Source of the DNA: the human T2T-CHM13v2.0 reference genome, Homo sapiens
Strand: one strand, 5' to 3'
Length of the DNA stretch: 64,000 nt
NCBI RefSeq assembly: GCF_009914755.1
Contig: NC_060935.1
Shown: positions 1-64,000 of the stretch, piece after piece
Position numbering within the stretch: the first letter of the stretch is position 1
How the letters are laid out: each line of letters opens with the position of its first letter
Program-made: the position numbers and the translations under genes
Notes under the pieces: generated by a model
What the model was told of the DNA's origin: nothing
Databases searched by the model: none
The model's input: the letters and a program-made list of their open reading frames with translations, nothing else

Positions 1-14
1 TGGCAACACCCAGT

Positions 15-495
15 TGTAGTGTACTATTTACAAAAACACAGTGATAACTTTCCTTGGTTAATCCCCTCCCACACTGACTCTGGGTCTGCCCATGCAATTT
101 CTGATGGCTGATAAGACAATAGCAAATCGGGCATACCCAACAGCCTGAACATTTCTCATGTTTTGTGGTTTGCCCTTTTTGGCTGCTCTGGTGGATCCTG
201 GGAACACCACCATGAGAAGGAGCTCAGGCTAACCTGTGGATAATGTGAGACATAGGAACAAGTCACCTTTATTGCCCCAGCAGACTTCCCCAACCACCAA
301 ATGAGGGAAGGCATCCTAGAACACATGGCCTCGTTTGAGCCACCAGCCGGTCACAGTGATCAACCAAGCCATTCCAGACAAACTGCCCAAAACTGTCCAG
401 GCACCCTACCAGCATTCATGAAAAATAAGAAATGTTTGTTGTTCAAAGCCACAGGTTGGGGGCAATTTGTTAGGCAGCAAAAGCTAACTGATACA
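15..495 (+). mobile_element. MaLR solo LTR, MLT1 family (MLT1F/G/H-like)
   Basis: Starts TGTAGT and ends with the MLT1-type 3' end 'tttgttaggcagcaaaagctaactgataca'; near 5-bp TSD ccagt/caagt. Confidence 0.7.
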
Positions 496-1774
496 CAAGT
501 TAAGATCAGTAAGTTGTAGTATTTTGTTGGGGAGAGGAGAATTGTTAGGATGACTTGAAGTTGATCCTGCTTGGATACCAAAGCCATGTAACCCAGCAAT
601 AACTTCATTATATAATAGGGAATTTAAATACTAAAGAATTAATTTAGAAAAACTTACAGGGATTATGGTTAAATTAGACAGAGTTTTATTAAATAGTTAA
701 CCTAGTCACGTATATAAATGATTGAAATATTTATAATACAGGTGTGATGCTATCTCACAAAGGGATTAGCAGATTCCTGCAGCTATGGACAACTACAGGC
801 AAAGTCTCAGAGTTGGTCCTATCTTGTACAGGTTTCTCCTGGGGCTTCATATTTGTCCCTGCAGCCTGGTCATCATCTTAGTGATAATAATGTCTCTAGA
901 GAATGTTGGCTACCAGTGCTCTGTAATATCCCTCTTAACTAATTAAAGTCAAATTTATGTTGTTTCAGCCATTTTCTTTTAAAAGCTGCCGCTGCTACTG
1001 TTATGCTGTTATTATTAGTAGTGTTTATTATGTCTTTCAGCTATTCCTCTATTTTTGCCTTTGTATATCCACACATTGCAGGGCACTGTGGGTGTGAGAC
1101 ATTTGCTTCTGTCTTGTTAGGAAAAGCAACTTTACTTTAATCTGCTGTGCTGTGTACTTGAGGCATAGCATTGATCCATGCTGGTGACAGCTTTCCCTGA
1201 CCTCCACTGACAGTGAGCTGTATGACCTTTCTGTGGGCTGTTTGCACCCACTTCTCAATCCTGCAATCTCCCTTTAGTCATCTGCCTCCTAAACTTAGGT
1301 TTTGAACTTCCTGGAATGTTAAGGGACTCTGCTCTGGCTATGCAGTTGTCCACCTCCCTAACCACATGTTCTGCTTGTGCTGACCAAATTAAGCACACTG
1401 ACTACACCCACCCCTGGCTAACTTGACCCCGTCAAGAACAGCAGAGGCCCCCGACGGCTACCCTTCTGCCCTTTCTTCTCATCTTCAGATTCAAGGATTC
1501 CTCTCATTATTATGACCCTCTGGTCAATTAATTTTGCATTCTCCTCATAGCCTACTGGGGTGGCTATGTCTCTTGCCCTGTTCATTTTGAATGAGCAGGC
1601 CCATAATAGTCCCAATAATCCTGTTGTGATGGCTAACTTTGTCCGTCAACTTGACCAGTGTGCCCAGACATCTGGTCACACATTCTAGTTGTGCCTGTGA
1701 GGGTGTTTTGTGTGGGATTAACACTTAAATTGGTGGATGGAGTGAAGCAAATGGCCCTCCCTATTGTGGGTGGG

Positions 1775-2193
1775 TGCCTTGTCAATTTTTGTGTTGCTAT
1801 GAAAGAATACCTGAGGCTGGATCATTTATAAAGAAAAGGGTCTGACTTGGTCCATGGGTCTGTAGGCTGTACAGGAAGCATGGCGCCAGCATCTGCTTCT
1901 GGTGAGGGCCTCTGGAAGCTTCCACTCATGGTGGAAGTTGAATAGAAGCTGACATGGAGAGATTATATGGCAGTAAGTGAGAGAAAGGGGTGGAAGGTGT
2001 CAGGTGCTTTTTAACAACTATAATTCTTTTGGAGACTAATATAGTGAGAAGAGAACTCAGCCATCACCAGGAAGACTGCACTAAACCTTCATGAGAGATC
2101 CTCCCCCATGACCCAAACACACCTGATCAGGCCCACCTCCAACACTGGGGATCACATTTCAACATGAAACGGTGGCATATCCAAACCATAGAA
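1775..2193 (-). mobile_element. MaLR solo LTR (MSTB-like) nested in MLT2
   Basis: 'gaatacctgaggctggatcatttataaagaaaagg...aggaagcatggcgccagcatctgcttctggtgagggcc...ccaaaccatag'; 5-bp TSD gtggg/gtagg. Confidence 0.8.
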
Positions 2194-2452
2194 GTAGGCC
2201 TCATCCAAGCCACTGAATATGGAACAAGACTGCTGAGTAAGAAGGAACTCCTCCTGCCTGATGACTTGAGCCAGGACATTGCTTTTACTCCAGCCTTCAG
2301 ATTCAGACGGAAACACTAGTCGCCTTGGGTCTTGAGCCTCCTGGCTTTTGGGCTGGAGCTACACATTGGTTCTCCTGGGTCTCCAGCTTGCTAGCTGAAG
2401 ATTTTGGGACTTCTTAGCTTGTAGAATCATGTGAGCCAATTTCTCTCTTTCT

Positions 2453-2456
<4 letters not shown>

Positions 2457-2498
<42 letters not shown>

Positions 2499-2514
2499 AC
2501 ACACACACACACAC
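2457..2514. repeat. (CA)n microsatellite with one CT interruption
   Basis: Read directly. Confidence 0.97.
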
Positions 2515-4465
2515 CCCATATTAGTTCTGCTGCTTTGGAGAACTCTAATATATATTAATTTGTAAATTGTTTGTCCCAGGAGAAAATAACAAACCTTTCT
2601 CTCATTTTTTTCTTTTTACTCTTTGAAAAGTGTCCCCCTTCTCTTACAGTTGTTGAACAAAACATAAATGGTCATGCTTAACATATATCATCCAAGTCAT
2701 AAATTCAATTTATTCTAGAAGAAACTGTCAACGAACATTCTAAAATTGTTTAATCCTTTTTCGATCCAAGATAAGTGAATTTTATTGAAATTTGACTTGA
2801 GAAGACATTAACTTGGAAATAAGTAGTCCTCTCATGAGCTATTTTATAGAATTGTAAAGAAAACAAAACTGCTTTGAGAGAAAGCGGGGAGAGGCTGAGC
2901 AGAGATGTGCATGGGTTGTGGTGAGAATGAGCCCTGTGGAGAGGAAACTTAATTGGACCTCTTATTCTAGGCTGCGATCTAGAGGAAAATGAATTTAATT
3001 CATGCTAGTTCTGTAGCAAAAACTTAGTGATGACCCTGAATTAGGCCTTGAGTGATTTAAAAATTAGAAAAACAATTTAACCTGAGAATAACAAAGAGTG
3101 GCCTATGCCATAGGCAGGATGGGCTGAGCTTCTCAGTGCCAAAGAGGCCAAGAGAAAGAGCTCCAGGCTACTGGGGGCTGAGGTGAGAAAGAAATAGACA
3201 GGAGGTTCCCAGGAGCTGTCCAGGCTCCATGCAGGATGAAAGCCATGCCAAACAGATTTGAACAACACGAGGCTGCGTCCTTGTGACTTCCTCATTTATA
3301 TACAATTCCACTCCAAGGTTCTCTGCCACTCTGCCACAATAGCACATGCTCCATTGACCGCCTGTGTTGTGCTGGAAAGGACACAGTGTGGGGAGTCAAT
3401 CCCAGAGTCCAGCTAGAGGTGGGGAGGGGACACACATTTGGAGGGAAGACTGGTCACCCAGGGCCTGGCAAACAGGTCACAGAGCTGTGTTCAAATGCCT
3501 GCAGAGGATCATTCTATATCACATTTGCCAAGAGGTGCATATCACTTCGGGGTCTGTGAACAGAAGGGCATTCCGGCAAAGAGACTCACTCTTTTGAACA
3601 CTGGTGGATTTCCTGGTCGCAGGGCAGGACAGCGAGGAGAACAATGCTTTTTTGGAACTGGACTCTCTATGCTGCGTCCTTCTGTTTTCTGCTCACATCT
3701 GCTGGTTCCTCAGCTGTCTCCTGTTTAGGTTTGATGTGGAAGTCTGGGGCATCCCACTACTAATAGATGCCAGATTGGGAGCTGCCTGCAGCCAGGAGCC
3801 TGGTTTCAAGCCTGCTCATTAATGGGTTACATCTCCAGTAGCATCTTTGTGTCTGTGTCGCAGAGAGGGCAGCCACGTGGGAAGCAAAGAGCTTTACCTT
3901 GGTGCCTCCTGGAGGTGCTTCAGGAAGAGTAGACAGGAGGGAGGCTCCAAGCTGGGAGGCAGGCAGAGCTTTCAGACCCATAGTAGGGTGAGTTGGGAGG
4001 CGGGCAGAATTTCCAGACCCACAGCATGGTGAACAGTGACAGGCATGAGTGCCCTCGGGCAGGTGCTCACTCACTGACATGCTCATCATACCTCTGACCC
4101 AGCAAAGGGTTTTGCCTTGCCCTGTTTAGTGAGCCCGTTGAGGGAGTTTCTCTTGTTGCAGTCTGGTGTGTAAGTGTATAAGAGAGAAGTATTCTGAAAG
4201 TAGAAGAGAAAAGGGGGAAAAAATCACACTTCCCGGAGCTCTTCTATAAGTAGGGAGAATTTTCCAGCTGGTATCAATGGCGAAATAAGTTAAAAGAGCT
4301 CAGATACTTAGCTAGTATGAGAAAACTAGAATTGTTCTTGTCAAGATTAGCAATAACTCCACTAAAAAAAAAAAGATCATATACATTGACTGTCTTCAGT
4401 TTATTTAATTCTTTAATATTTTGGGCATTGTCATTCACTTTCTTCTTTTTGAAACTGGTCTTCAA

Positions 4466-6900
4466 GTAAGTTTTTGACTCAAGTGTAATATATACATATA
4501 GATACAGGAAAATGCACAAATTAGAAGTGTATATATAAATTAGTTTTCATAAGGTCAGAATATGCATGGAACCACCACCAAGGAAATAAGACACTGCCAA
4601 CACCACAGGAGTCCCCTCATATCATTTCCTGTTCACCTGCCACGTCTCCAAAGGTAACTGCTAGCCCGATCTCTAACGCCATCAGTTGACTTGGCCAGTT
4701 TGAGTGCTCTACAAAAATGGGATCACATATTGTGTATTCTTTTGTTTCTGGCTTGCAGTGCTAAATAGTAGGTCTGTAGGATTCATCCATGTTTTGCATA
4801 TAGCTGTAGTTTGTTTATTCTTGTGTAGTATTTCATTCCATAGATAAAATTTAATGGAGCATTGCAGTGTTAATAGACATTTGGGTTATTTCCAATTTGT
4901 GTCTACTATGAATCCTACTTTTATGAAAACCATCATGCATATTTTTTGGTGCCTATATGCACACATTTCTTTTGGTCATCTACCTAGAAGAGAAATTTCT
5001 GGGTCATACATCTACCTTCAGTACATATTGTACATACTGCAAAATCATGTTCCAGAGTGGTTGTGACAACTTATACTCCCACAATCAGTGTATGACAGTT
5101 CCAGTTGCTCCGTCTCTTCAATGACACTTGGTATTGGTCTTTTTGATGTAAGATGTAGTCATATTTCATTATTTTAAGTCATAGTTCTGTGATTGCTAAT
5201 GAAACTAAGCACTTTATGATTATTTGGTATTTAGAGTTCTTATTTTGTGAAAGTCCTATTCAAATCTTTTTAGACAGAACTTTCAGAAAGTTAGAATTAG
5301 ATTATCTGATATCACCCAATGTTATCTAACATTTGCTCACTTTTTAAAATTAAAATTTTGCTCACTTTTTAAATCAAAATTATGTCTTTTTCTATGGATG
5401 TAAAGGCGTAATGAATATATTCTGGATATGAGTTCTTTATCAGTTATATATATTGCAAATATTTCTTTCCACTCTATGGCTTTGATTTTTACTTTTGAGT
5501 GTGTGAAAACATACATTTTTAATTTTAATACAGTCCATTTTTCTCTACGATAGTATTGTTTATATCCTTTCAAAAATTTACATAAATCAAGGTTATGTAA
5601 ATAGTGTTCTTTCTATCTCCTAGAAAATTTATTTTGTTTTCCTTTTACATTAGAAACTAAAATCCATCTGAAATTTACTTTTGTATATGACATGAAGTAG
5701 AGAGCAAAATTTTATTCTTTCCAACGTTGATATTAAATTCATTCAGCACCATTTATTGGAAAGATTATCCTTCCTTTACTCTGCCACAGTACCAACTTTT
5801 TCATAAACCAAGTGACTGTATTTATGTAGACTTATTTCTGGGCTCTCTGTCCAATCACTGCACACACTGCACTTTCTTAATTAGTGTACCTTTATAGCTG
5901 CAGTGAATGAGTCATGGTATTTAGCAAGTTAAGTCTCCTAACATTGTTCTTCTTTTTCCAGATAGCTTTGGTTATTTTTAGCCCTTTGTATTCTCATAAT
6001 GTAAGTATCAACTGGTCAATTTCCACCAAAACCTACTGCAGAGATATTGATTCATACTGCATGGAATCTATGCATTAATTAAAGAAGAATTGGCAGCTTT
6101 AAAATATTAAATCATTAAGTCACCAATAAATAACGTGGTCTATTTCACCATATATTCAGATTTTCTTTAATTTCTCTTAGTAAAAATTTATAGTTTTCTT
6201 GTATAAATATTGTACATCTTTTTGTTAAGTTTATTCCTAGTGTTTGATGGTATATAAACAATATAGTATTATAAAAATCTCATTATTGGTGGTATGTAGA
6301 AATATAACTATTTTTGTGTAATTAATCTGGTAATTATTGATTTGCTATACCTGTGTATTAATTATAATACTTGCTTTTTGTAGATCATTTTATGTTTTCT
6401 AGGCTCCTCATCATGCTACCTGTGAATAATGATGGTTTTATTTCTTTCATTCCGATTATGATGCCCTTTTTTTCCCTGCCTATTTCATAGTCTGTAATTT
6501 TCAGTACAGTCTTGAATAAAGATGGTGAGAATGGGTATCTTTGTCTTGTTCTTAGACTCATAGGAAAGTTTTCAAAATTCCATTACATGTTAGTGCCATA
6601 GTTGTTTTTTTTTTGTTGTTGTTGTTGATAATTGTCATCAAATTAAGAAAGCTCTCCTATATTTCTATTTTCGTAAGAGTTTTGTGTCATTTTATATCAT
6701 AAATGGTGTTGAATGCCATCAAGTCTTTTGCATCTAAGGAAATAATATCTTTTATTTAGTGTACAATGTGCTCAATTATATTATTTTGTTTTAGATTTGT
6801 GAAACTGATTTTGAGAAAGAAGGCATGTACTTTTATCTCTTTTATAATATTTGGGTCATGTTTTGATAAGAAAGTTATGTTGGCCTGATAAAACTAATTA
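4466..6900 (-). mobile_element. Old LINE-1 (L1M-class, L1MC/L1ME-like): 3' UTR and ORF2 remnant
   Basis: T-rich antisense L1 text ('gacatttgggttatttccaatttg', 'tatattgcaaatatttctttccactctatggc'); minus ORF 5337-5573 reads 'EWKEIFAIYITDKELISRIY', like the L1 ORF2 C-terminus. Confidence 0.85.
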
Positions 6901-7399
6901 AGTTCAATCTGCTGTGTAACACATTTATTGGGTTTATAATTTCAGAGTTTATTTTCCAGTTCAAGAATTTCTGTTAGAGATAGGTGTAGAAATTGCATTC
7001 TCCAGTGAAATTCTTCATCTTGTCATTCATTTTACTGAACATATTAATTACAACTATTTTACGTTCAGTTTTGAAAAGCCCAATCTGTATCATATGTGAC
7101 TTTTTTCTGTTACTATTTTTATTTTTATTTTGTCAATTAATATGTTTGGTATTTTAAAAAAATATCAGACATTTCATATAAATAATTAAATGGCTCTGGC
7201 TAATGTTGTCTTTCTACAGAGCAGTTTACCTTACTCTCTGACAGCCATTAGAATAGAAACAAAACACATCAATCCAATCACAAAGTGAGCTAACAAAGGC
7301 AAGGTTCCCCACTGCAAAGCCACCTCTGGGTCTTTCTTACTCCTAGGATCTAGCCCTTCAAAGATACTGACTGAGATCCAGAATATAGCAAGTGCCTCC

Positions 7400-7785
7400 A
7401 ACACATTATTAAATGAATGAATAAGTAAATGAATGTTGGTAATAAAGGAGGAGGGTAACTCTGAAAAGAACGATGAGAAAATAAACATTTCCAAGTGATA
7501 AATATGGTTCAAGAATAAAGGAGAGGAGGGATCACCCATGGTAAAAAGTTTCTAGCCTGTGAGTACTCGTACTACTGATAGCAGAGTCAGTCACTGGAAG
7601 CATAATGGAGGTATTTGGAATGAAGACAGTTCGAGGGAGGAAATAAGGCAGAATATGAGTACCATTTTCAGCTAGATAACATTGGGTGATATCAGATAAT
7701 CTAACTGCAGACTTATGGTAGATGGCTAAATATATGGGATATGAGTCAGTGCTCTGAACTGAAAGAGAGAAAGATGTCAAGTTAC
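7400..7785. mobile_element. L2 LINE remnants
   Basis: L2-type 3' end 'ttaaatgaatgaataagtaaatgaatg' followed by degenerate L2-like body. Confidence 0.45.
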
Positions 7786-8499
7786 CCCCAGCCTGAAAGT
7801 TACAGAGTGGGCCAATTTTATAAGTTTATATAGATATGCCAGCTGTTTAGAATGACATTTGTGGATATAGCAAGAGGAAATTTGGACCAAATGAAAACAA
7901 AAATTAAAACTTGAAAGTTCTGCCTTTTGAAAAGTCCAGCTATGACTTGAGTTCCCTTCTAAGTTCAAAGAGACTTTGAATGAACAAGCAGAAGATATTT
8001 GTTCATTATTCTGAGAGGAAACCCCTTAAGGGGCTGTCTTCCCTGCTTACCCTCCTGGATCCCTCAGTCCCAGGACCACTAAGCATGGTAAAAGGAAACA
8101 TTTTTTAAATAAAAGAAATCACTTTATTGCTTCCTCAGTACTCCCTACATAAGCTCTTGGGTATTTTTTTAAGGTCTTGATTAGTCCACATTCCTGATCA
8201 CCTTAATTGTTCTTATATTTGCCTTACTGCACATCTACATGTTAATCAAATACATAATTCAGTACCAGAATATGCAGTTTGGCCACAAAACTCACCTATG
8301 TGGCATGGTAAACATTGTGTTGAAAGTTATTGAACCATTTAAATTTATTTAAATTCATGATTTCCAATTGTGGGCCTTTATATTTTCTGTGGAAAATATT
8401 CTAGGTAGTCTAATGGTAGCCCAGAACCACATTTCTCTCTTTCTGAGAGTTGCTAGAGCAGGGCTCCAAGTAATTGTCGTTTCCGCTAAGACTCCAACA

Positions 8500-8700
8500 T
8501 GAATTACAGCCCCGTGTTTCAGGAGCCCTTTAGTGTCCTAGGGTTTGTAATAGATGTTTCTAATTCTCATGAAATTATTGAACAAACATCAAGGAAAGAT
8601 GTTTTACAATGTAAAGCTAATGCAGAGGGTCATTAACATTGTTATTATAGACAATCAGCATGATTTAGCCAAGACCTTTGACAAGGGTATACACCTGTCT
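8500..8700 (+). mobile_element. Probable CR1/L3-clade LINE reverse-transcriptase fossil fragment
   Basis: Collinear degenerate motifs NYSPV (8502-8516), EIIEQ, VIIDNQHDLAK and TFDKG, resembling CR1 NYRPVSL / KILEQIIK / VIxxSQHGFxK / FFDxV. Confidence 0.5.
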
Positions 8701-9068
8701 GTGAATAATAGGTCTCTGTTTATCACCCAAGCTATTAATTAGACTAAGATTAAAGATGGGGTGGGGTGCATGCTCCAAAGAGTGTCTAAATGGCCGAGAG
8801 CATGAGCTAAGAGGTTGCAGTGACTCTTTCATAGATGGGATATCAGCTGCTCCTGTTCTGCTATGGGCACAGACATAACAAGAGACCTTACGTCACCTGA
8901 ATGCCCTACCCCTAAACTCAAATTGCATCTTCTCCCAGAATTCCACATAAAGTGAACTCTTAAAGCAACTTGTATCATTTCTACTATTGTGACGTATCCT
9001 TACCAGTATTTTGGGTATTTGGATCTCCTAAATGTATGCCTTTCTCTAACATACTTCACCAGTGCTGA

Positions 9069-9477
<409 letters not shown>

Positions 9478-10179
9478 CACCTTGCAGTATTTTTTCTTAA
9501 TTAAAAAGTAAAATAATACTTCTTTAGAAGAATATAAAATAAAAAAATGTACCTTAATTAACTACCACAAGAACAAATCAAACAATACCAAAATGTTTGA
9601 TAAATGGCCAAGGAAAACACACATGAGCTATGCATTGTCTTTCTTAATTAACTTGTAACCCGTTTACCTGTCGCTCAAGACTGCTCACAGCTGGGCTTTC
9701 TATAAAGCCATCTATATACTCTGGAGCTGGGTAGCAAGCTTCCATTGTCCCCTGCTCCATCTCTTACACATGTCATTCACAGGCTGGTAGGTTCAGAGTC
9801 GGTGTCCTTGTCCCTTTTTCTTACTGCTTGTACAGCTTCTCTGTTCTCCATTATGGCTCATTATTTGAGTGGATCTTTCTTTCCATTTCTTGGTGGTTGG
9901 GTCATTATCCATATCAGTCATTGTAACCTACACTAATGCCTTTAAATTCTTACTGTATGTCAGATATTAATACATTTCCAAATGCTTTAAATGAATCGTC
10001 TAATGTAATACTCACGGGAATTTGATTCCTTGTTTTTGGATGAAGATATGGAGGCTTTGGAGGTACTACACTGACTGTCCCCACAGGAGGTTAATGGCAC
10101 AGCTGTGAGGGAGGCACACCCAGTCTTTTCTCTATTTTCCTGCTTGCAGAGAGACTGTAGTAAATCCCTCAACTTTGAT

Positions 10180-10300
10180 GTGCCTGTGAGTTTTATTACA
10201 ATGCAGATTCTGGGATCTGGGATGGGCTGAGAGTCTACATTTTTAACACACTCTGTGGGGAGGATGGCGTCACTGGTCCTGGATCACCTCTGACTGCCCA
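10180..10300. mobile_element. MER5-like hAT DNA transposon fragment
   Basis: 'atgcagattctggg...gggatgggctgagagtctacatttttaaca'. Confidence 0.55.
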
Positions 10301-10686
10301 AGGCCAAGAGGGAATTCTTTCTTTCTTCAGGAATGGGGTGGGGGGAATGGAGGGTAGGAAAATTTGCCTCACATCAACTAAAATCCGAAAGTTTCTTTCT
10401 AGTCCTACCCTATTGCATTTTCTAAATCCTTAAGGGGTAATAAATTTAGTCTTTTTTTTTTCCCCTCTCTGCCTCCGTCTCAACAGACTGCCCCTGTGGA
10501 CAGCATGGGGGAGGGCTCTGTGTGTTCCAGAGGGTCTAGCACAGCGTTGCCCCTCTGTTTTTCAGCAAACACCCCTGGAGGATGAGCTGCAATTGGGCAA
10601 GCACAGAACGTTTGATCTTCTTAGAAAGGCTCTCTATTGTTTGCTTCAAAAATGACCCAAGGCTGCCAGTTTCCCCAGTTGAGGCT

Positions 10687-11042
10687 TTAAACATATGATG
10701 TCCATTTATCTATTTTCAGTCCTTTCAAATTCCTTCTCATTCTTGTGATTTGGGACGGGGGAGAGGGCAGCACCTGAATGGCCGCTCCTCGCCATTCATT
10801 ATCCAATAGATCTCTATTAAGCCAAAGAATTTTTCTGCAATTGTTTCTTTCCTTCTCTGGATAAAGACCTCCTTTCACCCATTATGTCTCTGATCATTTC
10901 GCTGCCCTTTTCTGAAACTTCACTTTGTTGGCTCTGCTTTCTTTGAGGCAAAGATGATCAAAGCAGCTCTAAGCATGCCGGCAGTTTTTACAATAAATAG
11001 CATTTTCTGGGTTATTTTTCATTTCCATTTTAATGCAGCTCA
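10687..11042 (-). mobile_element. Ancient CR1-clade LINE ORF2 C-terminal fossil
   Basis: Minus-strand translation across frameshifts gives, in order, SCIKMEMKNNPENAI, LKESRANKVKFQKRAAK-MIRD, LIEIYWIMNGEER and SQITRMRR..LKIDKWTSYV, matching CR1 GxIxKGIENKTENII, LKKDIxxLEKVQRRATKMIRG, MIEVYKIMNGVEK and SHNTRTRG..FKTDKRKYFF. Confidence 0.8.
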
Positions 11043-11509
11043 CTCACCTTGCTGGTGCTTTAAACTGTCCCCGTGCATTCCCTATGGCTTTATATCAAAC
11101 AGAAAAGTCATTTCAGATTACATCAGAATACTTGTCCCTATCCCAAATTCACCTTAATTTTGTGATTGAAAAGATTCAGTAAATTGTGGCTCCGTAATGG
11201 TTTCCTTTTCTTTTTCCTTTTCACCTCTCTGTTGTTGTTGTTGTTGAGTTTGTTGGAAGCACAGTGATCTGCTGCCATAGCCAGGAGTAAATTTGAGTAG
11301 CATCAGGCATTTACGAATTTTTCAAGCTTCATCAAATCGTAGACATTTCCCTTGACAAAACAGTGCTTCTGGAGCTTGTGACACTTCTCACTTTCTGGGT
11401 CTTCCAGACGGATAATGAATCACCTACCAGTTGCATCTGTGTCTGCTTTTTCAACTCCAGCTTACTCCTACTACTACTGCAACTATTTGCCAGGTAAGAG
11501 CAGTTTGTA

Positions 11510-11745
11510 TTAATGGCTAAAATTCACTGAGCACTTACTATGTGCCAGGCATATTTTAAGAACGTTACGTGTGTTAACTCATTTAGTCCTGTCTATGACA
11601 CTTTGATAGGTTCAATTATTATCCCATTTTACAGATAAAAAAATTAAGGTGCACAGAGCACTTGACTATGGCCATATAGCTAGTAAGTGGAAGAGGCAGG
11701 ATTCAACCCAGTCACTCTGGTTCCAGAGCCTGAACTTTTGAAAAC
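11510..11745 (-). mobile_element. MIR SINE
   Basis: 'gagcacttactatgtgccaggc...atcccattttacagat...ctagtaagtggaagaggcaggattcaaccc'. Confidence 0.85.
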
Positions 11746-13234
11746 CAATCACCTTCTTACTATGCAATAGGCAAGCATTCAATGCTTTCTATGCTTTTCT
11801 ATGCCTTACCTAAATTTCAGTGATAGTATGCCCTATTTGAAGAACTTCATGTTTCTATCTCTCATCCAAATGAAACGATATCTCAGTCTGTTACAAAGAC
11901 CTTACTAATAAAGGAGTAAGCAAAGGTCAGAGCCTCCAGCTACAAATCATTGAGGCAATGCCATGCTTGTCACATTGGATATTAAAGGGTTTGCCCATAG
12001 TAGACACTGAGCACTTTGAGGACGGGGCCATGCTTTCTTCATCTATATATCAAATCTGTACTAGTCTCTGAGGAAGGTTTAAACGCAATTCTTTCAATGG
12101 TCCAGGGATTGATTCAAAGCCACGTAGTATCTGAGAGGAGTGAGTGTGGAAGGCTGGGTGTGGAGCTCCTAATTGAACTACTTCCTTTATTGCAAGGGCT
12201 CTGGAAGGTGGTTCCACATTCATCTTGTTTTTTCTAAATTCTTTTTCTTCTCCCTGCACTTTGAACAATCCTTTCCCTGCTTGTGCCTGCAAATTTTGTA
12301 GCTTCCTCTGATCAAACGTTGTTGTCTTTAGAAGAGAGAAAGGGAGATTCTGGTTTTGATGTAACTGTTGACTGTACAGAACTGAGGGGCTGAGCTCATT
12401 TTCCCCCAAAGTTCCTCTTATGCCTGTAATTCAATACACTGTCACTGTAAGGATTCAAAGACCCCCATTTGTTCCATCCAGGAAATCAATTCCATTGACT
12501 GTTTTTTGTGAGCTAGCACCCTCGCCTCAGAGAGGTCCTCCTCACACTGCTTTTATATTCTGCAGCTCTTGCGGGTGGCAGGGAAGGGTAGAGGACCCAA
12601 ATAATGCACCTCAAATTCTTGGTGGGCGTGGGATTCATCAAGACATCTCAGTTTCCCCATCATGCCCCAGGCATGTCCCTCAGTGTTCAGAGAGGACAAT
12701 ACTTACCTTGCAAAGCTGTCGGTTAGTGAGCCTGCTCCAGTACAATGCCAAACGCAATGCCCAAGCATAATAATCAATTTTGAAAGTGTTGAAATCCTTT
12801 CTTGCTGTTCCCTTACTTTTCTCTCCCATCTCTATTTCCTGTTGACTCTATACTCCGAGCAGAGAGAATGAAAGTTGTTATGCTAGTGTACAGAAAGCAA
12901 AACTGAGGCAGAGAAAGACTGGCCTTTGGTATGATTTCATAACAGTTCAAAGCACAGGCCTAGCACTTGGCTCGGTGACAATTGATCAGAGCTGCCTTTA
13001 CTCTCAGTCAAGGACATTCACTCTCCATTGTGGGGAGTTGAGTTCCAGAAATCTAAATGCAAATATAAAATCATATCAAAGAGTGTTTAATATAACATAG
13101 TAACAATAATAATGACACTTGCATTCATGTAGGGCTTTCATTGACTGACCATGCTGTACAAAGTATATTTGTAGATCACCTTCTTCCAAACTCACATCAA
13201 CAGAGTGCTATTTCATTGGTGCAGTACAAAGTTA

Positions 13235-13647
13235 AATCAGCAGGAAATCTTTCAGTGACAGGTAACAGAGGTTCATTTTATGTTTTATTATAACAAAGAT
13301 GTGCTGGTTGGTAGTGGCTTATGTAGATTTAGCAGCTTAATAATGTCAGGGCTCAAGGTCAGTATGTCTGCAATGCTAGTGACCTTTTCATGGTCATAAA
13401 ATGGCTGCAGCAGTGCCAGAAATCATGTCCTGCATTCCAGTTAGGAAGCATGGCACAGAGTATTCTTCTCTCAGGGAGGAAAACCCTTCCTATTTCCATC
13501 TTATTGCCTAAAATAGGATTAATGGGCTGAGCTATGTTTCCTAAGATCAAAAGATCCCCTCTGACTCCTAAATAAATATGGGGCAAAATTCTGCCTGTTA
13601 GCAAGAAGAACCAGGTTTTGGGGAGGCAATTAGCAGTACCTGACACA
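13235..13647 (-). mobile_element. Old MaLR LTR (MLT1K/L-like)
   Basis: 'tttcagtgacaggtaacaga...aaaatggctgcagcagtgccag...ctgttagcaagaagaa...ggggaggcaattagcagtacctgacaca'. Confidence 0.6.
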
Positions 13648-14044
13648 AAAGGACGTTGGCCTAGAAGTAAAATGAACAAAAGTCAGGTCTTTTTCTTCCA
13701 TTTGCTAACTGAGGCACATTGTAAAACTCCTTATGCCTCTTTGCGCTCACCTATAAATTAGGGATAATAATAGCCTATTCCTCTCACAGGGATGGAGTGA
13801 GAAAATATACATATGCAGAAATGTTTCGAAGATTGTAACATACTGTGGAAAAGCAAATTATTACATCTAGGGCATTTTTTTCACTTGGGATATTTAAAAA
13901 GCATAAAACTGTCTCTTCCTAACGTGACTCATAACTAGATAGAAAACCCAAGCTATTCATATGCAAAATTTGGAGTAATCTAAGGTTTAGCTATCAACTC
14001 AAGACAACAATAGTAAAGTTATTAAAAGCAGTAAAAAGGAACAA

Positions 14045-14290
14045 TAAAATATAATGGTTAAGAGATTCATAGTTACACATATCCGAGTTGAAGTCCCAAT
14101 TTCAGCACATCTGAGTTGTGTGATCTTGGGCAATTCACTTATTTTCTGAGTCTTACTTTCCTCATCTGTAAAACAGAAATAATTCCTGCCTCACAATGCT
14201 TTTGAGGTATTACATCACTTGAAATATATACAAAAGAACACTTAGCACAGTGGCTGGCATTGGAGATGAACTTAATAAATGTTAATTAAC
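14045..14290 (+). mobile_element. MIR SINE
   Basis: 'ataatggttaagag...tgtgtgatcttgggcaattcactt...ttcctcatctgtaaaacag...cttagcacagtggctggca'. Confidence 0.8.
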
Positions 14291-15016
14291 AAATAGCAGT
14301 CATTACGTGATTTACTAGAAATTTCTCCTCCCTTTAATGCTTCCTCCATCCCTTCTAGAGCCAGGTGTTCCGTGTCTCAGGGTAGTGACGGCCTTTTAAC
14401 ATATTGAACATGTCCTGAATTATCTCAACACTCACATTAGTTACCCCAAGCTCCAGATTAATCTTTTCCCAGGATGGTTATTGACAATCTACTCTCAGTC
14501 TTTGCCTCCTGTCTCTTGATTTGTTTTGGATTTACAAGGAGACTCTGTTTTCAGCCCTGAGGTTGCAAATGAACTCATTCCTCTCTTTGCCTGAATCTTG
14601 GCCCCTTGTTACTTACTGAGTGAAAATGGCCCTAGCTTTGTTTTCAACTGGCTTGGAGGACAGCAGGGAATAAGACATGACAAAATGTCAAGAGGCCTGT
14701 CAGGAGAAGGGAGACCCTCAGATATGGGCCCCTCTATCCTGTGTCAGTCCCTATTATACCTGCATGAAGATGTTTTAGAATTCTGGGAGAAAAGGAAGAA
14801 GGTTGCCAATTGCCTTAGGATTTTTGGCATAATTCTTTTCATCTTAAAACAATGTTTTACATGTGAAGGCTGTTGTTTGAAGACTTGTCTGAAGCTGGTT
14901 TTCTTCATTAGAAATATAAACAGTCATTGAATTACAACAGGAGCACACTGTAATTTAAGGTAGAATTGCAGGAGGGCTGGTCCATGGAACAGGGGTTTTA
15001 ACCCTGGATGGGTTAA

Positions 15017-15514
<498 letters not shown>

Positions 15515-16254
15515 TAAAACAGTAGAGTTATTATGTAATGTCAATCATTGTCTTTCTTAGCATCCCTTAGCTATAGCCACTCACGCTTCCTAATCTGAGT
15601 GTATTCCTCCCTCCCTACCTCTTGGCTAGAAACAGCAGTGGAATGGCAAGCTCAGGCCCATTGGGTGGTGGAGAAGAAACTGCAATGATGAGCTTGGGAT
15701 AGACCAGCAACTCCAGATACCCACCAAATTTCAGCCTCCTCTCCCTCTTCCCAACAATTCCTACACGGTGTTCAATCTGGAGGGTGGATTTCCTGGTTTT
15801 TACATTCAGAGCTAGTGTTCATTTTAGAACCAGGATCTGTTTATCTGGGCTTTGCACCTACTCTTTCTTACCAACCTCCTCCAGCAAGGGCTGAAACGGG
15901 CTTCATTCTTTAGCCCTGAGCTAGGTCCCATTGTGAGTGGATGATCCCTGTGCCCAGAAAGCCCAGTTGCTATTGTCATCCTGAGCACGTGCCACCAGTG
16001 CCTATGTTGGGCACACGGACAGGACAGCTGAGCTGCCAGCTACCAGAATCACATGAACTTCTTCCTGTCAGCCTTTGTCGTCCTCTTTCTACAGAGCCCC
16101 CAAAACTAAAAGCCTGAGCTTGCTCTGTAGCTAATCCACCTGAACCATGAGAAATCATATCTTCGTGCATGAACTTTCAGATACATTTAGAGCCAAGCTT
16201 TCTGTAATACCCTGGGCTACCATACCTGAGGAATATGGCCACATGCACAGGTGC

Positions 16255-16452
16255 TGGGACAGACATAACTGGATTCGAGTCCTGAGTCTGCACAGGCAGT
16301 GTCCTCAGGCAAGTCACTTCCTTTTCTGAGCCCTCAATTCCTCAACTGCAAATGACATAACGAGACCCACGTTCACAGTGAAGCAATGCATCTGACACAC
16401 TCAGACTAGTGCCTGGTACACAGTAAGCGGCAATACAAAGTACTCATTATAT
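16255..16452 (+). mobile_element. MIR SINE
   Basis: 'ctggattcgagtcctgagtctgc...ggcaagtcacttccttttctgagccctcaattcctc...gtgcctggtacacagtaagc'. Confidence 0.75.
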
Positions 16453-17079
16453 TACCATGCATGATTCGGGAAGGTAAACCTTCTGTTTAATCCTGTGATA
16501 CCTGGCTGCAATTTAAAACATAGTTTTAAACATTGAAATAAGCAGAGTTGCATTGTGAGCAGAGTACAACATTCATATAAATCTTTCAGATAAAACAGGT
16601 AACTTCCCAAAACTTTCTTTCTGCTGTGCGTTGCTTTGGGCTCCCCCTCTGACAGCCTGAGGGGAGAAGCTTTTTTCTCTGCTCTTCAAGGTATTTCAAA
16701 GACTTCGGTAATAAACAATAAAGCTTAAGTCAGAAAGGGAAGAATACAGGAAATACATTTGCAGAGAGAAGATCAATGTGTTAGGTACGGATGGTTAAGA
16801 AGGAGGTTTAGATTATTTTTGGCTCTTTTTACACAGACATTTACCCCTATTTCCTTGGTCATCTCTGTCCAGCCCCTCCTACCAAACAAATGCTCCTTTC
16901 AGGGCTGTAGGGAAGATATTGTGGGAATTGTTATCTGGAGGGAAGCTGGTTTGGAAGCTTTGAGAGTAGGAATAAGTTTCTGAAATTCTTTGGACCTCAG
17001 TTTTCTCATCTGGCAAACGGGATTTCTAATACTTACCTCACAGCATTGTGGGATTAGATATACGTCTCTAAACTACCAC

Positions 17080-18125
17080 CCACGTTTCCCAGCCCTACCC
17101 AGAATCAGAGCTGTTACCAGCCTGGCCACAGTCACCTCCACCATGACCTGGGCTCCTGCAACATCCTCCCAGTCGGCGTCCCTATTTCTGTTCTTTCTCA
17201 CCCTGCCTCCAATAACCAGAGTCCAGCCAGCACATTTTTGAGGAACTGCACTAGCTTCGTACCTTTTATCTCTTGCAGCCCTCTTTCGGCTTTGCATTAT
17301 GCTTGGAATAAAATCCAGGCTCCTTACCAGCATTCGCCCAGGCTGCCTCTCCTCCTCATGCTCCAACCTTCTCCCCAGGACCACACTTCACTTCTTTATG
17401 TTCCTGAGCACATTCCTGTCCTAGAAACTCAGCCTGCCAGCCCCTCTCCCAGTTGCCCTTTGTTCTGGCCACCTTGAGGCCGATCCATTCACATCCTTCG
17501 AGTCCCAGATGAAATGCCACTTTCTGTGTAAGACAGAAGGCAATGGAACCCCAGCGAGAGACGGTGAGCCCTGAACTAGAGCTTCTAGCTGATTTCCCTC
17601 CTCCTGGCCTCACTCTTTTCAAACTCAGCCTCCTCATGGCTCAGAGAAAGAGAGCTGAAGCATGAACGCATCACTCTTCTTCTTAAATCTCCTAATTCCT
17701 CCCCGCCATTTGGAGGATAATGTTCAAGCTCGTGAATTTGGCCCGTAAGACCCGCCACAACGCTTCTGCAGCTCCAGCTCCCTTGTGACCATCTGGCCAC
17801 AGCCCAGTCTGTTTTGCTTTCATGCTACCGTTTCTCAGTTCGGTATCTTTTGTTCATGTTGCCCTGTGTACCTGCTGTGCCCCCCTGGCACCTCCTCCAG
17901 GAAGCCAAGCCACCCGGTTTGCCTCAGATGCCCCTCCTGGTATCCCCATCAATCTCTGGGCCTAACCTGAAGCTACCTCTCTGCTTAGTGTCATTTCTTG
18001 ATGTCTTTATGACCCTAGGGTCTCACTAGACTCCTGCTTCTCAGCATCTCTGCACTGCCCAAGGTGCACAGTGCACCCCTGGAGTGTTACTCAATGTTTG
18101 CTGAATGAGTGAATAAATAAATGAA
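17080..18125 (+). mobile_element. L2 LINE 3' fragments
   Basis: Pyrimidine-rich L2 body ending 'ctcaatgtttgctgaatgagtgaataaataaatgaa'. Confidence 0.7.
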
Positions 18126-18759
18126 CCTGTGATTCAATAACAATCTATTTCTTGGTGCATTTGCTTCTTTGATTCATTTTGGGCACTATGAACTCTCTTC
18201 TGCTTCGCTAATATAACCTAATGTACATACTCATCTGACTATATTTTGGTCAGCTAATCGATTCTGTTTGCTACTCCCTTGTCTTTTATGTGGTTCTATG
18301 CAGCTGTGTGAAATGATACCCATAGCTGTCATTTATTCAGCACTTACTCTGTGCCTGACACTGTTTAAAGGCTTCTTTCCATGTGTTAAGTCTTGTAATT
18401 TTTTAAAGAACCTTCTCAAGGAAGTATTATTATTATCATCATTCCCTGTTGTAGATGATAAATCATAGGCAGAGGGCATAATTTCCCCCATCATGCATAA
18501 CTGGTACAAGGCAATACCAGTCTCGGGGCCTATGCACTGCTGCTCTAGGGCCTGGCACTAATCACTGGATGGCATTTTCCTTCTTCTGCCAGAACCAACC
18601 TCTTCTCTCGGTGAGGCAGCCCGGAACATCACTTGTCCTCATTTTGGTGTTCATAGGACCAGTCCGAGGCACATTTTGTGTTTTCCATGTTCACATTTGT
18701 CCTTTCAACATCCTTGTTTTTCCTTTTTCTTACCTGATGCTGTCATATGACTCCTTTAT

Positions 18760-18930
18760 GCTTAGGGTAGTGGACCAGAATAATCTGGAAGGCCTCTTAA
18801 AGCACAGACCATGCATCGCACTCCAGACTCTCTGATTCAGGACGTCTGTAATGGGGCCCAAGGTCGGGGGCTTCTCACAAGTTCCCAGGTGGTGCTGCTG
18901 CTGCTGGTTCGGGGGCTGTGCACTGAGACC
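18760..18930. mobile_element. MER5A hAT DNA transposon
   Basis: 'cagaataatctggaaggcctcttaaagcacaga...ctctgattcagga...ctcacaagttcccaggtggtgctg'. Confidence 0.7.
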
Positions 18931-19527
18931 TATGGTCCAAGGCCACTTGCAGCTCTGCCCTACCCCACCTCCCCAGCACATGGCCTTCCATGTTCTTTTC
19001 TGATTTTCGCACTCCCAGTCTCCAGTTTTACTTGTTCTAGTGCTTATGGCCCCAGGGATTTGCTCTGGCCCCTGAACACTTGATATATGTAAAAGTGTTG
19101 TGTATAGTTAGGTATTTTGTTACCCCAACTAAGTAGCTGATTTGCTTCTGTCTGGAAGGGTGGGTGGAGGGCATCCTGGGTGGAAGGAAGAGGTAGGCGA
19201 ATGGGTGATACTCAAGCTCTCACCTGCATGCATCACACCATGTTGGTAAATCTTTCCCACCTCTGTGCAGGTCTGGCCTTGGCAGGGATCCATGGAAGTA
19301 ACCGACAACCCTCCTTTTCACCCACAGTTCTGCAGAGAAGCCCAGCCTTATCTATGCCTCGTTCTTACTGCACACCACTCAGGGAATCACATTAAAGCAA
19401 ATAATGAGATTTGCATACAGACATTAGACAAAGAATAGACTCCCTAAGCAGGAAACCACACAGCCCGTAATTGCTGTAGGTATCTAAGGTGTCAGGCCTC
19501 TGCTACCCAGTGAGGCTGCAAACCAGC

Positions 19528-19750
19528 TTTTTCATCATAAAGGAATGAGCTGCCAATGATTTTCAGAGCTTGATTAATGCTCTTCAAACCGATCTCCATT
19601 GGGTGCAGAAGTGAAGCCCGAGGAAGATGGATGTTTCCTATTACTTGACGTAATGACTGTGAGGCAAGCTAATGAAACCTTTACAGCCCGAGTTTACAGG
19701 AAAAAAACCAACAAACACAGATCAATACCTGAGTTACAGTTCCAATGCAT
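19528..19750 (+). mobile_element. Penelope-like retroelement (PLE) reverse-transcriptase fossil
   Basis: Across two frameshifts: FFIIKE*AANDFQSLINALQTDLHW / EEDGCFLLLDVMTVRQANETFTARVYRK / PTNTDQYLSYSSN, matching the PLE RT C-terminal signature F...LN.....I.FT.E.E.DG.LPFLDV.V.R......T.VYRKPTHT..YL...S.HP. Confidence 0.8.
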
Positions 19751-20439
19751 TGATAAATGGATGACAGGCTGTGGGCCTGGCCCCAGCATAAAAAAAGAGA
19801 GCAGGAAGAAAGGTTGGGGGATGTTGAAAGGGAACTGGAGGCAGAAAGAAGAAGAAGGGTTAAACCACCGTGTGGACTGATGGGCCCAAGGGCACCAAGA
19901 GGAGGTTGTAAATCTGAGCACGTGTATGTCAAGGGAAAGAGAAGGACCAGACAGCCAGGAGGTGAGAGGAAGTAAAAAGCGGGCAGGCTGCACAGCCAGA
20001 CTTCCTTCACTCAAGGAATCGGGTCCACAAGTGAGGCTGGGACGCACATCCTGGCCAGGCTGCTCTCATCATGAAATGGGCAGCGCTTCTGATATTCCCC
20101 TGCACTAATTAAAACTTCAGCCCCACTGCTTGCATTCCCAGTTCTCATTATGATTTTCTTCTGGTGACACAGGCATCCCTTTGTTTCCTGAGTCCTAGAA
20201 GCAGGTCCCCGACGAGGAACAACGATGCCTGGACTCAGCTTCAGCCTCTGTTCTTCTACCGTTCAGAAGCCACCCTCCGGCAAGGTGACCCCGGCTGCTG
20301 GATGGGGCAAGCCCAGGAATTCTCGGCTTCTGACACATGACGCATTCATCTTCTCCGACAGTGTTCCCATGCACAACTTGTGGTTCGGGTTGGAAATGCA
20401 AAGTGGAAAAATGCATAGCAGTATCCCCTCCTCCAAGGC

Positions 20440-20700
20440 CTCAGTCTCTGTGCTCATATTCACTGAGACTAGTGACCCCCGACTTCCCACTCGCCGGCCC
20501 CTCCTCCTCCCCTTCCAACATAATATGCTGTTTACTTATTTATTGTGTTCATTTTCCGTCTCACCCAAATCTATTCTAGAAAAGGTTTTGTTTTGTTTTG
20601 TTATTTTTCAGTGTTCTGTCCACTGTTGTACCCCCAGTACTTAGCTTCCCATTTGCTACGCAGCAGACACTCAGTAGATATTGGTTGAGTGAAGAAATGA
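20440..20700 (+). mobile_element. L2 3' end
   Basis: Ends 'gcagacactcagtagatattggttgagtgaagaaatga'. Confidence 0.65.
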
Positions 20701-21879
20701 TTGAGGACCAGTCATCATGCTTTTGTCCTAGCCTCACTGGGAACCAGCTATACAGCTATTGCCCTGTGTCTCAGTTTCCTTATTGGGAAATGGGGATAAT
20801 AATCTCTAAAGAAACAGATGGATGCATATATGCAAACTATTTATATGTTTGTATATTCCTATCTGTAAAGTGTTTGTATATTCACATATGTAAAGTAAAA
20901 AATGTAAAACGTTGGATAAATATAATGGATGCACACTATTTACAGTGCATGGACACCTGTCATGATAAACAAACTGGAGAAGCAATCACTAGCAAATAGA
21001 TCATATCGATATGTGTGTGCCCCCATGAAAACCTCCACATTGTTGAAAGTGCTACCTGCTCTAATCTCCTGTTTGTGAAGATTAGCCCTATTTCTCTATC
21101 CAAAAAGAAGTTATCTTGGGGGCCCAGCACCCCAAAAAATTAGATCTCAGGCCATTGCACTATGTCTAAGGGGTATGTTGTATAAGATGTGCACGTAGTG
21201 GAAATTGGACAAAGGGCACTATATATAGAATGTGGAAGTGGAGTTTTCAGGACCTGTGCTTTAAATATCAGGCATGACATCGTCACCAGCACCTCCAGGA
21301 GCGGAGCCGGAGGCAGGATTCTCTGGGGAGTGCATTTCCTCCAGTTCTGCTGATGCAGGAGAGAAGGGTGAATCAGCAGTAGGCGGCTGAAAGTTTTGAT
21401 AATCACAATTTGCTCTGGGTGATCAAGTGGGGCCTGGATGGAGGGAAACAATTGGATATCTAACTAGGCTAAGCAAGAGGGCTCAGGGGACTGGCAGGAG
21501 AAGGATACAGTGCTTTTACCTCCTGATCACGCTTTTCCCATCTGGTCATTTTATTTGTCAATTTTTCCCATTTCATTTACCAGGCTGTTCCCTGACTGTT
21601 ACCTCCTCTGGCAAATAGCTCAGCCAATCATTCTGCCTTGGGAAGGATGTCTGGCTAAAGTGCCCAATGTGGCCCCACCTAGGCCTTTTCCTATGAGTAC
21701 CCCTCTCTGTGGCCCAAGATCCTCTCCAGCTCCCCCATGATATTAGGTGTGGGATCCACAACTTGCCTGCGGCAGAGAAACCCAGACACTCTCATCCTGC
21801 CCTTTTCTTTCGTCATGAAACAGGGTTGTGGGTTGGGTGGGAAAGGGGCTGAGGGGGTGAGTTTAGAGAGAGGAGGCTG

Positions 21880-22060
21880 GAAATGAGATTCCCAGCTCCA
21901 TCATTATTAGCAATGTGACTTTGGGGATATTGCCACACCTCTCTGAGCCCCATCTTCCTTCATACCAAGATGATAATCTCTCTCTCATAGTCTCTGGTGA
22001 GAACCAGAGAGCAGGAGACACAAGTGCTGACCCATAGTAGGTGAGGGGTACACAACTATT
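21880..22060 (+). mobile_element. MIR SINE
   Basis: 'gattcccagctccatcattattagcaatgtgactttgggg...ctctctgagccccatcttcct'. Confidence 0.65.
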
Positions 22061-22236
22061 GAGTATACACAATGGTCTCTCGAGAGCTGTCTCTACTGTT
22101 GAATTTTTGAATTCCTAAAACCAGAAGGGAAGAAAAACCAACATTGAATAAAAGTGCTAGACTGTAGTAGGTGCCTGTGTATGTCATCATATCACTCCCC
22201 GCCAACAGACTTATAAACTGAAGAGTAGTAGTCCAC

Positions 22237-22605
22237 TGCTCTGGTTTACATATGTCCCCCAAAAACCGTGTGTTGGAAACATAATCCTCAAGGCAACAGT
22301 GTTGAGAGGTGGAGCCTGATAAGAAGTGATTAGACCACAAGGGCTGTATGGTTACGAATGGATTAATACCATTATTACAGAAGTGGGATCTTTAAAAAAT
22401 AATGAGTTTGCCCCCCTTTTGTCTCTCTCTCACTCTCTCTTGCCATTCTACTTTCTGCCATGATGATACATCAAGAAGGTCCTTGCCAGATACCACCTCT
22501 TGATCTTGGGCTTCTCAACCTCCAGAACTCTGAGCCAATAAATTTCTGTTCATTATAAATCACCTAGTCTGTGGTACTCTATTAAAGCAGCCCAAAATAG
22601 ATGAG
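22237..22605 (+). mobile_element. MaLR solo LTR (MSTC/MSTD-like)
   Basis: 'tgctctggtttacatatgtcccccaaaa...cctccagaactctgagccaataaatttctgttcattataaatcacctagtctgtggta'. Confidence 0.8.
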
Positions 22606-23611
22606 GAAACTGAAAAACTTAATAGATGAGGAAACTGAATTACAGAAAGAATTACTAACTTGTGCAAGGTTAGGCTGCTGATAAATCAGAGCTGGAGCTC
22701 CATACTGGTTTTGATTTCAAAGTCCATCCCTTTCCCCATCACTAGGCTGAATCCCAGGAGACTGAAGGTTAACCAGAGAAAATTCCAGACTGCATGACTG
22801 GTAGAGTTTGCCCACAACCCCTAGGCATGAGACACGTGGTTTGTAAATCACATTGCACTTGCCAGTATGTCTGCTGCCACCACCTCACTGCACAATAATG
22901 AGAACCACCTGCTGCAAAACAAAGCAAGGAAAAGAAAAGAAAGCTTCACTGTGGTCTGGAAATAGCTGCAATTAACAGTAGCACTCTAGCCCAGCACATA
23001 GGCAGATCATGAGGCAGCCACAAGGCATAGCCCTCTGCAGCCAGGGCCTGGGCAGAATAACCTAGTGGAGAGTGGTACCCATGGACCTCCAGCCTTGGAT
23101 TTGATAAAGAGAAAAAGATGAGCTAATATTCATTAAACTCCTAATATGTGTCCCTCATGGTACTATATACCTCCCTATACTGTACTTTATTTGCTTCTGA
23201 AAATAATCTTGCATAGTGTATCTTACTCCCATTCTACAAATAAGAAAACTGAGGCTTAACAAAGTCACCCATCTGGAGAGCAGAGTCACTAGCTAAGTAA
23301 AAGAATTCAGCAGAAGTACTGAGAACTGACCAAAGGCAGAGTCCAGAGAAACAAAGGGAGGGAGAGAAGTTCCTACGCATATACTAGTTCTATTTGCTGT
23401 AAAGTACTCCCTGTCTACCCAACCCCATCCTAACCTAAAGAACTACTATTCAACCTTTGAGAGTTAAGTAAGTCATCACCTCTCAGAAGCCTTTCCCAAC
23501 ATCCCCAGTTAGGTCTTGTAATCTAAGGACCTGACATAGTGCTTAGAATACTAGCGCCTGCCTAATAAGTGTTCGATATTTGTCGACAGATAAATAAGTG
23601 ACTAAGCAAAA

Positions 23612-23730
23612 GTCTAGAGCTGTGTTGTGCAACAGAATTCTTGCAATAATAGGGATGTACTTTAATCTGTGTTGTCCAGAGCAGCAGCCAGCAGCAACAT
23701 GTGGCTTTGGCTGTTGTATAGGACAACACA
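23612..23730. mobile_element. MER3-like hAT DNA transposon, internally deleted
   Basis: 'tctagagctgtgttgtgcaacagaattcttgcaataataggg...tgttgtcca...acatgtggct...ggacaacaca'. Confidence 0.6.
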
Positions 23731-25259
23731 TGTCTGGATACCTGGTGCTTTCTGTGCTCCCGCCATTGCTGCCATCAGAAAACTCATTAACCACGAAGGC
23801 TGTGGGGGCCAATCAGGCCCAGCTGATTCTGCACTTGAGTAAATCCAGCCATGCTCCTTGGAACGTGGCTAGCTCATCCTGTAATGCTTTTTGGGAACTT
23901 CTACTTTTGTTAGCTATTTGTTCAAGATAGCAATTTATAAGGAAATATGAGAATTTGATTCTCTGTGAGCACCAAATCCTTCCATGACAGTAAGATAGGC
24001 ATCTTCATCTCTTCATAGGGTCACCTTGGGTCCATTTTACTTCTCAGCTCAGCACTGTGGGAAGCCGACCACAGATGGACAAAGCTCAAGCATTCACAGT
24101 CTCGAAAAAGGGATTTAGGGTAGAGATTAGGGCACAGAGAGGGCAACACCAAGGTTGAAGGCATCTCCTTGGGAACACTTTATTATCTTCCGGGTTTCAA
24201 ATATTAGGGCACTTCAATAAGTATTCCAGGAATTGGTACTTTAGGAACATATCGATACTCATTTAGATTGATCTATTCCTTCTTCCAGAGTACGTGACCT
24301 ACCTTAAAGTTCAATAAAGAGTAAAGAATGGCAGGAGGTGAGGCAGGAGCTTTGACACTCGGTAGACAGCTTTCACACAGAGCTGTTAAGCCAACTCTGA
24401 AGGGATAGCAATCTACTTCCTGTCCTCCAGTGTGGTTGAAGAAGGAAATCAGAGAGGGCTAGTGGCCCCTGGGTGATGTGAGGTCCCTGGGTTTTAAGTA
24501 ATAGAATCACTGCTCTTCCCAGCTGGACTGGGCTACCGTGACAGGCACTCGCTGGAGGCACCCTGTGTCTCAGCTCTGTTCTGACCTGAGAGCTCGCTCT
24601 TGGAGAAGGCTGTTGAGGCTCTCTTCAGGATGTGAAGAAGGTGTAATAGTGGCTTTCACCCAGCTTGGCGGCCCTGGTTCTAGATGTTTGTGGTTTGCTT
24701 GGATATTAGGTGTAAGGGAGATAGAGTGTGGGAGGCTGAGACAGCCCTGTGGGTGATTCTGGGATGCCAGGCAGAGCTGGGTCTCACTCTGTCTCTGAAT
24801 TCTGCCCCTAACTCCCCACAGTGGGGCCACATACATTTTCCATCATGGAGCACTCCTGTTCTCCCCACTTTCCTATTCCAGGCCCCCTTTCCTCTTGAGA
24901 TGCAAATACACTTTTCCTTTCCAGTCTGAGCAGTACAAGATTCTCTAAATTAGGGTGCTGACTCTAGGAAGAAATGCTTAGTGAATGATGGCTCATGGTT
25001 GCTAAGCAAATCTGAGCTGCCTGACTTCTGCATGGAGTTCTCAGGATTCTCCATGGAGTGACTAAGAACGGAACAAATCATTTGGCCCAGAGTAGTGGGT
25101 TTCTGTGCTATTAGTCGAGGCAGCTTAGTGTAACAGAAAAAGCAGTTTTTTCTTTTACTGGTTGTCAGGAGTTCTCTAGATCTGCCTCTGTCACTGCCTA
25201 ACTCGAGAGCTATGACCTCTCAGAGCCTCAGTTGCCTAATCGATGGAAAGAGGGCATCG

Positions 25260-25450
25260 GATCAGATTTTATGCTTGTTGAGCTGTATTTCTCAGAGAAC
25301 ACGGTGGAATGGTGGTAGGTGGGACACTGAATCCCCACTTCTGCTTCCAGTGGATTACTTATGTGTTTATCTCTTTTATTGATTTACATCTCTGCATAAG
25401 ATTTGGTTTGAAAAAATATTTGATGGCTAAAAATAATCTGAAGTCCCTGG
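25260..25450. mobile_element. hAT-type MER (MER103C-like) inserted in a MIR
   Basis: 'acatctctgcataagatttggtttgaaaaaatatttgatggctaaaaataatctgaag'; MIR pieces flank it ('actagatgatctctaagg'). Confidence 0.5.
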
Positions 25451-26094
25451 ACTAGATGATCTCTAAGGTGCCCTTGTAGCTCTGTAATTTTAATGTAGCA
25501 CCTGCTAATTGGATCTGATCATAAACCCAGGTCAGAGACTAACAGCTTGAGGTAAGAAGTCTTGAGGCTGTGTTTCAACTCATTTTAGCAATTTGCTCAC
25601 TTCTATACATCTGACCCTTGGGGTTAAATCTGTAGCTGTTTTTGTGTGTGAGCATTTGTGTTTGTGAGTCCTCTAGAGCACTGGGAAAGTGTGCTGAAGA
25701 TGTCTTTCTCATTTCATTTTCCCTCTGAGGGGCCTGTAGGATGGCACACAGGTCTGCAAGGGAGACTGAGCTTTCTACCTTTGCCTGGAGACTTCTGATG
25801 CCTTTGCCCCAGGAGGGCTCACCACACGGGGAGTCAGGACAACCTTCACTTGCGGGTCATGGGAGATGTTGTACCTTATTCTCCCTCTGAAAAAATAATA
25901 ATGACTCATGAAGCACGGGCCAGGGTCAACCACAAAGATAGATTGATCTAATGACTTTTTCTCAAATGCCTATCGTATGCTCTAACACTTCAATTCACCT
26001 CTTCCTGTCACTCTACAATTTGGGTTTGTGCTCTAGGAATTACAATAGGGAACCCACTCTTGGAGTGAGAGCTAAAGAACTCCTCTACCTCAAA

Positions 26095-26440
26095 GTGTCT
26101 TTTTTTTCTTTTAAGATCAACTTTATTGAGGTACAATTTACATATGATAAAGAGACAGTTATAGAACTCCAGTGCATAGTCTACAAATTTTGAGAAATAT
26201 GTTTTCATGTGAATACTCCCCAATCAAGATAATGGAGCATTTCCATCACCCACTCCACCATCATGTCCACCACCATGGCATACCATTGGTAGGCTAGTAT
26301 AGCATGGTGGTGAGGAGTGAGTGGTTGGCTGATGGAAATACTCTGTGTTTTGATTAGGTTTGGGTTACATGGAATTTACATGCATCAAAATTCATGCAAC
26401 TGAGCACTTGAAATGTGTGCAATTTACAGTTGAAATTGAG
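26095..26440. mobile_element. Two short old-L1 3' UTR fragments in opposite orientations
   Basis: Minus: 'actttattgaggtacaatttacata...aatcaagataatggagcatttccatcacccc'; plus: 'gatggaaatactctgtgttttgatt...gtcaaaa-like catcaaaattcatgcaactgagcacttgaaatgtgtgca'. Confidence 0.6.
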
Positions 26441-27039
26441 AAAGCTTAAGTAAATGCCTTAATACCACACATTTATTAAGTGACTGACCCCAAACCTGAC
26501 CCAAGTACCATTGAATTTCAATGCCATCCTCATCACTACCATGTTACCCTGCCTCCCCTCATGACTGTATTCATAGATGGAGGTAGTGCAGGTTGGGAAC
26601 TAGCACTCTGGCTTAACCTTTTCATTGTATAAAGAAGAAAACAAACTGTTAGAGGTAGGGCAATTTATGTAGCAGATTGGTAGTGAAGCCCAGACCAGAT
26701 CCCATATTCAGGGTTTCTCAGTCTAGTGAGGGAGCTAAGAATGGCAGTGTCCATATCATTATATCAGTTATGAGTTGTCATATCACAGAACTTGCTTGGA
26801 CATGAAGAGCTGTCAGTGCCCTATTTGATTACAGTGATTATTCCTATGAATATGGAGTGCTTTACAGTCATACTTCTCTCACAGAAGACACATGGAATCA
26901 GGTGGAGATCTTGTTAAAGTACAGATTCTGATGAAGGAAGTCTTGGGAATCTCAAAAACATTTTGAAGAATTCAAAACCAAAATTAAGTACATTATATTA
27001 AAAAATTCCCATAAGATTTCCTCTCTTCCCGTGGGGGAA

Positions 27040-27072
<33 letters not shown>

Positions 27073-27089
27073 CACACACACACACACAC
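27040..27089. repeat. (CA)n microsatellite with one CG interruption
   Basis: Read directly. Confidence 0.97.
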
Positions 27090-27964
27090 CAGCCTTGACC
27101 CCAGGTATCAGTGAGCTTCTGATATCAGCCTTAACTTGATCACCAAAGTCTTGACTATAAGACAAATTCCTGGACATGGATTGATTGGTCATACCCACAA
27201 ACCACAACCGAATGTTTTATTGGCTTACATTTTCCAGCTGAAATTAGATACCACAGGATTGACTATTTTGATTGACTTTGCATCTGGGTCAGTCAAAATT
27301 GCGGGTCCCAGGGAAGGGCTATGTTGCACTAAGAGATTTTCATTTTGTGCCGCCAGAACCACTTTTGGCGAGTGATTGATTGATAGATCCCAATCCAAAT
27401 CTAATTGCTCATGCTTTCTGCCCAGAAGGATTCGGGATGTATTGATCTCTGTCCAAGCTCATCTGGGGAGAACAATGCTTCTATAATGGAGAGAGTGCCA
27501 CTTGGGGTCCTTCATTGTGCTGCTTTTGTTTCTCCTGCCAACTCAGACCAAGGCTTTATCTGCAGAACTTTCGGCAGCTGGCAGGCATGATTCTCTGCCG
27601 GAGACAAATTTGATTCCCCATTCCACTGCCTGTCCTTTGATGGCAAATTCATTTAGGCACATTACAGTCATACAGATGCAGACTGACCCGGTTAGCTCTA
27701 CATGCCTTGTGAATCCAGTTAATTGTATATCAACTAATTGCATAATTCATTTATTAATGGACTGAATTAAAATCCAAGTGTTGCAGCTCCTCTTCAGGAT
27801 TAGTGAGAAGAAAAGCCTTGGGAGAATTTCATTTTTCAGATCCTTGATCCTCCCCTCTCCAAAATATATTCTCTCTCTCTTTTTCATTTGGGAAAAGAAC
27901 TATTCCACAAAACAATTAAGGATAAGATAAAAAATAAAACATAGTTACATTACTAAAACTGCCG

Positions 27965-28258
<294 letters not shown>

Positions 28259-29004
28259 TAAAAATGTTAATTCTTTATATCCACCTGCATAACATTAGGA
28301 TACAAATATTAACAGATTACATTGGTGCCCCCCAAAACAATAGTTTTGAGAACACATATTTTGAGTTTAGAAGAGGGTCCAGATTTTCCTGTGTACCTCT
28401 AGGTGACTCCTCATGGGATGACTGTGCTTGCCAAGTGGTTGGGGTCACATGAGCTTAACCCCTTAAAACCTGAAAAAGCTCACTCCAACCCAATTTCATT
28501 GCTTCCATTCTGTCTTCACTGTGGGTCCAGAAAAAAATGACCTCTGGTTCTAGAGAGAAAATATTCCCTCTCCATTCCTTGTTTTACATCCTTCTCCACC
28601 TCCCAGAGTCCTAATTTTCTGCCTTAGGATAAAGTCTCTTCCCTAAGAGATTCTCAGTGTGCCACACAAATTCCTTTTAGGGGAAGCACAGCCATGCCTC
28701 CAGGAGTGTATTCTGTCCCTATATCCAGATGAATAGTTAGAAAGTGATCTTTCAGTGGAATGTTTTCCAGTATATGGATTGGTAAGTCCTGTATATTATT
28801 ATCTTGTATATTAATAATTACAATAATAATGCCTTACCTTTCTATTGTTTTTATAATTTCCAATGGACTTGTATTTTCTGAGCCAATTCTACCAACCTCC
28901 TGGGAGGGAGGCATTATTAGATATTACCAAGAAGAAGATCAAATACCTAAGAGGGTAATTCAGTCCCTAAGGAGTGAAAATAGCTATTAAGAACTGAGGC
29001 TTCT

Positions 29005-29222
29005 CAATCAGTTGACCTGAGTCCAATTCTTGGCTCCTTCGTTCACACGCTGTGTGCCTGAGACAATTTGCTGGACTTTTCTGAGATTGTTTTCTCACAT
29101 ATGAAGTCAAATTTGTAATAGTCCCACTCCACTGGAGTGTCTTGAAGCTTAAATGGAATAATGGAAGGAAAGACTAGTGACTGGCTCATAGCAAGTGCTG
29201 ATAGACCGTGTTGTTACTATTA
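29005..29222 (+). mobile_element. MIR SINE
   Basis: 'gacctgagtccaattcttggctcc...gctgtgtgcctgagacaatttgc...tggctcatagcaagtgct'. Confidence 0.65.
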
Positions 29223-30369
29223 ACCGACTCAGTCAGAATTGCCCAAAATAGACAGAGCTTGAAGCCAGATCTTGTGATTGTAAGTCTTATGTTCTTTCCC
29301 ACCGTTTCATATTTTTGGTTAAATTCTGCAATTGACCCCAAATCATGCATTTTGGTGTTAGATTTGTGCTGAACTTTCTCTCAATTCCTATAAAATATGA
29401 TTCAATCATAGTGCATGACTTGGGAGGAGGAAGTTTTCAATGGTTGAAAAATAGAAATAAAAACATTCATAGAGCCATATAGCTGCAGCCTCCACGAGTT
29501 TAGTAGAACAAATGCCATGTACCCAAGACAAAACTATCTCAAGCAGAATAAATTTGCCTTTTTATGCTGAGAGGAAGCTGAAATGAAGCTTTCAGGGTCT
29601 CGGTGTCACTGGCATCATCTTTATGTTCTTAAATGAGAACAGAGAAAGGATTTGCTTTATTACAGGAGAAAGGGCCAAATGTGTTTGCTTTCAAGTACAG
29701 AATAAAATGAAATGCATATTCTCAGGGAGGAACTTCATTTTGATTACCCGTCTGGAAAAGGAGAGCAGGAAACGGCCGCCCATACCCATCCTGGCCCCCC
29801 GTCTTCCTCTTTTTATTTGTTATTGAAGCAAATGAGGCCAATTGTTGGAAATTTCTGTGCAGCCCTGAATGCCTCAATTGTGACTCTCACAGAGATTAAT
29901 GCATTTAATTTACCTCTTTGGTATATTCGAGACACTATTCAGCAGCCAATTGGGAGTTCCTTGCCCTGTAAGCTGCTCCATGATGAGATACACTCTGGCT
30001 GTCTCTACCTCACATGCTGCAGAGGACTTCAGTTCAGCCCAGGGTGGAGGAGGGTGGCCCTGCATTTCCAGGCTCCCTTCCCCTCCTCCACAGGTGCCCA
30101 TTAATGAAGAAAATTGGAAAGAGCTGAACTACAAGGACAGATGAGCCAAAAGACCTGCATGTACAATCTTTCTGGGCATTATGGACTGTCTTCTCCCACA
30201 GTGTTCTCATCAGTAAATAAGTCACTTCTATTTAAGTAAAAGTTCCCTATGTATGGGGCAAATCAAGGGGACTAAGTAGTTTTCCTATGGATCAAGTAGT
30301 TTTTAACTTTTTGATATTAAGTATTGACTTTGGCATTATTTCCAAGAGAGATAACACTTTCTGTCCTTG

Positions 30370-30680
30370 TTTCTTTATTCCCAAGTGTTTAATGAGTATC
30401 TACCTTAAGCCAGGGACAGCACTAGGTCTGAGGATAGAGTAGGGACAAGAGACACGGGGTTCCTGCCCTCTGTGCCCTAGCCTGTTGGATGGTACACAAA
30501 CAAACACACACAAGTCTACCTCATTACAGTTTTGATAAATGTCACGAGAGAAACACACAGATGACCTAATCTAGACTGGAGGATTCCAGGGAAATTCTCT
30601 TTGAGGAAATATGTTATAAAATATATTTTGAATGATGATTGAGAGCCAAGAGATAAGGAGCATTTCATGGTTGAGGGGAG
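30370..30680 (-). mobile_element. L2 LINE fragment
   Basis: 'caagtgtttaatgagtatctacc...gcactaggtctgaggata...cctgccctc'. Confidence 0.65.
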
Positions 30681-30827
30681 AGTAGGATATAGGTGTCATC
30701 GCTTTCAGCTTTCAGCTTGCTCCATGGCAGCTGTCTCATCAGGCTGGGGTTGGTCCTTTTGCTGCATCTCTAAAATCTAGGCACATTAGGGCTAGCACCC
30801 ATGAATTGCCACGGGGAAGCTATTCTG

Positions 30828-30909
30828 GGAGGCCCTCTTTGATCTTATGGTCTCTAGGAGGCCCTCTTTGATCTTATGGTCTCTAGGAGGCCCTCTTTGA
30901 TCTTATGGT
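30828..30909. repeat. 29-bp tandem repeat, about 2.8 identical copies (GGAGGCCCTCTTTGATCTTATGGTCTCTA)
   Basis: Copies start at 30828, 30857 and 30886; the last is 24 bp. Confidence 0.97.
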
Positions 30910-33540
30910 TTCCAGTCTTAAGTGCATTGCATTGTCTTAAGAGCTCCGTGGGAAGAGAGATATTTTCCTATTTATTTTCAACATTTCCTGGGTGTCTACC
31001 CTCAGTATATGGCTATAACTTGCTTGATCTACTCTCTCAAAAGGATAGGAGAATAGTATAGCTACCCTTCGCTCTATTCTTCCAACCCCACTAGGAGTAT
31101 TTTCAGAAGGAAATAACACCCAAAGATTTACCTTTAGAAATTGAGAAATGGAGCTTTAGCCCAAGACTTCCTCAGATAACTTTATGCAGTGTCAAAATAC
31201 AGATAAAGTACCTATACATTTCCCTACTCATACATACATTTCCCCTGATACTCAGAAAATATCCTGATGAGGCCACTTCAAAAGATGAAACTCAGCACGA
31301 ACATAGTAGGTGATCCCTGCAGAAGGTGAGCAAATTTTCTAGGCCAAAGCAAGGTCTCAAATCCAATTTCTCACACACATTATAATATGGTGAGGATTTC
31401 TCCCATGGCTAGAAGCAAACACAGCTTTAAAAATTCAAATCCTGGATAATTCATGCAGAATTGGAAACTAACGTTTTTAAAAATGTTAAATGCATGTTTC
31501 AAAGCCAACTTCAAGTATAAATTGAGTTCCTAACTTGCTGCATGCTATTGGGAGCTCGTTGTTTCTATTGGGGCCTTAGTCCTTGAAGTTTCCAATATGG
31601 GACTACTGCCATCAAAATACTGTTTTCCCAATTGTAACACAGATGAAGGACTTCAGAAACACCAGAGGAGGGTACTGTCTGAAACAGTTTATTGATTATT
31701 TGCATCCCTTGTTAGGGAGAGTGGACCGAGGGTTGGGACACCTAGGCCTCCCTCAAAGCCCTTTAACAGCCTGACTGTAGGAACTGGAGGAAAGTGTGGC
31801 CCCTCCCTTGCCTCTGTGACTTTGTTGTCTAGCAGGAATTGTAAGGAATTGTAATCGCGCTCTCTCCCTCCCTGCTTGCCCTAACCTGACTGCAGGGACT
31901 GCGAGCTCTAAGGAGGAGAAACATCATGGGGAGTGATATGTGAGCCTCGGAAGGCTTCATCATTCACTCTGAAATGCTGGCACCGAGTCAAGTTAGTTCT
32001 TATGTGACATTAAAAACCTCACTTCAGTGAGGAAAACAAACAGATAAAGAATAGCAGCTAATGACTTTGGAAGGCTAGAGAGCATCTGAAGTATTGTTTT
32101 TTTAAATGCAATAGATTTTAAAAGGCATTTCCAATAATGAATATGTCATCCAATTACTGCACTCTTCTCATTCTGAACACCTGTCCCAGTGATTCTCAAT
32201 CCCCAAAGTGACTTTTATTTTTAACGATATTTATTATCATGAGTGTTATCACATTAGATGAAATCAGCTGGAGATAGAGGCTGCATTCACTGATGGCATG
32301 GAGGCACCGTGCCCTGGGGAGGCTGTTTTTCATCCTCCTTTGGATACTGTAGCTGCTTTACACTGCTGTCTTTGACAGTCCCCAGTGGACACGGAGGACC
32401 ATCTCATAACCACTCTTCAGGGTAAGATCGCCCTAGGGTGCCCCATGACTGTCATCTCAAAGGATCCCTAGTATTTCACAAAGCACTTGCTTGGAGAAAA
32501 ATCTAAGAACAGCCTCACTTAGCGTCCAAAGACCAGGGCTTTGGGGAATGGGACTAAGTAGCTATGTCACCACCATGTGGCATTTCCCATTTGCTTCTGA
32601 GGAACTGCTAGAGAATTGTCAAGAAAGCAGAGAGGCAACAAGGGCAATGGCTCAAAAATGCCTTCAGTGCGTCCTTTTTGTTCTTCCGATAGGGCCCAGA
32701 AATCACGCAAATGCTACTTACACAGTTCCTACAATGTCCCTAGCATTGGACCTGTCACCTATCCTTACAAAGGATCTAATTGGGAAGCAAAACTAGCCCA
32801 TATTAAACAGTATTTCATAAAAGAAAATTCTTTAGTTATTTATTCAATAATCACTGAAGGCCTACTATGCATTTTACATGAGAGACTTGATATACCAAGT
32901 TGAATTAAGACAAAATTCCTGTATTTAAGACAGTTCTGAGTAGAAAGGCTTGAGTAAGTAAACAAAGTGGCTGGGAAGCTTGAACTGGGTGGAGCCCACC
33001 ACAGCTCAATGAGGCCTGCCTGCCTCTGTAGACTACACCTTTTGGGGCAGGGCATAGCTGAACAAAAGGCAGCAGAAACTTCTGCAAACTTGAAGGACCC
33101 TGTCTGACAGCTCTGAAGAGAGCAGTGGTTCTCCCAGAATGGTGTTTGAACCCTGAGAATGGACAGACTGCCTCCTCAAGTGGGTCCCTGACCCCTGTGT
33201 AGCCTAACTCGGAGACACCTCCCAGTAGGGGCTGACTGACACCTCATACAGCCGGGTGTCCCTCTGAGACAAAGCTTCCAGAGGAAGGATCAGGCACCAA
33301 TATTTGCTGTTCGGCAATATCTGCTGTTCTGCAGCCTCTGCTGGTGATACCCAGGAAAACAGCGTCTGGAGTGGACCTCCAGCAAACTCCAACGGACCTG
33401 CAGCTGAGAGACCTGACTGTGAGAAGGAAAACTAACAAATAGAAAGGAATAGCATCAACATCAACAAAAAGGACATCCACACCAAAACCCCATCTGTAGG
33501 TCACCATCATCAAAGACCAAAGGTAGATAAAACCACAAAG

Positions 33541-34548
33541 ATGGGGAGAAACCAGAGCAGAAAAGCTGAAAATTCTAAAAACCAGAGTGCCTCTTTTCCT
33601 CCAAAGGATTGCAGCTCCTCACCAGCAATGGTACAAAGCTTGTTGTAGAATGACTAGTTGACAGAAGTAGGCTTCAGAAGGTCAGTAATAACAAACTTCT
33701 CTGAGCTAAAGGAGGATGTTTGAACCCATCGCAAGGAAGCTAAAAACCTTGAAAAAAGATTAGACGAATGGCTAAGTAGAATAAACAGTGTAGAGAAGAC
33801 CATAAATGACCTGATCGAGCTGAAAACCATGGCACGAGAACTGTGTGACGCATACACAAACTTCAATAGCTGATTCGATCAAGTGGAAGAAAAGGTATCA
33901 GTGATTGAAGATCAAATGAACGAAATGAAGTGAGAAGAGAAGTTTAGAGAAAAAAGAGTAAAAAGACATGAACAAATCCTCCAAGAAATATGGGACTATG
34001 TGAAACGACCAAATCTATGTTTGATTGGTGTATCTGAAAGCGACAGGGAGAATGGAACCAAGCTGGAAAACACTCTTCAGGATATTATCCAGGAGAACGT
34101 CCCCAACCTAGCAAGGCAGGCCAACATTCGAATTCAGGAAATACAGAGAACACCACAGAGATACTCCTCAAGAAGAGCAACCCCAAGACACATAATTTTC
34201 AGATTTACCAAGGTTGAAATGAAGGAAAAAATTTGAAGGGCAGCCAGAGAGAAAGGTCGGTTTACTCACAAAGAGAAGTCCATCAGACTAAAAGCAGAAA
34301 CGGTACAAGCCAGAAGAGAGTGGGGGCCAATATTCAACATTCTTAAAGAAAAGAATTTTCAACCTAGAATTTCATATCCAGCCAAACTAAGCTTCAGAAG
34401 TGAAGGAGAAATAAAATCCTTTACAGACAAGCAAAAGCTCAGAGATTTTGTCATCACCAGGCCTCCCTTACAAGAGCTCCTGAAGGAAGCACTAAACATG
34501 GAAAGGAACAAACGTTGCATGCCACTGCAAAAACAAGCCAAATTGTAA
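33541..34548 (+). pseudogene. L1 ORF1p (disrupted)
   Basis: Starts MGRNQSRKAENSKNQSA; contains 'WDYVKRPNL..IGV' and 'RYSSRRATPRHII'; in-frame stops present. Confidence 0.92.
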
Positions 34549-34610
34549 AGACCACTGATGCTAGGAAGAAACTACATCAACAATGGGCAAAATAACCAGC
34601 TAGCATCATA

Positions 34611-38411
<3,801 letters not shown>

Positions 38412-39189
38412 ACGATGAGAACACTTGGACACAGGGTGGGGAACATCACTCCCCGGAGCCTGTCATGGGGTGGGGGGATGGGGGAAGGATGGCATTGGGA
38501 GAAATACCTAATGTAAATGACGAGTTAACGTGTGCAGCAAACCAACATGGCACATGTATACCTATGTAGGAAACCTGCACGTTGTGCACATGTTCCCTAG
38601 AACTTAAAGTACAATAATAAAAAAAAAAAAGAAACTTCTGATTCTAGTGTGCTTTAGTATCTAGGGGATACTAGAATCTAAACTATGTTTAGATTAGACT
38701 GTAAACTAATCTAATTTCATAGTTTAGATAGGAATGATAACAATAATATTTTAAGTACCTGGAAAATATTGAACTACTCAATCTATAGACATTTTATAGA
38801 CAAGACTATAAAGCACACAGAAATAACTTGCCCAAGATCACACAGATACTAATGAGTAGATTTGGGATTGGAACCTAAGAAGTTGGTGTCCAGAATGCAG
38901 GCATTTAACGACCATGCTCTATAGCTTCCCACAAAGATGGGCGACAAGGATAAAATAACTACCCTTTTTGAATGCTTAAACTGTAGGCTGCCAATGTGCT
39001 AACCATTTAATATGTCATCATAGAATTTAGTGTTTAGAACTACCCAGTTAGGTGCTCATGAATCTTGATTGTAAGAAATAGGCTTAAGTAAAAAGAAGAA
39101 TTTACACAAGTAGATCATAAGATGAAAGAATGCAGGGCAGATCCTCCAGCAATAGTGACTGGAGCTAGAGATATGTACACTGTTAGGAT

Positions 39190-39415
39190 TCTCCTTTTTT
39201 CTCATTCTTGTTCTCTCTCTTATTCTCCATTCTCTCTCTCCCTTCTCTCTTTCTGCTTCTCTCTCCCTCTCTCTCATCTTTTATCCTTGCTCACCGCTTT
39301 CTCTCCTTTCTCTCTTCCTCCTCTTCCTCCTCCTTTTTCTTCTCCTCCTCCCCCTCCCCTCCCCTCCTTCTCCTTCCTCTTCATCTTCTTCTTCTTCTTC
39401 TTTCAGTCTCTCTCT
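39190..39415. repeat. CT-rich polypyrimidine low-complexity tract
   Basis: Runs of (CT)n, (CCT)n and (CTT)n with very few purines. Confidence 0.92.
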
Positions 39416-40405
39416 CCATGTCATTTTTCTCCACCTTCCATTTCACCTTCACTGCCTCACTCTTATCTACTACATACAAACTTTTTTTTCACATGTAAGA
39501 GACAAAGAAATAAAGCAGCCCATGGCTGATACATTTACGTCTTTACCATCAGTGTAATAGGTTTCTCCCTCAGCTCTAAGAAAATTCTCAGTAAAGACAT
39601 AGATTGGCTTTCATTCTATCAAGTCTAAAGACTAAACAAGTCTAAGACTAAGCACAATGAATAGCAAAGGAAGGTCATAAGAAGATTGTCATTCCCATTC
39701 AGGCCACACATTAGACTGAAGGGTATGGGAAGTGAGTATTTTCCCCTAAAAAGCGGGTAAGTAGGGATGCCCACTGAGAGAATCATTAGGAACTTAATAA
39801 CCAGCCTAGTATGTGGCTATAAAGTATAGGTTTGTTGATATCCTTTATTGCAGATGATAAATTGAGAATGAGATGAGTTAAGAAATTTGCTCAAAGCATC
39901 ATCTATTGCTCATAAGAGATCTGAACAAGGTGGAATATATGGTGTGGCCTGGATCCTAAGCCATACTGGCATGTTGTCAGGAGTTGAACTATTTAATAAT
40001 CATCCAGGAAGAGACAGTGCCCACTCTGCTTATTGAAGAAAGAGCAGAATTCGGAGTGGCAGAGAGAAAATTATTCCAGGAAAAACCACAGGAGGCAGAA
40101 GAAAGAGTTAAGCTGACATGAAGGAGGCTCAGGAAGAGGCCAGTCTCAAGGAAGTGGAGTGTTTTTTGCTGTTGTCAGAATAATGGGACTGCCATTTGAG
40201 TCCCTTCATGGAGGCCAATGGGATAATGGGTTCTTTGTACCCAGTGCACAAATGCTGCCTCATGGTTGGCACCAAGGTGATTTGCAGAGCCTTCTCTGTG
40301 GAGCTAATACCTGTGGCTGAAAGATCAGAGTTCCCTCAAAAGAGCAGTGCAAGATCTTGAGGCTAATCATCTGTCATCACCCTCCTGGGGAATAAGTGAG
40401 TGTTC

Positions 40406-40746
<341 letters not shown>

Positions 40747-41838
40747 TGACATGCATTTTCTTCCATGCCTCATGTCCTCACAGTTTGGAAATTAGAAAAA
40801 CAAGGATGCCCAGGTGACCTATGCCTACCAGAGTCTATGACTAAGCCATGTATCTGTAATTCAGACACAAACCTGCTTTGAAACTGGAGCTTCCCCTGAA
40901 CCCTGGGTTACCAATTCTCATCTCTAGATTCTGTGGTCATGCCTAGTTCAAATCATTCTTCCTAAGTCTTCCCTGCCCAAGTCACTTTCTGTAAGAAACT
41001 TTGTTTCAGCCTCAGCTGGTTCTCTTTTTTCTCCTTTTCTAGGCTTCTGACAGTCTTTACTAAGTGCTGCTTCTGAATTTTCTCCATTTCATCCTTTCTT
41101 CTTTCCTAATCAGCACCTTCTCTTCCCGTCTCTGTCCTCTCCCTCTGGTCACATCTCCATTTGTGCTTCCTGGCTTTTGCTTTTCTGGTTGGCAACTAGT
41201 GGATCTTCTATCGTCAGAAACCGTCTTCTAGCTCTTTCTGCCAAGTGGGCTGGAGCCCCCAGGAATGTGCCCAGTCTCTTGTAAATTTAACCCCAATCAC
41301 AAAATCACCAGAGCCTCTAAAAAGAAGGCCCCAGAATCCACCATGGGTGGCTTTGCTGCCTCCACCCAGGGAACAAATACCGCTTGCTCATTGAGAAGTT
41401 TCTGGACTTGTATCTCTGCTTTGACCTCAGTCAAAGTCCCTCTACTTAACCATCACTATTGGGGACTTTTTAAATGACCCCACAGAATCTGTTTTATTCC
41501 CACAATCTTCTTGTAGAACAAAGACAGGGGCTGTCTTCTGAGAAGGAATGAGAGAATCAGAAACAAGCAAACAAATTTAAAAAAAAAACTGCTGCAAATC
41601 TTTAAAAACATAAATTGTGAACCTTGTATCTGTACTTCCTATGCCCTCTCACCTCTAGAGCACAAACGGAATATATTCCCAGGCTCTATGTGGGTCAGCC
41701 TCAGAGCTCTATTGTTTTTCAAGACCAAGTCCAACATCTAAAAAGTAATTGAAGTTTCTAAAGTCTTTATTCATCTCTTAAAGGGGATAGTGCTTCTTTA
41801 TGATACTCTATGACTTCTCTTTCTGTCTTACTGCCTTC

Positions 41839-42094
41839 TTTTTTTTTTTTTTTTTTTTTTTGAGTCAGAGTCTTGCTCTGTTGCCTGAACTGGGCAACAG
41901 AGCAAGACTCTTGCACCACACTGGGCTAAATTTTTAACTTTTTTGTGCAGATGGGCTCTCACTCTGTTACTCAGGCTGGAATGCAGTGGTGAGATAATAG
42001 ATCACTGCAGCCTCAAACTCATGATTTCAAGCTATTCTCCTGCCGTGGCCTCCCAAGGCATTGAGATTACAAGTGTGAGCCACTGTACCTAGCC
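41839..42094 (-). mobile_element. Rearranged old Alu (AluJ/FRAM-like) with a fold-back
   Basis: T23 tail, about 25 bp of Alu 3' end, a 19-bp inverted copy, linker, then an old monomer ending 'gtgagccactgtacctagcc'. Confidence 0.85.
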
Positions 42095-43029
42095 TACATT
42101 GGTTTTTGTTATGTCTTCAGACTGACCCTTTGACCTTTTTTTTTTTTTTTTTTTTTGCTTTTTCCATTGCTAAGATTTGTGTTACCAACTACAGCAGAGA
42201 ATATTAACCCAGCAAGAAGAGCTATTCTGAAACATGGGTATCCGTGTGTGTGTGTGTTTGTGTGTGTCCTAATACTTTATTAAATGCTTCTTCTGCTATA
42301 TAAGTTTACCTGTTTTTTTAAATAAAGTCAGCAATTGAGTTGCCATGGGACTTTGGCCCAGGGAGACACTTACAGGCTGCAATTTGGTTTTGAGAGACTA
42401 CTCTCCTGTGTTGGAAGCATATTTGCACATTTTGATACAATGTGCATACAATTCTTAAAGAAATTCCCAGCTTGATTTCCCAGCAAGACAGATTTTGGTA
42501 CTTCTGAGCTCTAGAGGTGAAGGTGGACTGGCTTTCATCTAAGTTGTTTCAAGTCACTTGGCAAATATTTCAATAAAATCTCCTGCCGGTGAGAAAGGCA
42601 TTCCTCTAGTAATTCATAATGTTTGTTGAAAGTTTCCTCTCTGTAGATTCATAAGTTTCCCAGTGTAGGATAAGTGTAGCTGACAAAATCTCCTGCCTTC
42701 AAGAAGCTTGGAATTGAGGAGAGATCTCTTTCTTTTTCTTTCCCTCATGTAGAAGTATACACATTCATACAATACAGAAACTCTTATCAATCTACATGTA
42801 AGCAGCTATGAAATAGAATTCAAACTTAGTATACAACCTTTAAGTATATTAGGCGATTTGTTGAGACTTCCTGGATGAGAAGCTAAGTGAAATTATATTT
42901 TCAAAAGCTGCACTTCATAAATATTTGTTTTTGAAACTTAAATTATTTATTTTTTATATCATTACAGAATGCAAAATTATTAAAATCAAATATGAAACTT
43001 TCCTCTCAAAATTATAGTCCAGCCAATCA

Positions 43030-43820
43030 TTTTTGATTCACTCATTTCTCAATTATGTATCAATCCCTGACTTTGTACTGGGCTGGGAACTCAGGATAAA
43101 CAGATGAATAAGCCATGACCCTTACCCTCAAGCCCAGCTTCCATGGAAGCAACAACTATGGAAATAGCATCTCAGCAAGCATGTGGTGAGCCTAACCATG
43201 GAGGCTGCATGGTGATTATGGCAGCATGGAGTATGGATGCACACACTGGGTAATGGGGCAATTAAAGAAGATTCTTGAAGAAAGTGAAGCCTCAGATGTC
43301 TTTTCAAGGGCCTGTAGGAGTTAGCCAGGCAAACACTAGGTAGGAAGAGCATTGTAGCAGAAGCCACAGAGAAGCAACGACAGAGATGAGACATGGCCCA
43401 GGCAGCTATATGTGTGTTTGTGTTGGGGTAGGGTGGTTGACCTCAAGTTGTTTAAGCGCAAATTCCTAAGAAGGTTGTATTGATAGACAAGAGTGAACAG
43501 ATAGGTAGACGCCAGATAAGGGAGGTCTTATGAGCCATGTGAAGGATCTTGAACTTTCCCTGTAGGCAGAGTGGATGATGGTGGTGGATGGTGATTTTAG
43601 TCTGGGAGTAATTTCGCCAGATTTTTATTTGACATAGCTCACTCTGTGATGAGGCCGCATTAGGGAACAATTAGCAGACGGGGAATCAGTTAGAGATCTG
43701 CTGCACTAATCCTGGTGAGAAACAATGGGTGGATAAATTAGGGAAATTGTCTTAGGGATGAAAGAAAAAGAGTCTAGAAATCCCTAAGAGATAGAACTAG
43801 CAGGTCTTGGAAAGTGATTT
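43030..43820 (-). mobile_element. L2 LINE fragment
   Basis: 'tgtactgggctgggaactcagg...ggagttagccaggc...gagccatgtgaaggatcttgaactttccctgtaggc'. Confidence 0.7.
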
Positions 43821-43834
43821 TTAATCACGAATCA

Positions 43835-44611
43835 TCTTAGCAAATGCCAACTCTGTTCTTCCACTTGATCAGTTCAAAGGCCCTTGGAGTCACCTTTGGC
43901 TCCATTTCTCTCCAATAGAGAGGCCTGTCCTTTAGGATTCAGCACCTCCACTGCCAGGACTGTGGACTTCACTGCTAGTGTTTCTCAGTGAGAGTGTCGC
44001 GGTGGCCTCCTGGTGGGTCTTGTGGCTTCTCCCCTCCCCCTCCTTCATGTTATTCTCTGGAATGCAGAGATCCTATTAACACATGCCCAGTCAAAATCCC
44101 CCATAGCTCCCCATCTCACTCAGTAGAAACCGAAGTCCTCAAAATCCCCTTCAAGCCTGCATGACTGACAGCTCCCCTGCTCCGTACCCCTCCTGCCTTG
44201 TCTTCTCTCCCGCCATTCCTTCCGCTCTGGGCACCTGCACCTCCTTTGTCCTATTGGCCAGGTGTGCTCCCACCCAGGGCCCGGACCCTTGCCGTCTGCT
44301 GGTGCTGGAGGCTCTTCCCTTGGTGAACGCATGGCTCACTCACTCATTTCTTGCAGTTGTGTCTTCACCTGCCAGCTCGGCAAGTCCCTTCCAGACACCC
44401 ACGTGGCACTGCCGTGCCTCCAACGCATTCTATCCCCTTCCACTTCATGTCTCTCCTTGACCCTCTCACAAGCTGACGTATTTCAGCTATCTTCCTTACT
44501 GCCTGCCTCCTCAGAAGTGTTGTCTGCTCTGTTCTGAGCTGTATCCGTAGTGCTAGAACGGTGCCTTTCATATACAGGGTGTTCAGTAAACTTCTGTTGT
44601 TGAATGAATAA
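43835..44611 (+). mobile_element. L2 (L2a-like) 3' portion
   Basis: 'aaaggcccttggagtcacc...cccatctcactcagtagaaaccgaagtcctc...gtgttcagtaaacttctgttgttgaatgaataa'. Confidence 0.8.
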
Positions 44612-45580
44612 GTAAACAAGAGAAATTGATCTGATAGAGAGGTAAGAGAAGGAGGAAGTGTGAGAGTCTGTGTGGAGGGTGGTGTGACCAAGTGTGACAA
44701 AGGGCACAGAGATAGGAGGGGACGTGAGGGGTGTCGATGAGGTCCGCAGTGTGATGTGCTCTGTAGATGTTATCATTTGAGACAATAGAACACAGGAGTG
44801 TTCACGGAGGATTCCACAGGACAACATGCCTGTGAAAGCAGGAGTCCACTGGATATTATGATGAACAGAGAAACAAATGTACAGACACCCCCAACCCATG
44901 CCATATCAGGAGGCAGTGCATCCCAGGTGGTTGAGCGAAGACGTTTTCAGCAAGATTCTGAGGGAAAGGAAGAGTTCACATTGATGGGGAAGGCTGTCCA
45001 GGCATGAGAAACACCAGGGAGAAGGGACAAGAGCAGTGAACCATTTGTTTATCTTTTTATAATGAAACATCCACGCTTGGGTGCTCTATCCAACAACCAG
45101 CTTGTTTTCCTATCATGGATGAGGCAAAGGCATCTAGTCCAGCTTGGATGAAAATGCTCAGAGCCCAGGTGCACTGCCTGGCAGGCACAGAGTGGGATGT
45201 TTCTGTTCCCACAACCTCTGTCCTTCTGCTCGCCTCCAGGACAGACACGCTTAGGCTCCTCGTACTTATCTGTGTGCAAACACCACACAGACACTCGGCG
45301 AGACAGCCAGTGGTCTGCATTTTCTAATGTGAGCTTATGCTGTGCAAACAGCTTTATTGTCAGCCCGCATGCACAGAAAGGCCCACAGCAAACAGATGCT
45401 CAGCCCCACCCCTTCTTACTGGGGTCCTCGTGAGACATTCGGAGCACAAGGTATTAACATTCCCCACCCACAATAAGTACATTTCATGCCTCATATTCAC
45501 CTCCTATACCCTGCTCCATACAACTTTGCCCAGCGTATAGCACTCTTAATTCTTTCCAATCATTCCTATAGCCGACCATA

Positions 45581-45586
45581 CTCTCT

Positions 45587-45631
<45 letters not shown>

Positions 45632-45668
45632 CACGCGCGCATACATGCATGCAAGTATATGTGTGTGT
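45581..45668. repeat. Compound (CT)n(GT)n(GC)n microsatellite
   Basis: Read directly. Confidence 0.95.
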
Positions 45669-45674
45669 AAGCAC

Positions 45675-46141
45675 TGCTATGGTTAACGACACACTATTCC
45701 AAAACATAGCACCCTGGCATTTGAGAAAACAGCAGAAGCAGGAAGATTGCTTTCACTTCCCCCAAGTCATTTTCCCCTGAAGCAGGTCATGAGATCCCTC
45801 ATTCCAGAGATGCCCTTCCTCTACCTGGAGGGAAGGAGCACCCTTATCTCTGAAGACACCTTAACACCGAGCAGAATCTGAACAAACAGGGCCTTGTTAA
45901 CTCCATCCCCAGTTTATTGCCATTAGATCAAACCCTTATGTCCAATCACACTTCCCCGCGGCTGTCCACTCTTCATCAGACCTCAGCAGAAAAACGCACG
46001 CATTCTCTTGTTTTGGGAGGTGTTTATTTCTGAAGGCTCTCACGTTATATAAAATTTGTGTTAAATACATATGTGTGCTTTTCTCTTGTCAATCTGTTTT
46101 ATAATATGTGGTAACATGAAAAAGTATTTGTTTTTCCTACA
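45675..46141 (+). mobile_element. ERV1-class solo LTR (MER93-like)
   Basis: TG...CA ends; 'ggcatttgagaaaacagcagaagcaggaag...cccttatctctgaagacac...aatctgaacaaacaggg'. Confidence 0.7.
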
Positions 46142-47489
46142 GTATACATGTATATTAATTGTATTGATATGTATAGATGTACATATATAGGTATATACAT
46201 TTTCAGATCTTGGATAGCTGACACAGGAAAGTTAATATCACACTGAGAGTGTGTGCTGCAGAGTCTTCAGAGCTGGGTCAAACTTCAGCTCTGCCAGTTA
46301 CTAACTTTTGATTTTAAATGAGGTATGTAACATGTATAAGCCTTCCTTCTTATCTGGAAAATGGGGATAACAATATATGCCTTTCAGAGTTTGAAGATAA
46401 TCCATTAAGCGAAGGAAGATAGTGTCGGGCTGAATGTTACTGTTATCGTTAAAAGTATAACAAAATACCATTGGACCCTTAACAGAATAAGAGATACATG
46501 TAAAATTGGAAAGGAAAGAAATCTGTGGAGACAGAAATGTAAGTTGGTGTGTTGTGTGTTTGCTTCTGTGATAAAGCACTCAAGGGCCTCATTCGGCCCG
46601 GGAACCCTGGAGAGTTCTCTGGGGAAGGCACCTTCTTGGACTGTGCTGCTGAGAACATTTGGGATGGGATGGTCCAGCCAGCAGTGTCCTGGCATTCAGC
46701 CCTGTGTCCTTCCAGAAGCTGGTGGCAGGGCTAACTGTGACCATCTGCCAGGTACCCTCAGTCGAGCGTATGGGGTCAGCTGAGGTTCTAGAGGGGTCTG
46801 GTCTTGACAGACTCACGTTTCCTAGAGCCATGTTCCAATAGACATGGAGGGGCTGTCCTCATCTCTTGTTTAAAAACATTTTCTCTTTGCCCATCCTCTT
46901 GATGCCTCTCCTCACAGGAGGCAAGGATAGAAGGCGAGGCACAGGCCACACGGGGCTCAGAGAGCCTCTGCCCTGATGCAGAGCCTGGGTGGCCAGGAGG
47001 TGTGAAACATGCAGATCCACTGGCTCTTGCATTCCTCGGGCCTCTGGTGGAAAGCAAATAAAAGATTCTGCTCTCTGGGGCTCTTAAGCCATCCTCCCTG
47101 GAAGCCAGTTCTACTCAAAAATGTTTAATTAGCATGCTCCCACCTTCCTAAAAATAGGAAAGAAAAATCAATAAGCACTAAATGGCTACAATCCTTGGAT
47201 CAAAGTGATTTTAAGTAAGGTTGTCTTCAGCTTTAGACCCTCTCTCGCACTCTCCATCTGCAAGCAGAAGACGCAAACTTGGTCCTCACACCTGCATGAG
47301 TGCTCATGGCAGCAATGGGTCCTGTTAACCTGCAGAGGTTACCAGCTGGATTTGTAAGTAAAAAGGGACATTTCAAAGTCTACTTCCAAACCCTTGTGCC
47401 TTCAACTCTGGTGCTGAGATGTTTGCTAAGCTCAGATATTTGAGATGAGGAGGGCGTGTGGATCCAATCAATGTAATTAATTCTGACAA

Positions 47490-47860
47490 CCTAGGTCCTA
47501 GGGTCTTTGCACGGGCTGCCTCTGCCTGGGATGCTCTTGCCCTTGGATGCAGGGCTAGCTGTCTCACTTCCTTAGGTCCTGACTCATACACCACTTCCTC
47601 AGCGAGGCTTTTCCTAATCCGACATTCCAAAGTTTCCCCAGGTTGAAACATCTCATTCCCCTCTTCTGCTCCATTTGTATTCCTTACTGCTGACCACTTT
47701 CTAACAAGGTAGATATTTTACTGACTTGACTTGTTTATTGTCTGTCTCCCTCTCGAGGAGGTGAAGAAGAGATTTTTGTCTGTGTGGAGCTCTAATGTAT
47801 TCCAAGCCCTTGGAATAGTGCCTGGCATTTAGAAGGAATTCAGTCAGTATTGATTGGAGG
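47490..47860 (+). mobile_element. L2 3' end
   Basis: 'ctgcctctgcctgggatgctcttgccc...ggaatagtgcctggcatttagaagg'. Confidence 0.7.
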
Positions 47861-47864
47861 ACAT

Positions 47865-48125
47865 CCAGTAGTTAAGAACCGGCCTTTACGGGCATCTCGG
47901 AGGCTCAGATTCCAGGTCCACCTCTTAACAGCTCTTCACCTTGGGCAATCCTTTAACTTAGCCTCTCTGCATCTTGGTCTCTTCATCTGTAAAATGGGGA
48001 TGATAGTATAGTACCTGCTTCACAGAGCTGTTACAAAGATTAAGTGTGTCGATATATAAAGTATTTAGAACAGAGCTCTGACGCATGATGTGTGCTTTAA
48101 AAGTGTTTTTATGACTGTCATTATT
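47865..48125 (+). mobile_element. MIR SINE
   Basis: 'ccttgggcaatctttaactta...cttcatctgtaaaatggggatgatagta'. Confidence 0.8.
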
Positions 48126-48966
48126 TAAAAAAGACATTCAGTAATTATTAAGTACTTACTATATTCTGGGAACCACATCATGAACATATAAAGCAGTTAG
48201 AATAGTATGTGGCACAAATTAAGTACATAATAAATATTAAGTACTATTTTATTTTATGTCTTTTGATACTCAAAACCACACAGATACTATTATTAATAGA
48301 TACTATTATTATTATTATTATTACGTTTGGTGAGGTTACTTCACTCCCTCAAATCCAGCCTGCTGGTAAGGCTTAGATCCACAGAGCCATCCCCAAGCAC
48401 CCCACAGCCATGCCTTTGTTATGGGACTACCCACCTGCCTCTATCCTGTTTCCAAGGCACGGGTGCTGTTGCTTACATATAGGCTGGTCCTTTTTTGCCT
48501 AGTTGTTGGTTTTAATGGCTATGAGAGAACACTCTGAGGCTCCTTGGATCACCCTCCACCCCTAAAAGTTCAAATTCAATCCAAGCCTCTTCTCTCTCTT
48601 ACAGGATGAGTTACATGCAATTTATCATATGGGTCCTGTTGCTTGAAATTGTTTAAATTGGCTCAATACAGACACTATAAATCCAGAGCACAAAGCTTCT
48701 GAACCGACCTGGTTTGGGAACTGAGGCTGTGGCTTTTCCCTGAGGGCTTGCAGTATATTTGCTGCCCTATATAACCAAAATTGTATCCTGTTCCTTCCTG
48801 CAGCACCTGTTACCTGGCAGAGCCACACTATCTTCCCTCACAGCCGAGGCTGATGGGGCTGGGAAAGAAGCCCCACAGAGCCATGGCTGGGGTTGTGGAA
48901 CAGGCAGAGGCAAGTGCTCACACCTTCCTACTGTCTTAGGGTGGAGATGAGTTTTCAGAGCTGAGG

Positions 48967-49029
48967 GTGGGGAGGCAGGCAGTCAGCAGTGGGGGAGGCA
49001 GGCAGTCAGCAATGAGTGAGGCAGGCAGT
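48967..49029. repeat. About 22-23-bp tandem repeat (GTGGGGAGGCAGGCAGTCAGCA), about 2.7 copies
   Basis: Read directly. Confidence 0.85.
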
Positions 49030-50096
49030 TTTGAGTGGCAGCACTGCCTCTAGGGATGTTTCCAAGCATCACCCATGACTAGGTTTCAGTTTCTTTCGCA
49101 TCATGGGCTGAAATCCCCTCTTGCCCCAGTAAGGGCAGGCCAGCATGGCCAAGAGGCCTTGCTGCCATTTAGGAAACAGTGTCCTGAATTTGTGGCTACG
49201 GGGTCCAGAGCTTATCCCAGGAGGAAATGTGCGACTGAGTTGCAGGAGAGCCTCTTGTGTGGAGGCAAGCTAGTGATTAAGATTTGAACTGCCCCTGCAT
49301 CAAGTTCAACAAGAGAGGCACTGTCTAAGTGGGGCAACTGGAGAAGTCACCATAGGTAGGATCAGGGAAGGGGAGATACAGAGGAATGGCTGCATCCATG
49401 CAGCGCTGCAAGAAAAAGACAAATCCGTATGCTGATGGGGCTCTATCCGTGGGAAGAACAAGCAGAGGAGCACAGTCCACCAAAGCCACGGGTGCAGGAT
49501 GAGAGGAAGGCAGAGTTGAAGGGAACATGACCTGTAAGAGAAAATGGAGCATTGGAGGGAAGGGGAAAGTGGCCCCACTAACTCACAGAGCTGAGCAATG
49601 TTGCAAAGAAAGCTTCCCTTGCGGGGAGGCCCAAGCGTTGGCTGCAGAAGTGGCCTTAGCTCTTGTCATCGCCACCCCTGTGTCAGAGGTGAGGCTGATA
49701 GCAGGCCAAGGAGTCAAGGAGGCACCGAAGCTAAGGGGAGGCAGATGGCACAGCCAGCTCTATGCGTCCTGGAAGGCCCTTCCCGCCCCCACATAAATTC
49801 CATAGCTTATTTGCTCTTTCTTCCTTTTATTTTTGTCTTAAATGTAAAATTTGGTGTCACTCTTCTGGGGTAAACAACAAACTGGTCTTTGGAAGGGATC
49901 CACTTGAATAGCAAATATTACAAAGCAAAAGTGACGAGTGTAAATGCGTCCTCTTATGAGGGCATCAGAACCTTGCTCAGCTGCCCCATTGGAGGACACA
50001 TGGAAAGCTCAGCTTCCAGGGCAGGAAAGGCCAATGGTATCCCCTTCTCCTGGAGCTCAGTAGGCACAACCCGGGGGTCTAAGGGTATGGTAGCAG

Positions 50097-50113
50097 GCAG
50101 CGCCTCCTAATGG
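50097..50113 (-). promoter_or_regulatory. Candidate CTCF site
   Basis: Minus strand reads CCATTAGGAGGCGCTGC versus the core consensus CCASYAGRKGGCRS (two deviations); motif match only. Confidence 0.4.
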
Positions 50114-50942
50114 GTAACCCTGGACAAACGAGCCTAGGGAGGGAGAGGTGAGTGTTCTGGGCTAAGGAAGCGCCAGGCCAGAAAATAAACATGGCAGCCC
50201 CAAGTCAACTATGGAGCTCCGTGGTCTCCAGCTGTCTCATTCCTTTGCTGTTTCCCACCATGAATCAGGGGTCATTTCTCATGGGTCATTTCTCCCCCAT
50301 TTCCTCTTTCCTCTCTGCACAAGATGGAATCTCAGAACTCCCAAGCATTTTAATTTTTTTTAATGAGGAAGCAGCGAGCTGACAAATTTCTTGGAGCACA
50401 ATAATAAAATATCAGAGAAAAGTAGAACAGTCTCATATGATTTTTCTCAGTCCATTTTGCCTCCTAAATATTCATCCGAAATAGCGTATTAAACAGTAAA
50501 AAATAACAATGCTTTATTATGCAGTGCTCACACTCGAGTGTGCGTGGCACCGTTGTGACACCTGGACTCCTTGTCTGTCCGTTTGTTTTTCCTTCTGTTT
50601 CCTCTTCTCTCATTGGAGTGAGGAAAGAAGAGGGGAAAGGGGAGCACTTAGAAGAAGGGGCACAGAGGGGCAGAAGGACCAGGATGGGGCAAAAGGGAGA
50701 AGAGGAAGACAGAACACAGAGGGGAGAGGGGCAAGGGCGTTAGTGCTTAAACACCTGCCATAAATTAAAATCCTGAAATCACACTCCTGGTCAATAGTTT
50801 TTGAATTTTTTTTAATAGAGAGGAGAAATGTAAAAGTGGCTAGGAGTGGAGCTAAAGGCAAATTTGGTTTTTCTCATTAGACTAAGACTATTTTCTGTTT
50901 TTGGCAAATCAGATTCTGCTTTGAAAGTAAAGAGGTGGGTGG

Positions 50943-51858
50943 TGTAAGCTAAAAATAAAATCCTAAGCCCTTGCCATAGGCTGAGTGGACCCCTTCTTGG
51001 CAAATGGGGCCCCAGAAAAACCTTAAAAACTTAGCTCCCAGCCACAGCAAGATGGGAGGTCAAACACGTTGTGCTGCGTCCCCTCCCTTTTGCGTTTAGA
51101 TACAACAACCAACCAGCATTAGCAGAGACCATAAGACAGATGGAACGGACGCTTTGTGGCAACAAGATTTCAAATGATAAACAGGACCTAAGGCCGTGCC
51201 AGGCAGCAGTTAAATCATGCACCCCAGACTTAAAGCATAAGCTAGGTTCCAATTGCCACAAGGTTCTTTCTTTTTCTCTAGCAGCTAAACAAGCACTGGC
51301 CTTGAGATAAGCAAAATTAAAACATACACAACTCATCAGCTCGCAGAGGCTGACTAACAGACCCCTGTTTCACCAGCCATGACAACACCTTTGATTAGAC
51401 AGGGACTGATTTCAGTAACTTTCTCCAGGTAAGAACACTGACCATGCAGTGGTTCCGGCTGATTTACAGAGACTGTGCACTTGCGTGCCTTCATGTCCTG
51501 AGACCTTTTGACAAATAAGACCTAATTGTAATACATTTAAATGCTCCGTCTCCACCCCAAAGTGAACATGGGTCATATGTTACATGCATGTTTGTTCAGT
51601 ACGTGTGTGTCGGGATCACCTTCGTGAATATTCATAGCTCCTCCTGTCACCTGTTAAACAGGTATGTTTAGCCAACCCATTCAGCATAAAGCTGTTAGTC
51701 CAGCAAATCCTCCTGTGAAGTGCCTGCCTGGGTTTGGCCGAGGCAGGTCTCTCAGCCCAGGGGATGGCCCTCTTGCAGGCTGTAACCCTCTATAAGAAAT
51801 AAAGTCTCTCCCTTTCCTTTTCTAAATTTATAAATTTGGATTTTTTTTAAAGTTACCA
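50943..51858 (+). mobile_element. ERV1 solo LTR, MER4 family (MER4B/D-like)
   Basis: Starts 'tgtaagctaaaaataaaatcctaagccc', AATAAA near 51798, ends 'gttacca'; perfect 4-bp TSD gtgg (50939-50942 / 51859-51862). Confidence 0.88.
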
Positions 51859-52772
51859 GTGGTGTGGGAGCTTTTATGTATTCTCTAAGCAGAGTAGGAA
51901 GAGAATCCCAGAATTAGAAAATATGGAATAATCAGATTCTGTTTAACGTCTTTCCTGGCATCCAGGGAGATTACACCTAAGCCACTTAAGCTGAAGTCTC
52001 AAGGGTTGCAGTTGGTCCCATTTCTATTAAAATCTTGCCTAACAGGAGAGCACAGTAACATTTTTTTATTAAAGAGGAAAAGAAAAAAGCTGATGATGAT
52101 GCTAGTCTAACTCTAAATGATACTAGTTCATCTAATCACTCAACGATGCAGTATGTTTACCATCTAATTTCATCCAAAACACCCTAAACTGAAAATAAAG
52201 TGCTGCTTAATAGACATGCAAAGATGTCATTTCATTTTGCTGAATGTTCTAGTAGCAACTACTAATTATTTCAATGTACTTTTTTTCTGTAATTATTTGG
52301 AACAAACTATTCAGCACTCCCCTATTAACTTCAGAAATATTTCAGTGTCCTACAGAAATTCAGTAGTATAAATTTAAATAGCTTTTTCCCTCCTTTCTTC
52401 AATGTGCTGGGAAGACAGCTGGATGAGGTTGAGGGAGGAAACACATCTTGTACAAACAGAAACAACCAAAGAAGAGTAAGAAAGAAAGAAATCCCACCCC
52501 TGAACTCTCTCCTTTTACATCTGGGCCCCTTTCTTCCCACATTCAATTTTCTTCAGGTTCCTGTGGGCAGGGTTATAGAGCTAATCCCCCAGATCTTCCT
52601 TTGGTTGCTGAAGGACTGAGCAGCCAGCAGAGAAATGGCAGACACAGGGAGCAGGGCTGTCAAGGAAAGCAGTTGGGAGGAACTCTGTCGTCTTCCTGGG
52701 GTGTTTTTTAATCAGTCTCCTCCAGAGCCAACCCCTGATTCCTGTTGATATCATTTAGAATGAAGAAGATGG

Positions 52773-53194
<422 letters not shown>

Positions 53195-56100
53195 TCAGCA
53201 GCACAGGGCTAAGAGGGGCTGAGCGTTGGCAGGTACTGAGTGGTGCACCAAGTGTCCTACCCAAGGAACAGCAAGGCTGAGAGGATCTCATCTAGCATCC
53301 TCATTTGACCAACCTGTGGCACAAACCTTATGAGCAGGAGATTTTCCCAGAGCAAGAGGAAGAAATGATAACAGCAGGTGAACTCACCACCAGCATTTGG
53401 GTTTCTGCTGCGAGTGTATTCACTGCTCCTGAGTCCACACATCTTCATTAAAACCTCGTCATGCATAGCGAGCACTGCTGAGAGAGCTTGTCATTTTACA
53501 ATGCTCTTGTGCCTACATTCACCTATGTGAGAGTGACTACCAGGTGTGGGAGTAGGGAAGCCCAGCTCCCCCGTGGGCACAGCTCTGAGGAATGCCTTAC
53601 CTGAGGTAAGGCTAAAGCGAGCCTCTGGGGTCTCCTGCTTGTCTGGTTTCTCCTCTTCCCTGTCCTGTCCCTCTATCTCCAATGGATCCTTCGGGAGCTC
53701 TTTCTTAATAAATCACTTGCATGTGATGAAAATAAAACATAAAACATGGCATGTTACCATATCTCACACTGTTTAATAGCTACTTGTGTGGCAGCAATCA
53801 AGAAATGGGGGGGTGGAAGCAGTGGGAGAAGTTAAATCACAGCCCCTCGTTTTCTATAACTGGAAAGTGTCTGCTTTCCTGTGCACATATTATAACTCCT
53901 CATTTAGTGTTCTTAAGGATACCGCAAAGGAAATCTCAGATAGGCACAAATTAAGTAATTTTTTTTAGATAATAAAGAAGCTGCCCAAGAAATGATTAAT
54001 TGACAAAGGAAGACTTCTAAGAAGAGGTAAGTTCTGTGTGGACCGTACAGAAAGCCCCAGAGTCAATGGTTGGGCATCATTTTTTTCCATGGTCCTTTAG
54101 AGTAGGCTGGCCAGAGTGCTGAGCAGCTGTGGAGAGATTCCCTTGCAGATCGTAGTGTGGGTCCTGCCTAAGATCCAAGGTAGAGTGGACCCACCTCTGG
54201 GGAACTTCCAACTTCAAAATGCCATAAGTTTTTGCTTTTGCTTCTCATTTTTACTGACTGAGCCAGTAAGTAAAACATAACATTCACATACAACCTAATG
54301 ATGTTTAAATACTTGAATGTCTATTATTTCTCTGATCTTCTCAATGCACAAGTGCATTACTTAGTGAATGATGAAATCGGGTCAGAGACAGAAGGCAACA
54401 TTCCCCAGCTCACTCCCAAGCTCTTGGATAGTTAAGTGGCGGGGATGTGGGGGAATCTGCTTGTTTTGACTGTCTAACATTTCCTCCAATATCATGATCA
54501 ATACCTTAATTTAGATGTTCCATGGGTACATCATAATTCTAATGTTCATTCCCATTTCTCTAAAATTATTTCTTGCTCCCAGATGATGCCCACTCCTTAA
54601 TTTCTTATAACCATTAATGAAATAAAAAATGTGGAATTCAGCCTGGATCCTTCTTCTTCATGATGCTCATGGCTACCCAATCATTAGTCATCATTTCTAG
54701 GCTCACTTTTCATTCATAAGCCTTTTTCTTCTTCTTCTTACTAAGCATGTGTCTCCCATTTACATTCCTGCCTGTCATCAGGTTTGTCCCCTCACATCTA
54801 TCCTCCATAGAGTGCATTTCCACTGAAAACTGTGCAGTGGCTTGCCACATCCTTCAACAGAATGAGGTTGGGGGTAAGGGGCTCAGGCCACTCACTGCTT
54901 TCCCCTAGGAGAGGCCTTGCAGGAGAAACAAGTCTACATAGCCTGAGGGCTCCAAGACATAAAGTTTGAAAGTCATTGGCTTAGTGAATAAGACTATCTT
55001 GCTGTGACCATGGCAATCTCCTCCAAGACCTGGCCTCGACTTCTTTCCGTCTCATTCCCTGTCACTTACTGTCTTCCAGTTTACACTGCATAGGTAGAAA
55101 AAAACACTGAGAAAATATTAAAGATTATTTTTCTATATTTGTTTTATAGATGAGACTATCATGACATGGCATAATTAAATGACATGCTCAAGGAGACACA
55201 GCAAACACATGTGTGAGACAGCATGAGCCCAAAGTTCATGCTTTTCCTCACAGCATGGCACCACCCGACACCTCCAAGGAGGAATATTCCTGAGCAAAGT
55301 CCAGGATGCACTCTGTTTAGAGAAAATAAAGAATGCCAAATATTTAATTCTGGCCCTTAGAGAATCCAAATAGAAACACTTAAGTAACCTTACATGTACT
55401 CAAATAAAAAGTGCAATTAATACAGCTCTGAGAAGGATGGGTTCCTGATGTATAAAACATTGACTTTACAAGGTTGTGAGGATTCAATACAATAATGTAT
55501 ATGGAAGGCCTCTGCAATCTTGAAAGCAGAGAACAGCACAGGTAACATGGATGAATTCAGCTATCCAGGTGAGGACAGGGAGTGCCGATGAGTACCTGAT
55601 CCTTTTAAAGAACCCAAAGCTACTCAGTTCTAACACACCTTTGCGTGAGACTCAGAAAGAAGGTTCTTGGTGTGGGTAACATTTCTGAATTCCAAAAAAA
55701 AGTCTTCCTATTTTTAAATAGTGACAATTTTTAAAATCACTATGTGGGTCAAACAAAACTTTGGGAATCATGCAGAAGGATTTGGCCATGAGGGTGACAG
55801 TTTGCAACCTCTGCCTGGTTAAGGGCTTCAGGGATGTTGGCATTGTCAAGAGAGCTGAGTGGAACCTCGCAGAGCAAACTACCAAAAGAAAGGGAATTTG
55901 GAATCAGACTGGGTGTCCTCCCAAGATGCTCTAATTTTAGTGTGTCCAGAAGAAGGGGAATAACGATTGTCTGTAGATAGGAAGCAGACATGATAGGTGA
56001 GAATCATCAAGCAGGCAGAAAATTAGAAGAGTCAGAATCAATCTGCTCTTTAGAGTCAAAGGACTCAATTAAGGTGGAAAAAAATAAAGAGAAAACTGAA

Positions 56101-56439
56101 ATCAATGAGTTCCAAATGGTTTGTTTTGAACCCTGGCTCCAAAAGGGAGTCACATAAAATGCTGCTAATATCTTTTCTAGGCACTTTAGTCTGTTCACTC
56201 AAAAAAAAAAAAAAGAAAGAAAAGAAAAACAAAACAAGATGCTATCTTCATGCACTTAGTTTTCTAAAGGACTCATGAATTGGATCCTGTCACTCTACTA
56301 CTTAAAACCTTTTATGATTTCCCATACTATATCCAACAAGATAAAAGCTAAACTCAAAAATGTCAGCAGATAACCAGAAAGTATAAAACATTTTCAAAAG
56401 AATGAAGTGGAAAATTAAACGTAAAAAGCACAACAAACC

Positions 56440-57470
56440 TTTTTTACTTCTAATTCTCATTTACCTAGTCTTCCTCATGCTAACTGATGACAATTCTGTC
56501 TGGCTAATTGCTCAGGCCAAAAAACGTAGAGTTGATGCTGAATCCTCTCCCTCTGTTTCACCTCATAACCAATCCAGCAGGAAACTCTTGGCTCCACCTT
56601 CAAAATATATCCACAACCCAAACACATCTATCATTTCTAATACACATACCTGGACTCACCCAACATCTTCTCTCACTTAAATTCTTGCAGTATCTTATGC
56701 TTCTCCTCTTGCCCCTATATTGGTAAGAATAGGCTATATTATGCTCCAGAAATAAGTCACACCAACTTCTCTGTGACTTAACTACCAGGGTTAGTTCTCA
56801 CTCACTGTCACATTCGGCATTGGTTGGAAGAGGAGCTCTGCTCACCGTAGCCTCCGCTGGACCCAGACTGACAAAGCTGCCCTCGTCACCAATCACACGG
56901 TAGAGGCCAAATTGCCCACAAGCCCCTAAACCTTCTACCAGGAAGAGAAACCTACCACTTCTGTTTGCAGTTCTTTGGCCAAGTTAGTCCTATGGCCATG
57001 CCTAACTTTAAGGGAGAAAGAAAGTACAACTTGTTCATGTTCCAGGAGAACCAGAAATAATTTGCGGGCAGTACAAATGACTATCACACCTCCCTAGAAT
57101 CTGTATTAAATCCAATAGACCAAGTAAGTGATCTTTTTAAAGTCGTAAGCCAGATGATGTCACTCTTCTGATCTCCATTCCCCCAGAGTCGAAGCCAGAG
57201 CTCCCAAGATTGGTACATGGTGCTGCCTGATATCTGCTGCCCCATTACCTTTCTGGCCCAACATGCCCCACTTTCTACCCCTTCCAATCCCAGTGCTGCT
57301 GACCTCCTTCCTATTCCTCAAGCAGGTCAGGCAGGCTCCTATCTTTTAACTTAGCACTGGCTATTCCTTCTGCCTAGAACACTCTTCCCCAAGTATATGC
57401 ACAGCTATCTCCTTCACAACCTTCAAGGTTTTGCTTAAATGTCATCTTATTTAAAATTGCATCCATACAT
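56440..57470 (+). mobile_element. L2 fragment interrupted by an MLT1 LTR
   Basis: 'ctaattgctcaggccaaaaaacgtagagtt...ctccaccttcaaaatatatcc' and 'gcactggctattccttctgcctagaacactcttcccc'. Confidence 0.75.
56716..57088 (-). mobile_element. MaLR LTR (MLT1J-like)
   Basis: 'ggtaagaataggctatattatgct...ttggccaagttagtcctatggccatgcctaactttaaggg...gactatcaca'. Confidence 0.7.
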
Positions 57471-57774
57471 CCCTTTGTTTGACTAGAGAATCCACAATAT
57501 CCAAGCTGCATTTATTGAGAAATTAGCTTAATCCCTTAGAACTTCAATATCCTCCCATGTAAGATTAGAATGATAGGGCTCACCCTGCTAGACTATCATA
57601 AAGATGGAATAAAAAAGACACACACATGGTGTTATACTTCTAGCTGTCACTAAACATGAGGCTAGTCTCTCTTGCCCATCCCCAAGCATAAAATAGCATA
57701 ATGGCCACTTAATGGTCTTTCATAGAATCCCATAATTTTGGAGAATTGGAAGAGATATTTAAGACCATCTAGTT

Positions 57775-58118
57775 TAGTCTTCCCAAAGTATCTCTGTATC
57801 TCTACTGATGCTAACCAAAACAAAACAAAGTAAAGCAAAAATAAAACAAAACCAATACAAAACCCCCAAATCCTAGGGCCAGATAAGTTGAGAAAAATGT
57901 TTCTCCTATTTATAGTCAGCTGTTGGACACTCAGAAGTCACATTAACATATTAAAACCTCCAAGAATTCTTGGAGTAAAGAAACCTTTCAACTCTGTTTA
58001 ACCCAGCATCCCCCAAACTTAATTGACCACAGCACCCTCTTCTTTTTTCTTCACATTAATGCGCATTAACACACTGTAGAACTAATGTTCTGTTGAACAC
58101 AAGTTGAGAAATCCTAAG
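57775..58118. mobile_element. hAT-Charlie MITE (MER112/113-like) inserted in a MIR
   Basis: 'gtaaagaaacctttcaactctgtttaacccagcatcccccaaacttaattgaccac'; flanked by ctagttta/ctagtcta and MIR halves. Confidence 0.55.
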
Positions 58119-58211
58119 CTAGTCTAAACCTCACATTTAATCGAAGACTAAATCATAGGCCAGAGAGATTAAGTGTTCAGTCCATTGTGACCCAGAAACG
58201 GTATAGGATTG

Positions 58212-58589
58212 TGTGTTAATCCATTCTCACCCTGCTAATAAAGACATACCCAAGACTGGGTAATTTATAAAGGAAAAAGGTGTGATTGACTCAGTTCTGC
58301 AGGCTTAGGGAGACCTCAGGAAACTTACGGTTGTGCCAGAAGGGGAAGCAAATGCATCCTTCTTCACATGGCAGCAGCAAGAAGTGCAGAGTGAAGTGGG
58401 GGAGAAGTCGCTTATAAAACCATCAGATCTCCTCGTGAGAATTCACTTGCAATCACAAAAACAGCAGCATGGGGGTAACTGCCCCCCTGATCCGATTACC
58501 TCCCACCAGATCCCTCCCATAACATGTGGGGATTATGTGAACTACAATTCAAGGTGAGATTTGGGTGAGGACCCAGTCAAACCATGTCA
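58212..58589 (-). mobile_element. THE1 (THE1C-like) MaLR solo LTR
   Basis: 'aaagacatacccaagactgggtaatttataaagg...cttataaaaccatcagatctc...aaccatgtca'; TSD gattg/tattg. Confidence 0.9.
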
Positions 58590-59600
58590 TATTGGAACCC
58601 AACTTTGACATAATTCAGCGTCAAGTTCCTCATTTCTTACTCACTTCATAATAGAGAAAGTCATTACACATGAAAAATATACTCTTTTTCCATTTAATGA
58701 CACTGTCAGACTCCCACTTCCCACCCTGGTTCAGGACTCGGGGCTTTCTTTCCCTTCCTGTTTTCATGCCACGTCCCCCACATTGTTCTTGCAGAAAGGG
58801 ATACTCTTCCTTTCACCACTGAGCTTCTCTGTTCAGTTTGGATCTCACGGCACAGAAAAAAATAAAAATTTGAGAACAAATGTCTGGGCAGAACTGTTAG
58901 GTATTATTTATCTGTGCCTAGGTGTCTCACTAGATTCTATGTCTAAATGAGGGGGAAAATTGCTCTATAAATAACAGCAATAATCACTCCATGGCTTTCC
59001 CGTGCAGGAGAGCTCACAGACTGAGGGCTGCAGACAAATGATCTGCCATTCTCTAGACCCCCTTCCTGCCCTCAAAGCCCCCTGCACCATGAGCCACCTA
59101 CTACATGCTCATGCCTTTTTTATCATTAGCTCGTATTCTGTGTAATGTGATGTGACAGGTGGACTTTTCTGGGGATAAAAGTTTTCAGATAAGATGGATG
59201 GGCTGGAGCCACGGGCCAGACATACACTATTGGAAAACATAGCTCCTGGCCTAGGTATATAATACTTCCTTCCCCAATGTACCCACAGTTAAAGAACAAT
59301 GTATAAGAGCTATCTCTGGAGTGATACCTAGATCTACATTGTTATTTACATCCATGAAAAGTATGCATTTCAATAATGTATTTATTCTCAGGTATTGTCA
59401 TATTAGATGCAAAATGATGTCTCTGGCTGACATGTTGTGAGTAACACAGCCTTTCTTCTCTGCTCTTTATGTGATCCTGGCTCTCATAAGCTTGTTTATG
59501 TCTCACAGTTACCCTATGAGATGGGCAGGGATGATATGACATGCCCTTTTTGTAGGCAAGTAAATCGAGGCACAGATCAGCTATTAGAAATTTGAAGAGG

Positions 59601-59890
59601 AGCACTTTGGGAGGCCGAGGTGGGTGGATCGCTTGAGATCAGGAGCTCGACCTGATCAGGCCAACACGGTGAAACCCCGTCTCTACTAAAAATACAAAAA
59701 TTAGCCAGACATCGTGGTGTATGCCTGTAATCCCAGCTACTCAGGAGGCCGAGGTGGGAGAATCACTTGAACCAGGGAGGCGGAGGATGCAGTGAGCCAA
59801 GAATTGTTCCGCGGCACTCCAGTCTGGGTGAAAGAGTAAGACACCGTCAAAAAAAAAAAAAAAAAAAAAAAAAAAGAAAGGAAGAAATTT
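59601..59890 (+). mobile_element. 5'-truncated Alu (AluS-like) with poly(A) tail
   Basis: Starts 'agcactttgggaggccgagg'; perfect 12-bp TSD aatttgaagagg (59589-59600 / 59891-59902). Confidence 0.95.
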
Positions 59891-60631
59891 AATTTGAAGA
59901 GGTTGGACGTGAAACTTTATCATTTGTCTCTAAGTCCTGGACTGTCTTCTCAGTATGACTTGTGAGCTAGGGAAGTCTGGCCCTGCTCTCTTAGCCTTGT
60001 TCCTGAATGAGCTCCCTGATTGGTGACGTGGAAACAACATGTGGTGGAGTCAAGCTCAAAGGAGCCATACATGCCCAAGATGCCCGCTTTCAGTGAGGAG
60101 CCCACTGCCATCCCTGTAGTCCATAGCTGAACAGACAACCTTTTCTCAATCTATCTCCTCACCTGAGCTAACTTTAGTTAGGGGAAAATTTTATATAACC
60201 ACATTGCTGATATATTCTATTTTTTGCGTAATAAATCTCTATGCCTTAGTCAACAAAAGATGTGTACAAGTAGTAAAATGCATAATTTCTCCCTAAGTAA
60301 AAATAGCTTTAATGTGTTAGTTTTCCTGATTATAAACGCAACATGTTTATTGTAAACAATTCAGACAACAGAGACACATATTGAGAGGATACAAACATAA
60401 CCTTATTTCCCACTCCTGAAAGGCATTCAGCGTTGAGGTCTTGGTGGGCACTCTCTGGGCACAGCCCTCATCCAGCCTGCCCGCATGCCCTGCAGGAGAC
60501 AGCACTGGCCTCTCTAGCTCTGCTTTTCTGAGCTGGCTGCTTCAGGGGCAACCATAAACACTAGCAAATTTGATCAGTTCTGAGGGGTGGCAATGGGAAA
60601 AGAAGAAAATCCTGCCTGATGTGGTTCTAAG

Positions 60632-60972
60632 CCATCAGTTCTTGACTTTTAGGAGGTCATAGATCTCTTTGAGACTTTGGTGAAAGACATGGATACTTTT
60701 CAGAGAAAAAAGCATCGACCTATATTCATAGAATATTTTACATACAATCTTAAGAAACATATGGACTCCCAAACGCCCATCTATAGTTCCCTTGAATATA
60801 TACATAATAATAATATATAAATAATAATAATATATAGATAATAATATATTGATGGAATATAACATAGATAATATACAGATAATAATATATATAGATAATA
60901 ATATGTAGACAGATAATAATAATATATAGATAATAATGTAACCTTGAAGCCTTCAAGTTGAAAAGACTCCTG
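60632..60972. mobile_element. MER117-like hAT element containing an AT-rich minisatellite
   Basis: 'ggtcatagatctctttgagactttggtgaaagacatgga...ttttacatacaatc'; AT tract at 60796-60940. Confidence 0.6.
60796..60940. repeat. AT-rich degenerate minisatellite (unit about ATATAGATAATAAT)
   Basis: Read directly. Confidence 0.85.
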
Positions 60973-60999
60973 TTGTAAAAGAAAATACAAATGTTCATA

Positions 61000-61207
61000 A
61001 CACATGTCATAATCTGTATTTATATATTTATTTATTTACTTATTTAATATTTCTCTCCCCTACTAGATTGTAAGTTTCACAATAGCAGGTACACTTTATG
61101 TTGTTCAAAGATGAACACCCAGCGCCCTGTAGGGAATCTGTGTCTCTGTTATCAGTAAAATGAATTAACAGATAAGTGAATGAATGAATGAATGAATGAA
61201 TGAATGA
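61000..61207 (+). mobile_element. L2 3' end with an expanded (GAAT)n tail
   Basis: 'tctctcccctactagattgtaagtttc...gaatgaatgaatgaatg'. Confidence 0.75.
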
Positions 61208-62094
61208 GTACTTATTGGTGTTCCTTCTGCCACCAGAAGCTACTTAGGTTTTTTGTAAATAGGTGGACTGGCTAGGGAGGTTTAGGGAGAGAGGTGTTTC
61301 AATTTACCTTTTCTATACAGATGTAAAAAGAATGGCAGGGTGCGAGACCCTACCTTTAGGGGAGAGATGGCATTGATTGTTTGAAGGATGGTAGTGGCCC
61401 AGGTTTTTGAAAACTATGCCCAATGGTCTATCACAGGAAAGTCTTTTCATCTACTTAGGAGAAGTTGCCTTCCCCTGACCCAGGACAGGAAGGCATAACC
61501 CAGAATTTCCCATTGTTTTTCCAGGCCCTTGTTCCCATTATATTATTCTAAGTGCTCACTTTTCTCTGAATTCAAGGTCGCAGCTCTCTCTCCCTCGTAC
61601 TCAGTACCTAGAAGGTCATAGCATATTGTTCACACTCGCTAAATTCCTTACCAGTTACATTTCAATAAGAAACAATGTTCTTTGCTCCAAATAACTGGTG
61701 CTGCTCATTGCCAGGTTTGCATCTGAAGAGCTGCTTGGGCTGCATTCCGGTGGGCTCTTTCTCAAGAGAGCCTATGGTTCAGGTTTGAATACATAGTGCA
61801 GCAGGGCCTCAGAGAATGGGAGAGGAGCACCTCATTCTCCTGAGATATTAAGCAATGCACACAGCCAGGGCATCATCCCTTAGCCTTTGCTGCATGTCAT
61901 TATCTTGTTCAGTGTACTCAGCACTAATTGCACAATGAACACAAATGTGCTTGGTGAGCTGCGCAGTGTAAAGCAATAAACTGGATGGGAAGATTAGATC
62001 ATGGCCACACCATTGGGGTAAGAGGTGCAGGCAGGCAGAGGGGGTGTGGAAGGAGCAGGGACCAGTGGGTGGAGTGACACTGAGTCTCCCCACT

Positions 62095-62495
62095 GGGAGG
62101 CAAGCATTGCTCTTCAAGACCAGACCACAAGAATGGCAAGCATTGCTCTTCAACACCGGACCACAAGAATGGCAAGCATTGCTCTTCAACACCGGACCAC
62201 AAGAATGGCAAGCATTGCTCTTCAACACCGGACCACAAGAATGGCAAGCATTGCTCTTCAACACCGGACCACAAGAATGGCAAGCATTGCTCTTCAACAC
62301 CGGACCACAAGAATGGCAAGCATTGCTCTTCAACACCGGACCACAAGAATGGCAAGCATTGCTCTTCAACACCGGACCACAAGAATGGCAAGCATTGCTC
62401 TTCAACACCGGACCACAAGAATGGCAAGCATTGCTCTTCAACACCGGACCACAAGAATGGCAAGCATTGCTCTTCAACACCGGACCACAAGAATG
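62095..62495. repeat. 36-bp minisatellite/VNTR (GAATGGCAAGCATTGCTCTTCAACACCGGACCACAA): 10 identical copies plus one diverged 5' copy
   Basis: Perfect copies at 62131-62490, diverged copy at 62095-62130, trailing GAATG. Confidence 0.99.
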
Positions 62496-62619
62496 CTCTC
62501 GTCCCTTGCTTCTTCTTCCCCCTTGACCTCATTGGCCTCTGGGACCTCCTAGCTTTTAACCAGACTGTTAATGCCTAGTACCTAGCAGGCAATCAATAAA
62601 CACATGCTGATTGCAACTA

Positions 62620-64000
62620 GAGAATAATTTAATTCAATTATTCAGAAATTTATTGAATTTCTCTCTTCCAGATATTGTACTAGGTGCTAGAGATGAGATG
62701 ATTTTCCTCTCTAGTTCTAGTCCAGAGAGAAAATTCACCCATAAACAATTTTTAAAAAGTACAATGTCTTAAGAGCTAGAATAGACCTAGACTATTGTTC
62801 TATAAAAGTACACAGAAAGAAGTAACTCTTTTGGTTTACAACATCAGGAGAGCATATAAGAAGTGACCCGTGAGGATGTATTTACACAAGCCACATCTAT
62901 TGACCATCTATGATGTGCCAGGTGTCATGTAAAGCATTAGGGAAAAAAAAGATGCAGAATCATTTTTGTTCTAAAGGGACTTACAGTTTAGTGGGAGAGA
63001 CAGACAAATGATAAGGCATTCAAGTCTAAGCACTTGTGGTGGATTGTAATGGTGTTTACAAACATTGGTTTCATCCTCTGTAGGAGTGCACATGCCCATT
63101 CTTGCCTTGCCTCCCTGAGAGAGGAGTGTGTTTTTCTGCCTCATTGATGTTGGGCTTGGCCATGTAGCTTTCTGTGGCCAGTTGAATGTGAGTATATGCA
63201 ACCTACCCATGTCCTATCAGAAGCTTTAAATTCTATGGCATTGTTCAACTCAGCCTCTTATGTTCCTGTATCATCTGCCATGAGAAAGGCATGTCTCAGA
63301 AGGGGGCTTCCCTTTAGGCTTGAGTCCTAGGAAAGGGGATACATGGAGAAGACCTGAACTTGACCCACAGCCTGAAGCAGAGATTCATCAGCCAGCCTAA
63401 TCTGCAAACATGCAACAAGGGTAACAAATGATATATATTCTTGTTTTCCCATAAACTGCTGGGACTTCGGGGTTGTTTGTTATGTAGTATATCCTAGTTA
63501 AATCTGCCCTAGTACTGTGGTATAATAGAAGTAAGCAGAGAATACGATGAGGAAACATTCAATAAGTTCAAAAGCAAGCCTTGAGCAATGGTCAGCAAAA
63601 ACTGCTTTGAAGAAGAGATGCATGTAAATTAAGTCCTGAGTAAAGAGAAGTTGGAAGGAGAGGAAAGATGATCAAAGAAGTGGGACACTCATACAGAGGC
63701 TCAAATATAATAGCTAGCATGATATATTCAAGACCATCTGGAAAATGAAGATTGATTATGAGCTTATGTATGTACAAGGGAGAGTGTGGAGGACAAGCTG
63801 GGGAACAGACTAGTGGGAGATAAGACTGGAGAGGTAAGAAAAACCATCTTATGAAAGACTTCTGGTACTATGCCAGCAGTTTGGACTTTATATTTTCAAC
63901 TATATTCATGGAAGCGATTTAGAAGAGGGGGTAGGGGAAGTAACTTGGCATTTGAAAGTGATCATTCTGGCTGCATTTGGAGGATTGGATAAGAAGAGAT
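62620..64000 (-). mobile_element. L2 fragments split by an MLT1 LTR
   Basis: 'attcagaaatttattgaat...tgtactaggtgctagaga', 'tgatgtgccaggtgtcatg', 'tttgaaagtgatcattctggctgc'. Confidence 0.7.
63035..63515 (+). mobile_element. MaLR LTR (MLT1I/J-like)
   Basis: 'cattgatgttgggcttggccatgtagctt...ctgccatgagaaaggcatgtc...ggggttgtttgttatgtag'. Confidence 0.7.

What the first reader, a model, noticed from the sequence alone, without database searches (positions are those of the whole stretch)
19528..19750. Readable fossil of a Penelope-like retroelement reverse transcriptase in primate DNA
Seen: ORF 19599-19880 contains EEDGCFLLLDVMTVRQANETFTARVYRKK. Shifting frame at the A7 run (19701-19707) continues it as PTNTDQYLSYSSN. 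The upstream frame from 19528 gives FFIIKE*AANDFQSLINALQTDLHW. Known: this order and spacing matches the C-terminal RT/thumb region of Penelope-like elements (LN..I.FT.E.E.DG.LPFLDV...VYRKPTHT..YL...S.HP), which are not active in mammals. I recall a rare human fossil family (Penelope1_Vert), so this copy may already be annotated. The YxDD catalytic motif is not preserved. Inference: legible protein motifs from such an old element imply purifying selection on the DNA, probably as an exapted enhancer rather than a protein. It also carries a CRE-like TGACGTAA inside the 'LDV' codons.
Basis: partly seen in the sequence, partly recalled or inferred. Interest (0 to 1): 0.8.

Follow-up and report, generated by a model that had tools for sequence, protein, structure and literature searches.

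The report
Conserved Penelope retroelement fossil near NTM
A 225-base scrap of an ancient Penelope-like jumping gene survives upstream of the human NTM gene, broken as a gene but kept almost unchanged in other mammals, which makes it one more example of a known class of recycled transposon relics.

Summary
Window 19525-19749 (+), read with one stop and two frameshifts, matches the segment of Penelope-like element (PLE) reverse transcriptases that runs from just after the YxDD box to the YRKPTHTDQYL motif. A profile of 28 genuine PLE proteins ranked its two largest pieces first and second among 4183 six-frame pieces (14.8 bits each; next best E = 3; 20 shuffles at most 5.9 bits). An X-bridged read-through scores 48.1 bits, ungapped. 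No RT core, GIY-YIG nuclease or ribozyme survives in the window.

Four ORFs from unnamed database records are evidently orthologous DNA of other species. In two different frames they are 39/47 to 27/27 identical inside the PLE segment and 16/52 to 13/21 outside it. All four share the A7 frameshift. So the DNA, not a protein, is constrained.

A second human copy on chr5 keeps the same segment and the same CTTGACGTAATG.

The enhancer role is inferred, not shown. Frith (2022) already reports 54 pre-amniote Penelope protein fossils in human gene deserts, so this is an ordinary member of a known kind. I could not check whether this copy is on his list or in Dfam.

The parts
19525..19749 (+). Fossil of a Penelope-like element reverse transcriptase. 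It covers the segment from just after the YxDD box (RT motifs 6/7) to the start of the thumb (…FLD…YRKPTHTDQYL.F.S). It is read in three pieces.
   Evidence: the X-bridged read-through aligns ungapped to PLE profile nodes 65-136 at 48.1 bits, E 2.7e-13 with Z = 4183; 32-40% identity over 60-74 aa in the 15 best PLE proteins listed; the two main pieces are the top 2 of 4183.
19525..19602 (+). Piece 1 (frame B): SFFIIKE*AANDFQSLINALQTDLHW, with an in-frame TGA at 19546-19548.
   Evidence: Too short to score alone (not listed at E <= 100), but adding it raises the read-through from 32.3 to 48.1 bits.
19600..19620 (.). Zone of the first frameshift (frame B to frame A). The junction cannot be placed more exactly.
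   Evidence: junctions at 19599/19608 to 19611/19620 score 46.2-48.1 bits.
19611..19700 (+). Piece 2 (frame A): VKPEEDGCFLLLDVMTVRQANETFTARVYR.
   Evidence: 14.8 bits, E 0.004, profile nodes 93-127.
19701..19707 (+). A7 run holding the +1 frameshift (frame A back to frame B). All four orthologue ORFs read straight through it, each in its own frame, with the same KK as human.
   Evidence: P0004 and P0007 read KKTNKHRS (frame A). P0001 and P0002 read GKKPTNTD (frame B). Human reads the same in each frame.
19705..19749 (+). Piece 3 (frame B): KPTNTDQYLSYSSNA.
   Evidence: 14.8 bits, E 0.0041, profile nodes 121-137.
19513..19524 (+). Position collinear with the catalytic YVDD box. It now reads RLQT, so the motif is lost.
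   Evidence: consensus RYVDDTF; the alignment starts at the following SF. Placed by collinearity; the local alignment does not cover it.
19646..19653 (+). CRE-like octamer TGACGTAA lying across the L-D-V-M codons.
   Evidence: 2 in the window against 0.26 expected; the same CTTGACGTAATG is in the chr5 paralogue.
19611..19760 (.). Block that I could see to be conserved in orthologous DNA of other species. Its 5' limit is unknown because the orthologue ORFs start here. Its 3' edge is at about 19760-19765.
   Evidence: identity inside versus outside the PLE segment is 27/27 vs 20/55, 26/27 vs 16/52, 48/51 vs 13/21 and 39/47 vs 14/37.

Best explanation
Window 19525-19749 is a relic of the coding sequence of an endonuclease-type Penelope-like retrotransposon. 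Only about 225 bp survive. They encode the RT segment between the YxDD box and the thumb, and they are broken by one stop and two frameshifts.

The element inserted long before the mammals compared here diverged. The rest of it has decayed beyond recognition. This piece has since been held nearly constant as non-coding DNA. The most likely reason is that it was exapted as a cis-regulatory element (enhancer-type transcription-factor platform) in the gene desert about 71 kb upstream of NTM.

Shown: PLE origin; non-coding state; a shared ancient frameshift; a sharp fall in conservation at the 3' edge of the PLE segment.

Inferred: age of at least the amniote ancestor; regulatory function; the target gene.
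For: PLE origin:
- Genuine PLE proteins were fetched independently of the window. They carry RVT_1 plus GIY-YIG and the DKG and YIGET motifs in their consensus.
- Their profile picks the two pieces as the top 2 of 4183.
- The read-through scores 48.1 bits. Shuffles reach at most 5.9 bits.
- Best pairwise match: 40% identity over 72 aa.

Non-coding constraint:
- Four orthologue ORFs from unnamed records, in two different reading frames of the same DNA, are almost identical to human inside the segment and diverge outside it. Fisher p runs from 1.5e-3 to 4.9e-9 with the boundary set beforehand at the end of the profile match.
- Identity in two overlapping frames leaves little room for silent changes, so all codon positions are conserved.
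- The A7 frameshift is shared.
- CpG observed/expected is 0.41 here and 0.19 in the window.

Context: Frith 2022 (PMC9004415; passages and section 10 read) reports 54 pre-amniote Penelope protein fossils in human, mostly in gene deserts or large introns near nervous-system and developmental genes, and reads them as exapted.

A second human copy (chr5:110148696-110148926) keeps the same segment.
Against: - There is no direct evidence of regulatory activity. RefSeq lists functional elements only at 61738-62865 (hub table).
- A PBX-HOX-like pattern is not enriched (12 found, 15.7 expected).
- The species of the four orthologue ORFs are unknown, and they probably stand for only two lineages. The depth of conservation is therefore unmeasured.
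- The 5' edge of the conserved block was not seen.
- Neither Pfam nor a scan of 1.84 billion proteins returned a PLE for the fossil itself. The identity rests on a profile that I built.
- A genome-wide search with a PLE piece did not rank this locus among its 10 candidates.
Confidence: 0.7

Rival explanations
1. Functional conserved non-coding DNA, but not an enhancer. For example a silencer, an insulator or architectural site, or part of an unannotated non-coding RNA.
For: The conservation evidence says nothing about the kind of function. lncRNA genes lie within 100 kb (hub table).
Against: No Rfam family matches anywhere in the window. There is no excess RNA folding energy on either strand (z = -0.31 and -0.72). 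No gene model is annotated in the window.
Confidence: 0.15
2. A neutral relic with no function. It stays legible only because it is younger than assumed or lies in a slowly mutating region.
For: The species behind the orthologue ORFs are unknown. Only four ORFs, probably two lineages, were seen.
Against: In the same ORFs, identity falls from 83-100% inside the PLE segment to 31-62% just outside it. A regional mutation rate cannot explain that. No PLE is known to be active in mammals (Kojima 2018, PMC5753468, passages read). The shared frameshift shows the relic predates the split of these lineages.
Confidence: 0.1
3. A domesticated coding exon: a PLE-derived peptide still translated from the 100-codon frame 19578-19880.
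For: That frame is open in human, and partly open in P0004 and P0007.
Against: The PLE reading needs three frames and passes a stop. The open frame leaves the PLE reading at the A7 run and continues as unrelated sequence that is not conserved between species. Conservation is equal in two overlapping frames. No gene is annotated and no Pfam domain matches.
Confidence: 0.03
4. A chance resemblance to PLE RT, or a relic of another RT class (LINE).
For: Single pieces score only 14.8 bits. A genome-wide pick on chr8 that scored 17.8 bits with the same profile turned out to look like an L1 ORF2 endonuclease N-terminus, which I recognised from recall.
Against: Two adjacent collinear top hits plus a third piece add up to 48.1 bits, ungapped over 72 profile nodes. 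The matched part lies mostly downstream of where Pfam RVT_1 matched in the PLE proteins. No other six-frame piece of the window reached E < 2.
Confidence: 0.02

Closest known systems
Pre-amniote Penelope protein fossils of the human genome (Frith 2022, Mol Biol Evol, PMC9004415)
   Same: Short, frameshifted PLE protein relics, mostly unseen by RepeatMasker (1 of 54 was annotated). They lie in gene deserts or large introns near neural and developmental genes and are read as exapted. Tabulated examples lie near FAT1 and EFNB2.
   Different: I could not see the full list (GitHub/Zenodo). The supplement PDF holds no 'NTM' or 'chr11'. So I cannot say whether this locus is one of the 54. The age of this copy was not measured here.
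Canonical endonuclease-containing PLEs (Penelope/Poseidon, Neptune, Nematis; Craig et al. 2021, PMC8557442, abstract and passages read)
   Same: The fossil matches their RT segment after YxDD through YRKPTHTDQYL at 32-40% identity.
   Different: RT core, DKG motif, GIY-YIG nuclease, pseudo-LTRs and hammerhead ribozyme are all absent from the window. The fossil is a derived fragment, not an element. The clade could not be assigned because the comparison proteins are unnamed.
   Same: An ancient, conserved, low-copy PLE-derived human repeat.
   Different: 'Penelope1_Vert' is in 0 papers of the library.
Exapted transposon-derived conserved non-coding elements in general
   Same: A transposon fragment under purifying selection near a developmental gene (Frith 2022, section 10).
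   Different: Here the retained part is former coding sequence of an autonomous element. No enhancer assay exists for it as far as I could see.

Membership tests
Penelope-like element (derived fragment) | PLE-type RT segment after YxDD: …FT.E.E.DG.LPFLD…VYRKPTHTDQYL.F.S (consensus) | tested here: met
   48.1 bits ungapped over profile nodes 65-136. Top 2 of 4183 pieces. Shuffles reach at most 5.9 bits.
Penelope-like element (intact or recognisable element) | RT core with catalytic YxDD, and the N-terminal DKG motif | tested here: not met
   The full-length 652-node profile hits only nodes 368-411. The collinear YVDD position reads RLQT.
Penelope-like element (intact or recognisable element) | GIY-YIG endonuclease joined to the RT | tested here: not met
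   No hit to the C-terminal part of the profile anywhere in the 64 kb.
Penelope-like element (intact or recognisable element) | Pseudo-LTRs with hammerhead ribozyme motifs (Cervera and de la Pena 2014, PMC4209133; only the start of the abstract in the search listing was seen) | tested here: not met
   Rfam gathering-threshold scan of the whole window gave 0 matches.
Conserved non-coding element (exapted transposon) | Higher between-species identity than the flanks, without a coding pattern | tested here: met
   Inside versus outside: 27/27 vs 20/55, 26/27 vs 16/52, 48/51 vs 13/21, 39/47 vs 14/37, in two overlapping frames. Limits: species unnamed, probably two lineages, 5' side unseen.
Conserved non-coding element (exapted transposon) | Orthologous presence in distant vertebrates (marsupial, bird, reptile, amphibian) | not testable with these tools
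   No vertebrate genomes or alignments are held. Exact 26-mer scans of viral contigs and genome contigs found nothing.
Transcriptional enhancer | Open chromatin, H3K27ac or transcription-factor occupancy, and reporter activity | not testable with these tools
   No such data are held. The hub table lists RefSeq enhancers only at 61738-62865.
Repeat family Penelope1_Vert / UCON13 | DNA match to the family consensus | not testable with these tools
   No Dfam or Repbase is held. The DNA search of the own genome found only the locus itself. One paralogue was found at protein level.

The most novel reading that the evidence does not exclude
The same roughly 200-bp stretch of one ancient PLE family, the RT-thumb coding part carrying CTTGACGTAATG (a CRE/bZIP-like site written by the L-D-V-M codons), was kept at two or more human loci (chr11 upstream of NTM, and chr5:110.149 Mb). 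That would mean this coding segment carried a ready-made regulatory module that was exapted repeatedly, forming a small family of PLE-derived enhancers.
Probability: 0.2. Interest if true: 0.5.

Novelty: new member of a known kind. Interest (0 to 1): 0.3.

Why it matters
It confirms that a reader without tools can recognise a protein fossil that is probably hundreds of millions of years old from raw DNA. It also adds a well-documented example to the class described by Frith (2022), or re-finds one. The example comes with breakpoints, a frameshift shared between species and a paralogue.

For the NTM/OPCML gene desert it marks a candidate regulatory element. It does not change what is known about PLEs or about exaptation.

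Tried and rejected
Searches that returned nothing useful:
- Pfam on the single pieces and on the X-bridged read-through: no relevant hit. The local Pfam copy gave no PF26215 or PF28514 match even on the genuine PLE proteins that the database tags with them. It therefore could not test the fossil against the models that probably cover this region.
- PDB sequence search: noise only.
- Word-indexed protein search with frame A: nothing.
- HMMER scan of 1.84 billion representatives with the read-through: 5 hits. Two are orthologue ORFs. Three are tandem-repeat proteins (fn3 and similar) scored up by repetition. No PLE.
- Exact 26-mer of the conserved core in viral contigs and genome contigs: 0 hits.
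- The degenerate PLE motif in viral contigs: 0 hits. In genome contigs it gave the 16 loci that I used.

Searches of the own genome:
- DNA: only the locus itself.
- Full P0077: nothing, under a stricter first look.
- 130-aa piece of P0077: only chr8:65795276-65795470, E = 3.3. Its translation reads like an L1 ORF2 endonuclease N-terminus, which I recognised from recall, so I treat it as a false positive.
- chr2:194345398-194345502: noise.
- An alignment query is not accepted for this genome.

Motifs and RNA:
- PBX-HOX-like TGATNNATKR: not enriched.
- Structured-RNA reading: no signal.

The supplement of Frith 2022 holds no list of loci.

Full report
**Observation.**
- Frame A (stop to stop 19578-19880, 100 codons) contains EEDGCFLLLDVMTVRQANETFTARVYRKK.
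- Frame B (19663-19764) contains PTNTDQYLSYSSNALING.
- Further upstream frame B reads VSKVSGLCYPVRLQTSFFIIKE, then TGA (19546-19548), then AANDFQSLINALQTDLHWVQK.
- The A7 run is 19701-19707.
- TGACGTAA is at 19646-19653, across the L-D-V-M codons.

By the hub's table, the site is T2T-CHM13 chr11:131,335,525-131,335,749. That is about 71 kb upstream of NTM, and no gene is annotated in the window.

**Getting a fair comparison set.** Nothing in the ready-made libraries names the fossil.
- Pfam gave no relevant hit for the pieces or for an X-bridged read-through.
- The PDB search gave noise.
- A word-indexed search with frame A found nothing.
- A full HMMER scan of 1.84 billion representatives returned only two orthologue ORFs and three repeat-inflated chance hits.

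I therefore fetched natural PLEs independently of the window. A degenerate DNA pattern for a short PLE motif, recalled from memory, found 0 loci in viral contigs and 16 in genome contigs. One contig holds copies spaced 3083 bp apart. Their long ORFs carry RVT_1. One of them recruited 217 homologues, of which 120 were listed. The database tags most of the 120 listed with RVT_1 and PF28514, nearly all with PF26215, and several with GIY-YIG. I confirmed RVT_1 plus GIY-YIG in P0077 and P0087. The consensus of 28 non-redundant members shows DKG, YVDD, FLD…VYRKPTHTDQYL and a YIGET nuclease motif. These are the hallmarks given for canonical endonuclease-containing PLEs by Craig et al. 2021 (PMC8557442, abstract and passages).

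**Test of identity.**
- A 229-node HMM of the region around YRKPT was run against all 4183 six-frame pieces of at least 8 aa in the window. It ranked 19578-19877 first (14.8 bits, E 0.004, nodes 93-127) and 19663-19761 second (14.8 bits, E 0.0041, nodes 121-137). The third hit had E = 3.
- The two hits are adjacent, on one strand and collinear.
- Twenty dinucleotide shuffles of the window gave best scores of 2.7-5.9 bits.
- Reading 19480-19602, X, 19611-19700, X, 19705-19761 (stop as X) gives 48.1 bits. The alignment is ungapped over nodes 65-136, with E = 2.7e-13 at Z = 4183.
- The two-piece reading gives 32.3 bits. Neighbouring junction choices give 46.2-47.6 bits.
- Against the 120 PLE proteins the best pairwise match is 40% identity over 72 aa (P0062). 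The top 15 listed have 32-40% identity over 60-74 aa.

The full-length 652-node profile hits nothing else in the 64 kb. Rfam finds no family in the window, hammerhead ribozymes included. The place collinear with YVDD reads RLQT (19513-19524).

So about 225 bp of a roughly 3-kb element are recognisable. They are broken by one stop, a shift within 19600-19620, and a +1 shift in the A7 run.

One caution on scores. A genome-wide pick on chr8 scored 17.8 bits with the same profile, yet reads like an L1 ORF2 endonuclease N-terminus, which I recognised from recall. Single pieces of about 15 bits would therefore mean little at genome scale. The case rests on collinearity and on the 48-bit sum.

**Constraint.** Two database searches returned four short ORFs from unnamed records that are plainly the same locus in other species:
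- P0001 and P0002 in frame B;
- P0004 and P0007 in frame A.

I set the boundary beforehand at the end of the profile match (19752). Identity to human inside versus outside is then:

| ORF | Inside | Outside | Fisher p |
|---|---|---|---|
| P0001 | 27/27 | 20/55 | 4.9e-9 |
| P0002 | 26/27 | 16/52 | 7.7e-9 |
| P0004 | 48/51 | 13/21 | 1.5e-3 |
| P0007 | 39/47 | 14/37 | 3e-5 |

The flanks are diverged enough that these are not close relatives of human.

Two overlapping frames are both conserved, so the constraint falls on all codon positions. It acts on the DNA, not on a protein.

All four ORFs read through the A-run with the same two lysines as human in their own frame. The frameshift therefore predates their divergence.

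CpG observed/expected is 0.41 in 19525-19765 against 0.19 in the window.

Limits:
- The four ORFs probably stand for two lineages of unknown species.
- The 5' side of the block is unseen because the ORFs begin at about 19599-19672.
- Nothing outside these records could be examined.

**A paralogue.** A protein search of the own genome with the read-through found chr5:110148825-110148920 (E = 0.39).
- Its ORF (chr5:110148696-110148926) hits PLE profile nodes 354-396.
- It finds the chr11 locus as its best non-self match.
- It aligns at DNA level over the same segment. The shared parts include CTTGACGTAATG and the NTDQ codons, where the PLE consensus has HTDQ.

The two are therefore copies of one PLE family. 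The CRE-like octamer came with the element's coding sequence and did not arise later.

My queries covered only this segment. That both copies keep it is therefore biased by how they were found.

**Mechanism.** The best reading is an exapted non-coding element, most probably cis-regulatory.

The regulatory step is inference. It rests on the pattern of constraint, the gene-desert setting next to a neural adhesion gene, and Frith 2022 (PMC9004415; passages, section 10 and a search of the supplement). That paper reports 54 pre-amniote Penelope fossils in human, only 1 of them seen by RepeatMasker. They are often in gene deserts near nervous-system and developmental genes, and the paper argues for exaptation.

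Other points that bear on the reading:
- TGACGTAA is rare in the window (2 found, 0.26 expected), but its function is untested.
- A PBX-HOX-like pattern is not enriched.
- A structured-RNA role has no support.
- A coding role is contradicted by the three-frame reading, the stop, and the unconserved continuation of the open frame.

**Novelty.** The kind is known from Frith 2022 and from Kojima 2018 (PMC5753468), which lists UCON13 as the human Penelope trace.

Whether this copy is already listed I cannot tell:
- the list is on GitHub/Zenodo;
- 'Penelope1_Vert' is in 0 papers of the library;
- NCBI's masking has no stretch of 100 bases or more here (hub table).

My ratings are: new member of a known kind, interest 0.3.

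Noticed in passing
L004/L022 = own genome chr5:110148696-110148926 (+), extending to about 110148990: A second human fossil of the same PLE family and the same RT segment (…IKPEQDRCFSFLDVMALRHLNGNTLIKVYLKY*, then NTDQ in another frame). It shares CTTGACGTAATG with the chr11 copy. Relative to chr11 it lacks 12 bases at the A-run.
   Followed up: partly
L021 = own genome chr8:65795276-65795470: Scored 17.8 bits with the PLE profile, but its translation reads like the N-terminus of an L1 ORF2 endonuclease (recognised from recall). It is a useful example of how high a chance hit can score genome-wide.
   Followed up: partly
L007-L011 (one 12.4-kb contig of a Poribacteria MAG record), and L005, L006, L012-L020: Records filed as bacterial MAGs hold full-length eukaryote-type PLE ORFs (891 aa), repeated head to tail every 3083 bp. 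This is most likely host (animal) DNA binned with the bacterium.
   Followed up: partly
window 8888-8895 (-): The only other TGACGTAA in the window. The third-ranked (non-significant, E = 3) PLE-profile hit lies just beside it at 8956-9117 (+). Probably coincidence.
   Followed up: no
window 19751-19765: TGATAAATGG followed by TGACAG sits at the 3' edge of the conserved block. From recall this looks PBX-HOX-like plus MEIS-like. In P0001 and P0002 the TGA codon here reads W, so the TGACAG is not shared.
   Followed up: partly
P0005, P0006, P0008: Tandem-repeat proteins reach E-values of 1e-3 to 5e-8 against a 61-aa query in the 1.84-billion-protein scan, by summing many weak repeats. E-values from that tool need this check.
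   Followed up: yes
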